A DNA stretch of 63,975 bases, counting the filler, from Acidimicrobiia bacterium (lineage in GTDB: Bacteria > Actinomycetota > Acidimicrobiia > Spongiisociales > CAZKJJ01): the NCBI GenBank assembly GCA_046759765.1. It is 3 parts of 3 records of this genome, joined end to end, with 100 filler letters (N's around TTAATTAATTAA, not from the genome) between each part and the next. Parts side by side here need not be neighbours in the genome. Positions count along the whole stretch, not along the records: positions 45,511 to 63,975 come from JBHICV010000034.1; 2 more parts are not named here. One strand, 5' to 3'. This document shows, one piece after another, positions 1 to 63,975 of this stretch. A program made the position numbers and the translations under genes. The first letter of the stretch is position 1. The number at the start of each line of letters is the position of its first letter. Below the pieces are notes generated by a model. The model did no database searches. It worked only from the letters and a program-made list of their open reading frames with translations, and was not told where the DNA came from.

Positions 1-82
1 GACCGTTGCGGACCTCGGAGCTTCTCTCGTTCCGAGGCCGATTCGCCGAGTGATCGAGCGCCTCCTGGTCGTCTAAGCCTCC

Positions 83-1126
83 ATGGGATTCCCCGACGGC
101 ACCTCCGACTTCCGTTCCGATACGGTCACCCGACCCACTGCCGAGATGCGCAAGGCCATGGCGTCGGCGGAGGTGGGAGACGACGTATACGGAGAGGATC
201 CGTCCGTCAACGCGTTGGAGGAAGAGGCCGCAGCAGCAGTCGGTAAGGAGGCGGGCCTGTTCGTGCCATCGGGCACCATGAGCAATCAACTGGCCATTGG
301 TGTCCAGACTCAGCCCGGCGACGAGGTGATTTGCGTCGAGACCGCCCACATTCGGAACTTCGAGGTAGGAGCAGGTGGCGCGCTGTGGGGAATCCAGTTC
401 AGGACGACGACGAGCAAGACCGGTGCTATCACGTCGGACGAGATCGCTCCCCTGACCGAGCCCAGGGGGGCTTTTCTTCCCAGGCTCAGCCTGCTGGCCT
501 GGGAGAACACCCACAACTGGTCCGGTGGAACGGTTACCGACCTGGACTTGATGCGCGAGACCTCCTCTCTCGCCAAAGCGGCCGGTTGGTCGGTCCACCT
601 GGACGGCGCGCGGATGTTCAATGCCGCCGTCGCTTCGGGGCATTCACCGGACGCGTACGCGGAAGTTGCTGACACCGTCAACTTCTGCTTCTCGAAGGGC
701 CTCGGTGCCCCTATCGGATCGATTCTGTGCGGCACAGCAGAGCTCGTGTCCGAAGCTCGTGTTCTGCGACGAAGGCTGGGTGGGGGAATGAGGCAAGCAG
801 GCGTCGCCGCGGCGGCAGCCAGCGTGGCGCTCCGCACATGGCAGCGTCTCGGGGACGACCACGACCTGGCAGCCCGGCTGGCAACAGAGCTCACCGACCG
901 GTTTCCCGCGTGCGTCGACCTCTCCCAGGTACAGACGAACATGGTCCTGTTGCAGGAGGAGAGTGCTCCCTTTGCGCTGTTCGACTTGCAGGAGGCGGCT
1001 GAAAAAGAAGGGGTGAGGTTGGCCGCTCCTTCAGGAGGGCGAATCCGGCTCGTCACTCACCGCGACGTCGACTACTCCGACGTGCAGCGGCTGCTGGGGG
1101 TTGTCGACCGCCTGGCGGCACGGTAA
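83..1126 (+). CDS. ltaE: Low-specificity L-threonine aldolase
   Basis: [31 protein letters not shown] and [12 protein letters not shown] (PLP lysine) motifs. Confidence 0.93.
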
Positions 1127-1158
1127 CGGCCACGTAGTCGACTGAAGTCGAACTCCGT

Positions 1159-2106
1159 ATGTACGCCGTCTTGTTTCCAGGGCAGGGGAGCCAATTCGTG
1201 GGCATGGGTGCGGAGCTCTTCGAGGCGCGGGACGATCTTCTCGGATCGACGGCGAACGACGTGCTCGGTTGGTCGCTCAAACAAACATGCCTCGAAGGCC
1301 CCGAGGACGAGCTAACCAGGACGGATCGGGCGCAACCTGCCCTGTACGCAGTGGCCTTCGCCCTTTGGGAAGCCTTGATGGGGGCTGGAGCTCCGCTCCC
1401 CGCGGCGGCGGCAGGCCATTCCCTGGGCGAGTACACAGCTCATGCCGCTTCCGGCACGTTCGATTACTTCACCGGCCTTCGCCTGGTGGCGGCCAGGGGC
1501 GAAGCGATGGCGGCCGCGGCGGAGGCCGAGTCGTCCGGGATGGCAGCCGTGCTCGGCACCACGGTCGAGGCAGCGGAGCGAGCGGCCGCGGAGAGGAGAT
1601 CCGCCGGCGGACAGTTGTGGGTCGCCAACCTGAACGGGGGCGGTCAGGTCGTTATGGCGGGCGGGACCGACGATCTTGCGTGGCTTTCCGAGGAGGCTCG
1701 CGGCTACGGCATTAGACGGGTGGTGCCGCTCAAGGTGGCAGGCGGGTTTCACTCGCCGTTCATGGAGCCTGCCACCCGGGCCTTGGCGGCCGCACTCGAC
1801 GAGGTGGAGTTGCTTCCCCCCGCGTTCCCCGTGTGGGCCAACGTCATGGCACGGCCCGCCGATGACTCGAAGCGGGCGCTCGCCACTCAGGTCACCGCGC
1901 CGGTGCGTTTCGGCGAGACGCTCGAGGGAATGGCAGCAGAGGGCGTTGAGGTCTTCGTCCATGTCGGCCCGGGCGACGTCACGGCGGGCATGGCCAAGCG
2001 TGCCGTTCCCGGCGGCGAGGTACTAGTCGTCAATAGCCTCGCGTCGATCGATGCTGCCGCAGCCAGGCTGGGGCGTACAATGCCCGAGCCCGGAGGAAGG
2101 TCCTAG
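1159..2106 (+). CDS. fabD: Malonyl-CoA:ACP transacylase
   Basis: LFPGQGSQ, GHSLGEY and GGFHSPFM motifs; first gene of the fab cluster. Confidence 0.95.
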   Translation: MYAVLFPGQGSQFVGMGAELFEARDDLLGSTANDVLGWSLKQTCLEGPEDELTRTDRAQPALYAVAFALWEALMGAGAPLPAAAAGHSLGEYTAHAASGTFDYFTGLRLVAARGEAMAAAAEAESSGMAAVLGTTVEAAERAAAERRSAGGQLWVANLNGGGQVVMAGGTDDLAWLSEEARGYGIRRVVPLKVAGGFHSPFMEPATRALAAALDEVELLPPAFPVWANVMARPADDSKRALATQVTAPVRFGETLEGMAAEGVEVFVHVGPGDVTAGMAKRAVPGGEVLVVNSLASIDAAAARLGRTMPEPGGRS

Positions 2107-2108
2107 CG

Positions 2109-3200
2109 TTGCGTTACGCCGAAATCACCGGCTGGGGTAAGTGCTTGCCCCCGGTAGTCCTCACGAACTCCGATCTGGAGAAGATCGTCGATACGTCCGA
2201 CGATTGGATCACAACGCGTTCCGGCATCAAGGAGCGCAGGATCTCCCACGTCGAGACGTCCGACTTGGCAATGGTCGCCGGTCACCGGGCGCTGGCAGCA
2301 GCCGGACGCCGGCCGGAAGACGTCGATCTCATCATCCTCGCCACCTGCAGCGCCGACACGGTAATTCCTTCCGGGGCGTCCTTCGTGCAGCGCAAGCTGG
2401 GCGCGGCGGGCGCGGGTGCCTTCGACCTGAATGCGGCCTGCTCGGGTTGGCTGTACGGGTTAGTGGTGGGCTCGGACATGGTCAAGGGAGGAGTCCACGA
2501 TCGTGTGCTCGTTATCGGGGCCGAGAAGCTCAGCTTCTTCATGAACTTCTCGGACCGCTCCACTGCGGTGCTATTCGGGGATGGTGCCGGGGCGGCGCTC
2601 ATTGAGCCGTCGGAGGAGCGGGTGGGCGTGATGGCGTCCGAGTTGGGGAGCGACGGCGAAGCCGCGGAGTACCTCTGGATCGAAGGCCGCGGGACCACGG
2701 GCTCGGTCCGGCACGAGGACCCCTCCAAGCAGGGAATCACCATGGACGGTCGGGAAGTATTTCGCCGCGCCGTTGCGACGATGGGGGACGCCTCGGTTCG
2801 GGTCGTCACGGAGGCGGGATGGTCGCTCGAGGACGTCGACATGCTCATTCCCCACCAAGCCAACGTCCGCATCATCGATGCCACGACCAGGCGTCTGAAG
2901 CTCGATCCCGCCAAAGCGTTTGTGAACATCGGATCCTATGGCAACACCTCGGCGGCCACCATCCCCATCGCGCTGACGGAAGCTCTGGAGCAGGGACAGA
3001 TCTCGCCCGGGTCCAATCTCGTCTTTGCTGCCTTCGGGGCGGGACTCAGCTGGGCGGCAGTCGCCTACCGGTGGGGCCGGAGAACGGAACCAATCGAAGA
3101 GAGTGACACCGAGCTCCCCTCGACGTCGCGGGACGCCTGGGACCTACTTCAGCCAAACTTTGACTTCTACGGGAGACGGCGAGCAGGCGAAGAGGAATGA
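2109..3200 (+). CDS. fabH: Beta-ketoacyl-ACP synthase III
   Basis: DTSDDWITTRSGIKERR, AACSG, PHQANVRII and GNTSAATIP catalytic triad motifs. Confidence 0.95.
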   Translation: MRYAEITGWGKCLPPVVLTNSDLEKIVDTSDDWITTRSGIKERRISHVETSDLAMVAGHRALAAAGRRPEDVDLIILATCSADTVIPSGASFVQRKLGAAGAGAFDLNAACSGWLYGLVVGSDMVKGGVHDRVLVIGAEKLSFFMNFSDRSTAVLFGDGAGAALIEPSEERVGVMASELGSDGEAAEYLWIEGRGTTGSVRHEDPSKQGITMDGREVFRRAVATMGDASVRVVTEAGWSLEDVDMLIPHQANVRIIDATTRRLKLDPAKAFVNIGSYGNTSAATIPIALTEALEQGQISPGSNLVFAAFGAGLSWAAVAYRWGRRTEPIEESDTELPSTSRDAWDLLQPNFDFYGRRRAGEEE

Positions 3201-3934
3201 CCAGTCGGGTCAGTCTGGTTACGGGAGCCTCCCGCGGGATTGGTCGAGCTATCGCACTCCGGCTTTCCGAAGCCGGTCACCCTGTTGCGATCAACTACGT
3301 TCGTAACGCCGAGGCGGCGCTCGAGGTCAAGGAGCAGATCACGGCTGCGGGCCGCGAGGCAGTAACTGTTGCCGGGGATGTCTCCGATGAGAAGGAAGTG
3401 CTCTCGGTGTTCGAGGAGGTTCAGACGCAGCTCGGGGATCCCCTGATCCTCGTGAACAACGCTGGTATCACCTCAGACGCGTTGGTCGTCAGAATGAGAA
3501 CCGAGGCCTGGGACGAGGTACTGGCTACGAATCTTCGGTCCGCGTTCCTGTGTACCAGAGCCGCAATGCGAGGAATGCTGAGAGCACGCTTCGGAAGGAT
3601 CATCTCGATCAGCTCGGTAGCAGGCCTGGTTGGCAACGCGGGTCAGGCGAACTACGCCGCCTCGAAGGCGGGGCTGGTCGGCTTGATGAAGTCGGTGGCC
3701 AAAGAGGTGGGGTCGCGAGGTATTACGGCCAACGTGGTCGCTCCCGGATTCATAACTACCGACTTGACACAGGACCTCTCCGAGGAGCTGGGCACCGCCG
3801 CCATTCGGCAGATTTCAGCCGGAAGGTACGGGACACCGGACGAAGTGGCCTCTGCGGTGGGCTATCTTGCCTCCGACGAAGCAGCGTATATCACGGGGCA
3901 GGTCTTACAGGTGGATGGGGGCCTCGCCCTCTAA
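3197..3934 (+). CDS. fabG: 3-oxoacyl-ACP reductase
   Basis: TGASRGIG, NNAGIT and GQANYAASKAG; ATGA overlap with fabH. Confidence 0.95.
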   Translation: MTSRVSLVTGASRGIGRAIALRLSEAGHPVAINYVRNAEAALEVKEQITAAGREAVTVAGDVSDEKEVLSVFEEVQTQLGDPLILVNNAGITSDALVVRMRTEAWDEVLATNLRSAFLCTRAAMRGMLRARFGRIISISSVAGLVGNAGQANYAASKAGLVGLMKSVAKEVGSRGITANVVAPGFITTDLTQDLSEELGTAAIRQISAGRYGTPDEVASAVGYLASDEAAYITGQVLQVDGGLAL

Positions 3935-3950
3935 CGAGATGGGAGGAAAG

Positions 3951-4196
3951 ATGGATCGGTCTGAAGCCGAGACGAGATTGAAGACGCTCCTCGTTAACGA
4001 GCTGGGCCTCGAAGAGGACAAGATCACCCCGGAGGCGACTTTCGAGGAGGACCTCGAGGTCGACTCGCTCGGAGTGGTGGAGCTCCTGATGGCCCTCGAA
4101 GACGAGTTCGGCGTCACGATCCCGGACGAAGAGGCCGAGGACATCACGACCGTCTCGGAGGCCGTCGACGTGGTGATGGCAAAGATGGAGGGCTAG
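3951..4196 (+). CDS. acpP: Acyl carrier protein
   Basis: DLEVDSLGVVELLMALEDEFG phosphopantetheine motif; start moved to ATG 3951 after a GGAGG RBS. Confidence 0.95.
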   Translation: MDRSEAETRLKTLLVNELGLEEDKITPEATFEEDLEVDSLGVVELLMALEDEFGVTIPDEEAEDITTVSEAVDVVMAKMEG

Positions 4197-4203
4197 AAGG
4201 ACA

Positions 4204-5451
4204 GTGGACACGCGGCGCGTCGTCGTCACCGGAGTAGGAGCGATCACACCGATCGGCTCGGACGTCGACGCCTTTTGGAAGAACGCTCTCGCAGGTGAGT
4301 CGGGAATTTCACGAGTAACCCGGTTCGACATCAGCGAATACCCCAGCCAGATCGCAGGCGAGGTGGACGACTTCGACCCCGAGATGTATCTGGAACGCAA
4401 AGAGGCGCGAAGGCTTGACCGGTTCACACAGCTCTTCGTGGGCGCAGCCCAGCAGGCGATGTCGGATTCAGGCCTCGACTACCGCGACGACCCGGAGGCC
4501 GGAAGTCGCGCCGGTGTGGTGACCGGCGTCGGAATCGGTGGGATTCTCTCCATCCACGACAGCATGGAGACCCTCGCCGAGCGCGGTCCGCGGCGGGTCA
4601 GTCCACTCGTCATACCCCAGATCATCCCGAACGCGGCTGCGGGTGAAGTGTCGATACTCCACAACCTGCTCGGCCCCGTCACCTGTGTTGTGACTGCCTG
4701 CGCCGCTTCTGCGAATGCCATTGGCGACGGCGCTGAGCTCATCCGGAGAAATCAGGCCGACGTGGTGTTGACCGGCGGAGCCGAGGCGCCCATAGTCCCG
4801 TTGGCAATGGCCGGCTTCTCCCAAGCCCGGGCCGTGAGCAGGCGCAACGACGAGCCGGAGCGTGCCTGCCGGCCGTTTGACGCCGACCGGGATGGCTTTG
4901 TCATGGCCGAGGGAGCGGCGGCTCTCGTTCTGGAGGAACGTGACCACGCGGTGTCGCGCGGTGCGAAGATCTACGCCGAGGTCATCGGGTATGGCATGTC
5001 GGCTGACGCCTACCACATAACGCTTCCGAAGCCCGGCGGCACCGGAGCCGCGCAAGCGATGTGGGCCGCGATCTCCGACGCCGGAATCGCAGCGTCCGAG
5101 ATCGACTACATCAACGCCCACGGGACCTCCACCCAGGCCAATGACTCCACCGAGACGATGGCCATCAAACTCGTGTTTGGCGAAGCTGAGGCGCATGACG
5201 TGGCGATCTCGTCCACCAAGTCAATGACCGGCCATCTGCTCGGTGGGGCGGGCGCCATCGAAGCGATCGCCTCCATTCTCGCGATCCGCGACGGGATCGT
5301 GCCGCCGACGATCAACTACGAGACGCCTGATCCCTCCTGTGACCTCGACTACGTTCCCAACGTGGCGCGCTCACTCCCGGTCTCTGTCGCGATGAGCAAC
5401 AGCTTCGGTTTCGGCGGTCACAACGTGGCGTTGATCTTCAAAGCGCCTTAA
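4204..5451 (+). CDS. fabF: Beta-ketoacyl-ACP synthase II
   Basis: RRVVVTGVG, TACAAS, YINAHGTST, STKSMTGHLLG and SNSFGFGGHN motifs. Confidence 0.96.
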   Translation: MDTRRVVVTGVGAITPIGSDVDAFWKNALAGESGISRVTRFDISEYPSQIAGEVDDFDPEMYLERKEARRLDRFTQLFVGAAQQAMSDSGLDYRDDPEAGSRAGVVTGVGIGGILSIHDSMETLAERGPRRVSPLVIPQIIPNAAAGEVSILHNLLGPVTCVVTACAASANAIGDGAELIRRNQADVVLTGGAEAPIVPLAMAGFSQARAVSRRNDEPERACRPFDADRDGFVMAEGAAALVLEERDHAVSRGAKIYAEVIGYGMSADAYHITLPKPGGTGAAQAMWAAISDAGIAASEIDYINAHGTSTQANDSTETMAIKLVFGEAEAHDVAISSTKSMTGHLLGGAGAIEAIASILAIRDGIVPPTINYETPDPSCDLDYVPNVARSLPVSVAMSNSFGFGGHNVALIFKAP

Positions 5452-5685
5452 CTAGTCGTCGCCCGGTCCCGGTCGCTTCCACTCGTCCAACGACCTGATC
5501 GCCAGGACGACTACGACGGCAACACCCGCGGCCGCCCCCAGCCCGGAGAGGAGAGCCACTGTTACCTGCCAGCCGAGGCAGCCTTCCGGCAGACAACCGA
5601 GTCGAGTAACCACCCAGCCGACGATGGCTCCGGCAACGAGCCCAAAAAGGACAGGTATCCAGACCCAAGGGTTGGGACGGCTCAC
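5452..5685 (-). CDS. Small two-TM hypothetical membrane protein (MSRPNPWVWIPVLFG...)
   Basis: Two hydrophobic segments in the 3' part of ORF 5452..6234; GTG 5685 overlaps the upstream stop codon (GTGA). Confidence 0.7.
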   Translation of the reverse strand: MSRPNPWVWIPVLFGLVAGAIVGWVVTRLGCLPEGCLGWQVTVALLSGLGAAAGVAVVVVLAIRSLDEWKRPGPGDD

Positions 5686-6410
5686 GACCTTGAACGGCGA
5701 ACGTCTTCGGGCAGGCGTGTGATCGGAATGGGCACCACGGTTCCGGTCACCGCCTCCGGGGGCGCAACGGCCCGGCGCGCATCCCTGGTCCAGGCCAGAC
5801 CCATCGCCCCGGCTGAGTATGCCGACGCCGCCGCCGCGACCAGTAGCGGAGACGCCAGCACCGCCACCAGTGTGGCCGGCAGAAGGCCGAACCGCAGGAA
5901 CATCAGCGCTGGCCGCAGTGCTCGCCCGTACGTCCAGGCCAGGAGAAAGCAGGCGACCGCGAGAGCCCAGAGACCTGGGCTTAGGCCCTGGTAAGACGCG
6001 AGCGCGATCCAGCCCGGCTCTATGAGGAGCGCCAGCGCCAGGACGACCGCCGCAGCTGGCGGAGCGGTGCTTCGGGGGAGGGAACCTATGTACGTCCCGA
6101 GCCACGGACCGACGAGCGACAGGAGTGCGATGCCGCTCAGGACCGTCGCCGACCCGGTTGCCCATCCGAGTCCGAGGGCGAACAGCCCCGCGACCGGCGC
6201 AGTCACGACACCGATGGCCAGCCGCCTCGCCCAAACGCTGCGCGGTATCACAATCCCCGCCACGGATACGGTGGCTACTGCCAGGAGATCAAGGGCTAGC
6301 AAGGTGGCCGCGCCCCGGTCCATGGGAGATGGAGCGAAGGTGAACAGTAGGGACCAGTAGGTGGCCGATGCCATCACGAGGATGCCGGTGACCAGAGGAG
6401 CCCTGCTCAT
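5682..6410 (-). CDS. Multi-pass hypothetical membrane protein
   Basis: Repeated hydrophobic helices; CATAAT lies 6 nt before ATG 6410. Confidence 0.75.
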   Translation of the reverse strand: MSRAPLVTGILVMASATYWSLLFTFAPSPMDRGAATLLALDLLAVATVSVAGIVIPRSVWARRLAIGVVTAPVAGLFALGLGWATGSATVLSGIALLSLVGPWLGTYIGSLPRSTAPPAAAVVLALALLIEPGWIALASYQGLSPGLWALAVACFLLAWTYGRALRPALMFLRFGLLPATLVAVLASPLLVAAAASAYSAGAMGLAWTRDARRAVAPPEAVTGTVVPIPITRLPEDVRRSRS

Positions 6411-6461
6411 ATGAGCATTATGGCCTTCGAAGCGACGACGGCCGTCCGGTAGGTTGCGCCT

Positions 6462-6989
6462 GTGGATCACGTCCACGCTTGGCCCGGCGAATACCGCTTC
6501 TGCCCTCTGTGTGCCACGCCGCTGGAGCCCGTGCCCCGCGGCGGGCGCGTGCGTATGTCATGCCCCTCGTGCGGATTCGTTCACTGGCGGAACCCCGCCG
6601 TGGGAGCCGCCGTCGTGATTCGTGATGAACAGGGAAGGATTCTCCTAGTGAGACGAGGCCCGAAGGCCACCCAGCCGGGCAAGTGGGCGATACCAGCTGG
6701 ATTCGTTGACTACGGCGAAGAGGTCAGGGCTGCGGCAGCCAGGGAGCTCGAGGAGGAGACGGGCCTCCGGGCCGACATCGGCGATCCGGTGTACGTGGCT
6801 TCGAACTTCCACGATCCAGAGAAGCTGACCGTTGGCATATGGTTCGAGGGCGCTGTACGAGGAGGCAGGCTCGCTCCCGGGGACGACGCGGACGAAGCCG
6901 CGTTCTTCCCACTCGACGAGCTGCCCTCTCTTGCTTTCGAAACAGACGCCGATCTGCTCAGTCGCCTGGGGAGCGCCGAGATCGGATGA
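6462..6989 (+). CDS. NUDIX hydrolase with N-terminal zinc ribbon
   Basis: FCPLCA...CPSCG ribbon and Nudix box GFVDYGEEVRAAAARELEEETG. Confidence 0.9.
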   Translation: MDHVHAWPGEYRFCPLCATPLEPVPRGGRVRMSCPSCGFVHWRNPAVGAAVVIRDEQGRILLVRRGPKATQPGKWAIPAGFVDYGEEVRAAAARELEEETGLRADIGDPVYVASNFHDPEKLTVGIWFEGAVRGGRLAPGDDADEAAFFPLDELPSLAFETDADLLSRLGSAEIG

Positions 6990-7145
6990 TCCTGACCGCG
7001 AGTGTGGTCTGCTGGGCCGCAGGGTAAGCAACCAGAAACGCCTTGGGCCGGGCCTCGATATTCCCCGCCTGAGGACTGCAGCGACGCGCCGACCCTCAAC
7101 GGGTGTCGCTCACCCCGCTCGGGTACGTATAATCTCCGCTAGACG

Positions 7146-7457
7146 ATGCCACTGGACGATCGAGAACAGAACATCCTCGACGAGATCGAGCGGCAGTTCT
7201 ATCGGGAGGACCCAGATCTGGTTGAGGCCGTCAAGAGGATTCCTCTCGCGGGCTCGAGGCGACGCCTGCGTCTGTCGGCGGTCGGTCTGGTGGTTGGCGT
7301 AATCCTGGTGCTCGTCACTTTCTCCGTCAATGTATGGCTCGCGCTCGGAGGATTCATTCTCATGGTTCTGTCCGCGACGGGGCTGATTCACGCCTACCGG
7401 GGACGGGTGCGAGACTCCGGAGAAGAACCGCGCCGCCGCTTCAAGTTCCGTCGCTAG
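7146..7457 (+). CDS. DUF3040-family membrane protein
   Basis: MPLDDREQNILDEIERQFYREDPDL followed by two TM helices; usual neighbour of the transglutaminase/MoxR operon. Confidence 0.85.
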   Translation: MPLDDREQNILDEIERQFYREDPDLVEAVKRIPLAGSRRRLRLSAVGLVVGVILVLVTFSVNVWLALGGFILMVLSATGLIHAYRGRVRDSGEEPRRRFKFRR

Positions 7458-7612
7458 CTTCGCCGACGCACCTCTGCGACTGCCGCTAAGGTACCGACCC
7501 CCGGCGGGATCAGGTTGAGGCCACTTCGAGCCCCGCCGTGGGGAGAGGCGGAAAGAGCGGGCGGTGGCACTTCCCTCGCTGTGCCGTCCGGCTGCGAGGT
7601 TTGGGGGAATAC

Positions 7613-8110
7613 GTGCAGGAGGCCTTCACCGCACAGCAAGCATCCAAGCTGACGGGGTGCACCGCGCACCAGCTCCGGTATTGGGATCGGGTTGCGCTGG
7701 TCGAGCCGACCATTCAAAGCACAGGCGGCCGTCCAGGGGTCAGACGGCTTTACAGTTTTCGCGATCTCGTGGCTCTTCGGGTCGTGCGCGGGCTTCTCGA
7801 CAACGGCATGTCTGTGCAGCGTGTGAGGCGAGCCTGGGACTATCTGCGCCGCAACGGCGCCATGGAGAGTCATCTTGCGGAGGTGAAGCTGGTCACCGAT
7901 GGTCAGAGCATCTTCCGCATAGCCGCCGACGACGACGAGCTGCTTGATGCGCTCCGCGATGGCCAGCTGGCTTTCTTCGTGGCTATTGACAGCATCGCCA
8001 GGAACGTAGAAGAGGATGTGACTCGCTTCGAGCTCGACCGGGAACGCTTTCTCGAGATCCTCCTTCGCAGCGAAGAAGACGTCCAGACCGAGATCGCCGA
8101 GTCCGGCTAG
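7613..8110 (+). CDS. MerR-family transcriptional regulator
   Basis: TGCTAHQLRYWDRVALVEP...RRLYSFRDLVALRVVRGLLDNGMS winged HTH; GTG 7613 is the likely start. Confidence 0.88.
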   Translation: MQEAFTAQQASKLTGCTAHQLRYWDRVALVEPTIQSTGGRPGVRRLYSFRDLVALRVVRGLLDNGMSVQRVRRAWDYLRRNGAMESHLAEVKLVTDGQSIFRIAADDDELLDALRDGQLAFFVAIDSIARNVEEDVTRFELDRERFLEILLRSEEDVQTEIAESG

Positions 8111-8118
8111 GTACGGAG

Positions 8119-10449
8119 CTACCCCCTGAGCGATCCCGGCCTGATCCACGACCAGGCTCTGCGTGACCAGGGATGCTCTCCGCGCAAATGAGACTCGATC
8201 GCAACGAAGGATCGCGTGGCTACGTCAATGCTCGCAGGCGACGGAGGGCGCGGGGGACCGTACGTGGTCCGGCCGTACTCATGGGCCAAGGGTCCAAGTG
8301 AGCTGTCGGTGCTTCTTGCCACCTCCAGCGGCGTCTGATGCGAGGACACAGGCGATCCGAGATCCCGAAGCCGGTCGGTGATCTCCGCCCACGCCGCGCC
8401 GATGTCCCCTTGGTGTAATCGCTCGAGTCGTCGCCTCCGGCGGACCCACTTGATCGAGGGAGTGATCGCCGTCAGCACAGCCACCGATGTCAACACCCAC
8501 AACCAGCCCGGTACGGAAATCCCAGTTCCGGGAATGACGATCGGCGGGATGGGCGGGAGCTGCTCGAGTATGGGCTGCGCTCTGGTGTCGCGCAGTGAAC
8601 CCTCGATTCCGTCATCGAGGGGCACCTCCTCGAGCGGCGGAGGTATATACGCGAGGGGATCGAAGCCGATCTGGGAGCCCATTGCGGTGGCCGCGTTTTG
8701 GCCATCAGATCGAGGCGTCGGATCGAAGGGCACCCAGCCGTGGCCGTCGACCCACAGCTCGACCCACGCGTGTCCGTGTTTCTCGCGCACGATCACCACA
8801 TCACCCGCGACGTCCCCCGGTGTGAATCCGAAAATCACGCGACTAGGGATGCCAATCGATCGAGCCATCACGGCCATGGCGGTGGCGAACTGCTCGCACC
8901 AACCCACCCGGTAGTTCTCGCTGAGGGGATCGAAGAGCCACTCGGCGAGGTCTTGGGCGCCGTGGCCCTCGGTGACCGTGCTGTACGTGAAACCGCCGGT
9001 GTTACGGAAGTATTTCTCCAGGAACAAGCCCCGCTCGAAGTTGGTCGATCCCCCCTCCGTGATCCCGGCCGCTTCCTGCGGAATAGCGGCGTGGAGGCCG
9101 TCGGGTAGCTCTAGGAACCGGTCGATGTCATCCGGGCGAGCGATTCTCGGGCCCGGGTTGGGGACCAGATCGGTTGCACCCGCGGCGCTGGCCTCCCGAA
9201 AGACGGGAGAAAGCCCCTGACCAAGCGTGGCGAGACCGGAGATGTCTGGAACGGCGACATCGGAGACCACGTCGTAAGAGTTGCCCCTACGAGTTCTCGC
9301 CTGTATCCAGAGAGACGCATCCTCGCGCACGCGGAGAGTGCGATCGATCAGCGAGTTGGTTGTCTCGAGCGCCAAAGGCTCTGCCAGGGCGGGCAGGATC
9401 GTCATATGCAACGCGGCGATTTCGATTCGCTGTAACACCCGGGTGCGATTGCCTGCCTGGACGTGCTGAGTGTCGCCCCAAGGCTCACCGACCTCCGGTC
9501 TCCGACCTGCTTGTGTCCCCGGGAAGAAGTGTTGCCCGTCGTAAGTATCGAAGGTCGTCATACGGAAGTAGAGGCGGGACGGGTCAACATCACCTGTGAT
9601 TTGAGCTCGAAACACCTCAGTGTCCGAGTCGGCCACCAGCTTGTCCTGGAGTATCCCCGCGAAGATGTTGAAGGAGACACCGGCGGCTATTCCTCCTCCA
9701 CCGAGGCCGCCGCGACGCCATCCGATTACGCCGGCCTCGTCCACCCATCCGGACAGCGCTCCCATTGCCACCACCGCCGCGATCGTCGGTATAGCAACGA
9801 ACAGCGCAGGGAGCTTGGCCGTCATCGCGGGAAGTTGGGTCACTTCGACCGCGCGTCGGAGCCTTCCTCCTTGGCGACGCTCATCGAAGGCGACTGCCAA
9901 GAAGGACGCCGCTACGAGGACCATGACGGCGAGCACCCAGATACGCCCTGGGTCAAGCCGATCGATTGTCGCGAGCTGGAGATAGAAAAGCAGCGGCGGA
10001 ACGAGGGCAACCGCTGGCCTCCGCATGGCAAGACCCCAGGAGAGGACAACCCCGAGCAGCCAGAACAGCGCAGCCAAGATCACCAGAAGGCCGGCGAGCG
10101 GCTCGACGGGGGGAGAGCCAAACCGGATCGTATCTATGGCCAGCGAAAGCTCCTCCTGGAGCACCTCGAAGGTGGTCCAGGTCGGGAACACGCCGAGCAC
10201 TGATTCATCGGGTGCGCCGATGCGGACGGCCGCCAAAGAGAAGAAGAGGAGGTTGGCGCCGACGATTCCCGCGGCTCCGATCCGATATGAGAGCGCGATC
10301 CAGGTTATGAGCGCGCCGAGCATCGCGGCGGCCAGAAGAGCAAACGTCCAGGGAAGACCGGTCTCGGCGTCGGCGACTAGCCGATCGAGCCGCAGCAGCG
10401 CAAGCCCGATCGCGGCGGCTCCGGCTAGGAAGGCGAAGCGGTAACCCAC
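8119..10449 (-). CDS. Membrane transglutaminase-like protein (TgpA type)
   Basis: N-terminal TM bundle; GWCEQFATAMAVMARSIGIPSR, HAWVELW and WVPFDPTP (Cys-His-Asp triad). Confidence 0.92.
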   Translation of the reverse strand: MGYRFAFLAGAAAIGLALLRLDRLVADAETGLPWTFALLAAAMLGALITWIALSYRIGAAGIVGANLLFFSLAAVRIGAPDESVLGVFPTWTTFEVLQEELSLAIDTIRFGSPPVEPLAGLLVILAALFWLLGVVLSWGLAMRRPAVALVPPLLFYLQLATIDRLDPGRIWVLAVMVLVAASFLAVAFDERRQGGRLRRAVEVTQLPAMTAKLPALFVAIPTIAAVVAMGALSGWVDEAGVIGWRRGGLGGGGIAAGVSFNIFAGILQDKLVADSDTEVFRAQITGDVDPSRLYFRMTTFDTYDGQHFFPGTQAGRRPEVGEPWGDTQHVQAGNRTRVLQRIEIAALHMTILPALAEPLALETTNSLIDRTLRVREDASLWIQARTRRGNSYDVVSDVAVPDISGLATLGQGLSPVFREASAAGATDLVPNPGPRIARPDDIDRFLELPDGLHAAIPQEAAGITEGGSTNFERGLFLEKYFRNTGGFTYSTVTEGHGAQDLAEWLFDPLSENYRVGWCEQFATAMAVMARSIGIPSRVIFGFTPGDVAGDVVIVREKHGHAWVELWVDGHGWVPFDPTPRSDGQNAATAMGSQIGFDPLAYIPPPLEEVPLDDGIEGSLRDTRAQPILEQLPPIPPIVIPGTGISVPGWLWVLTSVAVLTAITPSIKWVRRRRRLERLHQGDIGAAWAEITDRLRDLGSPVSSHQTPLEVARSTDSSLGPLAHEYGRTTYGPPRPPSPASIDVATRSFVAIESHLRGEHPWSRRAWSWIRPGSLRG

Positions 10450-11609
10450 TTCCGTCCCTCTCTCACACCGATCCAGGCCTCCTGCCACGATCCGTCGATC
10501 GGAACGTCGACCGTAATGGCGCCGGACCGCTGGAATTCGGCCAGGTCGTCAGGCGCCGCGGCGACGGTCAGTAGAACGGTACGGGTGTAGTCAGACGACA
10601 TCAGCCGGTGGATGTCGAGCAGCTCGCTGTCGGGCCCACCGGTGACGATGACCAGAGCGCCCCCACGACCGGCGCGACGCAATCGGGCCGCACCGGTTCG
10701 GAGATCCGCATCGGGTGTCAGTTGGGCTCCGGCCAGCGCCTCCATGGCCCTTTCATAGGCGCCCGGGTGACGCCCGGGGACCGGATCTCCGCCTGCCCAG
10801 AGGTCGGAGTCGAACCCGAACCCGTGCAGATGATGCACGACTGATGCCGCTCCACGCACGGCTTTCTCGAAGGCGGCCGGGTTTCGGTAGGCCCCGCGGC
10901 GAGGGTCGAGTATCACCAGCGCCCGCGACTCCCATGGTGTCTCCAACTGGCGGATCATCAGCTCATCGAGCTTGGCGGAGGACGGCCAGTGGACCCGCCG
11001 CAGGTCGTCACCGATCTGGTACTCGCGCAGCGTGAAGAAGTCCTCGCCGTCCAGATTGCGAAACTCAGGACGGGTGGCGTGAACTGTGGGATCCTGACCG
11101 CTGACAATCGGGAATCCTTCCAGCTCCTCAAAGGCCGGATAGACGACGAGACGATCCTGACCTCCCAGCGAGATACCCGTCTGGGCGAGAGTCAGTGAAT
11201 CGGTCGTGCGCAACACCGCGGGTCCGACCGGGTAAAGACCGCGTGGGCGGCAAAGGATCTGATAGGTGGCGACGAAGGTCTCCCCCGGACGTAAACGAGC
11301 CGCGGAGAACCGAGCCGATCCGAGCCCGACGACCTCGTCTACCAGTTCGGCGTTCCAAACCGAACGCCGACCGTCGTTAGTGAGGGTGGCGGTGACCGTG
11401 ACCTGGTCTCCTTCGTACACGACTCCAGGATTGAGCCGTCGAGCCAGCCGGAGTGAGGGCCAGTCTCGGCGAACGAACACGAAGGCAACTCCGGTGGCTG
11501 TAAAAAGGAGCACTCCCATCCCGAGCAGCTCGGGTTCTCCGAGAGCGACCCAAAGCACTACGAGGGCGAGGGCCGCACCGAGCGCCGCCCACCCCCGGTC
11601 GGTCAGCAT
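10425..11609 (-). CDS. DUF58 domain protein
   Basis: DFFTLREYQIGDDLRRVHWPSSAK motif; lies between MoxR and the transglutaminase. Confidence 0.92.
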   Translation of the reverse strand: MLTDRGWAALGAALALVVLWVALGEPELLGMGVLLFTATGVAFVFVRRDWPSLRLARRLNPGVVYEGDQVTVTATLTNDGRRSVWNAELVDEVVGLGSARFSAARLRPGETFVATYQILCRPRGLYPVGPAVLRTTDSLTLAQTGISLGGQDRLVVYPAFEELEGFPIVSGQDPTVHATRPEFRNLDGEDFFTLREYQIGDDLRRVHWPSSAKLDELMIRQLETPWESRALVILDPRRGAYRNPAAFEKAVRGAASVVHHLHGFGFDSDLWAGGDPVPGRHPGAYERAMEALAGAQLTPDADLRTGAARLRRAGRGGALVIVTGGPDSELLDIHRLMSSDYTRTVLLTVAAAPDDLAEFQRSGAITVDVPIDGSWQEAWIGVREGRKWVTASPS

Positions 11610-12589
11610 CAGGCCGAGCCCTTGGTCCCCGGTACGCGAAGGTGGCTCAGTATGGAAGAGACCAGTTCGACCATCGACGTGCCACGCATCTGAGCTTCGG
11701 GCCGCAGGGCCATTCGATGCTCCAGCACGGGGACCGCGAGTGTCTTGACGTCGTCGGGCGTCACGTACTCCCGGCCCGACACCGCCGCTCTGACTCGGGC
11801 CACACGCTGCATATACAGGCTCGAGCGCGGAGATGCCCCGAGCATGAGCTCGGGATGACGGCGAGTCGTCTCGACGAGGTCGACGATGTAGCCCTTCACT
11901 GAGGGGGCGACGTGGACTCGACGGGCGACGTCGATCATCTCCAGGACCTCTTCCGCGGTGACGACCGGCTCCAAGTCGTCATAGGTCGATTGGACTCCAT
12001 GCGTGTCGAGAATCTCCAACTCCTTGGCCCGCGTCGGATAGCCGATGACCGTCTTCATCGTGAAACGATCTAGCTGTGCTTCGGGTAGCGGGTAGGTGCC
12101 CTCGTGCTCCAGGGGATTCTGCGTGGCCACCACCATGAAAGGACGATCGAGAACATGGGTCACACCGTCGACCGTGACCTGGAGCTCTTCCATTGCCTCC
12201 AGCGTCGCCGCTTGGGTCTTCGGGCTGGCTCGATTTATCTCGTCCCCGACCACGATGTTGGCGAATATTGCGCCCGCCTTGAACTGAAACTGGGAGGTCT
12301 GGCGGTCCCAAACCGAGACCCCGGTCACGTCCGAAGGGAGCAGGTCAGGGGTGAACTGGATTCTCTGGAAGGTGCAGTCAATGGACCGAGCGAGCGATTT
12401 GGCCAGCAGGGTCTTCCCGACTCCGGGCACATCCTCGATCAAGACGTGGCCCTCACCGATCAGACAGGTGGTTACGAGCTCGACGGCCTCGCGCTTACCT
12501 TGGATAACGCGCTCGATGTTCGAGACGATGGCGCCAAACCGATCGGCCAGCCATCCCACTTGCTCAGGGGCGGCCGTAGTGACCGTCAA
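11609..12589 (-). CDS. moxR: MoxR-family AAA+ ATPase
   Basis: EDVPGVGKT, RIQFTPDLLPSD, DEINRASPKTQ and ATQNPLEHEGTYPLPEAQLDRF; TTG 12589 follows an AGGAGG RBS. Confidence 0.94.
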   Translation of the reverse strand: MTVTTAAPEQVGWLADRFGAIVSNIERVIQGKREAVELVTTCLIGEGHVLIEDVPGVGKTLLAKSLARSIDCTFQRIQFTPDLLPSDVTGVSVWDRQTSQFQFKAGAIFANIVVGDEINRASPKTQAATLEAMEELQVTVDGVTHVLDRPFMVVATQNPLEHEGTYPLPEAQLDRFTMKTVIGYPTRAKELEILDTHGVQSTYDDLEPVVTAEEVLEMIDVARRVHVAPSVKGYIVDLVETTRRHPELMLGASPRSSLYMQRVARVRAAVSGREYVTPDDVKTLAVPVLEHRMALRPEAQMRGTSMVELVSSILSHLRVPGTKGSA

Positions 12590-12664
12590 CCCGGTCCTCC
12601 TGGTCGGGCTGGCCAGCCTATCAGAGACCTCGGCCTGCCTCGGACGCCCGTATAATTCGCGAAA

Positions 12665-12904
12665 ATGCAGGGAGCTCTCGGGCGGGGGACACGGCTTCTT
12701 GGCTCGTGGCCGTTCTGGCGCTACGGCCTTGCGGTCGAGGGTCTGCGAGTTCTGGTTGCGTGGCGTCTGCCGTTCCGGCCGGGCGAGCGCTGGTGGAATT
12801 GGCGAGTCGAGACGGCTTACGGCTCCGCCGGGGCCGAGGTTCCGACCACTGATATGGTCGCCTATCTTCGCTGGAGGCGCAGGCAACGGCGCGCGCGGCC
12901 ATGA
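12665..12904 (+). CDS. Small Trp/Arg-rich hypothetical protein
   Basis: TATAAT at 12651-12656 just upstream; ATGA coupling to the next gene; WRVETAYG...DMVAYLRW segment. Confidence 0.65.
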   Translation: MQGALGRGTRLLGSWPFWRYGLAVEGLRVLVAWRLPFRPGERWWNWRVETAYGSAGAEVPTTDMVAYLRWRRRQRRARP

Positions 12905-13545
12905 GCGACGTCCAGGACGCGCTCAGGGCGGTCGATGGAGTCGCCGACGCCACGGTGGAAGAGGCGCAGGGAGCGCCCATAGGGGTCCGGGTTGAACTCG
13001 AGAATGGAGCGGACGAAGGGGCCGTCGCCACCTCGGTCCAGCGGGTTCTCTCGTCCTATGGTTTGCGGTCCCGCCTGGTACCCCCCCGATCGAGGCTCGA
13101 ACCCGTGGTTCCGCCCCCACCGCCGAAGGTCTCGGAGATACGGCCCGGCGCCACAGAAGCGGCCGAGGAAGAAGCAGATGAGCCCGCGGTGGAGAGCGCT
13201 CCGACGACCGAGGGCGTGGCAGAGATCACGCTGACCCAGCGCCACGACGGTGTTCTGATCGCTATCAGCGACTGGTCGGGAGAGACGGTCGAGCGTCATG
13301 TGGGTCCGCGCGATTCCGCAGTCACGGCGGGGATCGTCGAAGCCACCGCCGAGCTGGCTTCGCCCGATTCACCCCCGCCGGGAATCATCATGGTGGAGTA
13401 CCGAGAGGGCGCGGGCCAAGAGGTCGTGACGGTGGTGTTGGACGTCGGCACGGGTGAGCCGGCCGCCGCGGCGGAAACAGTGACCGCAGGCAGAGAGCTC
13501 GCTTTGGCGAGAGCGACCTGGCGAGCACTGACAGCTGATAGCTGA
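12901..13545 (+). CDS. Hypothetical protein
   Basis: Acidic two-domain ORF with a Pro-rich linker and natural composition. Confidence 0.7.
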   Translation: MSDVQDALRAVDGVADATVEEAQGAPIGVRVELENGADEGAVATSVQRVLSSYGLRSRLVPPRSRLEPVVPPPPPKVSEIRPGATEAAEEEADEPAVESAPTTEGVAEITLTQRHDGVLIAISDWSGETVERHVGPRDSAVTAGIVEATAELASPDSPPPGIIMVEYREGAGQEVVTVVLDVGTGEPAAAAETVTAGRELALARATWRALTADS

Positions 13546-13560
13546 CGGCTGACTGCTGAC
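13528..13560. repeat. Heptamer tandem repeat (CTGAYNG, about 5 copies)
   Basis: ctgacag ctgatag ctgacgg ctgactg ctgac at a convergent gene junction. Confidence 0.75.
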
Positions 13561-14073
13561 TTACGAGGCTTGCTTTCCGGGGGGCGGATTGCGGCGGGCC
13601 GGGATCAGGTGCACGAGGACGTCTGCCGCCTCGTCGGGGGGGCCTTCGTCTTCGCTCGCCTCGAGGAGCTCACGGTACGTTTCAGCCTTGGAGAGCACAT
13701 CACGCACGAACTGCCTCCCAGGATCCGGCGACGGTTCCGATAGCGAGGCCTGCTCGGCGTCGTCGACGACCGCCACCGAGCCACACCTTGCTCGGAGGTC
13801 GGCCAGCATGATCTCCTGGTCGACCTTGTCTGCCGAGAGAGCCGACAGTGACGGGAGAACGACCATATCGGCCTGATCCGAGGCGAGGATTCCCAGCAGG
13901 GCACGATATCCCTCCCGACTGGTGGCGGCCTCCGGCACACGGGGGTCTTGGCACATGGCCACGAGTTGGTACGAGTTGTGCCGCACCCAGCGTCGGATGC
14001 GCTCCGACTGGGCGAAAACCGTGTCGCCCGGCTCCGGTCCGGGCACCTCTCTGGTGTATCCGACCACCCGCAC
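13561..14073 (-). CDS. Resolvase/serine-recombinase-like catalytic-domain protein, active site degenerate
   Basis: VVGYTRE...AQSERIRRW...D...REGYRALL...DMVVL pattern of the resolvase N-domain; catalytic Ser and DRLxR are absent. Confidence 0.7.
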   Translation of the reverse strand: MRVVGYTREVPGPEPGDTVFAQSERIRRWVRHNSYQLVAMCQDPRVPEAATSREGYRALLGILASDQADMVVLPSLSALSADKVDQEIMLADLRARCGSVAVVDDAEQASLSEPSPDPGRQFVRDVLSKAETYRELLEASEDEGPPDEAADVLVHLIPARRNPPPGKQAS

Positions 14074-14186
14074 GTTCGTGCCTCTAGGCGGAGTCTAAGC
14101 AGGCGGCCACTCCTGGTGTCGGACCACCGCCGTCCGTGGTATCGGCTGGTGGACCGCTAGGCTGCCGCCCAAAACAGGAGAGCCGT

Positions 14187-14687
14187 TTGAGGTCACTCGT
14201 CCTGAACGCGACCTACGAGCCGCTGTCGATTGTGAGCGCGCGCCGAGCAGTTGTGCTCGTCATCCGGGAAAAGGCCGAGCTCGTCGAGCCTCACGACCAC
14301 GTCTGGCATGCCGAGAAGCTCTCCGTGCGGGTGCCGTCGGTAGTCCGCCTGCTGCGCTTTATCGGAGTGCCCTACGAGCGTCGGGTGCCACTGACCCGCA
14401 GAGCCGTCTTCGCGAGAGACAAGCACCGATGCCAGTACTGCGACGCCCCGGCCGAGAACCTTGACCATGTCGTGCCCCGGTCGCTGGGCGGGGCGCACGC
14501 GTGGGACAACGTGGTCGCCTGTTGCCGGGTCTGCAACGTTCGCAAGGGCAACCGCGTTCCGTACGAGGTAGGGCTCACGCTGCGAAGAAAGCCCCATGCT
14601 CCGAATAGAGGCAGCTGGCTGTACGCCCACGAGGGCTCTGCGGTAGACCCGCGGTGGGCCAGATATCTCCTCGAGCAGCCGGCCTAG
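14187..14687 (+). CDS. HNH endonuclease (actinobacterial McrA-like family)
   Basis: LVLNATYEPL, RRAVFARDKHRCQYC, DHVVPRSLGGAHAWDNVVACCRVCNVRKG; TTG start after AGGAG. Confidence 0.92.
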   Translation: MRSLVLNATYEPLSIVSARRAVVLVIREKAELVEPHDHVWHAEKLSVRVPSVVRLLRFIGVPYERRVPLTRRAVFARDKHRCQYCDAPAENLDHVVPRSLGGAHAWDNVVACCRVCNVRKGNRVPYEVGLTLRRKPHAPNRGSWLYAHEGSAVDPRWARYLLEQPA

Positions 14688-14700
14688 GCGGGCCGCCGGG

Positions 14701-15807
14701 TCAGGGAGCCGGCGCAGCGACGTCGAACCCCGAAGCTGCTGCGACTTCACCACACACCTCCGCCGGCACTGTGAAGTCGATCAGCTGCTCACCGCTTGTC
14801 TCCAGCCACACGGAGGAGCCGGCAGGCGGGTAGAGCACGACTGTCTGCGGCAGAGCGAACGGCGAGGAGAAACGGCTGTCTCTCGGCAGTGAAAAGCCGA
14901 GCATCCGAAGCGCGGTCACCTGCGGGGGAATGATGCGCGCTTCGGGTCCCAAGCCGCCTAGCGGGTCCTGGGTTTCACCGGCGTCCGACACAAAGGTTTC
15001 CCCAAACCGGAGCCCGCCATTTCGGGCCGAAGCCCCATCGGGCCAGATGGCAATGGCGGCATCCTCTGGATACCGAACGCCGGTCCAGAGGGCGTCCGTG
15101 GTGCCCTCGTTGCGCACTTGCAAGACGAGCCCGTAGACGCCGACGACACGCTCGCTTTCGGCGTTACCGCATACCTCGAGATCATGGCCGAGAGGTGTTG
15201 CGACGAGGTTCTCGCTCCAGGCGATGTCCTGGCCCCAGCGGGCCTCAAGGAGCTGCGCCGGAGGCGTCCACCCCTCGAAGAAGTCGGTTCCGGCGCCAGT
15301 CAGGTTCCAGCTCGCAACCGGCGCGCCGTCCCACACCGCGATGAGTTCCAGGTCCGAAGCAAATGCCGTCGGGATCTGGTATCCGAGGATCCAGCGAGCA
15401 GGCACCGCGGCCGGCTGTGCGACCAAGGTGCTGCCGGCTGCGGTCGACGAGAAGCGGGCCAGATTCAACGGGTGGGTGGTACCGGCCGCGTCACGCAGGA
15501 CCATCTCCGGATAGCCCTGATCGCCGGCCAGCGACGTCGAGTAGTAGATCAGCTCGGACGGGGTGAGATTCTGCAGCGCAACGTCGGCGCGAACCTCCGT
15601 GTAGGCAAAGCGGGTGGCTGATGGCACCGCGAAGCTGCTCTGAACGGCGAGGCTCCAGTCCTGGTGATCGAAGCGTTCCCCTTCGGAGAGGTTTGGAATC
15701 GGCGCTTGCGAGGACTCGGTCTCCTGCCCTAGAAAAGTAGGACGCAGGTCCGGCGAGTGTCCGATCACAGCCGCCAGCGCCACCGAGCCGGCGATGAGCC
15801 ACGTCAT
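14701..15807 (-). CDS. Hypothetical secreted/surface protein
   Basis: Hydrophobic N-terminus WLIAGSVALAAVIG followed by two beta-rich regions; start uncertain (15807, 15828 or 15894). Confidence 0.65.
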   Translation of the reverse strand: MTWLIAGSVALAAVIGHSPDLRPTFLGQETESSQAPIPNLSEGERFDHQDWSLAVQSSFAVPSATRFAYTEVRADVALQNLTPSELIYYSTSLAGDQGYPEMVLRDAAGTTHPLNLARFSSTAAGSTLVAQPAAVPARWILGYQIPTAFASDLELIAVWDGAPVASWNLTGAGTDFFEGWTPPAQLLEARWGQDIAWSENLVATPLGHDLEVCGNAESERVVGVYGLVLQVRNEGTTDALWTGVRYPEDAAIAIWPDGASARNGGLRFGETFVSDAGETQDPLGGLGPEARIIPPQVTALRMLGFSLPRDSRFSSPFALPQTVVLYPPAGSSVWLETSGEQLIDFTVPAEVCGEVAAASGFDVAAPAP

Positions 15808-15859
15808 TACGTGCACGCGCGTCTCCATACGAATCCAGGTTTCGGTTGGGATGTGCGGT

Positions 15860-16597
15860 TCATTGAGGGGTTTGCGGCCACGGGTCGTGGCCAATCCAGT
15901 CTCTGGCCTCGAACTGAGCGCCAGAAGGTTCCTCGCAGGCGGCGTGCGCCAAGCGAAGGAAGATCGGCGTGATGTCGGAGGGGCCGGGCAGCGTATCGGG
16001 ATCTTCTTCTGGCATCGCGGCCGCTCTCATAGGGGTTCGAGTACCGCCCGGGTTCACGGAGTACACCCGGCCTCGGTCACTCCACTCGTCCGCCAGAAGG
16101 GCGAGCCATCCCTCGAGGGCGTACTTCGAGATCGCATACATTCCCCATCCCGCCCGTGCTTGACGGCCGACAGAGCTGGACACCCCAATGACGGTGGGGC
16201 GGTCGGCACGATGGTGGAGCGGCGCGATCTCGACATGCAGGAAGTGGATTACCGAGAGATTGGCTTCGAGCACCTCGTACCAGTCCGAGCTGGGGTACAG
16301 CTCGAGAGGAACACCCGGAGGTCCTAGAAGCCCGGCGGCATGAACTGCAACGTCCAGCGCGTCCACGTCGCCTGAGACCGCCGCGGCAACGGAGGATCTT
16401 CCTTCCGGCTCGGTGAGGTCGGCGACCACGGGTTCGATGTGCCCCGGGTGAGCGCGGCCGGCCGTCTCGGCCAGTGCCTCCGGCCGTCTTCCCACCGACC
16501 ACACCTGCGCCCCTTCCTGCGCGTAAGCCCGGGACAAGGCTCTCCCGATTCCTGACGATCCGCCGGTCACGAGGATTGTGCGGCCATTCAGTTGCAT
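15860..16597 (-). CDS. Short-chain dehydrogenase/reductase (YciK-like)
   Basis: TGGSSGIG, YAISK and SVNPGGTRTPMRAAAMPEEDP motifs. Confidence 0.9.
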   Translation of the reverse strand: MQLNGRTILVTGGSSGIGRALSRAYAQEGAQVWSVGRRPEALAETAGRAHPGHIEPVVADLTEPEGRSSVAAAVSGDVDALDVAVHAAGLLGPPGVPLELYPSSDWYEVLEANLSVIHFLHVEIAPLHHRADRPTVIGVSSSVGRQARAGWGMYAISKYALEGWLALLADEWSDRGRVYSVNPGGTRTPMRAAAMPEEDPDTLPGPSDITPIFLRLAHAACEEPSGAQFEARDWIGHDPWPQTPQ

Positions 16598-16729
16598 GAA
16601 ACCGAACCTACCCCCATCCGTTTTGGTGACGCTTACTCACCTATGCGGTGGATGCCCGTCACGAAAACCTCCCGGCGAGGAGCGAGCCCGGTGGGGGAGG
16701 GGTTGGGGGTTGAGGTTGGTCCAATTGGG

Positions 16730-16776
16730 TTGACATGTGGGGGAAAAGGGTGCATAGTGGCATCCAGTGGAGGACC
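16730..16776 (+). promoter_or_regulatory. dcw promoter with MraZ-type GTGG repeats
   Basis: TTGACA (16730)-N17-CATAGT (16753); GTGG at 16737, 16757 and 16767 on a 10-bp period. Confidence 0.75.
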
Positions 16777-16798
16777 GGATGCGAGGCAGGGCGACGGT

Positions 16799-17230
16799 AT
16801 GTTCCTCGGAGAGCATCAACATACGCTCGATGAGAAGGGCCGAATCGTGCTGCCCGCCAAGCACCGTCAGGGGCTCGCCGACGGTCTGGTCCTCACCAAA
16901 GGCCAAGACAGATGCCTCTACGTCTTTCCGATCGAGCGGTGGAACGAAGAGGTGAGCCGAGTGAACGCACTTCCCCGCACCGACCGTCGCGCACGGAACT
17001 TCGCCCGCGCCTTCTTCGCGGGTGCCGACCGCCAGAACCTCGATAGTCAGGGCCGCATCACCGTTCCTCCGCACCTCCGCGACTACGCAGGACTGGGGCG
17101 CGAGGTCAAGGTGCTGGGTGGAGGTGATCGAGTGGAGCTCTGGGACGTTGGGACTTGGGAGACAGTCCAGCCCGAGGCAGACGAGTACTACGCAGGGATT
17201 GAGGAGGCGCTCAGCGACCACGGCATTTGA
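16799..17230 (+). CDS. mraZ: Division/cell wall cluster repressor MraZ
   Basis: MFLGEHQHTLDEKGRIVLP and DSQGRITVP repeats. Confidence 0.96.
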   Translation: MFLGEHQHTLDEKGRIVLPAKHRQGLADGLVLTKGQDRCLYVFPIERWNEEVSRVNALPRTDRRARNFARAFFAGADRQNLDSQGRITVPPHLRDYAGLGREVKVLGGGDRVELWDVGTWETVQPEADEYYAGIEEALSDHGI

Positions 17231-17262
17231 CAGACAAGCCATATCCCCGCGTCTGGCCTATA

Positions 17263-17339
17263 GCCAGCCCCCGGGTACCAAGTGGAAGGCCCCTTACTCC
17301 GCCCGCTTCCTCTTTGGTGTCAGCGCCCCGGGGGCTGGC
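17263..17339 (+). other. Long intergenic hairpin between mraZ and rsmH (possible mraW-type RNA motif)
   Basis: Perfect 13-bp stem GCCAGCCCCCGGG/CCCGGGGGCTGGC with inner ACCAA/TTGGT and GGAAG/CTTCC pairing. Confidence 0.6.
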
Positions 17340-17340
17340 C

Positions 17341-18273
17341 ATGGGCCAGGCGACGACAGAGCCCCGCTTTCACGTACCGGTGATGACAACTGAGGTGGTG
17401 GAGCTGTTCAGACCCATCTCTCGAGGAGTGATAGTCGACATGACGTACGGAGGAGGCGGACACAGCGCAGAGCTGCTCCGGGAGTTAGAAGACGCGGTGA
17501 GGATCCTGGCCATAGATCGAGATCCGGCCGCCGTTGCCCAGGCCCGTGAGGGAGCTCGGCTTCGGGCTGTGCAGGCGAACTACCGAGAGCTGGAGGAGAC
17601 CTTGGCGCGGGAAGGGATCACGGCGACTCAGGGAGTCTTCTTCGATCTCGGCGTCTCCGCATTCCAGCTGACCTCTGCGGAGCGGGGTTTCTCCTTCCGG
17701 AAGAAGGGCCCACTGGATATGCGGATGGGACCCGACGCGCCGCACACCGCCGACGAGCTCGTCAACGAATGGCCGCAGGATCGACTGGCCGAGATCATTT
17801 TCCGCTACGGCGAGGAGCGATACTCACGTCGGATCGCCCGTGCCATCCTCGCTGCCCGACCGATTACAGACACTCTGGAGCTGGCGGAGGTCATACGCTC
17901 CGCGGTCCCGCCGGGCGCCCGAGGTTCGCCTCAACATCCCGCGCGCCGGACATTTCAAGCAATCCGCATCGCCGTCAACGACGAGCTGCAGGCACTGAAG
18001 CTCGGGCTTGAGGCCGCGATCGCAAGCCTGGAGGTTGGTGGGAGATGCGTCGTCATCTCCTATCACTCCGGGGAGGATCGGCTCACAAAGCAAAGATTCG
18101 CCACCGGCGCGGCCGGATGCGTCTGCCCACCGGAACTGCCCGTGTGCACCTGCGGCAAGAGCATCGAGCTCATACTGCTGACGAGGAAGCCGCTCCGGCC
18201 ATCGCCGTCGGAGGTCACCGCCAATCCGCGGGCCAGGAGCGCCCGCTTACGGGCCGTCGAGAAGGCCGCATGA
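17341..18273 (+). CDS. rsmH: 16S rRNA m4C1402 methyltransferase
   Basis: HVPVM, DMTYGGGGHS, DLGVSAFQL, HPARRTFQAIRIAVNDEL and NPRARSARLR motifs. Confidence 0.96.
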   Translation: MGQATTEPRFHVPVMTTEVVELFRPISRGVIVDMTYGGGGHSAELLRELEDAVRILAIDRDPAAVAQAREGARLRAVQANYRELEETLAREGITATQGVFFDLGVSAFQLTSAERGFSFRKKGPLDMRMGPDAPHTADELVNEWPQDRLAEIIFRYGEERYSRRIARAILAARPITDTLELAEVIRSAVPPGARGSPQHPARRTFQAIRIAVNDELQALKLGLEAAIASLEVGGRCVVISYHSGEDRLTKQRFATGAAGCVCPPELPVCTCGKSIELILLTRKPLRPSPSEVTANPRARSARLRAVEKAA

Positions 18274-18674
18274 CCACTCAGCCCGCTCCGCGCTCCGCGC
18301 AGCTGCCCAACCTCAGGTTGGTTCAGGGGGTCAGGGGCCGTCGTTTCAGGGCGTATACGTGGGTGGCCTTCAGCATCCTGGCCATGGTTGTGTTCTTTGC
18401 GCTCATTGCCGCGCGGACGTCCCTCGACCGAACGGCGTTCGAACTGGCCGAGATCGATCGTCAGATCTCCGAAGAACAAACTCGCTTCGAGGAGCTGAGG
18501 TTGGAGATCGCTCGTCTCTCTTCCCCCAAGCGGATCGCGCCGCTAGCAGAAGCGATGGGCATGGTGCTCCCACAGAAGGTGACGCGGATCAGTGCCTCCG
18601 GCGTCATTCGGTTCGAAGCCGACCGGGAGGAACGCTGGGCCGAGATGAAGCCGATCCTGGCCGGATCGCCGTGA
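18270..18674 (+). CDS. ftsL: Cell division protein FtsL-like
   Basis: Single TM, then coiled coil and LSSPKRIAPLAEAMGMV; sits between rsmH and ftsI. Confidence 0.8.
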   Translation: MTTQPAPRSAQLPNLRLVQGVRGRRFRAYTWVAFSILAMVVFFALIAARTSLDRTAFELAEIDRQISEEQTRFEELRLEIARLSSPKRIAPLAEAMGMVLPQKVTRISASGVIRFEADREERWAEMKPILAGSP

Positions 18675-18750
18675 GGGGAACCCAAACGACAAGGCCAAGC
18701 GCTGGTGGTCTGAGCTCAATCACCATCTTGGTGCCCGCCGAGGCCTGAGC

Positions 18751-20496
18751 ATGCCGGGGGCGCCTGAAGGGCGGCCTAGCCGGCGTGCGCTTCGGTGGCG
18801 CATCGGCCTGGTTGGCCTCGCCGTTGTGTCTGCGTGGGCCATCATGGGCGTGCGGCTGTTTCAAGTCCAGATTGTTCGAGCGGACGATCTCGCGGCTCGC
18901 GCCCTCGACCAGCGGCTTACGAGCCGGGCAATCGCGGCCGACCGTGGCACGATCTACGATCGCCGGCGCAACCAGCTGGCGATAACCGCGGAAGGTGCGA
19001 CGATCTTCGCCGATCCGGCGCAGGTGACCGAGCCCGTGCTTGCCGCCGAGTTGCTTTCGGATGTTCTGGGGCTCGACCGCGCCGAGCTCTTCGAGAAACT
19101 GACGAGCGACTCACGCTTTGTGTTCATTGCGAGACAGCTCCCGTTCGATCAAGCCGGCCAGGTCTCCGACCTACAGCTGAATGGCCTGGGGTACTACCGC
19201 GAGCCAAGGCGGGTCTATCCGTTCGGCCAGGTCGGCGCGCAAGTGCTCGGGTTTACCGACATCGACAACCTCGGAATAGAGGGCATAGAGTTTCGATATG
19301 AGGGCCTCCTGAGCGGCACCCCAGGTGAGCTGATCGTCGAGGTGGACCCGGCAGGCCGCATAATTCCACAGGGGCAGAGTGAGATCCGCCCGGCCGTGGC
19401 CGGTAGTGATCTGATTCTCACCCTCGAGGTGAGTATCCAGTACATCTCCGAGCAGGCCTGTGATCGGGCGCTCCGTCAGACCAAGGCCGACTCCTGTGTC
19501 ATCGTGGTGCAAGAAGTCGAGACCGGGGCGATTTTGTCTATGGCCAACCGGCCGGGATTCGACCCGGCCGAACGGTCGGCGGCAGATCCCCAGCTATTCG
19601 CCAACCGAGCGGTTCGCTCCACTTACGAGCCCGGTTCGACGCAGAAACTCGTCACGATCGCGGCAGCGTTAGAGGAAGGTGTTGTCTCGTGGAACACAAC
19701 GCTCGAGGTTCCAGACGAAGTCGAGGTGGTCGAAGGCGCATGCTCGGATCGGACGGGCCAGATTCAGGGTTGCTACGAGGACTTCACGCAGCATCCCACC
19801 AAGCCGATGACAGTGCTCGACATCGTCACGGAGTCCTCCAACGTGGGGACGATCTTGGTCCAGCAGAGGCTCGGTGACGACGATCATCTCCGCTACCTCG
19901 AAGCATTCGGCTTCGGAGCCCGCACGGGGATCGACTTCCCGGGTGAGGCGTCTGGAGCCGGAGCGGAGGGCCTGGATCCGACCTGCTCCTCCTGCACCGC
20001 AGCCGCGGCGATCGGATACAACGTCTCAGTCACTCCGCTACAGATGGCCTCCGTCTATTCCACTGTGGCCAATGACGGTGTGTGGGTACGGCCTCATCTG
20101 GTGGAAGCCGTCGTGGATGCGCATGGAACTCTCCATCGAATCGAGATCCCGGATCGGAAAGTCATCTCGCCGGGCACGTCAGCGATACTGCGGCGTCTCC
20201 TGCAATCCGTCATCGAAGCGGAGACCGGGACCGGCCAGCAGGCGACGGTGCGGGGCTATTCCGTGGGAGGCAAAACAGGGACGACCAACAAGTACGTGCC
20301 CGAGCTCGGTCGATACGGCGACGACGTCGTGGCCAGCTTCGTTGGCATGGCGCCCATCGACGATCCCCAGCTGGTTGTCGTCGTCGTCCTCGACTCTCCG
20401 CAGGTCGGCCGTTTGGGAGGCGAGGTCGCAGCTCCGGTCTTCTCCGAAGTGATGGAGCGGGCCCTCCACCAAATGGGAGTGCCCCCCGATGCGTGA
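18751..20496 (+). CDS. ftsI: Penicillin-binding protein FtsI/PBP3
   Basis: RGTIYDR, YEPGSTQK (SxxK), SSNVG (SxN) and GGKTGT motifs. Confidence 0.95.
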   Translation: MPGAPEGRPSRRALRWRIGLVGLAVVSAWAIMGVRLFQVQIVRADDLAARALDQRLTSRAIAADRGTIYDRRRNQLAITAEGATIFADPAQVTEPVLAAELLSDVLGLDRAELFEKLTSDSRFVFIARQLPFDQAGQVSDLQLNGLGYYREPRRVYPFGQVGAQVLGFTDIDNLGIEGIEFRYEGLLSGTPGELIVEVDPAGRIIPQGQSEIRPAVAGSDLILTLEVSIQYISEQACDRALRQTKADSCVIVVQEVETGAILSMANRPGFDPAERSAADPQLFANRAVRSTYEPGSTQKLVTIAAALEEGVVSWNTTLEVPDEVEVVEGACSDRTGQIQGCYEDFTQHPTKPMTVLDIVTESSNVGTILVQQRLGDDDHLRYLEAFGFGARTGIDFPGEASGAGAEGLDPTCSSCTAAAAIGYNVSVTPLQMASVYSTVANDGVWVRPHLVEAVVDAHGTLHRIEIPDRKVISPGTSAILRRLLQSVIEAETGTGQQATVRGYSVGGKTGTTNKYVPELGRYGDDVVASFVGMAPIDDPQLVVVVVLDSPQVGRLGGEVAAPVFSEVMERALHQMGVPPDA

Positions 20497-21937
20497 GGGC
20501 GCGACCCTGGGCACTGTGGCGGCCAGGACCGAGGGACGCCTCCTTGGAGATCCTCAGACCTGGATCTCACATGTGACGCACGACAGTAGAGCGACCCGGG
20601 CCGGTGGCCTCTTCGTAGCCATTCGAGGACTCGAACGTGACGGCCACGACTTCGTTCCGGACGCCATCGAGCGGGGCGCGGCCGCGATCTGCGTGGAGGA
20701 GCAACAGTCCTCCGACATCCCTCAGGTCGTCGTCGAAGAAGGCCGCGTAGCCCTGGCCAGAGCCGCGGCCGCCGTGTATCGCGACCCGAGCCACGAGATC
20801 AGAGTGGTCGGAATCACGGGTACCAACGGCAAGACGACCGTTACCCATTTGCTCGAGTCCATCGCCAGCCATGCGGGACGGCGCTCGGGCCTCATCGGCA
20901 CACTGGGGGCTCGGATAGCCGACCGCCAGATTGACACGGATCGCACGACTCCCGAGGCAGACGATGCCCAGCGACTCCTGCGCGCGATGGTGTCCGAGGA
21001 CCTGGAGCTCGTGGCGATGGAGGTTTCATCGCATGCTCTTGCTCTTCGTCGCACGGATGAGATCCGATTCGCGCTGGCCTGCTTCACGAACTTCTCTCAG
21101 GATCACCTCGACTTCCACGGCAACACCAACAGCTACTTCCTGGCCAAGGAGAGCCTTTTTCGATCGGCGGGCCTTCGGGCCGCAGTCATATGGACCGGCG
21201 ACGCAGGCGGCCGCCGGCTTGCCGCTCGAGTAACAGTGCCCACGCTGCGTGTCAACCGACATGGTGATGCCGATGTGTGGCCCAGCGACATGGAAATGGG
21301 CTTGGACGGGTCACAGTTCCTCGTCCACCTCCCGGACGGGAAGGTCGAGGTATCGCTTCCCATGGTGGGTGACTTCAACATCGACAACGCGCTCTTGGCC
21401 GCCGCCTGCGCTCATCTTGTCGGATTTACGCCTGACGAGATCGTCGAAGGGATCGGCTCCGTGTCCCCGGTGCCGGGCCGCTTTGCGCTCGTGTCGGGCG
21501 ACCATCCCGTCGCAGTCTTCGTTGACTATGCCCACACGCCAGACGGCATTCAGACAGTGCTGGCGACGGCCCAAGCTCTGACGGAACGCAGGGTGCTGGT
21601 CGTCTTCGGAGCCGGAGGCGACCGCGACCGATCCAAGCGACGCCGCATGGGCGAAGTGGCGGCACTGGGGGATATTGTGATCGTGACCTCCGACAACCCT
21701 CGGTCGGAGGCGCCGGAGGAGATCGCCGCCGAGGTCGCCGCGGGGGTGAGCGATATCGGTGGGGATCCTCATGTCGTTCTGGACAGGCGGCTGGCGATTC
21801 GCGAGGCGATTGCTCTGGCGCAGCCCGGCGACGTCGTGCTGATACTCGGCAAGGGGCACGAGCAAACCCAGGAGATTGGCGGTCGCCTGATTCCCTTCGA
21901 CGACGTCGCCGTGGCGAGGGAGGAACTGGGCTCATGA
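20489..21937 (+). CDS. murE: UDP-MurNAc-dipeptide--meso-DAP ligase
   Basis: GITGTNGKTT, MEVSSH, VDYAHTPD, DNPR (DAP specificity) and GKGHE motifs. Confidence 0.95.
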   Translation: MREGATLGTVAARTEGRLLGDPQTWISHVTHDSRATRAGGLFVAIRGLERDGHDFVPDAIERGAAAICVEEQQSSDIPQVVVEEGRVALARAAAAVYRDPSHEIRVVGITGTNGKTTVTHLLESIASHAGRRSGLIGTLGARIADRQIDTDRTTPEADDAQRLLRAMVSEDLELVAMEVSSHALALRRTDEIRFALACFTNFSQDHLDFHGNTNSYFLAKESLFRSAGLRAAVIWTGDAGGRRLAARVTVPTLRVNRHGDADVWPSDMEMGLDGSQFLVHLPDGKVEVSLPMVGDFNIDNALLAAACAHLVGFTPDEIVEGIGSVSPVPGRFALVSGDHPVAVFVDYAHTPDGIQTVLATAQALTERRVLVVFGAGGDRDRSKRRRMGEVAALGDIVIVTSDNPRSEAPEEIAAEVAAGVSDIGGDPHVVLDRRLAIREAIALAQPGDVVLILGKGHEQTQEIGGRLIPFDDVAVAREELGS

Positions 21938-22792
21938 TCTCAATGCTCGTTGCCGCCGCTGCCGCCTTCTTTCTCGTCGTTGGGCTAACGCCGGTGGCGA
22001 TACGGTTCTTGCGGAAGCACGACATTGGGCAGTTCATCCAGGAGGACGTGTCAGATCATCTCCACAAACACGGCACCCCGACGATGGGAGGCGTAGTGAT
22101 GATCGTGGCGGTGGTCCTCGCTTGGGTCGTTTCCCACATCACGCTCTGGACTCAGGATCAAGGATTCTCGATTCAAGTCCGTTCGTTCTCCCTTGGTGGC
22201 CTGCTCGTCATCTTTGCCCTGGTCGGCATGGGTCTCATCGGCCTCTTCGACGATCTACGCAAGGTGAGGAGAGAGCGAAATCTCGGACTCTCCAAGCGCT
22301 GGAAGTTCGGTGGCCAGCTCGTCGTAGCCGGGCTGTTCGCGTGGGGAGCGGTCAACGCGGGCGTGCCGACCCAGATCGGAATGATCAGGCCAAGCGGAAT
22401 CGAATTAGGCCCCTTGTTCTTCTTCGTATGGGTTCTTCTGCTCCTGACAGCCACCTCGAACGCGGTGAACATCACCGACGGACTGGACGGCCTGGCGTCT
22501 GGATCGAGTGCCCTGGTGTTCGGGGCTTACATGATCATCAGCTTCTGGATATTCCGACACCCCGAGTTCTATCAACTCTCGAACGACATCGGTTCTCTTG
22601 AGCTCGCCGGACTGTCTGCAGCTCTTCTGGGTGCCACATTGGCGTTCTTGTGGTGGAACACCGCTCCTGCGTCCGTGTTCATGGGAGATGTTGGTTCCCA
22701 GGCGCTCGGTGGCGCGATGGCGGCGCTGGCTCTACTCACCAACACCCAGCTTCTCCTGATCGTGCTGGGAGGGTTGTTTGTTCTCGAGACGG
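21934..22792 (+). CDS. mraY: Phospho-MurNAc-pentapeptide transferase (truncated by contig end)
   Basis: KHGTPTMGG, NAVNITDGLDGL and FMGDVGS motifs. Confidence 0.95.
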
Positions 22793-22892
22793 NNNNNNNN
22801 NNNNNNNNNNNNNNNNNNNNNNNNNNNNNNNNNNNNTTAATTAATTAANNNNNNNNNNNNNNNNNNNNNNNNNNNNNNNNNNNNNNNNNNNN
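22793..22892. other. Artificial contig-joining spacer
   Basis: Ns flanking TTAATTAATTAA; the genes on both sides are cut. Confidence 0.97.
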
Positions 22893-24110
22893 CTCGTAGG
22901 TCGCATCCATCAGCTGGAGCGAAGCGGCAACCTTGGTATCCGAGTCGAGCACCGGGGCTACCTTGACGAAACGTTCTCCCTTGTCGGTCAGGACGGTGAA
23001 CCCTACGGGGGTGTCCTTGAGACGGTCGGCGAGTGTTTGGGCCACCGTGCGCCGCGCCTCGGCCACGCGATGGGGCCGGAGGCTGTCGACCAGACGTTGG
23101 AGCTCCGCGATTCTGATCTCAAAGCGAGCGTCTTCGGAGAGTGGCACGTCGAGCGCTTCCCGGGCTGCGGCCTGCACGGCGTCATCCAGCAGATCTCGCT
23201 CCGCCGATGCCCGCAGCTCCAGAGGTACCTCGGTCTCCGCCAACAGCCGGGCGCGGTCGACGACGTCCACGAGGTCGTAATGCCAGAGGGACTCCAGAAC
23301 CGCGCGGTCAGTGACGTTCTCGTCCTCCACCAGGCGGTCGAGAACAGATGCCGCTGTCCCGGTAACCAAGCCGTCGCTGATGCTCTCCGGAGGTGGGATG
23401 TCGAACTCGTTCAGAATCGGAAGCTCGTGTCCTCCGGGTCGGAGGCGGGCAAGCTGCGCGTCGACTGCTTCCCGACGCCGGCGCCGCTCCCGCCTTTGAT
23501 TCCTGCGCCGCTCCGCCAGGACACTGCGCGCCAGGTAGTAGCCACCCAAGGCGAGGCCGCCCACTAGGACCAGCAGCCACAGGCCGGTTCGCGGATTTCG
23601 TTCCGACCGCGGCTCCCCGGAGGCCCCGACGGCGAACGCCCCATCGAGTGAGGAGACAATCGCCAGCACTCCGCCGTCGAAGTCGCCCCCTCTGAAGGAC
23701 GAATCGCCGGCGGAGGCGAGGTCGCCCCAGTCGACGCGAAGGCTGTTCAGGCCCGGTCCGTGCTCGATCCAGGTCACCCGACCGCCGGTGTCGATCAGAA
23801 CGACGACCCCGTCGTTTCGGGACGGGTCACCCACTCCCCAGGTGTTGCCGAGCTCTCTTGCGAACTGCTGGGCGGAGCTGGTGCCGGTAGAGCCGACGAC
23901 GACAACTGCGATCTCGTGGCCATGGCGTTCAACCACGGCGGCCACAGCTTCCTCCAGGCGCGTGTCGGCGACGATGACGCCAACTGTGTCGGTTACGTAG
24001 CCGTCACAGACGATGCCTTGGTAGGGAGGACAGGTTGGCTGCGCCTGTGCCTGGAGAGGCGTCAGCAGAAACAGGGTCAAGACGGTCGTCAACGCCAATC
24101 GCCGTGCCAT
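22893..24110 (-). CDS. TPM-domain membrane protein (3' end missing)
   Basis: Signal peptide; YVTDTVGVI...EIAVVVV...NTWGVGD..RNDGVVVLI TPM pattern; TM helix. Confidence 0.85.
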
Positions 24111-24158
24111 ATAGGTCACGCTAGCGGCCCCCGATGGGGTGCTCGGTAGAGTGCGCCG

Positions 24159-25184
24159 ATGAGTAAGTGGGCGATAACCCCTCCGCTGACACCTGCTGAG
24201 GCCAAGGTTCGTACGACGTTTCCTCAGCCTCCCGGGTGGGCTTACGAGCCGAAGTGGGACGGATTCCGGGCGGTGGCATGGGGCGGGCCTGATCCCAGGC
24301 TCGACAGCCGCAACCATCGGCCCCTTTTGCGTTATTTCCCCGAGCTCGAGGAGCCCCTAGCCGCGCTCCGGGACAGGGCGGTGATCGACGCGGAGATCGT
24401 CGTCGTTCTCGGGGATGTGACCAACTTCGATGCACTCCAGCTTCGGATTCATCCTGCCTCCTCGAGGATCCGCATGCTCGCCACCGAGACACCGGCCGAG
24501 CTGGTGGCGTTCGACCTGCTGGCATTGGGAGACGAGGATCTGCGTACCAGTCCCTTCCGAGACCGGCGCCGCCGGCTGCACGAATTCGTGGGCGAACCCA
24601 AGCCACCGTGGCACCTGACGCCTACCACCGAAGATCTCGACGAGGCGAAGAAGTGGTTCGAGACCTTCGAGCAAGCCGGTTGTGACGGAATTGTGGCCAA
24701 GAATCTCGACCTCTCGTATCGAGAGGGCAAGCGAGACATGGTCAAGATCAAGCACCGGCGGACCGCGGATGCCGTGGTGGGCGGCTACCGACTCCACAAG
24801 GAAGGAGACAGGGTCGGTTCGCTTCTCCTCGGGATGTACGACACCGAAGGAAGCCTTCACTTCATCGGCCACTGTTCCGGATTCTCCGACGAAGACCGAG
24901 TCCGTCTTCTCGAACTGTTCTCGGAGCTGGCGACGGACGCCAGCTTCGGGGAGGACGCTCGCCAGCCGGGTGCCCCGAGTCGCTGGAGCTCGGACCGTGA
25001 CGCAGCCTTCATCGCAGTCGAGCCTCGCATCGTCGTCGAAGTGAGCTATGACCAGATCACAGGGGGCCGCTTCCGGCACGCCACCCGGTTCGAAAGATGG
25101 CGACCGGACAAGGACGCTTCGGCCTGTACGCTCGACCAGATCGAGAGACCTACGGGAGTCGGGTTCTCAGAGGTCGTGGCGTGA
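24159..25184 (+). CDS. ligC: ATP-dependent DNA ligase (LigC type)
   Basis: YEPKWDGFR adenylation motif, LLRYFPEL, MVKIKH, RFRHATRFERWRPDK. Confidence 0.9.
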   Translation: MSKWAITPPLTPAEAKVRTTFPQPPGWAYEPKWDGFRAVAWGGPDPRLDSRNHRPLLRYFPELEEPLAALRDRAVIDAEIVVVLGDVTNFDALQLRIHPASSRIRMLATETPAELVAFDLLALGDEDLRTSPFRDRRRRLHEFVGEPKPPWHLTPTTEDLDEAKKWFETFEQAGCDGIVAKNLDLSYREGKRDMVKIKHRRTADAVVGGYRLHKEGDRVGSLLLGMYDTEGSLHFIGHCSGFSDEDRVRLLELFSELATDASFGEDARQPGAPSRWSSDRDAAFIAVEPRIVVEVSYDQITGGRFRHATRFERWRPDKDASACTLDQIERPTGVGFSEVVA

Positions 25185-25570
25185 GGCACTCGGCTGCGGA
25201 GAACTTGAGTTGGACCCCGGCGCCGGACGACCACTTCACCGGGGACGTGTGGTTCGGCGAGATGGTCGAGGCGGACTCGCCCGAAGGGCTGAACGTGCTA
25301 GGTGTCCTCTTCCACCCTCGGGCTCGCACCGATTGGCACAGTCACCCCGGCGGGCAGACCTTGTATGTGGTCGCCGGAGCGGGATACGTCGTTAACAAGG
25401 CCGGGGAGACGTCCCTCATCGGGCCCGGAGACGTTGTTCACGCACCGCCCGATGAGTTGCATTGGCACGGCGCCACCTCGAGCTCTCACCTCTTCCATTT
25501 GTCACTGACGACCGGAGGTCCCACAGAGTGGTCGTCTCGCGAGGTTACTGACGACCAGTACCCGGCCTGA
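25181..25570 (+). CDS. Cupin domain protein
   Basis: HFTGDVW, ARTDWHSHPGGQTLYV and HWHGA motifs; GTGA overlap with ligC. Confidence 0.88.
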   Translation: MRHSAAENLSWTPAPDDHFTGDVWFGEMVEADSPEGLNVLGVLFHPRARTDWHSHPGGQTLYVVAGAGYVVNKAGETSLIGPGDVVHAPPDELHWHGATSSSHLFHLSLTTGGPTEWSSREVTDDQYPA

Positions 25571-25585
25571 CAGCCGGGATTCCTC

Positions 25586-25612
25586 TTCAGTCACACCGCT
25601 CTCCGCCGATAA
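25586..25612 (+). promoter_or_regulatory. Sigma28/WhiG-type promoter
   Basis: TTCA-N15-GCCGATAA upstream of the DUF4388 gene. Confidence 0.6.
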
Positions 25613-25638
25613 ATCCGGTAGCGGCACCCGGAGATTCC

Positions 25639-26508
25639 TTGGCAACGCTGAGTGGCAGCCTCGAAACACTCAACCTTCCCGACGTTCTTCGCCTGGTCGC
25701 ATCTACCGGCAAGAGCGGCCTTCTCCACGTCGAAGGACCGGATGTCACCGGGCGGCTCTATTTCTACGAGGGCGAGCTGACGTACGCCACGACGCGCTCC
25801 GGTCATGCCTTCGTCGATACGGACGACGGGGAGCGTCGGATCGTCGACGTTGATCGGATTACTGAAGAACAGACGGCTGATCTGCTGAAACAGCAGGTAA
25901 CCGACGTTCTCGTGCGCCTTGCTCCGCTCGATAGCGGAAGCTTCGAGTTCGAGGATGGCACGATGCCCAGCTCAGACTCGGGGTTCCGTTTTGACATCGA
26001 GGCAGTCCTGGAGGCTGCCGAGGAACGGATCAGGGAGTGGGACTGGATCACGGAGGTTCTTCCCTCGACGGAGACCGAGGTTCGTTTCAATCCCCAGCTC
26101 ACAGCAGACGACGTAACTCTGGATGCAAGGAGTTGGGCTGTCATAGCCGCGCTCGGCGTCGAAGGGACGGCCAACGGTGTCGCTCAGCAGCTGAAGATAT
26201 TCGAATTTGCGGCAGCTAAGAAGATCGCCGAGCTCATTCGACGTGGGCTGGTGGCGGTAGCCGAGTCGTGGGACGACCTGCCTCAGAACGGTCTCAAGCT
26301 GGCGAGCGAGGTTGCAGAAGAGGACGCAGCCGAGGACGACTCAGACGCGACAGACAAAGACTCGAAGGAATCTACGGAAGAGCCGGCTCGCGCCGAGGAA
26401 CCCGCGGTAGATGAATCCGAAGAATCCGACGACCGCGAGCCGCCGCCGAGCGAGCTAGCGAGAAGATGGCGGGAGTTGAGCAGCGCCCGTCAGCGCGGAG
26501 ATCGTTGA
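25639..26508 (+). CDS. DUF4388 (PATAN-like) domain protein
   Basis: LSGSLETLNLPDVLRLVASTGKSGLLHV...GRLYFYEGELTYA...GSFEF; acidic C-terminal tail. Confidence 0.85.
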   Translation: MATLSGSLETLNLPDVLRLVASTGKSGLLHVEGPDVTGRLYFYEGELTYATTRSGHAFVDTDDGERRIVDVDRITEEQTADLLKQQVTDVLVRLAPLDSGSFEFEDGTMPSSDSGFRFDIEAVLEAAEERIREWDWITEVLPSTETEVRFNPQLTADDVTLDARSWAVIAALGVEGTANGVAQQLKIFEFAAAKKIAELIRRGLVAVAESWDDLPQNGLKLASEVAEEDAAEDDSDATDKDSKESTEEPARAEEPAVDESEESDDREPPPSELARRWRELSSARQRGDR

Positions 26509-26807
26509 CGGGACGACTCCTCGATGCGGGCACTGAGGCCGTATCGGCCTTGGCGAAGATCCACAATCGCACCGACTGCCTGGGCGAACGCGGTTGCGTC
26601 GTCGGGGATGACGTGGAATGCCTCGTCTTCGACCACCATTCGAAACCGAAACAGCGAGGTTCGCTCGAAGCTGATCTCCCTAAGGGGCCATGAGCCGATG
26701 GGACGGCGCCCGGACCGGATCGAGAGCTTGCCCTCATCGACCTTGAAGTCGACGAGCGCCGTATGACCATCCACGGTCTCGAGACGACCAGATACTCTCA
26801 ATACCAA
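26490..26807 (-). CDS. Hypothetical protein (beta-rich, possibly PH-like)
   Basis: 105-aa ORF with a GGGAG RBS upstream and plausible composition. Confidence 0.65.
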   Translation of the reverse strand: MVLRVSGRLETVDGHTALVDFKVDEGKLSIRSGRRPIGSWPLREISFERTSLFRFRMVVEDEAFHVIPDDATAFAQAVGAIVDLRQGRYGLSARIEESSRQRSPR

Positions 26808-26875
26808 GACTCCCCCCTAGGAAAACACTAGTCCCGGTTTTCGCGCTCCGGAACAGAAAACACTCCAAGGGCTAG

Positions 26876-27085
26876 TCACTCCGCGGCGGTGGCGATGGTT
26901 CCGCTCACGGTCGTCAGGAGCAAGAACCCGAGGGCATAAAGCGCTATCCCGGCCACCAACGCCTTGCCGATCCCGGCTCGCTCCGAGAAACGAGGAGCAA
27001 CGAGGGCCCCGACCACGGCGCCGGCGCCGAACAAGACGAACATCCCGGCAAGCTCACCAGGCGACTCGAGACCGAAGAGACGCTT
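26876..27085 (-). pseudogene. Remnant of an MFS-type transporter
   Basis: GAGAVVGALVAPRFSERAGIGKALVAGIALYALGFLLL resembles internal MFS helices; no intact N- or C-terminus. Confidence 0.5.
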
Positions 27086-27232
27086 GGCCCACCCACAGCA
27101 CGCGAAATTGGCGGCCGAGTCCCCGGACTCGCCGATGCCGTCCCTGGGTTTGCATCGGATTCGAAGCCTAACGATGCGCCGCGGCCGCGACGGGTCCGAC
27201 TGGGGGGCCGCGTAGTAGCCTCCTGTGCGCGC

Positions 27233-27556
27233 ATGGCAGACGTACGCGAAATACCGCAACTCACCGAGGAGCTGATCGAGCTCTCCAAAGACTATCTGCG
27301 CCAGGAGACGGTCGAGCCGGCCAAGCTGCTAGGCCGCGCGGTCGGTTTCTCTCTGCTGGCTGGCGTGCTCTTCGCCTTTGGCGGCGTCCTCATCGCGGTG
27401 GGCGCGGTGCACGTGTTCTCGGATCGGCTCCCGGACACCGAGCTGTGGAGCGCGTTTGTCCTGCTCTTGGTAGCGCTCCTTACCTTGATCGTGGCGACCG
27501 TGGTCATGTTATGGGCGGTCCGGGTGGAGCCCAGCGAAGTGGGTGAGGAAAGCTGA
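27233..27556 (+). CDS. Actinobacterial holin-like (two-TM) membrane protein
   Basis: ELIELSKDYLRQETVEP followed by two TM helices. Confidence 0.75.
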   Translation: MADVREIPQLTEELIELSKDYLRQETVEPAKLLGRAVGFSLLAGVLFAFGGVLIAVGAVHVFSDRLPDTELWSAFVLLLVALLTLIVATVVMLWAVRVEPSEVGEES

Positions 27557-27747
27557 TGGTCGAAAGAGCTGAGATCGAAGCCAAGGTGCGGGAGATCGAG
27601 GGCGCACTCGACCAAACGCGTGAAAGCCTCAAAGAGAGGGCGGTGGTCGTGGCGATAGTGGTCGTCATCGTCATCGCCGCCGCTTTTGTCATTGGTAGGC
27701 GACGAGGCCGGGCCCGAAGCACGATTGTGGAGGTCTACGAACTCTGA
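27556..27747 (+). CDS. Small tail-anchored membrane protein
   Basis: Coiled coil, TM helix and GRRRGR tail; TGATG coupling to the previous gene. Confidence 0.7.
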   Translation: MVERAEIEAKVREIEGALDQTRESLKERAVVVAIVVVIVIAAAFVIGRRRGRARSTIVEVYEL

Positions 27748-27959
27748 ACTCTCCGGGCCCGGATGTGTAGACCCTCCCCCGGAGATAGACGGGTCGTATA
27801 GATACGCGAGCGAGTCCGGCGCTGCCTCATGTAAAGGCGAAAGAGAATGAGTGCCGCCCCGGTGAGCAGGATGCCGGTGTCCCCGGTTCGCAGGCCCCGA
27901 AGTGTCCGGTCGACACCGGTCGAAGTCAGCGACTTGTACTGGTTGCGGATACGATCCAT
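27735..27959 (-). CDS. Small hypothetical membrane protein
   Basis: One TM, basic stretch, then IYTTRLSPGEGLHIR. Confidence 0.6.
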   Translation of the reverse strand: MDRIRNQYKSLTSTGVDRTLRGLRTGDTGILLTGAALILFRLYMRQRRTRSRIYTTRLSPGEGLHIRARRVQSS

Positions 27960-27987
27960 AGGCACCCGAGACTAGGCATCGAGGGCC

Positions 27988-28086
27988 ATGAGGAACCGAC
28001 GTTTCGTGAAAATTGTCGTGTGGGTCACCGTTCTTGCAATGGGGCTGGCGGTGGTCGTGAGCAGCTTGACGTTCCTGACCCGCTGA
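27988..28086 (+). CDS. 32-aa single-TM peptide (Prli42/DUF4044-like)
   Basis: MRNRRFVKIVVWVTVLAMGLAVVVSSLTFLTR; GAGGG upstream; stop 1 nt before the trmI ATG; below the ORF-track cutoff. Confidence 0.65.
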   Translation: MRNRRFVKIVVWVTVLAMGLAVVVSSLTFLTR

Positions 28087-28087
28087 A

Positions 28088-28873
28088 ATGAGCGGCGCAC
28101 TTCAGGTCGATGAGGTCTGTCTGCTCATCGATGGACAGGGCCGGCGGTATCTCGTTCAACTGTCGGCGGGCGGTGAGCTGCACAGCCATCTCGGTGTTCT
28201 GCCCCATTCCGAGGTGATCGGTCTCGAGGAAGGAAGCCGGGTTCACACATCAAAGGGGCATCAGCTACTTGTCCTCCGGCCGGGCCTGGCTGACTACATC
28301 CTGAAGATGAAGCGCGGACCACAGGTGGTCTACCCAAAGGACTTGGGGTCGATCATCGTCTATGCCGACATTGCCCCCGGTACGACGGTGATCGAAGGAG
28401 GCACCGGCTCAGGCGCTTTGACGATGGCCCTGCTGAGAGCCGTCGGTCCGGCCGGTCAAGTAGTGAGTGTGGAACGGAGAGCTGATCACGCGGCCCACGC
28501 TCACAGCGCGATTCTCGACTTCTTCGGTGAGATTCCGGCCAATCTCGATCTTCGGGTCGGATTGGTTGAGGAAGTCGTTCGTGAGATCGAATCCGATCGA
28601 ATTGTGCTCGATATACCTGAGCCTTGGCGTGTGATTGCCCCGGCAGCAACGAAGCTACGAAATGGAGGCGTCTTCTGTGCCTACGTACCCACGGTGCCCC
28701 AGATGCAGGAAGTAGTGGAGAAACTCAAGAGCGAGGGAGCGTTTGGGGAAATCATCAGCTTTGAGGTACTTCTCCGAACTTGGAATGTTGAGGATCGCTC
28801 GGTGAGGCCTTCCCACCAAATGGTGGGACACACAGGGTTCATAGCAGTCGGGCGAAAGATCAAGGAGAGCTGA
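28088..28873 (+). CDS. trmI: tRNA (adenine58-N1)-methyltransferase
   Basis: MKRGPQVVYPKD, EGGTGSGALT, LDIPEPW and RPSHQMVGHTGF motifs. Confidence 0.95.
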   Translation: MSGALQVDEVCLLIDGQGRRYLVQLSAGGELHSHLGVLPHSEVIGLEEGSRVHTSKGHQLLVLRPGLADYILKMKRGPQVVYPKDLGSIIVYADIAPGTTVIEGGTGSGALTMALLRAVGPAGQVVSVERRADHAAHAHSAILDFFGEIPANLDLRVGLVEEVVREIESDRIVLDIPEPWRVIAPAATKLRNGGVFCAYVPTVPQMQEVVEKLKSEGAFGEIISFEVLLRTWNVEDRSVRPSHQMVGHTGFIAVGRKIKES

Positions 28874-28894
28874 GTCCGCCTCGGCGGTCCGTAC

Positions 28895-29140
28895 TCAGGG
28901 CTCGATGAAAATGCACTCCCCAGGGCACTCCTCGGCCGACTCGATCGTGATGTCTTCTTGACCGGCAGGGACGACCGCCAGCCCTTGGGATCCTTCCGGA
29001 TTGCCGTGCGCATCGGCGAAGATCTTGTCGCCCTCACGTACGTACGCGAGACCGTCGTCGAGCAGAACGAACACGTCCGGTGCGATCTCCTCACACAGGC
29101 CGTCGCCCGTGCAGAGATCCTGATCGATCCAAACTCGCAT
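28895..29140 (-). CDS. Single-cluster ferredoxin
   Basis: CTGDGLC (CxxDxxC) and CPGECI ligand motifs. Confidence 0.92.
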   Translation of the reverse strand: MRVWIDQDLCTGDGLCEEIAPDVFVLLDDGLAYVREGDKIFADAHGNPEGSQGLAVVPAGQEDITIESAEECPGECIFIEP

Positions 29141-29277
29141 TGAGTAATCCTCTGTAGTGCTCGGGGGAGACCCCTCGATCTATCTTAGCCCCGGCTAGGT
29201 GTGGCCTCCGACGACGCGCGGAAATAAGGACCCCTCCACGTATACTGCGCGTAGACCCACTTCAGGCCATCCGCCAC

Positions 29278-31014
29278 ATGACAGACCAGCGTGAACCATC
29301 CCGTAGCGAGATGATCGGTGCTCTCAGGGCGCGCATAGCGGAGCTCGAAGAGGAAACGGCGGCTCTCCGGGCCCGACTGCAAGACGCGCCTGGTCGGATC
29401 CGAGTGCTGGAGGAACGGCTGGCTGAGACCCGTGGACAGCTGGCGCAGGCCAGCTCCCAAAACGAGAAGCTGACAGGCGTCCTCGAAGAGGCCAGGGAAC
29501 AGTTGGCCATGCTGCGGGAGGAGGTCGACAAGCTCACTGCGCCCCCCAACTCGTTCGGTTCGGTGCTTCAGGTCAACGAGGACGGGTCTGTGGATGTGGC
29601 GACCGGGGGACGAAAACTGCGTGTCAATGCTCAGCCGGCAATCGAAGTGAAGAGACTTCAGGTGGGCCAGGACGTTCTCCTCAACGAGTCGATGAGCATC
29701 ATCGACGTGCGGGACTTCGAACCCAAGGGTGAAGTGGTGGCGGTTAAGGACCGTCTCGATGACGGACGGCTGGTGGTTCTGGCCCATGCTGACGAGGAAA
29801 GGGTCGTAGAGCTGTCCGAGCCGATGCTCTCCGAGTTCGTTCGAGCCGGCGACCATGTACGACTCGACACGCGTACCGGACTGGTTCTCGAACGCATCAT
29901 CAGGCCGGAAGTGGAGGAGCTGGTGCTGGAAGAGGTGCCCGACATCACTTACGCCCAGGTGGGTGGGTTGGCCAGCCAGATCGAGACCATCAGGGATGCA
30001 ATAGAGCTCCCTTATGTCCACAAAGAGCTGTTCGATCACTACGAGTTAGAGGCGCCCAAAGGAGTCCTCCTCTACGGTCCGCCCGGATGCGGGAAGACAC
30101 TGATCGCCAAAGCCGTTGCGAACAGCCTTGCCAAGGCAGTCGCCGAACGAACCGGTGAGAAGGACGCCCGGTCTTACTTCTTGAATATCAAGGGCCCTGA
30201 GCTCTTGAACAAATACGTCGGTGAGACCGAGCGCCAGATCCGTCTCATCTTCCAGCGGGCGAAGGAGAAGTCCGACGAGGGTGTCCCGGTCATCGTGTTC
30301 TTCGACGAAATGGACTCACTCTTCCGCACTCGCGGTACGGGCATCTCGTCAGATGTCGAGTCGACGATCGTCCCGCAGCTCCTCTCCGAACTCGATGGGG
30401 TCGAGAGCCTCAAGAACGTCATCGTGATCGGTGCTTCCAACCGGGAGGACCTCATCGACCCGGCGATCCTTCGGCCGGGAAGGCTCGACGTCAAGATCAA
30501 GATCAGCCGGCCGAACAAGGACGCCGCGCGAGAGATCTTCGGAATCTATGTGCAGGATGAACTTCCGTTGGACCCGAGTGAGGTAGCCCAATTCGATGGA
30601 AAGGCGGAAGCCCTGGTCACTTCGATGATCAGCAGGACAGTCGAGCACATGTACGCCGAGTCAGAACAGAACCGGTTCCTCGAAGTCACGTACGCCAACG
30701 GTGACCGAGAGCTGCTCTACTTCCGAGATTTCTCCAGCGGAGCCATGATCGAGAACATCGTACGCCGCGCCAAGAAAGACGCCATCAAGCGGCAGATCGC
30801 TAAGGGAACCTCCGGGTTGCGAACGCAGGATCTGATCACCGCCATCAAGCAAGAGTTCCGGGAGCACGAAGATCTTCCCAACACCACCAACCCCGACGAC
30901 TGGGCCAAGATCTCCGGCAAGAAGGGCGAGCGGATCATCTACGTCCGCACGCTGATCGAAGGCGAGGGCGAGAGCCGCAGCATCGAGGCGACAACCACCG
31001 GCCAGTACCTCTGA
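29278..31014 (+). CDS. arc: Proteasome ATPase ARC/Mpa
   Basis: N-terminal coiled coil, [15 protein letters not shown]-terminal GQYL. Confidence 0.97.
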
Positions 31015-31017
31015 GTA

Positions 31018-32502
31018 ATGGCCATACACAAGGTGCTCGGCACCGAAACCGAGTTCGGGATCACTATCCGCAACCAGCCCGACTTCAATCCGGCTTTGGC
31101 CTCCGGTTTGGTCGTTAACTCTTATGCCGGGGGCCGGGTTCGCATCCAGTGGTCTTTCGAGGAGGAGACCCCCGGTCGCGACGCCCGCGGCTTCGGATTC
31201 GACGGCATCGGTACCGTTGAGATCGACGCCGGCCTGGTCAACGCGGTCCTGACCAACGGTGCTCGCCTGTACGTCGACCATGCCCACCCGGAGTACTCGA
31301 CGCCTGAATGCTTTGACCCACGCGAGGCTGCCCTGTACGACAAAGCAGGCGAGCTAGTCCTAGCCCAGGCGGCTTCGGTTGCCCAGGAGCTGCTTCCGGA
31401 GGGCCAGCGGCTCTCCATCTATAAGAACAACAGTGACGGCAAGGGCAACTCCTACGGCGCCCACGAGAACTACTTAGTCGCCCGGGATCTGCCTTTCGGC
31501 ACGATCGTCAACCACCTGACCACCTTCCTCGTTACTCGTCAGGTCTTCACCGGATCCGGCAAGGTGGGAGCTGAGAACGGGCGTCCGCCGGTTGACTACC
31601 AGATCAGCCAGCGAGCCGACTTCTTCGAAGAGGAGGTGGGGCTCGAGACGACTCTCAAGCGGCCGATCATCAACACCCGCGACGAGCCCCACGGCGATCC
31701 CGGAAAGTACCGGCGGCTGCACGTCATCATCGGCGATGCCAACGTGTCAGAGATCCAGACCTTCGTGAAGCTCGGTTCGGCAGCTTTGTTCCTAGCTGCC
31801 CTGGAGGATGGGGCACTCCCCGAGACGCTCACCTTGCGAGATCCTGTAGATGCCACCTGGAAGGTGAGCCACGATGTCGGCCTCCGGGAGCCGCTGCCGC
31901 TGGCGGACGGAGGAAGTGCCACTGCTCTCGATCTTCAGTTCCAATACCTGGAGTGGCTCAGCAAGTATGCGGAGACCGAGCTTCCGGAGGCCGTCTGGTC
32001 GGACGTTCTGACCGATTGGGAGTCCGTTCTCGTCGACCTCGAGGCCGATCCGCTGGGCACGTCAGATCGGCTGGATTGGGCCGCCAAATACCGCCTACTC
32101 CAGGGCTATGTCGACCGTGATGGACTCTCCTGGGACGATCCCAAGCTGGCTGCCCTCGACCTCCAGTACCACGATGTCGACCGGGAGCGCGGCCTATACC
32201 ACCGCCTCGTTGGACGCGAACTGGTCCGCACCATGTTCTCCGACGACGAAGTGAAGGCTGCTTCGGAGGAGCCGCCGGAGCGCACCCGCGCCTATTTCAG
32301 AGGCCGCTGCGTCGCTCAGTTTCCGGATGCGCTGGTGGCGGCCAACTGGGATTCTCTCGTCTTCGACATTGGGGAGGAGACCCTCAAGCGGCTGCCTATG
32401 ATGGAACCCCTGCGCGGCAGCGCAGCCCGTGTCGGGGAGCTGCTTTCGAACGCACCCGACGCGGCGGGCCTGATCCGGGCGATTGGAGGTGACGATGGCT
32501 GA
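31018..32502 (+). CDS. dop: Depupylase/deamidase Dop
   Basis: LTNGARLYVDHAHPEYSTPE, YKNNSDGKGNSYGAHENY and AANWDSLVFD motifs. Confidence 0.96.
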   Translation: MAIHKVLGTETEFGITIRNQPDFNPALASGLVVNSYAGGRVRIQWSFEEETPGRDARGFGFDGIGTVEIDAGLVNAVLTNGARLYVDHAHPEYSTPECFDPREAALYDKAGELVLAQAASVAQELLPEGQRLSIYKNNSDGKGNSYGAHENYLVARDLPFGTIVNHLTTFLVTRQVFTGSGKVGAENGRPPVDYQISQRADFFEEEVGLETTLKRPIINTRDEPHGDPGKYRRLHVIIGDANVSEIQTFVKLGSAALFLAALEDGALPETLTLRDPVDATWKVSHDVGLREPLPLADGGSATALDLQFQYLEWLSKYAETELPEAVWSDVLTDWESVLVDLEADPLGTSDRLDWAAKYRLLQGYVDRDGLSWDDPKLAALDLQYHDVDRERGLYHRLVGRELVRTMFSDDEVKAASEEPPERTRAYFRGRCVAQFPDALVAANWDSLVFDIGEETLKRLPMMEPLRGSAARVGELLSNAPDAAGLIRAIGGDDG

Positions 32503-32683
32503 ACAAGAGCGGCGGAGAGCCAGGCGCACCGAGGATGAGGTCGTCGAGGAAGAAGACGCGGTCGAGGCGGCAGCGCAGGAAACCTCCGAGCGGATCGACG
32601 AACTGCTCGACGAGATCGACTCAGTCCTGGAGGAGAACGCCGAGGAGTTCGTCAAGAACTACGTCCAAAAGGGCGGCGAGTGA
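32495..32683 (+). CDS. pup: Prokaryotic ubiquitin-like protein Pup (Glu-terminated)
   Basis: LLDEIDSVLEENAEEFVKNYVQKGGE; ATG 32495 after GGAGGT. Confidence 0.97.
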   Translation: MAEQERRRARRTEDEVVEEEDAVEAAAQETSERIDELLDEIDSVLEENAEEFVKNYVQKGGE

Positions 32684-33477
32684 GAGACGACCTGCTCGGC
32701 GACGGTCTGATCCAAGCTGCGCCCCACCCGACAAGCAGCTTTGTCGCGCTTCTAGAAACCCTCGAAGTGACACCGGGTCCGGTACCACAGTCGACCTCGG
32801 ATGCGGTGACGGTCCCCGAGGGCACCACCGTCTTGGCACTGCGTTACGCCGAGGGTGTCGTGATGGTGGGGGACAGGCAGGCGACTGAGGGCTATTCGGT
32901 CTCGCATCGGCGCATACAGAAGGTGTTCGCCGCCGACGACTTCTCGGCTGTTGCCATCTCGGGGACTGCAGGTTTGGCGCTTGAAATGGTGCGCCTGTTC
33001 CAAACGGAGCTGGAGCATTATGAGAAGCTCGAGGGCGTCCGCTTGAGCCTCGATGGAAAGGCGAATTTCCTAGCTCGGCTCGTGCGTCAGCAATTGCCCT
33101 TGGCGTTTCAGGGCCTCGTGGTTGTCCCCCTCTTCGCGGGTTACGACGAGCTCGCGGAGGCGGGACGTCTCTATACCTTCGATGTTGTGGGAGGGCGCTA
33201 CGAGGAGATCGACCATGGAGCTACCGGCTCAGGAGGCCGGGAGGCAAAGGCATATCTGCGCGCCTCATATGTCGCCGAATCGAGCGAGGATGAGGCGCTA
33301 GGGATAGGCCTGCGTGCCCTCGTGGCGGCAGCCGAGGAGGACACCGCCACTGCCGGTCCCGACCTCCGACGGGGGATCTATCCCAACGTGGTCACCGTGA
33401 CGTCAGTCGGCTTCAGTGAAGTGGCTGAAGACCGGATCGCCGAGATAGCCGGCGACGCCTTGGAGACCGTTCAGTGA
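32680..33477 (+). CDS. prcB: 20S proteasome beta subunit
   Basis: Propeptide then G|TTVLAL, GDRQAT, LFQTELEHYEKLEG and ATGSG motifs. Confidence 0.96.
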   Translation: MRDDLLGDGLIQAAPHPTSSFVALLETLEVTPGPVPQSTSDAVTVPEGTTVLALRYAEGVVMVGDRQATEGYSVSHRRIQKVFAADDFSAVAISGTAGLALEMVRLFQTELEHYEKLEGVRLSLDGKANFLARLVRQQLPLAFQGLVVVPLFAGYDELAEAGRLYTFDVVGGRYEEIDHGATGSGGREAKAYLRASYVAESSEDEALGIGLRALVAAAEEDTATAGPDLRRGIYPNVVTVTSVGFSEVAEDRIAEIAGDALETVQ

Positions 33478-34154
33478 CGATTCCCTTCTATGTGCCGCCG
33501 GAGCAGTTTGTCAAAGACAAGGCGGAGTTTGCCCGCAAGGGCATCGCCCGGGGAAAGTCGATCGTCGCGGTGGTGTGCGAAGAGGGAATCGTGATCCTGG
33601 CCGAGAATCCCAGCGGAACTCTTCACAAGATCTCCGAGATCTACGACCGAGTGGCCTTCGCCGGAGTGGGCAAATACAACGAGTTCGAGGCTCTCAGAGT
33701 GGCCGGGGTCCGGAACGCCGACGTCAAGGGATATCTCTACGGTCGGGCAGATGTGACAGGGAAAAGCCTGGCCAGCGCGTTTTCACAGACTCTGGGCAAC
33801 ATATTCACTCACGAGCTGAAGCCCTACGAGGTGGAGATCCTGGTAGTGGAGGCGGGTGACTCTCGCGTCGAGGACAGCCTCTTCAAGGTGGCGTATGACG
33901 GCACCCTCTATGACGAAGACAACTTCGTGGCCATCGGTGGTCAAGCCGAGGCCCTCGTCGAGTCGCTCGGAGCCTCCTACCGGAATAAGGGGGATTGGCA
34001 GTCCGCGCTACGGCTCGGGGCGGACGCCTTCCAGCAAACAACTGAGAACGAACTCGAGGGGTGGGAAGCCGCGCTCTTGGACCGAAGCATCTCCCGCCGG
34101 GCGTTCAGACGATTGACCGCCGAGGAAGTCGACGGCGCCCTAGCCAGCGAGTAG
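33474..34154 (+). CDS. prcA: 20S proteasome alpha subunit
   Basis: PFYVPPEQFVKDKAEFARKGIARGKS and KISEIYDR motifs. Confidence 0.96.
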   Translation: MTIPFYVPPEQFVKDKAEFARKGIARGKSIVAVVCEEGIVILAENPSGTLHKISEIYDRVAFAGVGKYNEFEALRVAGVRNADVKGYLYGRADVTGKSLASAFSQTLGNIFTHELKPYEVEILVVEAGDSRVEDSLFKVAYDGTLYDEDNFVAIGGQAEALVESLGASYRNKGDWQSALRLGADAFQQTTENELEGWEAALLDRSISRRAFRRLTAEEVDGALASE

Positions 34155-34204
34155 CCAGTAGTCAGTCCTCTGTAAGTGGGAACGGGAGACTGAGACCTGG
34201 AAAC

Positions 34205-34417
34205 TCACTCCTCGAACTCCTCCAGGATCGCTTGCGCTCTCTCTAGCTCACCCTCTTCGACCCAGACTTTCGTGAGCGCCATGGCTCCCAGCGTTAGCCG
34301 GTACGGTCCTTCCGGTTCTCCGGTCAGTCGGCTCTCGATCCCCTCCGAGCGAAGCCGGGCCGCCAGTAGCTCGGCCTCATAGGAGTCTCCGATCTCGGCC
34401 AATAGGACGAGGGCCAT
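34205..34417 (-). CDS. DUF2007-like small putative signal-transducing protein
   Basis: EAELLAARLRSEGIE...VWVEEGELERAQAIL; TACCTT 6 nt before ATG. Confidence 0.8.
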   Translation of the reverse strand: MALVLLAEIGDSYEAELLAARLRSEGIESRLTGEPEGPYRLTLGAMALTKVWVEEGELERAQAILEEFEE

Positions 34418-34466
34418 TCGGGAAAGGTACCCGGGCGTGGGAGCTACGCGCAGGTAGCCTGACATC

Positions 34467-35822
34467 ATGGAACGCCGGATCTTCGGAATCGAGAACGAAT
34501 ACGGCGTCACGTGCACTCTCCGAGGCCAGCGACGGCTCTCTCCGGATGAAGTCGCTCGGTATCTGTTCCGGCGGGTGGTCAGCTGGGGCCGTTCCTCCAA
34601 TGTCTTTCTCGAAAACGGCGCACGCTTGTATCTCGACGTTGGTAGCCACCCCGAGTACGCGACGCCGGAATGCGACAACCTCTACGACCTGGTCGCTCAC
34701 GACAAGGCTGGCGAGCGGGTTTTGGAGAGCTTGCTGCAGTCCGCAGAGCAGCGCCTGGCGGAGGAGGGGATCAGGGGCGAGATCTATCTCTTCAAGAACA
34801 ACACCGACTCGGTGGGCAACACTTACGGCTGTCACGAGAACTACCTGGTAGGACGGCACGCCGACTTCCAGAAGATGGTCGACACGCTCATTCCTTTCCT
34901 GGTTAGCCGGCAAGTGTTCGCTGGAGCCGGAAAGCTGCTCCATACAGCCCGTGGAACAGTTTTCTCGATTGCGCAGCGGGCCGAGCACATATGGGAGGGC
35001 GTTTCCTCGGCAACAACCCGAAGCAGGCCCATCATCAACACTCGAGACGAGCCGCACGCAGACGCTGAGCGCTATCGGCGGTTGCACGTCATCGCAGGCG
35101 ACTCGAACATGTCCGAATACGCGACCTATGTGAAGGTGGGAACGGTCGCGGCGCTGCTCCAGATGATCGAAGACGGGGTCGTGTTTAGAGACCTGTCTCT
35201 GGAGAACCCCATCCGAGCCATCCGGGAGATCAGTCACGACCCGAGCTGCCGACGTCGGGTCCGGCTGGCGAACGGACGTGAGCTGTCAGCGCTGGATATG
35301 CAGTGGGAATACCTGGATCGGGCGATCCGATACAGCAGAACGCCCGGGTTCCCGGCGCCGGTGCAGCAAGCCGTCGATATGTGGGAGCAGCTCCTGGCAG
35401 GCTTGGAGAAGGACCCGCTCAGCCTGGACCGCGAGGTCGACTGGGTGATCAAATACCATCTCGTGGATCGCTACCGGCAGCGGTTCAACCTGCCTATGTC
35501 CAGTCCACGCCTCGCACTATTGGACCTGGCTTACCACGACGTCCGCCAGGACCGCAGCATGTACTACCTAATGACCGAACGCGGTCTCCTCGACCGTGTT
35601 GTAACCGACGCGGCCATCACGAATGCGATGGTGCGGCCGCCGCAGACGACTCGGGCGCGGCTGAGAGGCGAGTTCATCAAGGCGGCCAAAGGTCGGAAGC
35701 GGGACTTCACGGTCGACTGGGTTCATTTGAAGCTCAACGATCAGGCGCAGCGAACCGTGCTATGCAAGGACCCGTTCAAGGCCGTGGACGAGCGGGTCGA
35801 GAAGCTGATCCGGAGCCTGTAG
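34467..35822 (+). CDS. pafA: Pup--protein ligase
   Basis: [40 protein letters not shown] and CKDPF motifs. Confidence 0.97.
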
Positions 35823-35846
35823 CACGACGCCCGTTTCCCAGGCCAA

Positions 35847-36653
35847 ATGACTGGTTTTTCCTCCCACGAAGCGGACCTTCCGAGTGCGATGGCCGAGTTT
35901 GGGTCAATCACCGAAAGCCTCGGTGTTCGGCCGGGAATATTCTGCGACTACGACGGGACCCTGACAGAGATCGTCGACGATCCAGCGGCTGCTTTGCTGT
36001 CGGCGGCTACCCGAAGCGCGCTTCACCGTCTGGCTGCGTGTTGCCCGTTGGGCATCGTAAGCGGACGCAGGCTCTCGGAGCTCAAAGAGTTGGTCGGCGT
36101 TCCGGGCATCATGTATGTCGGCAGCCACGGCCTGGAGATCGTGACGCCGGACGGTGAGCTGTTCGAGCCGGAGGAGGCAAAGCAGGTGCTTCCGGACCTC
36201 GAGCGAGCAAAGGCTGACCTCGCCGTGGCGCTGGCGGAACTCCCCGGGATCGTTTTGGAACGCAAGCCGTTCTCGCTGGTCGTGCACACTCGGCGCGCAA
36301 AGAGCAGCGAGGCACGTCGTCGGGCCACGGCGGCAGCTGACGCCTATGTCGCGGGAAACAGTCGGTTGATGATCCAACGCGGTAAGGAGGTGAGTGAGCT
36401 CCGTCCCGCCCTGGACTGGGACAAGGGTTCGGCGGTGGGCTTCCTGGTCGGCAACCTGGCCGGGACGACCGGATCACAGGTCCTGTATATCGGAGACGAC
36501 CTCACGGACGAGTCTGCCTTTCGCTGGGTCAGGAGCCAGGGAGGTGTCGCGATCGTGGTGGGAACATCGGGTCGCACAGCGGCGCACTATCAGCTGGCCG
36601 ATCCAGCGGAAACAGCAAGCTTCCTCGCCAGGCTTGCCGACAGCGTCTACTGA
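35847..36653 (+). CDS. otsB: Trehalose-6-phosphate phosphatase
   Basis: DYDGTLTEIV, SGR, GSHGLE, ELRP..WDKG and YIGDDLTDE HAD motifs. Confidence 0.93.
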   Translation: MTGFSSHEADLPSAMAEFGSITESLGVRPGIFCDYDGTLTEIVDDPAAALLSAATRSALHRLAACCPLGIVSGRRLSELKELVGVPGIMYVGSHGLEIVTPDGELFEPEEAKQVLPDLERAKADLAVALAELPGIVLERKPFSLVVHTRRAKSSEARRRATAAADAYVAGNSRLMIQRGKEVSELRPALDWDKGSAVGFLVGNLAGTTGSQVLYIGDDLTDESAFRWVRSQGGVAIVVGTSGRTAAHYQLADPAETASFLARLADSVY

Positions 36654-38044
36654 CGCTTCTTCCCGGCGTCGGCTATGACCTCGAGGCTCTGGGCGGCCCA
36701 GGCGTGAACGTCCGACCTGCGAACTCGGCGCCGCAGTGACGAGAGCCGACGGCGTTGCTCGTCTTCAGAGAGCTCGACGGCCCTCTCCAACGTCGCCGCG
36801 AGCCCGTCCAGATCGTATGGATTAACGATGAGCGCCTCCCGAAGCTGCTCAGACGCGCCCGCAAACTCACTCAATACGAGCACTCCGCTGTTCTCGGTTC
36901 GCGAGGCCAGATACTCCTTGGCAACCAGGTTCATCCCATCTCGTAATGGTGTGATGACCGCCACGTCCGCCATTCGGTAATAGGCGACCAGCTCGGCTCG
37001 GTCAACACTTCGATACTGGTAGTAGATCGGCGCCCAGCCGGGATGGCCGAACTGGCCGTTGATTCGGCCGACTATCAGCTCGATGCGGTCGCGAATCGCC
37101 TGATATTGCTCCACGTTCTCGCGCGTCGGTACGGCAATCTGAACGAACACGATCCGACCACGCAGATCACGTCGTCTTTGCAGGAGTGTGCTGAAGGCCC
37201 GCAGTCGATGGTCTATACCCTTCGTGTAGTCCAGACGGTCCACTCCCAGAATCACGATCTCCGGGTTGCCCAGCTCGGACCTCAGCTGGAGGCTTCTCTG
37301 TACGGTGCGCGGTTGGTCGGCCAGTTCCGAAAAGGTGTTGAAGTCAATCGAGATCGGCGTGGCACCTACGCGGACTTTCCGGTCTTGCAGCTTGAGCAGC
37401 TCTGAGGAGCCGCGCGCGTCGGTGTATGTCCGCGCCGCACGGCCGAAATTGATGACGCCGAGATGCGTTTGGAATCCGATCACGTCAGATCCAAGAAGGC
37501 CCTCGAGCAGATCCTTTCGCCACGGAAGCCGCTCGAACAGCTCGACCGGAGGAAACGGTATGTGGAGGAAGAATCCGATCCGGATCTTGGATGCCAGTCG
37601 GTCGCGGAGCATCCGAGGGACAAGCTGCAACTGATAATCCTGGACCCAGACCACATCGCCGTCCGATGCCGTTTCCGCGGCCGCATCGGCGAAGCGCTGG
37701 TTCACCTCGACGTAAGCGCGCCACCAACGGCGGTGGATCTCGGCCGGCCGGGCGACATCGTGATAGAGGGGCCATATCGTCCCGTTGCAGAAACCCTCGT
37801 AATAGTCCCGAATATCCGCTCTCGACAGTCTCACCGGCAGCTGGCGAACACCTTGATGATCAAAGGGCTTTCGCTTACCACCGGCGGTTCCTGTCCATCC
37901 AATCCAGGTGCCACCCCGCTTTTGGAGGATCGGGTTGAGAGAGCTGACTAATCCTCCGGGCCCCGCACGCCATCGCTCGGCCTCTTCATCCCATGCCACG
38001 GCGAGACGGTTAGCCACGACTATTAGCGACCAGTCAGAGGCCAT
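36647..38044 (-). CDS. otsA: Trehalose-6-phosphate synthase
   Basis: VVANRL, GGLV, WPLYH, FFLHIPFP, GVDRLDYTKG and DGMNLVAKEY; start at ATG 38044. Confidence 0.95.
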   Translation of the reverse strand: MASDWSLIVVANRLAVAWDEEAERWRAGPGGLVSSLNPILQKRGGTWIGWTGTAGGKRKPFDHQGVRQLPVRLSRADIRDYYEGFCNGTIWPLYHDVARPAEIHRRWWRAYVEVNQRFADAAAETASDGDVVWVQDYQLQLVPRMLRDRLASKIRIGFFLHIPFPPVELFERLPWRKDLLEGLLGSDVIGFQTHLGVINFGRAARTYTDARGSSELLKLQDRKVRVGATPISIDFNTFSELADQPRTVQRSLQLRSELGNPEIVILGVDRLDYTKGIDHRLRAFSTLLQRRRDLRGRIVFVQIAVPTRENVEQYQAIRDRIELIVGRINGQFGHPGWAPIYYQYRSVDRAELVAYYRMADVAVITPLRDGMNLVAKEYLASRTENSGVLVLSEFAGASEQLREALIVNPYDLDGLAATLERAVELSEDEQRRRLSSLRRRVRRSDVHAWAAQSLEVIADAGKKRQ

Positions 38045-38110
38045 GAACCCGACAGTAACGCGGATGACCCTTGTCACCGTCATTGGATTGAGGCGTAATA
38101 GCGTGCGGGC

Positions 38111-39031
38111 ATGCGCAGTGCGCTCGAACGGATCCTCAACCTTCTCGCTTTCCTGCTTACTGCTGGACGGCCGGTCACGGCGGAGGAGATACGCAACACG
38201 GTCGCCGGCTACGACCAGACCTCCGACGAATCGTTCCGCCGCATGTTCGAGAGAGATAAGGACCTCATCAGAAGACTCGGGGTGCCACTGGAGCGACAAC
38301 CCTTGGACGCCTGGGAGGTCGACTTCGGATATGTGGTGTCGGAGGACACCTACGAGCTCCAAGATCCTGGCCTGACGGACGAGGAGCGCGCCGCTCTCCT
38401 GCTAGCCGCTCAAGTGGTCCGTCTGGGAGCCCAGCCCTCTGGACCGGACGCCGTCCTCAAGCTCGGCGGAGCCGTCCTCTCTGATGCAGGCGAGCCGCTT
38501 GCAGCCGATCTGGGCACCGAAGTGGACACGCTGGCCACGGCATTCCTGGCGGCGGCAGAAAGGCGGATCCTCGAGTTCACCTACCGGGGGCGCCATAGAG
38601 AAGTGCACCCATACGGTCTCGTTCACCGACGCGGGCACTGGTATCTCGTCGGTAAGCAAGGCGACGAGATTCGCGCCTTCCGCGTCGACCGTGCCACCGA
38701 CCTGGAGGCGGGATCCAAGGAGGGGGCGTTCCGACGTCCCAGAGGATTTTCGGCACGGGACGCCGTGGCCGAGGCTCCATGGGAGGCGGGTTCCTCCGAC
38801 GTCATGGCGGAGGTGCACTTCGACCCGGAGTTGGCTTGGTGGGCAGAGCGACAGCTTTCCGGAGCCGCGGAGAAGCAGCGGACCGGCGACGGGGGGCTGC
38901 GCGTGAGGATGCCGGTGGCGAACCCGGACGCGTTTGTAGGGTGGATGCTCGCCTTTGGCGCCAGTGCCGAGATTCTTGAGCCGCCCGAGCTCCGCGAGCT
39001 GCTGGTCAGGCGAGTGGAGTCGGCGGCGTGA
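38111..39031 (+). CDS. pafB: WYL-domain regulator PafB
   Basis: ERILNLL, RRMFERDKDLIRRLGVP, GHWYLVG and RAFRVDR motifs. Confidence 0.92.
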   Translation: MRSALERILNLLAFLLTAGRPVTAEEIRNTVAGYDQTSDESFRRMFERDKDLIRRLGVPLERQPLDAWEVDFGYVVSEDTYELQDPGLTDEERAALLLAAQVVRLGAQPSGPDAVLKLGGAVLSDAGEPLAADLGTEVDTLATAFLAAAERRILEFTYRGRHREVHPYGLVHRRGHWYLVGKQGDEIRAFRVDRATDLEAGSKEGAFRRPRGFSARDAVAEAPWEAGSSDVMAEVHFDPELAWWAERQLSGAAEKQRTGDGGLRVRMPVANPDAFVGWMLAFGASAEILEPPELRELLVRRVESAA

Positions 39032-39954
39032 CTCCCACAGCACGGCGTCTCACTCGTATCTTGGCCATGCTTCCCTGGGTGATCGCGCATCCAGGTGCGT
39101 CGGTGGACGAGGTATGCGAACGATTCGGCTATTCACGGCGCGAGCTCATCTCCGATCTCGACCTGGTGTTCGTGTGCGGACTCCCGGGTTACGGGCCGGG
39201 CGATCTGATGGTCGCCTATGTGGAGGACGACGAGGTCTACGTCGATATGGCGGACTACTTCGCCTCCCCGCTGCGTCTCTCGCCGGAGGAAGGGCTCGCC
39301 TTGCTCGCTGGCGGGATGGCCCTCTCCGAAACCGGACAGGCTCCGCCCGCTCTAGAGCGAGCTATCGACAAGCTGGCACGGGTGATCGTGCCTGACGCCG
39401 AGGAGCTCCTCTCGGTGGACCTACCGGTGGAGCCGGAGCTGGTAGACGTGTTGCGGAGGGGGGCCACGGAGAATCGCGCAGTTGACATGACCTATACGTC
39501 AATCAGCCGCGGTGAGACCACGAAGCGACTCGTGGAGCCGTGGTCGGTTTTCTCCTCGCTCGGCAACTGGTATGTGTCCGGTTATTGCCATCGAGCCCAC
39601 GGTGAGCGGGTCTTCCGCGTGGACCGGATCCAGGAGGCAGAACTCACCGACGAGCCATTCGATCCGCCCGACGAGATCCCTCCTCCCGAGGTCCGGTACA
39701 CGCCGTCGGAGGACGATGTCAGGGCCGTGATCCTTCTGAAACCGGAGGCTCGATGGGTCTCGGAGTACTACCCGGTCGAACAGATCTCCTCGGTTGATGG
39801 TGATCTCACTGTTGCGTTTTCGACAGGTGATCCTCTCGTGGCTGCTCGTCTGCTTCTCAGGCTTGGAGACAGTGCCCGGCTGGTCGAAGGAGACGAGGTA
39901 GAAGCAGAAGTTCGTCGTCTACGCGGGGAGATTCTCGCCCGTTACAAGCGCTGA
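39028..39954 (+). CDS. pafC: WYL-domain regulator PafC
   Basis: DLDLVFVCGLPGYGPGDL, GNWYVSG and RVFRVDRI motifs; GTGA coupling to pafB. Confidence 0.92.
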   Translation: MTPTARRLTRILAMLPWVIAHPGASVDEVCERFGYSRRELISDLDLVFVCGLPGYGPGDLMVAYVEDDEVYVDMADYFASPLRLSPEEGLALLAGGMALSETGQAPPALERAIDKLARVIVPDAEELLSVDLPVEPELVDVLRRGATENRAVDMTYTSISRGETTKRLVEPWSVFSSLGNWYVSGYCHRAHGERVFRVDRIQEAELTDEPFDPPDEIPPPEVRYTPSEDDVRAVILLKPEARWVSEYYPVEQISSVDGDLTVAFSTGDPLVAARLLLRLGDSARLVEGDEVEAEVRRLRGEILARYKR

Positions 39955-39987
39955 ACTAGGTCCGCGGGGCTATTTGTGAATAGTCCC

Positions 39988-40014
39988 TAAGGTCGCCAGA
40001 CCCCGCGCCGATAC
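39988..40014 (+). promoter_or_regulatory. Sigma28/WhiG-type promoter
   Basis: TAAG-N15-GCCGATAC upstream of the 40043 gene. Confidence 0.6.
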
Positions 40015-40042
40015 ACCTGATGTACCGGTCGCAGGAGATACG

Positions 40043-40333
40043 TTGACCACCATAAAGACGACTTGTGAGAGCTGCGGAGACGTTGAGCTTCTTTCGGACG
40101 ATCTGTCGCTCGAGCTCGATCCGAACCGGGACTCAGGCGAGTACCTATTTGTGTGCCCGACGTGTGTGACGCTCCGGCGGCGGCCCGCCAACGCCAGGGT
40201 CATCAGCGTGCTTTTGGCGACTGGGGTGGACTTCGAAGTCGTTACGACGAACGTAATCACCGAGGCGGAGATCAGTCGTTTCGTTGACGCTCTCGACGAT
40301 GTCGAGGGCGTTTTCAAACTCCTCGCTTCCTGA
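40043..40333 (+). CDS. Small zinc-ribbon hypothetical protein
   Basis: CESCGDVEL...FVCPTC; AGGAG RBS. Confidence 0.8.
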   Translation: MTTIKTTCESCGDVELLSDDLSLELDPNRDSGEYLFVCPTCVTLRRRPANARVISVLLATGVDFEVVTTNVITEAEISRFVDALDDVEGVFKLLAS

Positions 40334-40381
40334 TCCCATACTCAGAAGCGAGAGCCCTCCCCGGCCTAGCATTTGGTCGGG

Positions 40382-40786
40382 ATGTTCGATATAAGCGGCC
40401 CTGAGCTACTAACGATTCTCCTAGTGGCGCTGATCGTGGTCGGCCCCCGTCGACTTCCTGACTTGATTCGCCGGCTCGGCAGGTGGACAGCCGAAGTTCG
40501 ACGAGCCGTCCGAGAGCTGCGCACCAGCCTCGACAAGGACGTGAAGGAACTGACGGAGCCCCTAGAGGAGGCCAAGGAGGACCTGACCCAACCTCTACGG
40601 GAGACGGAAGATGAGCTCAAGGCCACGATCGACGAGGCCAACGAGGCGTTGGAGACCACCGACGAAGAGAAAGCCTCGAAGGGCTATGACTGGGTAGGTC
40701 CAAAACCAATCTCGGGACCGACTCCTGAAGACGCCATGGACGACCTCTCCCAGATCGAAGAGGAATCCCAAGAAGAGGCGTCGTGA
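40382..40786 (+). CDS. tatB: Twin-arginine translocase TatA/TatB subunit
   Basis: MFDISGPELLTILLVALIVVGPRRLP; immediately upstream of tatC. Confidence 0.88.
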   Translation: MFDISGPELLTILLVALIVVGPRRLPDLIRRLGRWTAEVRRAVRELRTSLDKDVKELTEPLEEAKEDLTQPLRETEDELKATIDEANEALETTDEEKASKGYDWVGPKPISGPTPEDAMDDLSQIEEESQEEAS

Positions 40787-41499
40787 CGGAGGGCGATAGT
40801 CAGTCCGTTCTTCAACACCTGGAGGAACTCCGAACCAGGCTGGTGAAGGCGGCGGTTTTCGTACTGATCGGAGCGGTGGTGGCATTCGCTTTCAGGGACC
40901 AGATCCTGGCGTTCCTGGAAGATCCGTACCGAGAGGTTGTAGGCAACACCGACGATTTGGCCGTGTTCCGCGTTACGGAACCGTTCTCGATCTCGATGCG
41001 TCTGGCGCTGTTCGGTGGCTTGATCCTCGCCAGCCCGGCGGTTCTCTATCAGTCGTGGGCGTTCGTCAATCCTGCGCTCACCAAGCGCGAACGGAAATGG
41101 GCCATCCCATTGGTCGCCATCATGACGGTCCTGTTTCTCGCGGGGGTTGCCTTCGGCTATCTGACCCTGCCGCGCGGTCTCGAGTTCCTGCTCGGCATTC
41201 AGGAGGGACTCGACAACGTCATCGGCGCCTCCAACTACATCTCCTTCACGCTGCGTTTCCTGCTTGTCTTCGGGATCGCCTTCCTATTTCCGGTGTTCAT
41301 TTTCGCCGCTGCCGCGGCAGGTCTCGTGACGTCGAAGCAGCTCGGGCATTGGCGCCGGTGGGCAATCCTCATCATCGTGGTCGTCGGCGCCATGGTCACC
41401 CCGAGCGGCGATCCCCTAACGCTCTTGGCTCTGGCAGTACCTCTCTATCTGTTCTACGAAATCACTCTCTGGCTCGTGAAGCTCATCCTGCGGAAATGA
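40783..41499 (+). CDS. tatC: Twin-arginine translocase TatC
   Basis: HLEELRTRL, P..LYQSWAFVNPAL and TPSGDP motifs. Confidence 0.95.
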   Translation: MTEGDSQSVLQHLEELRTRLVKAAVFVLIGAVVAFAFRDQILAFLEDPYREVVGNTDDLAVFRVTEPFSISMRLALFGGLILASPAVLYQSWAFVNPALTKRERKWAIPLVAIMTVLFLAGVAFGYLTLPRGLEFLLGIQEGLDNVIGASNYISFTLRFLLVFGIAFLFPVFIFAAAAAGLVTSKQLGHWRRWAILIIVVVGAMVTPSGDPLTLLALAVPLYLFYEITLWLVKLILRK

Positions 41500-44024
41500 G
41501 CCTCAGCCGCTTCTGGGCTGGGCTTCGATTCGAACCCGACCACTTCCAGGTTCAGGCAGCAGAAGCGCTGGAGCGCGGGAAGTCCGTCTTCGTAGCCGCT
41601 CCGACGGGGGCAGGGAAAACGGTTGTCGGGGAGGCGGCGGTTCATCTTGCCGTGGAGAGGCGGCGGAGGGCTTTCTACACCACCCCGCTCAAGGCGCTGT
41701 CCAATCAGAAATACCTTGACTTCTCGCGGATATACACCCCGGATCGGGTGGGGCTGCTCACGGGTGACAACGTCATCGCGCCGGACGCGCCGATCGTGGT
41801 CATGACTACGGAAGTTCTCAGAAACATGATCTACGCGTCCGCAGCCGACCTAGCCAGCTTGGACGTCGTCATCCTGGACGAGGTCCATTACCTGCAAGAC
41901 CCGTCTCGAGGAGGGGTCTGGGAGGAGGTCATGATTCATCTGGATCGGTCCGTTCAGGTGGTGGCCCTTTCCGCCACGGTCTCGAACGCGAAGGCCTTTG
42001 GAGAGTGGATGGAGGAACGTCGCGGTCCAACCGAGCTCATCTACGAGAGCGAACGGCCGGTTCCGTTGGATTCGCTCTACCTCATCGCCGATCGCTACGC
42101 ATCGGAGAGGTTGGTGCTCCACCCGCTCTATGGCAAGGACGGAGTATCCGCTAATCCGGTTGTCGCTCGCCTCCTGTCGAGCCGCAGAGGAAAGAGGCGA
42201 CGCTTCTCGACACCCCGCCGGTCAGAGATTGCCTCGTTCCTATCCGACCGTGGCATGCTCCCGGCGATCTATTTCATTTTTTCTCGGGCCGGATGCGAGG
42301 CAGCTGCATCCCGCTTGATCAGGGACGGACTCACGTTCACCTCAGCGTCGGAGCGCGGCGAGATTCGAGGGGTCGCGGAACGAAGGACTGCGTCTCTGAC
42401 AGACGCTGAACGCGAGGCGTTGGGGTATGAGGATTGGTTGGAAGGGCTGGTACGGGGCATAGCTCCGCATCACGCCGGCATGGTTTCTGCCTTCAAAGAG
42501 ACGGTCGAGGAGCTGTTTCTTGGCGGGCTGGTCAGGATCGTCTTTGCAACTGAGACTCTTTCGCTGGGTATCAACATGCCGGCGAAGACGGTCGTGCTGG
42601 AGAGCACAACCAAGTTCACCGGCGAAGCTCGTGAGCCGTTGCGCCCCGGCGACTACACACAGCTCACCGGCCGGGCAGGTCGGAGAGGAATCGACGAGAG
42701 GGGCTTTGGCGTCATTCTCTACTCGCCATACGTGAACTTCGATCGCGTGGCCGGAACCGCGGGGGCCGGGAGTCACCCAATCGCGTCGAGTTTTCGACCG
42801 ACATACAACATGGCCGTGAACCTCATCGCCAACTACGACCAGTCAGAAGCCGAACGACTGCTGAATGCATCATTCGGACAGTTCACTCGTGCGAAGCAGC
42901 TGGGCAGCCTTAGACGATTGCTACGTAAGACCCAGAGCCGACGAGAGGACGCGCAGCGACGGGCCTCCTGTGAACGAGGTGATGTAAAGGAGTACGCAGC
43001 TCAGCTGAGAAGCGGCAGCGATCGAGCATCCCAGGACGCGTTTGCTCGCCGACTACAGCAGGGGAGCGTCCTGGACGTTCCTGCGGGGCCGCGAGCCGGC
43101 CGGAACGTCGTCTTGCAGCGCTGGCGCGGCAAAGATATGCGGGTGCTGGTTGTCGGCGGCGATGGCCAGTTGGCAAGGGTCAGGTTGCGCGATCTCCCGG
43201 CCGGCACCGAGCATCTCGGCAGGATTAAGGTCCCGGCCCCGTACCGTCCCCGGTCCGCCGGATATCGCACGCAGCTTCGAGAGTCAGCCGCTCGCTTTCG
43301 GGAGACTGAGCGCGTTGCGCTGTCGGCCGGATCGAAGTACCTCGAGAACCCGGTCCACGATTGTCCCGATCGACAGGAACACCTGGATGCCCTCGATCTA
43401 GGAAGGAGGCTCGACGGGGAAATCGGGCGCCAGGAGCGCCAGATCAAAGAAGCCGAACAGGGACTAGTCGGAAAGCTGCGGAGTATCACGACCATTCTCG
43501 AGGCATGGGATTACGTCGACGGGTGGACGCTCACGAACCGAGGTGAGCTGCTGCGCTTCATCTATAGCGAGCTCGATCTTCTGGTGGCGGAAACCATTCA
43601 CAGAAATGTCATCTCGGATCTGGAACCCGCCGAGATGGCGGCATTCTTCTCCGCCTTTGTCTACGAACCGCGCCGGGAAGGGCCCGCCGACTCTTGGCCG
43701 ACGCAGGCGGTTGCGGCGGCGGGACAACGCCTCATTACCCTCCAGAGTGAGCTGGCCGAAACGGAGAAAGCACTCGGCCTGAGCGCAACTCGAGTGCCGG
43801 AACCCGGCATATCGGAACTGGTCTATCGCTGGGCTTCGGGATCAGAGCTCGACGTTCTTCTCGAAGCCGATGAGCTGGCAGCCGGGGACTTCGTGAGGAA
43901 CTGTCGACAGCTAATCGACTTACTTCGACAAGTCCGCGATGCAGCTCCGGATTTAGCCTCGTTGATGCGCGCCACAATCGACCTCTTGGATCGGAACGTC
44001 GTGGCAGCTACCGGCAACCTCTGA
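41496..44024 (+). CDS. helY: Ski2-like RNA helicase HelY
   Basis: APTGAGKT, PLKALSNQKY, DEVH, ATETLSLGINMPA, QLTGRAGRRG and the C-terminal GDFVR motif; start at ATG 41496. Confidence 0.93.
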   Translation: MSLSRFWAGLRFEPDHFQVQAAEALERGKSVFVAAPTGAGKTVVGEAAVHLAVERRRRAFYTTPLKALSNQKYLDFSRIYTPDRVGLLTGDNVIAPDAPIVVMTTEVLRNMIYASAADLASLDVVILDEVHYLQDPSRGGVWEEVMIHLDRSVQVVALSATVSNAKAFGEWMEERRGPTELIYESERPVPLDSLYLIADRYASERLVLHPLYGKDGVSANPVVARLLSSRRGKRRRFSTPRRSEIASFLSDRGMLPAIYFIFSRAGCEAAASRLIRDGLTFTSASERGEIRGVAERRTASLTDAEREALGYEDWLEGLVRGIAPHHAGMVSAFKETVEELFLGGLVRIVFATETLSLGINMPAKTVVLESTTKFTGEAREPLRPGDYTQLTGRAGRRGIDERGFGVILYSPYVNFDRVAGTAGAGSHPIASSFRPTYNMAVNLIANYDQSEAERLLNASFGQFTRAKQLGSLRRLLRKTQSRREDAQRRASCERGDVKEYAAQLRSGSDRASQDAFARRLQQGSVLDVPAGPRAGRNVVLQRWRGKDMRVLVVGGDGQLARVRLRDLPAGTEHLGRIKVPAPYRPRSAGYRTQLRESAARFRETERVALSAGSKYLENPVHDCPDRQEHLDALDLGRRLDGEIGRQERQIKEAEQGLVGKLRSITTILEAWDYVDGWTLTNRGELLRFIYSELDLLVAETIHRNVISDLEPAEMAAFFSAFVYEPRREGPADSWPTQAVAAAGQRLITLQSELAETEKALGLSATRVPEPGISELVYRWASGSELDVLLEADELAAGDFVRNCRQLIDLLRQVRDAAPDLASLMRATIDLLDRNVVAATGNL

Positions 44025-44815
44025 TGCAGCGCTGGCTCGTTCTTACGCCACCTTCGCATGAAGAACGGATCGGGAATGCGCTTGTTTCTGCCGACATCGA
44101 AGCCGAGTTGAACCCGGTCAATACTGCTGCCGAGATTCGAAGAGCGGTCGCGATAGAGGCCCAGTACGGGGGGAGGCACTTCGTCGCGGTTGGCGACGAC
44201 GCGTCGGCGGGTCTCGTCTTGGATGCTGTGATGCAGGCGTCCTGGGACGAGCGGCCGATCTTGGGAATCGTGCCCGAAGACGGTGGATGCGACTTCGTTC
44301 GGACTTTCGGGCTCCCGCAGCCGCTCGAAGATGCCGTAAAGCACCTGAAGGGAGATAGCACCTACGACTGTGACGTTGGTCTGCTCGAGGGCTCCTGGGG
44401 CCGGCGCTACTTCCTCAACCTCGCTTCGGCCGGTGCGATCGGCTCACGCCGCTCTCGGAGGTCCGAGTTTCGCCTCATTACGGAGAAACGGACTTACGAA
44501 GGAAAGGCTACGAGTGTTCTGTTCGCCAATGGACAATTCGCAGAAGGAGGGTTGAGAGTCGCACCCCGCGCTACGGTCGTCGATGGCGCCGTCGACGTAC
44601 AGGCGTGGGACATTCGTCGGCGGGAGCGGACATTGTTCCTACAGTCCGTCGCCAGAGGAGAGCACTTGCGAGACAAAAGGGTTCGCAGGGTGAGTGCCGC
44701 TACGTTCGAGCTGGCTACGGAGCGGCCGTGGCCGGTCGAAGCTGATGGAACGCGTATAGGAGACACTCCGGTGAGCGGCAGGGCGGTGCCGGGAGCCTTC
44801 GCACTAAAAATCTGA
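44024..44815 (+). CDS. Diacylglycerol/lipid kinase-family protein (degenerate ATP motif)
   Basis: CDFVRTFGLP, DVG..RYFLN, ANGQF and VEADG motifs; GDDAS replaces GGDGT. Confidence 0.75.
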   Translation: MQRWLVLTPPSHEERIGNALVSADIEAELNPVNTAAEIRRAVAIEAQYGGRHFVAVGDDASAGLVLDAVMQASWDERPILGIVPEDGGCDFVRTFGLPQPLEDAVKHLKGDSTYDCDVGLLEGSWGRRYFLNLASAGAIGSRRSRRSEFRLITEKRTYEGKATSVLFANGQFAEGGLRVAPRATVVDGAVDVQAWDIRRRERTLFLQSVARGEHLRDKRVRRVSAATFELATERPWPVEADGTRIGDTPVSGRAVPGAFALKI

Positions 44816-44891
44816 TGAGGGAATCAAACACGCGGCCGATGCGTATATATACTCCCGCCGCCCCTTAGAGGACGGGGCGTAGGGCAGGATC

Positions 44892-45308
44892 ATGGACGTG
44901 GCACCTATGACCGACGAAGAGGACCAGGACCTCGAAGACGACTTCGACCCCGACGCCTTGGACGAGGAATCCGATGTCACGGATGGAGAGCTGGAAGGTA
45001 CAGACGACCTCGCCGATGAGGAAGTCGACGACGAAGCCGGAGCAAGCAAGAGCGGCCAGCAGGGCGAAGCTGCCCTGGATGAGCTGGCGGAGGAAGAGCT
45101 GGAGCTCTTAGACGAGGAAGAGGAGACCGACCTCCCCGTCAACGAGGCAGAGGAGCTCCGGGCTATCCGGCGGGAGGAGCTCACTATGGATGTCGAGGCG
45201 CAGGCCATTCGTGGGGACGAGTTTGTATGCAGTGTTTGCTTTCTCGTGAAGAGGAGCAGTCAGCTTGCGAATCGGCGCAAGGTGATCTGCCGTGACTGCG
45301 CCGCATGA
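44892..45308 (+). CDS. DUF4193-family acidic protein
   Basis: Highly acidic, ending DEFVCSVCFLVK..SQLA...ICRDCA. Confidence 0.85.
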   Translation: MDVAPMTDEEDQDLEDDFDPDALDEESDVTDGELEGTDDLADEEVDDEAGASKSGQQGEAALDELAEEELELLDEEEETDLPVNEAEELRAIRREELTMDVEAQAIRGDEFVCSVCFLVKRSSQLANRRKVICRDCAA

Positions 45309-45410
45309 CGTCCTGGTCGTCATACCGACCTACAACGAGCGGGAGAACCTCGAGCCACTAGTCCTCCAAGTGCGCCAGATGGGCTATCGAGTCTTGATCG
45401 GCGACCACCG
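45292..45410 (+). CDS. GT2 glycosyltransferase, Ppm1-like (N-terminus only, cut by contig end)
   Basis: Manual translation MTAPHDVLVVIPTYNERENLEPLV. Confidence 0.75.
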
Positions 45411-45510
45411 NNNNNNNNNNNNNNNNNNNNNNNNNNNNNNNNNNNNNNNNNNNNTTAATTAATTAANNNNNNNNNNNNNNNNNNNNNNNNNNNNNNNNNN
45501 NNNNNNNNNN
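45411..45510. other. Artificial contig-joining spacer
   Basis: Ns flanking TTAATTAATTAA. Confidence 0.97.
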
Positions 45511-45512
45511 CC

Positions 45513-45650
45513 GACGAGGACCAGTGCTTGAGGGTCATGACCAACGTGACCGAGGGAATGGTCGGACTGCGGCTGGGATCGCTGCGCATCGACCTCGAGG
45601 GATACACGACCGAGCACGTCAACCTCCGGGAGGTCATGTTCGGCCTCTGA
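45513..45650 (+). CDS. C-terminal fragment of an unidentified gene
   Basis: Open frame DEDQCLRVMTNVTEG...EVMFGL* with GC-rich third codon positions. Confidence 0.5.
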   Translation, partial: DEDQCLRVMTNVTEGMVGLRLGSLRIDLEGYTTEHVNLREVMFGL

Positions 45651-45706
45651 GGCCGCCACTTGACTTCCCTCCGCGGTTTTGACCCTCCGTAAGAAACCGC
45701 CCCCGC

Positions 45707-45734
45707 TCAAGGCCCTACTCCGAGTGGTCGATAC
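45707..45734 (+). promoter_or_regulatory. Sigma28/WhiG-type promoter
   Basis: TCAA-N16-GTCGATAC upstream of the CAP gene. Confidence 0.55.
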
Positions 45735-45757
45735 CACACCGAGCGAGGAGTCAGGGG

Positions 45758-46492
45758 TTGTTTCGCAAGGTAACTGTGCTGACGTTGGCGGCCGCCGTGA
45801 CGATTGTCGCGGCGGCACCGCCGGTCAGTGCAGCCGCCGAGGAATCCGGCTTCGTGAGCCGGATCAATTCAGCCCGAGCCGGTGCGGGTCTGAATCCGCT
45901 CGACGTCTATTGGGATCTGACCGACGACGCACGTGTCCATACCGCCGAGATGGTCGAGGCCGGCGAGATCTTTCATAGCTCGAACCTGGGGAGCGTCACG
46001 TCTGGATGGTTTGCACTCGGCGAAAACGTCGGAGTGGGCGGTGACGTAGCCGGTCTGCACGAAGCTTTTATGTCATCGTCCGGGCACCGAGCGAACATCC
46101 TCGGTGACTACAACTACGTCGGGGTTGGCACCGCCTTCTCATCTGACTCTTATCTCTACGTCACGGTGATCTTCATGAAGGGTCCGGACGGGTTGGTGTC
46201 CGCGTCTGGGGACGGACAGGACCCGCCTGAAGAGGAATCCCCGGCGCCACCAGCTCCCGCGCCGACAGAAGCGACCGCGCCGACCGAAGAGACGGCCGTG
46301 CCGATTGAGAGCAATCCCGAGCCGTCCGGGAGCCCGGTCCCGGCCGCGCAGGCCCCTCCGGCCCCTGCGCCGAAGCCGAACCCGTCCGAACCGGAGCCGA
46401 CTCCGAGGGGAGGCGACGTGCAGCTCATCCTCGACCTGGTGTCAGCAGGGCACTGGCCGTTGGTTCTCCCCAACGGCCTGACCTTGGTCTGA
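45758..46492 (+). CDS. Secreted CAP-domain protein with Pro-rich tail
   Basis: Signal peptide; INSARAGAGL, GENVG, FMSSSGHRANIL and YNYVGVG motifs. Confidence 0.9.
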   Translation: MFRKVTVLTLAAAVTIVAAAPPVSAAAEESGFVSRINSARAGAGLNPLDVYWDLTDDARVHTAEMVEAGEIFHSSNLGSVTSGWFALGENVGVGGDVAGLHEAFMSSSGHRANILGDYNYVGVGTAFSSDSYLYVTVIFMKGPDGLVSASGDGQDPPEEESPAPPAPAPTEATAPTEETAVPIESNPEPSGSPVPAAQAPPAPAPKPNPSEPEPTPRGGDVQLILDLVSAGHWPLVLPNGLTLV

Positions 46493-46501
46493 GCCTCAAA
46501 C

Positions 46502-46583
46502 ACAAGACCCAAGGAACCTCTGCTATCGCCCCCCGCACTTCCCCGAACAGGGTTCGAACTGCTTCAGCACCTTGGGTCTTGCA
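46502..46583 (-). ncRNA. Candidate ~80-nt small RNA
   Basis: Own sigmaA-type promoter, 13-bp closing stem GCAAGACCCAAGG/CCUUGGGUCUUGU, no credible ORF. Confidence 0.5.
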
Positions 46584-46589
46584 GGGGCG

Positions 46590-46618
46590 ACAGTACGAGT
46601 TAAGCCCCCCATCGTCAA
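46590..46618 (-). promoter_or_regulatory. SigmaA-type promoter of the candidate sRNA
   Basis: TTGACG-N17-TACTGT on the minus strand. Confidence 0.65.
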
Positions 46619-46710
46619 CCCGCGCGATAACGTCGGATTTCGCGACTTTCGGCAACGTAACTGACCATAGCCGACCTCAATTCTTGCTAAACGTTGCCCA
46701 GATCTGAGCA

Positions 46711-46766
46711 CTTTCCACATTTCCACAGCATTCCACAGGCGGTTGTGCACAAGCGGCTGTAGACAA
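46711..46766. repeat. Cluster of DnaA-box-like TCCACA elements
   Basis: CTTTCCACA, ATTTCCACA, CATTCCACA, TTGTGCACA and inverted TTGTCTACA within 56 nt. Confidence 0.5.
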
Positions 46767-46770
46767 CTCG

Positions 46771-47196
46771 TCATGCCTTTTTTTCGCGACTCCGGAGCAA
46801 CGGACGGAAGGTGATCTCCACCAGCTCGTAGATCTCACCGAGCGCGCTTTCGAGCTCGTGTTCTGAGACCAATTCCAGCGCGAGGCGACCTCTCAGAAAC
46901 AGATCGCTGTCGTCGGACAGCGTGAAATGAACTCGCCATGCCTTTTCGTTCCGTCGCAGGCAGAGCCGGTAGACCTGCTCCAGATTCGACACGGGCGCAG
47001 GAAGGATGTACGCCTCGTACCGGAGACTGCGGTCTCCGACCTCCAGCCAGACGGTCGTGAAGTCCCTTGTCGTTTGCCGAATTCTGAGGGCCCACCGCGA
47101 GCCGTCCTGCTCGCAGTAGGTAACGTCGGAGGTTTCCTCCGATACCCACCTTTCGGCCAGCTGACCGATCCAGCGGAGCGTCGCTTCTTTATCCAA
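46771..47196 (-). CDS. YbjN-family (T3SS-chaperone-like) protein
   Basis: TTVWLEVGDRSLRYEAYILPAP..N.EQVYRLCLRRN pattern. Confidence 0.82.
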   Translation of the reverse strand: MDKEATLRWIGQLAERWVSEETSDVTYCEQDGSRWALRIRQTTRDFTTVWLEVGDRSLRYEAYILPAPVSNLEQVYRLCLRRNEKAWRVHFTLSDDSDLFLRGRLALELVSEHELESALGEIYELVEITFRPLLRSREKKA

Positions 47197-47243
47197 GGCT
47201 CATGGCGATGGCGGGCTCCGTTCCCCTTCGGCGAGGTGACTGC

Positions 47244-47768
47244 TCAGCCGATGATCTCCGTCTCCGCCTTGCCTTCTTTGTAGCGCCGCAGGATCTCCGC
47301 CTGGATTTGGTCGAAGGCGGCTTGCACCTGTCTTCGCTGGCCGGAGACCTCTTGTTCGGTTTCGGAGAGGGTCTCCTGGATCTCAGCAACCTCTTCGTCG
47401 GATAGCGACGGAAGCCGCGACAGGAAATCGTCGTCGAGCACCCGGTCGATTGTTCGGTGTCCCTCGAGCGGAAGATCCGGCGCCAGGCTTCCTGGTCGAT
47501 GCTGGGCTCCTTCGCCCCGGGAGTCGCCCCCGCCCAGTATCTCGGGGAGCGCCTCCAACAAGGTGCGGGTCTCCTCGCCCGAACGTCGCCTCATCTCAAA
47601 AGCCAGGAGGTCCATTCGACCGTGGAGCATCCTTCGGTAATAGGACAGTTCGGTCTCGACGTCGTCCGCCTGAGCCCTCCGGTCCCGCAGCTCGTCAAGG
47701 TCGACCGCGTCGAGGTCGGCAACGAAGGAAGGTTCGAGGACCTGGTCGAGACGGCGGCGTTGCATCAT
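47244..47768 (-). CDS. rsiG: RsiG/AmfC-family anti-sigma factor (c-di-GMP-binding motifs)
   Basis: RRLDQVL N-terminus; ETELSYYRRMLHGRMD and EQEVSGQRRQVQAAFD fit E-X3-S-X2-R-X3-Q-X3-D; ATGA coupling to the M23 gene. Confidence 0.82.
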   Translation of the reverse strand: MMQRRRLDQVLEPSFVADLDAVDLDELRDRRAQADDVETELSYYRRMLHGRMDLLAFEMRRRSGEETRTLLEALPEILGGGDSRGEGAQHRPGSLAPDLPLEGHRTIDRVLDDDFLSRLPSLSDEEVAEIQETLSETEQEVSGQRRQVQAAFDQIQAEILRRYKEGKAETEIIG

Positions 47769-48874
47769 CGGCATCCGAAGTTGAGAAGCGTCTGGTACGG
47801 GTTGACGGGTGGCCGTCCCCGGCCACCGGGGTGAACCTGGAAGTGAACGTGAGGAGAGCCACCGCGCGCGTTGCCCGAGTTGCCGTTGTAACCGATCACC
47901 TGGCCTCTGTTCACGATGTCTCCGGAGCCGAGACCCGGCGCCCATCCGCTCAGATGGGTGTAGTAGTAGGCCACCCCGTGATCGGCTGAAAGCCACACAG
48001 AGACGCCGCCCAGACCACCACTGGTGAGAAAGACCACGCCGTCCGCGGCGGCATAGACTTTCTGGCCGTAGGGAGCGAACAAGTCGGTTCCTTTGTGGGT
48101 GCGCCCCCCGGAGCGCGGGGCTCCCCAGGTGTTGGAGAAGTGGGTCGGGCCGGGATCCATGGGGCAGAAGAAGTTCGGAGTCAGTGCCTTGCCCACTCCT
48201 CCTCCCCCACCGGTGAGTCTCGCCAGTCGGGCCGCCTCGGCTGCCGCCAGCTCGGCCTGACGCTTGTTGTACAGCTCCTTGCAGCGTGTGCTGAGCTTTT
48301 GCCACGATGCGTGGGCCTGTCCGACCGCCACTTCCAGTACGTCCTTGACCTGTTCTTGCTCGCCTTGCAGCACGCGGAGCTTGCCCTCCTCGACCTTGAG
48401 ATCCTCACGTAGCAGGCCGAGGTCGTTGCGAAGCGCCTGCAACAGGTCGAGCGAGGCGACGTCTCGCTCCGTGGCGGTCTCGATGAATTGGCGACCGGCA
48501 ATGAACTCACCCACCGAAGTCGAGGCAAACAGCATGTCGGTCAAGGAGGTGCTTGCCGTGATATACATCTCGATGGCCCGCTCTTGGACCCTGCCTCTGA
48601 TATCGATTACCTCGCTCGACTTTTCCTCAACACGCGTACGCACGTAGTTCGCCTCGAGCACGGTTGCCTGGAGCTCCGACGTCGTCTGCTCGTATCGTTC
48701 GGTCGCCGCCTCGAAGCGCCCGTTCTGTTCCTTGTACTGGTGGTAGGCGGTCTCGCTATCGGCACAGGCGGCATCGACCTGGGCTTCGCTGACCGAAAAC
48801 GCAGGCCCGGCTGGGAGCACGACAACAGTTGCCAGCAAAACGGCGATTACGAGCAGGAACGCTCGGAGGCGCAT
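47765..48874 (-). CDS. M23 peptidase with N-terminal coiled coil
   Basis: Signal peptide, long coiled coil, HKGTD, YYYTHL and PHVHF zinc motifs. Confidence 0.92.
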   Translation of the reverse strand: MRLRAFLLVIAVLLATVVVLPAGPAFSVSEAQVDAACADSETAYHQYKEQNGRFEAATERYEQTTSELQATVLEANYVRTRVEEKSSEVIDIRGRVQERAIEMYITASTSLTDMLFASTSVGEFIAGRQFIETATERDVASLDLLQALRNDLGLLREDLKVEEGKLRVLQGEQEQVKDVLEVAVGQAHASWQKLSTRCKELYNKRQAELAAAEAARLARLTGGGGGVGKALTPNFFCPMDPGPTHFSNTWGAPRSGGRTHKGTDLFAPYGQKVYAAADGVVFLTSGGLGGVSVWLSADHGVAYYYTHLSGWAPGLGSGDIVNRGQVIGYNGNSGNARGGSPHVHFQVHPGGRGRPPVNPYQTLLNFGCR

Positions 48875-48910
48875 CACAAAAGAGTAACGATTGGTCCTGT
48901 TATGCCCAAT

Positions 48911-49906
48911 CTAAATGAGCAGCCGCACGAGTGGGTACAGCACCGCCGCCGCCATCGCCGGGCCGTCCAGGGCCACCAGTCTCCCCGGAAGTCGATCCAC
49001 GAGATAGATGTTCCCGGTTCGAACCAGCGATCCCAGCCCACGACCTGATACCAGCGCGATGACAAGGCCGATGGCGACGACCAAAACCCCTGCCAGCGCG
49101 ATGTCCCAGAGCCATCCTGCGATCAGGGCGGCGGCTACGCCGGCCAGCGATCCACCAGTTATGGGGTCGATCAAGGGCCGACCCGTTGATCGGGCCAGGG
49201 CCCAGGAAACCAATCCTGCCGCTCCCATCGTGGCGAGATACATCCCGATCAGCGCGTTGCCCTCGGCACCGGGAGCGTGCGTGACGATCAGGCCGGAGGT
49301 CGCCAGGGCAGCCACCACCGCCACACCCATGTTCGAGGAGATCGCCACCAGGTCCCGTTCCCTGAGCACCAATACAGCCCAGGCGACCACGAGGACCACT
49401 GAAGCCATTACTGCGAGTCCCAGGCCATTAGCGCCGTAGGCGGCTGCGGCGACGCCGGCCACGAAGACGGCGCCCAGCAAGGGGAACTCGTTCAGGCCCA
49501 GCTGGCGAGCTCCGGCGGCCGCGGCCAGGTCGACGATCCACACCGCCGCCACTCCAACCACCGCAGCTGCAAACCAGGCTCTTTCGGGCACGATGGCCGT
49601 AACTGCGAGGACGAGGAACACGAGACCTACGTATATCCCCTGCTGGTCCAGCCCTGCCGGCACTGCCAGCGAACCGCCTGACACCGGAGGAAGAAGGGCG
49701 AGCTCGTCCCCTTCGGACACTCTGTCATCGAGGGATGCCGGATCTCCGTTGAGCCAGATCCGAGCGTGCTCGAGATGGCGCTCGAACTGATCTCCGTACT
49801 TGGCAATGGCCCTGGAGATGACCTCGCCCACGGTCGATCCGGGCATTTGGGCTTCTGCCGTACCCGCCGTCTCTCTGAGGCTCGCGAACAGTCGCAGCCG
49901 GACCAT
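48911..49906 (-). CDS. MoaD/ThiS (ubiquitin-like) domain fused to a multi-TM domain
   Basis: LRLFASLRETAG...GDELALLPPVSGG continues in frame into roughly eight hydrophobic helices. Confidence 0.8.
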   Translation of the reverse strand: MVRLRLFASLRETAGTAEAQMPGSTVGEVISRAIAKYGDQFERHLEHARIWLNGDPASLDDRVSEGDELALLPPVSGGSLAVPAGLDQQGIYVGLVFLVLAVTAIVPERAWFAAAVVGVAAVWIVDLAAAAGARQLGLNEFPLLGAVFVAGVAAAAYGANGLGLAVMASVVLVVAWAVLVLRERDLVAISSNMGVAVVAALATSGLIVTHAPGAEGNALIGMYLATMGAAGLVSWALARSTGRPLIDPITGGSLAGVAAALIAGWLWDIALAGVLVVAIGLVIALVSGRGLGSLVRTGNIYLVDRLPGRLVALDGPAMAAAVLYPLVRLLI

Positions 49907-49952
49907 CACGATTGCGCTCGACGTATCACGGCCCGAACGCTACTTCACCCGG

Positions 49953-50834
49953 TCAGCTTTCGAACTCGAGAGCCTTGATCGATCCCAAGCCGGTGGCAAT
50001 TCGTTTCCAGGTCAACCCGGCGTCCGAACTTCGGTATATCTCGCCGCTCGTTGTCCCCAAGGCCGCTTCCGGACCAGCCCCTATCAACCGGAAGGTATCG
50101 ACGTTGTCCGAGAACCACTCCGGGAGCCCAGATCGGCATCGTTCCCATTCACCGTCCAAAGTGCCGCGGTAGACGGCCGCCTTGCCACCCCGCGGACCAC
50201 TGGAAACGCTCACCAGCACCGTGTCCCCGCACACTGCGACGGCCCGCTCGTAGGTCGCATGCAGGCCTCTCGTTGCGTAGTCCCATGAAGCCCCCGCATC
50301 TCGCGAGAAGGCAAGCCCCCGCGCGCTGGCGGCCAGAACCAGGCCATCTGATGTGATCACATGGTGAACATCGGCGTGATAATCGATCGTTGGCGACCAA
50401 CCCTTCTCATCCGAGGCCAGGATCCCCCCTACGTGCACATTGACGTAGAGACGGTCGCCGGCAAAGGCCAGCGATCTGACATCCGGCGGCCCGCCCCACG
50501 GGGTGTACCAGTCGCGGCGGCTGGGTGCGTCCTCGAACGAGGAAACCAGCTCTAGGTGGCGGTCGGTGAGCTCCACTAGATGGGCCTCGGAGGTACCCAC
50601 CACCACCCGGGCGGGAGCCGCGGCCACACAGTTGGCTCTCCAAGGGGCATCGATCTGCGCTTCCGTGACCCATCCGTCTTCAGTTCGGGCGAGGAGCTCT
50701 CCCTTGGGTGTGACCGCCCACCAGCCAGCGGCGCCGTCCGTCAAGTGCGTCACTGGGCGCTCGTAGACCCAGTCGACCTCGTCGCCGGCGATGTGGGCTA
50801 TCCCTTCCGAAGTGGCAACAACGATTCGATTCAT
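49953..50834 (-). CDS. Beta-propeller protein (BNR/Asp-box repeats)
   Basis: SRDAGASW and SSDAGLTW Asp-boxes; WYTPWGGPPDVRSL. Confidence 0.82.
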   Translation of the reverse strand: MNRIVVATSEGIAHIAGDEVDWVYERPVTHLTDGAAGWWAVTPKGELLARTEDGWVTEAQIDAPWRANCVAAAPARVVVGTSEAHLVELTDRHLELVSSFEDAPSRRDWYTPWGGPPDVRSLAFAGDRLYVNVHVGGILASDEKGWSPTIDYHADVHHVITSDGLVLAASARGLAFSRDAGASWDYATRGLHATYERAVAVCGDTVLVSVSSGPRGGKAAVYRGTLDGEWERCRSGLPEWFSDNVDTFRLIGAGPEAALGTTSGEIYRSSDAGLTWKRIATGLGSIKALEFES

Positions 50835-50903
50835 GAGGCCAGCCTAAGCATCTGACGTTACGCTCAGGGACCCCGACCCGGGGAAGCGCGATTCAGGAGG
50901 GTC

Positions 50904-51344
50904 ATGGCTCAGGCTCCAGAACAAATAAAGCCGGAAGGGCTGGCGGACTACCTCGAGGTAATGACGAAGGCCGTCTTTCAGTCCGGGATGAGCTGGCGGG
51001 TGGTCGAAGCGAAATGGGATGGTTTCACGGAGGCGTTCGAGCGCTTCGACCCTGAGCAAGTAGCGGGGTTTGACGTAGCTGACATCGACCGCCTGGCCTC
51101 AGACACGCGAATCATTCGCAACCGGCGCAAGATCGAGGCCACGGTCCACAACGCCGACACACTGCTGCGACTCGACGCCGAGGGTGACGGCTTCGACAGC
51201 TGGCTGAGTAGTCAGGGTACCTATGGCGAGACCCGCGACGCACTGAAGCGAGAGTTCAAGTTCCTGGGCGACTTCGGCTCGTATTACTTCCTCTATGTAG
51301 TGGGCCAGGAGGTACCGCCGCACGACGAGGTCCACAGCCACTGA
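50904..51344 (+). CDS. DNA-3-methyladenine glycosylase I-like (short form)
   Basis: FQSGMSWRVV, AFERFDP, IIRNRRKIEATVHNA and LKREFKFLG motifs. Confidence 0.85.
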   Translation: MAQAPEQIKPEGLADYLEVMTKAVFQSGMSWRVVEAKWDGFTEAFERFDPEQVAGFDVADIDRLASDTRIIRNRRKIEATVHNADTLLRLDAEGDGFDSWLSSQGTYGETRDALKREFKFLGDFGSYYFLYVVGQEVPPHDEVHSH

Positions 51345-51360
51345 TAGCACAAGGAGCCAC

Positions 51361-52500
51361 ATGGCCCTGACCCCTCCCGAGTTCACGATCGGCATTGAAG
51401 AGGAGTATCTGCTTGTCGATCCCGAGTCCCGTGATCTCGAGCGGGACCCACCGGAAGAGCTGATCGCTCGAATCTCGGAAGTGATCGGAGCAGGTCAGGT
51501 CACTCCTGAGTTCTTGCGCTCGCAGGTCGAGGTGGGAACCAAGGTATGTGACACGCTGAGCGAGGCGGCTACGGAGTTGGCTGCCCTGAGGTCCGCCGTA
51601 GCGGACATCGCCCACGATCACGGGCTGGCTCCTATCGCCGTCTCCACCCACCCCTTCTCGTCGTGGCGGGAGCAGCTGACCACCGATAAGGAGAGATACC
51701 TCGCCCTCGCTCGCGACATGCGGAGCGTCATGCAGCGGCTCGTCATATGCGGAATGCACGTGCATGTGGGCGTGAGTGACGACGACTTGCGCATCGACTT
51801 GATGAACCAGTTGGCCTACTTCCTGCCGCACATCCTGGCGCTCTCCTGCTCCTCGCCGTTCTGGCACGGGATCGATACCGGGCTCAAGAGCTACCGACGC
51901 AGCGTCTTCCGGGCTCCGCCACGCACCGGGCTCCCGGAGTTCTTCTCTGATTGGTCCGAGTACCAGCGGCACGTCAACGTGCTGGTCGAGACGGGCTGCA
52001 TCGAGGATGCGAGCAAGCTCTGGTGGGACATCCGTCCCAGCGTGAGATATCCCACCCTGGAGATGCGAGTAGCCGACATCTGCACCAACCTCGACGACGG
52101 CCTGGCTGTGGCCGCAGTGTTCGTGTGCCTGCTGAGCATGCTGTACCGCCGGAGGCTCGAGAACCAGCGCTGGCGGTCCTATGCCCGAATGCTGATCGAC
52201 GAGAACATGTGGCTCGCGCAACGCGACGGAACGAGCGGTGAGCTGATCGACTTCGGCAAGAGCGAGCGGGTTGTTTTCCCCAGTCTTCTGGAGGAGATCA
52301 TCGAGATCACCGCCGAGGACGCGGACCGCTTGGGGTGCAAAGAGCAAGTCGAGCACACGCGCGTGATCCTGCAGAGGGGTACCAGCGCCGACCGACAGCT
52401 GGCGGTGTTCGAAAAGGCCGTCGCCGACGGAGCGGACGAGCCCGAGGCCCTGAACGCGGTAGTCGACTGGGCGATTTCCGAGACCCTGGCCGGGTTTTAA
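51361..52500 (+). CDS. Carboxylate-amine ligase / glutamate--cysteine ligase 2 (YbdK family)
   Basis: FTIGIEEEYLLVD, ICGMHVHVG, SSPFW and WWDIRP..YPTLEMRVAD motifs. Confidence 0.93.
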   Translation: MALTPPEFTIGIEEEYLLVDPESRDLERDPPEELIARISEVIGAGQVTPEFLRSQVEVGTKVCDTLSEAATELAALRSAVADIAHDHGLAPIAVSTHPFSSWREQLTTDKERYLALARDMRSVMQRLVICGMHVHVGVSDDDLRIDLMNQLAYFLPHILALSCSSPFWHGIDTGLKSYRRSVFRAPPRTGLPEFFSDWSEYQRHVNVLVETGCIEDASKLWWDIRPSVRYPTLEMRVADICTNLDDGLAVAAVFVCLLSMLYRRRLENQRWRSYARMLIDENMWLAQRDGTSGELIDFGKSERVVFPSLLEEIIEITAEDADRLGCKEQVEHTRVILQRGTSADRQLAVFEKAVADGADEPEALNAVVDWAISETLAGF

Positions 52501-52567
52501 CGACCAAACGCCGACTGTGGAACGCATCGGCGATTCCGCAATCGGACTATTTCTTTTCGAAAACTCC

Positions 52568-52630
52568 TTGACATGTGCTCGTGGGTTCGATATATTTCGA
52601 ATGTATAAGCACGATTCGACCTAGTTCGAA
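52568..52630 (+). promoter_or_regulatory. SigmaA promoter with twin palindromic operators
   Basis: TTGACA-N17-TATATT; TTCGA-N6-TCGAA at 52586-52601 and 52615-52630. Confidence 0.8.
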
Positions 52631-52643
52631 AGGAATACAATCG

Positions 52644-53744
52644 ATGTCAGAGCTTCTCGATCTCACTGAACCACGGCCCTCGTTGACCGTCGGCGTCGAT
52701 GTGTCCCCCGCTTATGACCTGCTTCTCACGCTGTGGTTGCTGGAAGGAGCGGAGGACATCGATACCTTCGACCTGGGACGGGAATGGTTCGAGGAGGTGA
52801 GACAGGCGATGTCCACGGAGCTCCGAGAGGAGCTGGCGGAAGTGTCCAGTTCGGGCGGCGCAACCTGGATCGTTCTGCTGGGACTAGTGAACAACTCGCC
52901 AGATCCGCATGACCTGGATGCCTTCTTCTCCTGGCTCGAGGAAGCGGACGGCGTGGAGCTTCGTAAGGCGTTTCTCTCCTTGAAGTGCCACGACCTCGCC
53001 GAGGAGCAGCTCGTCGCCGGCGCCCGCGGAGATCAAAACGCCATTGAGGAGGCCCTGTCGGGGGCGGGTGAGCACCCGGAGTGGAAGGCCAACCTCACCC
53101 AGCTGCTCGAGGTCCCTTCCGAAGAGCTCGGTCCCCGCCTAGCTGGACTGCTTAGTCGCTTCCGGGACGAGGCCTACTCACAGCCGGAGAAGCAGTTCAG
53201 CGAGCCGATCGCCCGAGACTCGGCCGCCAAGTCGGCTCTCATACCGACCACATCGGCCACCCGGATGATCGAGCTCTCCACCAATGGGGTGGAGTACGAA
53301 GTGCCGTCGCATGTGCAAACACTGCTCCTGGCGCCGTCTGTGGTCATCAGACCGTGGTCGCTGCTCGCTGAGCACAACAGCACCTATGTCCTGTGCTACC
53401 CCGTGGCCGACGAGTTCTTGACCACAGACCCCGACTCTCCGCCGCAGTCGTTGATCAATGCCTACAAGGCGCTTTCCGACGACAGGCGGCTGCGAATCCT
53501 GCATCGCCTCTCGACCGAAGACGCGACCCTGCAGGAGCTGGCCGATCACCTGGACGTCGCCAAGTCGACGGTCCACCATCACATCGGCTTGCTGCGGGCA
53601 GCCGGCCTCGTCCGCGTAAAGGTGCAAGGTCATAAGGAGCAAAGCCTTTATGGGCTCCGCCGCGAGGCCTTCGAGGAGGCGATGCGGCTCATGAACCTCT
53701 ATCTAGCCAATGCCAAGCCAATCGACGAAGTAGGGAAGACATGA
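52644..53744 (+). CDS. ArsR-family regulator with long N-terminal domain and C-terminal wHTH
   Basis: KALSDDRRLRIL...LQELADHLDVAKSTVHHHIGLLRAAGLV. Confidence 0.88.
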   Translation: MSELLDLTEPRPSLTVGVDVSPAYDLLLTLWLLEGAEDIDTFDLGREWFEEVRQAMSTELREELAEVSSSGGATWIVLLGLVNNSPDPHDLDAFFSWLEEADGVELRKAFLSLKCHDLAEEQLVAGARGDQNAIEEALSGAGEHPEWKANLTQLLEVPSEELGPRLAGLLSRFRDEAYSQPEKQFSEPIARDSAAKSALIPTTSATRMIELSTNGVEYEVPSHVQTLLLAPSVVIRPWSLLAEHNSTYVLCYPVADEFLTTDPDSPPQSLINAYKALSDDRRLRILHRLSTEDATLQELADHLDVAKSTVHHHIGLLRAAGLVRVKVQGHKEQSLYGLRREAFEEAMRLMNLYLANAKPIDEVGKT

Positions 53745-53938
53745 ACTATTACGAGGGATTCGCTCGTATACGCGAAAGAGACATAGAGACAGCGGTTTCT
53801 GCGGCCGAGCTGGCTGACGACTATCTCCGGCCCAACCGATTTGTCCTCCGCACTCGCGTGGGAACCGGTCTCGTCGGGCTGGGGCTCTTCGTACTGGGAC
53901 ACGGTCGCATTAGCGAGCAGCTCGGCCGAGCTGCGTAG
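53741..53938 (+). CDS. Small hypothetical protein
   Basis: ATGA coupling to the ArsR gene; RTRVGTGLVGLG hydrophobic segment. Confidence 0.65.
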   Translation: MNYYEGFARIRERDIETAVSAAELADDYLRPNRFVLRTRVGTGLVGLGLFVLGHGRISEQLGRAA

Positions 53939-53941
53939 CTA

Positions 53942-54754
53942 TTGACGGTCCGGATCGCGGTCCAGCTCCATCCCCAGCACGCCTCGTGGGAGGCGTTGCG
54001 TGAAACGGCCGTCACCGCCGAAGAGATGGGCCCCGATCTCCTCTACACCTGGGACCACTTCTACCCGCTGTACGGAGATCCGGACGGTGAGCACTTCGAG
54101 TGCTGGACTCTTCTCGCTGCCTGGGCCGAGGTGACGAGCACAATCGAGATTGGTCCGCTGGTGAGCTGCAACTCGTATCGCAACCCGCAGCTGCTGGCCG
54201 ACATGGCCCGAACCGTCGACCACATCTCTGGTGGGCGGCTCGTTTTCGGGATCGGATCTGGTTGGTTCCAGCGCGACTACGACGAGTACGGCTTCACCTT
54301 CGGAACGGCTCGCTCTCGGCTCGAGACACTGGAGGAGGCTCTTCCGGCAATCAAGGCCCGTTGGAGTCGCCTTAACCCGCCCCCGGTCCGTCGTCCACCG
54401 ATCCTGATCGGCGGAGGCGGCGAGCAGATCACGCTCCGACTAGCTGCCCAGCACGCCGACGTGTGGCACTACTTTCCTGACGACCCGGAGGAGATGGCTC
54501 ACAAGTCGAAGGTGCTCGATGAATGGTGCGAGACGGTGGGCCGAGATCCTGTCGAGGTGGAGCGATCGGCCGGCGTTCACGCCGAGAATGTCGCGGTTGA
54601 TCTGGCGTTGGCCGACCGTTACCACGAGCTCGGTGTCCGGCAGTTCACGCTCGGGTTCACCGGCCCCGACTACGACCTTTCTCCCGTGGGCGACTGGCTC
54701 GAGTGGCGCGATCAGGTGAACAGAAGCCCTTCGCGAAATATCTCTAGGAGCTGA
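53942..54754 (+). CDS. LLM-class F420-dependent oxidoreductase
   Basis: WDHFYPLYGDPDGEHFECWT, YRNPQLLADMARTVDHISGGR and ILIGGGGE motifs. Confidence 0.9.
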   Translation: MTVRIAVQLHPQHASWEALRETAVTAEEMGPDLLYTWDHFYPLYGDPDGEHFECWTLLAAWAEVTSTIEIGPLVSCNSYRNPQLLADMARTVDHISGGRLVFGIGSGWFQRDYDEYGFTFGTARSRLETLEEALPAIKARWSRLNPPPVRRPPILIGGGGEQITLRLAAQHADVWHYFPDDPEEMAHKSKVLDEWCETVGRDPVEVERSAGVHAENVAVDLALADRYHELGVRQFTLGFTGPDYDLSPVGDWLEWRDQVNRSPSRNISRS

Positions 54755-54794
54755 GTTTTCGCGACTGGGGCGTCGCTGCGTAACGTGCCCCGCA

Positions 54795-54875
54795 ACTTCT
54801 CCGGCGGACTCCCAGCACTTCTCCGCTGACTGCCCGCCGCTGACTCCCCGCCGCTTCTCCACTCACTTCTCCGGT
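54795..54875. repeat. Degenerate CTTCTCC/GACTCCC repeat array upstream of nrdJ
   Basis: Four CTTCTCC and two GCTGACT copies within about 80 nt. Confidence 0.5.
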
Positions 54876-54936
54876 GAAACTGGCAAAAGAGAGTTCTTGA
54901 CTGAGTGACAGGGGTGTAATTACACTCGTGTATCCA

Positions 54937-54984
54937 CCCCAAGATCCTGTGGTCCCGAGATTCCCTGGCCACAACATCTAGTGG
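54937..54984 (+). promoter_or_regulatory. Tandem NrdR boxes
   Basis: CCCCAAGATCCTGTGG and CCACAACATCTAGTGG, 32 bp apart, downstream of TTGACT-N18-TACACT. Confidence 0.85.
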
Positions 54985-55019
54985 GTATCGGTGGTTTGTA
55001 GAGCGAGGGAGGGACTTCG

Positions 55020-58000
55020 ATGACCAACGGCCTCCGGATTGAGCGCCGCTTCACCACAAAGGGACGGGATCCGTACGACACGCTCGAGTTGGCGAGACGC
55101 GACAGCCGTATCACCAACCCGGATGGCTCCGTCGTATTCGAAATGAAGGACGCCGAGGTCCCCAAGCACTGGTCCCAGGTTGCCGTCGACATCATCGTCT
55201 CGAAGTACTTCCGCAAGGCCGGAGTCCCCCAAACCGATGGCGAGGGCCGCCCGCTCCTCGACTCCGCGGGAGAGCCGGTCCTCGGGACCGAGCGGTCCGC
55301 GAAGCAGGTCTTCGATCGCCTCGCCGGAACGTGGCGTCACTGGGGCGAGCGGGGCGGCTACTTCGCCACCACCGAAGACGCGGCGGCCTTCGAGGACGAG
55401 CTCCGGTACATGCTCGCTCACCAGATCGCCTCACCCAACAGCCCGCAGTGGTTCAACACCGGACTCAACTGGGCGTACGGCCTGACCGGCCCGGCCCAGG
55501 GCTTCTGGTACGTGGACCCCGAGACCGAGGAGGCGGTCCCCTCCCCCGACTCGTACTCCCGCCCGGCCCCGCACGCGTGCTACATCTTGGACGTCGACGA
55601 CGACCTCGTGAACCCCGGCGGGATCATGGATCTGTGGATGAGCGAGGCTCGCATCTTCAAGTTCGGTAGCGGGGTGGGCGAGAACTTCTCCAAGATCCGA
55701 GCAGAGGGTGAGCCGCTCTCCGGAGGCGGGAAGTCGTCAGGGCTGATGTCCTTCCTCAAGATCGGAGACCGCGCCGCGGGCGCGATTAAATCGGGGGGGA
55801 CAACGCGTAGGGCAGCGAAGATGGTCATCCTCGATGTCGACCATCCCGACATCGAGACCTTCATCGACTGGAAGAAGGTCGAGGAGGACAAAGCCCGGCT
55901 CTTGATCGAGCACGGCGGCTTCCCCGCCGACTTCAACGGAGAGGCTTACCAGACCGTTTCCGGTCAGAACTCCAACAACTCGGTCCGGGTCTCCAACGAG
56001 TTCATCGCTGCCGTCATCCAAAATGAAGACTGGGACCTGACGGAGCGGACCACCGGCAACGTCCGCAAGACCGTGAAGGCGCGGGACCTGTGGCGGCGGA
56101 TCGCCGACGCCGCCTGGGCGTGCGCCGATCCCGGCGTCCAGTTCGACACCACTATCAACGAGTGGCACACGTCTCCGGCGGGCGGGCGGATCCGAGCCAG
56201 TAACCCATGTGGCGAGTATGTCCATCTTGACAACACGGCGTGCAATCTCGCCTCGCTGAACCTCGGCGCCTTTTACGACGGCGACACAGACGACTTCAAC
56301 ATCGAGGGGTACAGACACGCAATTCGGCTCTGGACGATCGTGTTGGAGATCGCGGTCACCATGGCTCACTTTCCATCCAAAGCCGTAGCAGAGGGCTCCT
56401 ACAACTATCGGACTCTGGGGTTGGGGTACGCCAACCTTGGCTCCCTGCTCATGAGGTCGGGGATCCCTTACGATTCCGAGGAAGGCAGGGCAATCGCCGG
56501 GTGCTTGACCGCAATCATGACAGGTGAGTCCTACTCGACGTCAGCGGAGATGGCCGCCGCCATCGGACCGTTCCCCAAGTTCAAAGAGAACCGGGAGCCG
56601 ATGCTGCGGGTCATGCGCAATCACCGCCGGGCCGCCTACGACGCCCTCCTCTCAGACTACGAAGGGATCAGTCACCACGTTGTCGGGATTGACGAGGAGC
56701 TGGCGCCCGAAGGGCTGCTCAAGGCAGCGCGGGAGGGTTGGGACCGCGCAGTCGAACTGGGCGAACGCTATGGCTACCGGAACGCCCAAGCTACCGTCAT
56801 CGCCCCCACCGGCTGTCTGGTCGGCGGTTCGCTGGTGCCCACCGAGAGAGGATTGGTGAGGCTGCAATCCCTCGGAGACACCCAGGGCGAGCAGTGGCAG
56901 ACGCTCAGAATGGATGTGGCGACCGACGATGAGCCCCAGAGGGCGACGAAGTTCTACGTGAACGGCGTCGAGCCGGTCGTGAGCGTCGAAACAACACGAG
57001 GGTATCGCATCCAGGGAACGCCTACCCACCGGATCAAGGTGATCCAAGAAGACGGCAATTGGGCTTGGAAGAGACTGGCTGACATCGGTGAGAACGACCT
57101 CGTTCCCTTGGCCTTCGATCAGTTGATCGGACAGCGACGAGAAGTGCCTCTGCCGCCCCTGCCCGACGCTTACTGGACGTCGGACTACACCACATATACA
57201 CCTCGCACCATGAATGAAGACCTCGCCGAGTTCATTGGTTACTTCATGGGCGACGGATCGCTTCACGCGAAAGGCATCCGGCTCTGCGTATCCAACGACG
57301 ACCTCGACGTGGTGGAGCGCCTGCGGTTGCTGGGCAAGGGCTTATTCGGACTCGAGGCCCACATCTCCCAGCAAACGGGCTATAAGGAGGTCGCCTTCCA
57401 TTCTGTGCGCCTGGTTTTGTGGTGGGAAGCCTGCGGTTTCGCCAAGCACCCGCCGACACCTGACCACGCGGGTAAGGGTTACCACCCCCACGTGCCGGAT
57501 GCCGTTCTCTATAGCAACGACGCAGGCGTGTACCGAGCCTTCGTCCGGGGGCTCTGGGAAGCGGACGGGACGGTCCACCCGTCGGGACATGCAGCCTGGT
57601 CGACTACATCGATCGACTTCTCGCGCGACGTACAAAACCTGCTTCTTGCCTTGGGGTTTCCAACGCATAGAAAGTTCGACCAAACGGGGTGGGGCAAGTC
57701 ACAGCTTGCAGTGCTTCGACTGCTCAATCTCTCCTACAACCATCGTTGGCGTGAAGAGATCGGCTTCATCAGCGCGCGTAAGCAATCTGCTCTCGTGATC
57801 ACGGAATCTCGACAGGCATCGCGCGCGAACTACGTACCAGTGAGCCGCGAACTGATCGACCGGCTGGCCCCGAGCAATGACGCACTGCGCAAAACGATGC
57901 TTCTGTCGCACAGCCGAAACGGTGGTCTCGTATCTCGCCGATCAGCATCTGCTTTGCTCAAGAGAACCGGTGACCCGGAGCTTGCCCACTTGCTTTCCTT

Positions 58001-59741
58001 CTTCTACGACCGCGTTGACTCTGCCGAACTGGGAGAGGAGCAACTTACCTACGACCTGAGTGTCCCGGACAACCTGACGTATCTGGCCAACGGCTTCGTG
58101 AGCCACAACACCATCGGCCTGCAGATGGATTGTGACACCACGGGTGTTGAACCGGACTTTGCCCTCGTGAAGTTCAAGAAGTTGGCCGGCGGCGGCTACT
58201 TCAAGATTGTCAATCAGTCGGTCGCACCTGCTTTGGCCCGGCTTGGCTACAACGACCAGCAGATAGACGACATTCTCGATTATGTGGTCGGCACCATGAC
58301 CCTGCTCGGCGCGCCCCACATCAACCGGAAGTCCCTGACCGAGCTCGGATTGACGACCGACGATCTGCGCAAGGTCGAGGAGACCCTGCCCGGAGTGTTC
58401 GAGCTCCGGCATGCCTTCTCGGTCTTCGTGCTCGGATCGGAAGCTCTCGAGCGGCTGGGGTTCAAGGAGGACGAGTACGCCTCCTTCGACTTCGACCTTT
58501 TGCAGGAGCTCGGCTTCACGAAGCAGCAGATCCGGGAAGCCACCGATGTCGTGTGCGGACATCAAACCATCGAGGGGGCTCCCTTCTTGAAGAAGGAGCA
58601 CCTGCCGGTCTTCGACTGTGCTAACCGCAACGGTCGTGACGGCAAGCGGTTCATCCACCACTCAGGTCACATCAAGATGATGGCGGCGGTTCAACCGTTC
58701 ATCAGTGGATCGCAGTCCAAAACCATCAACATGCCCGCCGAGGTCACTCCCACCGACATCGAGGAGTCCTACATGATGTCCTGGGAGCTGGGCCTCAAGT
58801 CGATGGCTCTGTACCGCGACGGGTCCAAGGCGTCCCAGGTTCTCCACAGCACGGTCGACGAGGCCGACGAGATCGAGGACCAAGAGTCCATCGATGTAGC
58901 GCTCGAACCGCAGCGCGCACTGGCTTGGGGAGAGATCCCGGCCGGCCTCAGCCCCACCCAGGCGTATGCCTCCGGCATGAAGCCACCGCGATTCCTGTTG
59001 CCTGCTCGCCGCGGAGGCTGGACGCAGGAGGCCCGCATCGGCGGGCACAAGGTGTTCCTCAGAACAGGCGAGTACGACGACGGCACTCTCGGTGAGCTCT
59101 TCATCGACCTGGCCAAAGAAGGAGCCACCCTCCGAGGTGTTCTTTCCTGCTTCGCGATCGCCGTCTCCAAGGGATTGCAATTCGGGGTGCCGCTCGAGGA
59201 GTTCATCGACACGTTTACGTTCCAGACCTTCGAGCCCCGCGGCCTGGTCGAGGGTCACCCGAACATTCGGATGGCCAACTCCATCGTCGACTATGTCTTC
59301 CGCGCCTTGGCGCTCGAGTACCAGGGCCGCGCAGACCTCGTCCAGGTACCGCCCCACGAAGGTGACCTACCCGAACCGCCCGGCGGCCTCGCTCTGGATG
59401 CCGGCATGCAGCTCGACCTGACCGATGCGGCGATGGAGGCGGACATAGAAGCCCAGCAGGAAGCCGCCTCGTTCGTTGATGACGGAAACCCGTCGCCGAT
59501 CGGTACGGCCGAGATCCGACCGGACGTCGCTCAGCCCGAAAGCCAACCCGCCACGGAGACCGCACCGATTGCGACCACTGCTCAGGTGGCAGACATGGAC
59601 GCCGGGTCCGCATCTGTGCAGAAAGCACTGGCCGACATGATGGGCGACGCCCCCGTCTGCGATACCTGCGGCCACATCACCGTTCGCAACGGCTCGTGTT
59701 TCAAGTGCCTGAACTGTGGCAACTCGCTGGGATGTAGCTAA
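55020..59741 (+). CDS. nrdJ: Vitamin B12-dependent (class II) ribonucleotide reductase containing an intein
   Basis: PNSPQWFN, PHAC, SNPCGE, ACNLASLNL, LGLGYANLG, SKTINMP and YRDGSK motifs; C-terminal CxxC-CxxC. Confidence 0.96.
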   Translation: MTNGLRIERRFTTKGRDPYDTLELARRDSRITNPDGSVVFEMKDAEVPKHWSQVAVDIIVSKYFRKAGVPQTDGEGRPLLDSAGEPVLGTERSAKQVFDRLAGTWRHWGERGGYFATTEDAAAFEDELRYMLAHQIASPNSPQWFNTGLNWAYGLTGPAQGFWYVDPETEEAVPSPDSYSRPAPHACYILDVDDDLVNPGGIMDLWMSEARIFKFGSGVGENFSKIRAEGEPLSGGGKSSGLMSFLKIGDRAAGAIKSGGTTRRAAKMVILDVDHPDIETFIDWKKVEEDKARLLIEHGGFPADFNGEAYQTVSGQNSNNSVRVSNEFIAAVIQNEDWDLTERTTGNVRKTVKARDLWRRIADAAWACADPGVQFDTTINEWHTSPAGGRIRASNPCGEYVHLDNTACNLASLNLGAFYDGDTDDFNIEGYRHAIRLWTIVLEIAVTMAHFPSKAVAEGSYNYRTLGLGYANLGSLLMRSGIPYDSEEGRAIAGCLTAIMTGESYSTSAEMAAAIGPFPKFKENREPMLRVMRNHRRAAYDALLSDYEGISHHVVGIDEELAPEGLLKAAREGWDRAVELGERYGYRNAQATVIAPTGCLVGGSLVPTERGLVRLQSLGDTQGEQWQTLRMDVATDDEPQRATKFYVNGVEPVVSVETTRGYRIQGTPTHRIKVIQEDGNWAWKRLADIGENDLVPLAFDQLIGQRREVPLPPLPDAYWTSDYTTYTPRTMNEDLAEFIGYFMGDGSLHAKGIRLCVSNDDLDVVERLRLLGKGLFGLEAHISQQTGYKEVAFHSVRLVLWWEACGFAKHPPTPDHAGKGYHPHVPDAVLYSNDAGVYRAFVRGLWEADGTVHPSGHAAWSTTSIDFSRDVQNLLLALGFPTHRKFDQTGWGKSQLAVLRLLNLSYNHRWREEIGFISARKQSALVITESRQASRANYVPVSRELIDRLAPSNDALRKTMLLSHSRNGGLVSRRSASALLKRTGDPELAHLLSFFYDRVDSAELGEEQLTYDLSVPDNLTYLANGFVSHNTIGLQMDCDTTGVEPDFALVKFKKLAGGGYFKIVNQSVAPALARLGYNDQQIDDILDYVVGTMTLLGAPHINRKSLTELGLTTDDLRKVEETLPGVFELRHAFSVFVLGSEALERLGFKEDEYASFDFDLLQELGFTKQQIREATDVVCGHQTIEGAPFLKKEHLPVFDCANRNGRDGKRFIHHSGHIKMMAAVQPFISGSQSKTINMPAEVTPTDIEESYMMSWELGLKSMALYRDGSKASQVLHSTVDEADEIEDQESIDVALEPQRALAWGEIPAGLSPTQAYASGMKPPRFLLPARRGGWTQEARIGGHKVFLRTGEYDDGTLGELFIDLAKEGATLRGVLSCFAIAVSKGLQFGVPLEEFIDTFTFQTFEPRGLVEGHPNIRMANSIVDYVFRALALEYQGRADLVQVPPHEGDLPEPPGGLALDAGMQLDLTDAAMEADIEAQQEAASFVDDGNPSPIGTAEIRPDVAQPESQPATETAPIATTAQVADMDAGSASVQKALADMMGDAPVCDTCGHITVRNGSCFKCLNCGNSLGCS
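56814..58109 (+). mobile_element. 432-aa intein with LAGLIDADG homing endonuclease
   Basis: APTG|CLVGG...NGFVSHN|TIG; TPTHRI block B; FIGYFMGDG and FVRGLWEADG; TYDLSV block F. Confidence 0.94.
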
Positions 59742-59788
59742 TGCCGCCCTCACCGTAACGCCAGCGCATCAGCACACCCACGCGAGAC

Positions 59789-59819
59789 GCGAAGAGCCCC
59801 CGGCCCGGGGGCTCTTCGC
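59789..59819 (+). terminator. GC-rich hairpin after nrdJ
   Basis: 14-bp perfect stem GCGAAGAGCCCCCG/CGGGGGCTCTTCGC. Confidence 0.8.
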
Positions 59820-59870
59820 CGTACCGACCGTTCGCTGCTTGTTTGATTCCGATCGGCGCGAGAATTCAGC

Positions 59871-61334
59871 GTGATGAGCGCTGTCCGTAAGACTCTTCTC
59901 TCCCTCAGCGCGGCTGTCCTTTTCATAGCCGCTTGCCAGGGAGGCACACCCCCTGCGGCTACTCCCACTACTGCTGCGCCGGCACCGCCGACTTCACAAC
60001 TGGACGTTCCCCCTACGGCTCAGCCCTCTACTCCCCCCACGGATCAGCCATCCGCTCCCCCGACCACCCTCCCGCCGATCGACCTGAGCGACTGCGAAAC
60101 ACCAACGGAGGATTGGGAGTCGTTCTGCCAGTCATACCAACTCATCCAGCAGCACTACGTGGACGAGAGGTCCGACGACCTGCTCTCGGCGGCGGCTGCT
60201 CAGGGGCTAATCGACTTCCGGCCCGACGACGTAACGCCGGCCCCTGTAAGCCTCACCTGTGCCCTGCCGAGCGACGACTTTCACGGCTTCTGCAACTCTC
60301 TTGCCGGCCTGGACGGAGCGGACCGAATACCCGCCTCCGCATGGGCCGTGGCGGCCATCCAGGGCATGGCATCTCTGGGTCTCGACGACGCCTACTCCGC
60401 CTACCTCAGCCCCGAGGTTGTCGAACGCGAGAGAGAAGAGGACTCCGGCGAGGTCGAAGGCATCGGGGCACTCGTCAGCGCCAAGGACGCCAACGGCGAC
60501 GGTTGCTCACTTCTCTCTGACGAGTGCCGGCTTGAGATCGTGGGCACGATCGAAGGGGGTCCTGCTGAGGCAGCCGGACTGAAGGATGGCGATGTCATCG
60601 TCGGCGTCGACGGCCAGCCGATCGATGGGCTCTCCGTCGATGCGGTGGTCTCATTGGTCCGCGGTCCCGCAGGCACCTCCGTGGCCCTCTCGATCGACCG
60701 TGGCGGCGCCGTCTTCGAAGTCGTCTTGGAAAGGGCGGCAGTAGCCATTCCTATTGTAAAGTCCGAGCTCCTCCAGCCCGGTCTCGGCTACCTGCAGCTA
60801 AAGCTGTTCACCCATGACAGCCCCGAGCACGTCCGAGACGCGCTTGAGGACCTCTTCGATCAGGGCGCGAATGATGTCATCCTCGATCTCCAAGACAACC
60901 CCGGCGGAACGCTCGATGCGGCGGTACGAATCGCCAGCGAGTTCCTCTCCGACGGGCTGGTCCTGCGCACCGAAGGGCCCACCGAGGCCACGGAATATGC
61001 CGTCAGGCCGGGTGGTATCGCCACCGAGCCCGATGTCCGGCTGGTCGTCCTCATGAACGATGCGAGTGCGTCGGCGTCCGAGGTCCTGGCTGCCGCACTC
61101 CAGGAGTCGGGACGAGCAGCAGTAATCGGCGAATTCAGTTTCGGGAAGAACACCGTGCAGCAGCAGTTCCCACTCGAGAACGGCGGGGCTCTGAAGCTAA
61201 CGATCGCTCGCTGGGTCACTCCGGACGGGATCGACTACGGCCGGACGGGCGTCGAACCCGATGTCCTCGTACCAGCCGGCGATGACGACAGTCGTATCCT
61301 CGAGGCCGCACGCGCCTACCTGACGGGTACTTGA
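59871..61334 (+). CDS. S41 C-terminal processing peptidase, lipoprotein
   Basis: Lipobox FIAAC, PDZ (GIGA, GPAEAAGL), DLQDNPGG, SASASE and FGKNTVQ motifs. Confidence 0.92.
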   Translation: MMSAVRKTLLSLSAAVLFIAACQGGTPPAATPTTAAPAPPTSQLDVPPTAQPSTPPTDQPSAPPTTLPPIDLSDCETPTEDWESFCQSYQLIQQHYVDERSDDLLSAAAAQGLIDFRPDDVTPAPVSLTCALPSDDFHGFCNSLAGLDGADRIPASAWAVAAIQGMASLGLDDAYSAYLSPEVVEREREEDSGEVEGIGALVSAKDANGDGCSLLSDECRLEIVGTIEGGPAEAAGLKDGDVIVGVDGQPIDGLSVDAVVSLVRGPAGTSVALSIDRGGAVFEVVLERAAVAIPIVKSELLQPGLGYLQLKLFTHDSPEHVRDALEDLFDQGANDVILDLQDNPGGTLDAAVRIASEFLSDGLVLRTEGPTEATEYAVRPGGIATEPDVRLVVLMNDASASASEVLAAALQESGRAAVIGEFSFGKNTVQQQFPLENGGALKLTIARWVTPDGIDYGRTGVEPDVLVPAGDDDSRILEAARAYLTGT

Positions 61335-61364
61335 ACCTGTCCCGCTCTGTTGACGGGAGGAGTC

Positions 61365-61484
61365 ATGAGCCGATTGCTGGTGTCCAGCGGCAGCCCCTAT
61401 GAGGAGGCGGTCGGCTTCTCGCGAGCGGTGAGGGTCGGCAACGTGGTGTCCGTCGGCGAAACCGCGGTGATCGACGAGGTCTAG
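61365..61484 (+). pseudogene. Internally deleted RidA/YjgH-family gene
   Basis: GGAGGAG RBS; MSRLLVSSGSPYEEAVGFSRAVRVGNVVSV then ETAVIDEV* (39 aa). Confidence 0.75.
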
Positions 61485-62122
61485 CCGGCCACCTGGCAGC
61501 TGACGCCAGTTCCTCCGAGACCGCAGTAGCCGTTCGGGTTCTTGCCCAGATACTGCTGGTGATAGTCATCGGCGTAGTAAAAGTCCGGCGCCTCTCGGAT
61601 CTCGGTCGTGATTGCTCCGTATCCGTGGAGGCGCAACTCTTCCTGGTACGCGTCACGCGATCTCTTGGCCGCCTCTAGCTGCTCGTCGCTGTACGTATAG
61701 ATGGCCGACCGGTATTGGGTTCCAAAGTCGTTGCCTTGACGCATTCCCTGGGTCGGGTCGTGACCCTCCCAGAACACTTTGAGCAGGGTGTGGTACGAGA
61801 CCTTCGCCGGGTCGTACACCACCAGGACCGCTTCGGTGTGGCCGGTCAGACCGGAACACACCTCCTCGTACGTGGGATTGGGCGTGATTCCTCCGGCATA
61901 TCCCACGGCAGTGACGTACACATCGGGCGTCTGCCAGAACAAACGCTCGGCGCCCCAGAAGCAGCCCATCCCGAACATCGCGGTCTCATAACCCTCCGGG
62001 AAGGGAGGGCGGAGCGCGTGTCCGTTGACGAAATGGCGGTCAGCCGTCGGGATCGGCTCAGTTCGGCCCGGCAACGCCTCCTCTGCGCCCGGCACTTCCA
62101 TCTTCTTTCTCTTTGTCCACAT
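61481..62122 (-). CDS. msrA: Peptide-methionine (S)-S-oxide reductase
   Basis: [26 protein letters not shown] and YHQQYL motifs. Confidence 0.97.
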
Positions 62123-62174
62123 GGCATCTACCTCCGCAACAGTCCTAACTCCGCTCCGGATACGAATGTTCCGG

Positions 62175-62654
62175 TCAGGCTGCCTTCGATAGTGCCTTGG
62201 CCCGCACTGCGGCTCCGCCGAAGACGGCGGTCACGTCGATCGCAAGCTCGGGAGCCGCCGCGGGCAGCTCATCGTCGGGCGTCGTTCGCTTCTCGGCCCC
62301 GCCCATGATGCCGATGGTCTTCATCCGCACGTTCCAGCCATCGGGCACCAGCACGGAAACGCCGCCGAACACGGTCACGATGCGTAAAGTCGCTCCCGCC
62401 GATGCCAGCTCGGCTCGACGTAGGTCGAGTTCCGCCCCGCCGTATATCGCGATCGCCGTCCCTCCTCTCAGAGCCGGCGCTCGACATTGCAGTTCCCTGC
62501 CATCGAGGATCGCCACGGTCTGGAACTCGTTGGACTCCTCGTCACCCCACTCGGGTATGTAACGGCGGGCGATCGCCGCCACTGCGAGAAGGATCCCCTG
62601 AACGATGGTGAGCGCGAGCGCGACTTTGAAGAGCCGTTTTATCAGCGTTCTCAC
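62175..62654 (-). CDS. LiaF-like (cell-wall-active antibiotic response) domain protein
   Basis: TM helix then [11 protein letters not shown]...[10 protein letters not shown]...MGG...VFGG repeats. Confidence 0.78.
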
Positions 62655-62688
62655 CGGGACAAGTCTGGCAGTTTCACCGGGCTCGTGC

Positions 62689-63540
62689 TCACCTGGATAC
62701 GAAGACCTCCGTCACCCAGATCTCGCCGTCGGCGTCGACGGCGACCCCGACTCCGACGTGGGTGAAGTCCGGATCCACCATGTTGGCGTAATGGGACGAG
62801 CTACCTGCCAAAGCGCCATGAGCGGAGCCAACACTTCCTGCATCCCGGGCCAGGTTCTCCGCCACTTTGGACCAGTTACCTGAAACCTGCGAAGCCAGGT
62901 TGGGATTGTGGTCAAACGTACCCGTCGCCACCATGTGCTCGGACCACGATCTGGCTACCGCGCCGGCCGAGCCGTCCCAGCTGAGCGGAGACAGACCTTC
63001 GGACTCACGAAGAGAATTGATGCGGCGCACGAACGATCGTTCCGCCCCACCGACGTCGATCGTGGGCACGGTCGTAGTTGTGGTCGTCGTCGGTGGAGCA
63101 GTAGAAGCGGTCGGTTCAGTGTCCGGAGGTTGCGTGTCAGCGGGGGCGGCTTCATGGGTCTCTTCAGTGTTTCCCTCGTCTCTTCTGGTCGTTTCAGCAC
63201 GCCTAGGCGAGTTGGTGGCGGGACGTCCGGCTTCGGTTGTGTCTACTGTCTCTACGAGGTTTTCAATCTCTTCCTGTTCAGTTTGCAGCGAGACCGTCTC
63301 GCCCGCCGATAGCAATGCGGCAGCCACAGGCGGTAGTTCCAACGAGCCAACGACTTCGTCACTCTCTCCAACAATCGGAGGCAGCAGGGCGCGTCCGGCC
63401 GGCCTGTCGTGGGCCTCAGGTGGAGGGAGCGGTACGCTAGTAAGAGCCGCAGAAGCTGCAGCGAACAACGCCAAAGCGGCGACCGAGAGCAGAGTGCGCC
63501 TGACGCGCTCCCGCCTCGGAACATTCGAGGGCACGGGCAA
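62689..63540 (-). CDS. Secreted CAP-domain protein with Thr/Pro-rich linker
   Basis: INSLRESEGL, ARSWSEHM, AENLA and SSSHYANMVDPDFTHVGVG motifs. Confidence 0.88.
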   Translation of the reverse strand: MPVPSNVPRRERVRRTLLSVAALALFAAASAALTSVPLPPPEAHDRPAGRALLPPIVGESDEVVGSLELPPVAAALLSAGETVSLQTEQEEIENLVETVDTTEAGRPATNSPRRAETTRRDEGNTEETHEAAPADTQPPDTEPTASTAPPTTTTTTTVPTIDVGGAERSFVRRINSLRESEGLSPLSWDGSAGAVARSWSEHMVATGTFDHNPNLASQVSGNWSKVAENLARDAGSVGSAHGALAGSSSHYANMVDPDFTHVGVGVAVDADGEIWVTEVFVSR

Positions 63541-63628
63541 TCCTCGTTTTTGTTACGGGGAGTGGTCGAACTTAGCGGATATCGGCCCACATCACTACTC
63601 AAAGCGCGACGGCGAAGAAAGGACCTAA

Positions 63629-63975
63629 GTGGTAGAGAGTGCCGGCATCCTCCTCTATCGCCTCCGGGGCGAGTCAGTGGAAGTACTCCTCGGTCACCCG
63701 GGCGGCCCGTTTTGGAGAAATCGAGAAGAGGGTGCGTGGTCGATTCCGAAAGGCGAAATCGATCAGAACGAGGACGGAGAGTCCGCGGCGCGGCGCGAGT
63801 TTCGAGAGGAGACAGGCCAGGGAGTGGATGGCGAACTCGTTGCTCTAGGGTCGGTCATCCAGCGCGGAGGCAAGATCGTCCACGGCTGGGCCGGTGAGGG
63901 CGACGCCGATGTCGGCTCTCTTGAATCCAACACCTTCGACCTGGAGTGGCCGCCGAGTTCCGGCACCGTTCGATC
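63629..63975 (+). CDS. NUDIX hydrolase (runs off window)
   Basis: Manual translation MVESAGILLYR...HPGGPFW...AWSIPKGE...AARREFREETG. Confidence 0.9.
   Translation, partial: MVESAGILLYRLRGESVEVLLGHPGGPFWRNREEGAWSIPKGEIDQNEDGESAARREFREETGQGVDGELVALGSVIQRGGKIVHGWAGEGDADVGSLESNTFDLEWPPSSGTVR

Follow-up and report, generated by a model that had tools for sequence, protein, structure and literature searches.

Structured RNAs that are conserved throughout a phylum are rare, and the function of some of the known ones is still unsettled. Among those relevant here, 6S RNA is a rod of 160-200 nt with a central bubble, Ms1 is about 230-300 nt long, and 6C is an actinobacterial small RNA that is thought to act through exposed loops. 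Three others are known to us from the accessible parts of published reports. The RNA scr0792 of Streptomyces coelicolor is intergenic, about 85 nt long and bound to RNA polymerase, according to the accessible text of its report (PMC11077062). The raiA motif RNA is described, in the sections of its report that are open, as an orphan structured RNA of about 200 nt, multistem with pseudoknots, which is located at raiA/comFC and whose carriers include Acidimicrobiia and Coriobacteriia (PMC10861870). The mraW motif (RF01746; Weinberg et al. 2010) is presented in the available excerpts as an unbranched Actinomycetota hairpin of about 100 nt with a fixed terminal loop of seven nt (PMC2864571), given as CUUCCCC (PMC4607514; PMC2864571, both in excerpt). 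It lies between mraZ and mraW and is presumed to be a leader. Here we describe what is very probably the gene of a further, undescribed hairpin RNA of about 81 bases, with a promoter of its own and conserved in many uncultured actinobacteria.

The window, by which we mean the whole 63,975-nt stretch of DNA analyzed, joins three contigs of one Acidimicrobiia genome (the query genome, G000, 92% complete) with N spacers at 22793-22892 and 45411-45510. The RNA gene is single copy in this genome and lies about 1 kb into the third contig (C34). A -35 hexamer, TTGACG (46613..46618, minus), is separated by 17 nt from a -10 hexamer, TACTGT (46590..46595, minus), exactly where the first-pass annotation of this DNA had placed them. 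The TTG of the former and the T, A and last T of the latter (TAnnnT) are invariant in 30/30 aligned loci, and the consensus promoter of the gene across relatives is TTGAC-N17-TAnnnT. It is adjacent to the RNA in 44/57 homologues and in 63/77 named loci; in the remaining loci it is mostly further upstream, ahead of an extra 5' domain. A generic promoter scan of the locus gave no sites, so that the RNA promoter was not among its output; support for the promoter thus comes from its conservation and not from the generic scan. The RNA would start 7-8 nt past the -10 hexamer and is predicted to be an unbranched rod of about 81 nt (46502..46582, minus), on the basis of its fold, covariation and the counts of G-U against A-C given below. 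As had also been claimed, no protein gene follows the promoter: the minus strand has no ORF before the end, at 46492, of a convergent CAP-domain gene (45758..46492, plus; Pfam PF00188), whose neighborhood with the RNA is not conserved. The upstream neighbor is a YbjN-domain gene (46771..47196, minus; Pfam PF10722). Elsewhere in the genome, GGGGAAGTGCGG has its sole other exact copy in an intergenic region downstream of a TTGACA (L261:2109-2121; G000:C97:8609).

The minus-strand unit folds with -45.6 kcal/mol (z -4.65), and 0/200 shuffles are equally stable. The closing stem proposed earlier is confirmed as a helix of 13 bp, P1, formed by a 5' strand (46570..46582, minus), which shows compensatory changes, and a 3' strand (46502..46514, minus), which covaries with it; one of its pairs, for example, is AU in 27/57 and GC in 25/57 homologues. 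P1 is irregular: it contains a purine-rich internal loop and a U-U mismatch, along with G-U and C-G pairs that do not vary. RNAalifold found two-sided changes in 9/16 pairs of the closing helix. The apical helix and its loop, P4 (46531..46552, minus; 46552-46547 paired with 46536-46531), have pairs changed on both sides in 4/6 cases among the 57 homologues and in 5/6 in a broader 68-locus set. Over the whole 22-pair rod, 93.3% of cells are paired in the 57 homologues and 15 pairs are changed on both sides; none of 500 shuffles matches this, and slid controls are 31-63% paired. Two-sided changes rise to 20/22 pairs in the 68-locus set, which was chosen for bearing the loop; both alignments were fitted to the model. 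G-U outnumbers A-C on the minus strand by 209 cells to 18, which assigns the RNA to the minus strand. The fold of the 81-nt form has no central bubble, and a U-rich terminator tail is uncommon, with at least four U within the next 7 nt in 16/68 loci.

At the tip of the rod is the heptamer GGGGAAG (46538..46544, minus), a proposed seed, which is present in 55/57 homologues. Six of its seven bases are predicted to be unpaired in the query genome, and opening the loop would cost 1.8 kcal/mol. Around this fixed heptamer, the flanking bases and the helices vary and covary. The G-rich tract reported in the first-pass annotation is thus present, but the invariant loop inside it had gone unnoticed. 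The homologue search and covariation analysis that had been proposed as a check support an unbranched rod tipped by an invariant GGGGAAG loop.

Two other features read from the single sequence fared differently. UUCGAAC (46552..46558, minus) looks like a T-loop, and GGGGCGAUAG (46532-46523) is complementary to CTGTCGCCCC (46593-46584), in the -10/discriminator, both on the minus strand. Together they had been taken to indicate a tRNA-like T-arm and an RNA that pairs with its own -10/discriminator, either as a pseudoknot or as an R-loop at the promoter. In the query genome alone the complementarity covers 11 nt and is borderline (shuffle p 0.025 and 0.008). It reaches p<0.05 in 0/57 homologues, in a scan whose interval clipped the query by one base (9 nt, p 0.2), and the 5' partner strand is upstream of the predicted RNA start. 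The T-loop is not a conserved feature either: GUUCGA is found in 2/57 homologues, in T-loop position only in the query (1/57), and forcing a T-arm fold costs 14.6 kcal/mol. We put both the UUCGAAC stretch and the match to the -10 region down to local chance, reject the pseudoknot, and regard the reading built on them as scarcely credible.

Relatives of the query genome carry the RNA in 38/40 cases, 30 of them detected by BLAST and 8 of the 10 BLAST misses by R1 and R2, covariance models made from the BLAST loci; the two relatives without a match are assemblies of 89% and 72% completeness. R1 matches 67/151 genomes of the class, including 39/39 of the same order, in one of which (G097) R2 confirmed the RNA at a different, syntenic place. 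R2 matches 40/151 genomes sampled from the phylum, some with two or three copies, and several families in this sample have no match. A later model, R3, added three clear new carriers from 40 earlier negatives. An exact-pattern search found at least 119 records; the 80 listed among these are mostly titled Acidimicrobiia or Actinomycetota, and three have other taxon labels. The tallies include genomes marked unpublished (G015, G172, G216, G254), one of which (G015) is a row of the first alignment; the conclusions are independent of them. A mobile element or repeat was considered and rejected, as the gene is single copy, one exact pattern had 0 matches in viral contigs, and none were seen in plasmids.

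Comparison with known families gave no assignment. Rfam 15, a check also suggested beforehand, has 0 matches in the window at the gathering threshold; on the element itself the sole match is a miRNA hairpin, which reaches 20.2 bits where the cut-off is 100, and on the element in sets of 12, 19, 1 and 20 homologous loci it reports nothing. ARAGORN found 0 tRNA/tmRNA genes in the window, and a tRNA-like Y RNA was rejected as well, since a T-loop is in position in 1/57 homologues. Model searches uphold the earlier statement that the RNA is not SRP, 6S, Ms1, 6C or tRNA. The SRP gene (RF00169) of the genome is on another contig (71.5 bits), and 6S RNA (RF00013) has no match in the query genome at its 92% completeness. 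Ms1 (RF02566) scores at best 9.7 bits, elsewhere in the genome, and in five genomes it has no match over the cut-off and none at the family loci. 6C (RF01066) does not match at the locus and has no match over the cut-off in the genome. A sponge of the CsrB/Rsm type was rejected in view of the distribution of CsrA, present in 3/41 genomes and not in the query genome. In the literature searched, with few subscription papers within reach, no description of a GGGGAAG-loop RNA was found. The RNA is thus near-universal in one Acidimicrobiia order, present in other deep Actinomycetota lineages and absent from Rfam. The comparative evidence leaves us with little doubt that the RNA gene is real. The first-pass annotation proposed a small RNA, not previously described, under a promoter of its own; conservation and the lack of a family match support this proposal, and transcription of the RNA is what we infer from them.

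Upstream of the RNA, a ybjN or an MshA-like GT4 gene is found on the same strand within about 1.5 kb in 64/89 loci (94 loci, of which 5 were too short); the best family of the GT4 genes is TIGR03449, with scores below its cut-off. Downstream genes vary in kind. They also vary in orientation, with 45 of 80 on the same strand, 28 on the opposite strand, 1 unclear and 6 loci too short, as expected for an RNA that acts in trans. A riboswitch, a T-box-like leader or another cis-leader was rejected because there is no fixed same-strand downstream gene, and in the query genome the gene is convergent. The stem could instead be no free RNA at all, and serve as a terminator, stabilizer or processing stem of its neighbors, or as a DNA hairpin of the DnaA-box locus described below. 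It ends only 10 nt from the CAP stop codon in the query genome, and in long paralogues only a U-rich tail comes after it. These observations are countered by the conserved promoter directly in front, by the 209 to 18 asymmetry on the minus strand together with the invariant loop, and by the plus strand, which is without a U tract and folds much more weakly (-28.9 kcal/mol for the same unit). A role solely as terminator of the CAP gene fits neither this strand asymmetry nor the presence of CAP downstream in only 9/30 genomes, and the DNA-hairpin variant is countered by the persistence of the RNA in the 24/77 loci that have no DnaA-like box. We consider it distinctly improbable that the stem is not part of a free RNA.

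The second conserved block found by BLAST holds a cluster of DnaA-box-like 9-mers (46711..46766), which lies upstream of the -35 hexamer at a distance of 93-148 nt. Three boxes point in one direction, one is palindromic and one is inverted. We take them to be putative DnaA boxes from the DnaA-box consensus and from their likeness to the dnaA promoter of the query genome, whose boxes are of the same variant, are arranged alike and include one that is identical. Three or more boxes are upstream of the RNA in 44/77 named loci, as against 0/143 control windows, and the cluster is the densest of the five that a loose pattern found genome-wide. It is not oriC, because in four genomes assembled as single contigs a distance of about 120-630 kb separates it from dnaA. 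The minus strand has two copies of the sequence CGCGAAA(A), one ahead of the box cluster (46781-46788) and one ahead of the promoter (46638-46644), and many relatives have it at the same two places; it may be a protein-binding site. A second DnaA-box-like cluster (L262:2050-2150; G000:C80:6550-6650) is upstream of a SigA/SigB-like sigma gene other than the one discussed next, and in some relatives a single box is ahead of the promoter of the orthologue of the latter.

A heptamer that stays exposed and unchanged while the scaffold around it varies looks like a seed. Our best reading, to which we give somewhat less than an even chance, is therefore a trans-acting regulator that base-pairs through its loop. 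Around the computed features (conservation, strand, structure, promoter, loop and boxes), transcription, base pairing, target and DnaA control can be arranged as follows. A primary-type sigma promoter would give rise to a stable rod RNA of about 81 nt, whose long helices would protect it and present the single-stranded GGGGAAG loop. The loop would nucleate pairing with C-rich CUUCCCC elements of other RNAs, after which P4 would open and the duplex extend. Binding over a short leader would block translation initiation, the candidate target being the leader of a gene for a 313-aa SigB-like sigma factor. In many Acidimicrobiia, the DnaA-box cluster may tie the level of the RNA to the replication state. 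The RNA is a small and sharp test object, with one invariant 7-nt loop, one candidate target and one candidate regulator.

The candidate target gene (G000:C171:3593-4534, minus) is SigA/SigB-like and below all specific cut-offs shown. When the apical 19 nt were compared with the 2604 start regions of the query genome predicted by our own gene model, its leader ranked first. The predicted duplex has -36.9 kcal/mol, pairs 18/19 nt and ends 5 nt before the AUG; net of opening both RNAs, about -11.8 kcal/mol remain. The best match of a shuffled query was as strong in 3/53 shuffles. The seed is upstream of 4/24 sigma orthologues in three families (as the complete heptamer in three of them and as six bases in the fourth), against a background of 19/2798 genes; it is just upstream of the start in two other families, and the 6-mer is in the sister genome. 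Six further loci in this search are paralogues, outside the 24. The seed is missing in 20/24 orthologues, of which four or five look leaderless by eye, and it was not found in 3/3 metagenome orthologues, from a scan that returned mostly unrelated sigma factors and of which 4/80 loci were used. CUUCCCC near gene starts is not enriched relative to its own permutations (19 against 4-22). The rank of the sigma-gene leader is marginal, and as a predicted target it is suggestive only. Within one family, the orthologues at L389, L390, L391 and L393 look leaderless, with a conserved -10-like hexamer about 7 nt before the ATG (by eye). Another candidate, the mraZ coding region, has a perfect 12-nt complement (window 16967-16978) and was rejected as a chance match because the seed is present in only 3/30 orthologues.

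A purine-rich loop that is invariant over the phylum is also what a universal partner would require. The loop might pair with a tRNA anticodon loop or with 16S rRNA, at its pyrimidine-rich 3' end, and the RNA would then be a ribosome or tRNA sponge. GGGGAAG resembles a Shine-Dalgarno sequence, an imperfect one in view of the two invariant A residues. The 3' end of 16S rRNA was not found in the query assembly. We see only a slender chance for such a sponge.

The main rival to the loop-seeded regulator is the binding of a protein, possibly RNA polymerase, because the closing stem, unlike the loop, recurs in longer paralogues. In other lineages the rod terminates longer units, in which a closed 5' domain, about 20-390 nt long, stands between the promoter and the rod; in the long paralogues the U-rich tail follows directly on the rod. 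The 5' domains are themselves closed by a similar stem. Some paralogues keep the closing stem and the purine-rich internal loop and have other apical loops; some long 5' domains have a GGGGAAG loop of their own. None of the long paralogues matched Rfam. The RNA points to a wider family, to which such long paralogues belong. In three genomes (L068:1300-1581, L072:1300-1601 and L246; G174, G308 and G267), a multi-branched 5' domain of about 200 nt with near-identical internal motifs and no Rfam match precedes the rod. Five further loci (L222, L249, L250, L253 and L257; G185, G188, G296, G280 and G199) are promoter-led RNA candidates of 320-470 nt, which end in the family closing-stem hairpin and a U tract and have no Rfam match; in several of them, hairpins with a GCAA tetraloop are repeated, with GGAA on their flanks.

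The RNA would, on this alternative, be a decoy or scaffold, e.g., a minimal RNA-polymerase-associated RNA like 6S, Ms1 or scr0792, and the irregular closing helix and the loop would be protein contacts. Retention of the closing-stem motif in paralogues with different loops, and the similar stem that closes their 5' domains, speak for it, as do the failure to find a 6S or Ms1 gene in the 92% complete query genome and the precedent of an RNA-polymerase-bound RNA of about 85 nt in Streptomyces, in the accessible text of PMC11077062. The 81-nt form, on the other hand, has no central bubble, and one carrier of the family (G187) has a true, separate 6S gene (73.9 bits, over the cut-off); weaker 6S matches are at other loci in G233 and G174. 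The two scr0792 probe sequences in that text have no loop or stem motif in common with the RNA by eye (PMC11077062). CsrA, a known binder of GGA loops, is as sparse as stated above (3/41 genomes). On this evidence we consider protein binding less likely than not, though the strongest of the alternatives.

The loop-seeded regulator also has a bearing on the mraW motif, whose CUUCCCC loop, a conserved element of this phylum described independently, is exactly complementary to GGGGAAG and speaks in favor of such a regulator. By eye, the apex of the latter, in the excerpt available, is the reverse complement of the apex of the RNA over up to 12 nt (PMC2864571). RF01746 has no match in the query genome; it is over the cut-off in 7/151 genomes, none of which is among the 40 carriers of the RNA. 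Searched with R2, the antisense strand of the mraW motif gave the two top scores among 19 loci, which are weak (18.4 and 17.0 bits, E 0.02 and 0.04) and largely driven by the loop. Shared ancestry is thus possible. R3 found no homologue below E 0.4 in six genomes with the mraW motif, a pattern search in 13 such genomes gave counts like the control, with 0/30 folded loci resembling the RNA gene, and four ybjN loci of mraW-motif genomes are without the loop. MTS1635 is not the mraW element, according to a table in the accessible part of PMC3207917. G246, which carries the GGGGAAG RNA, also has two near-identical long CUUCCCC-loop hairpins away from mraW (L310 and L320).

Between mraZ and rsmH (mraW), the window contains a rod hairpin (17256-17345, plus) that is highly conserved and has a C-rich loop at its apex. 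The stem at its base extends over the ribosome-binding region as far as the rsmH start codon. The hairpin was found by script in 25/28 order-level loci, in most of the others by eye, and in 6/6 other Acidimicrobiia; it was not seen in the non-Acidimicrobiia carriers of the RNA (29 genomes examined overall). Its C-rich loop is different from CUUCCCC and it has no RF01746 match. It is probably a counterpart of the mraW motif in position, and one not described before. Pairing with the RNA is predicted at -22 kcal/mol, in the top 3.7% of 5000 random tiles, in a register that is common but broken in several genomes. As an obligatory partner the hairpin was rejected, because the pairing is moderate and because some lineages that have the RNA are without the hairpin.

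A wider proposal, which we put forward as an unlikely one, is that Actinomycetota ancestrally had two RNA partners that recognize each other through loop-loop pairing, a GGGGAAG-loop RNA under the control of DnaA and hairpins with a CUUCCCC loop, the latter half being known from the orphan mraW motif in the division operon, and that the RNA is the minimal member of a modular family of 80-470 nt built on one closing-stem motif. If true, the GGGGAAG/CUUCCCC pair would couple replication status to division and to sigma-factor expression. In a variant of this proposal, the mraW motif would be an inverted descendant of the RNA gene.

Among the described systems, 6S and Ms1 are likewise promoter-driven, mostly double-stranded and closed by a stem of their 5' and 3' ends, and the long paralogues are of similar length; the RNA differs in being 81 nt long, in having no central bubble and in matching neither model. 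6C has two C-rich loops, whereas the GGGGAAG RNA has a single G-rich one. The RNA resembles scr0792, as far as the accessible text describes the latter, in length and in being intergenic and actinobacterial (PMC11077062). The raiA motif is likewise an orphan in Acidimicrobiia and is unlike the RNA in size, folds and locus, in the portions of the report that are open (PMC10861870); it has no Rfam match at the RNA. With respect to the mraW motif, the RNA is a free-standing, promoter-led gene near mshA/ybjN with the opposite loop polarity, and for the CUUCCCC loop of that motif, so far unexplained, it offers a lead that can be tested.
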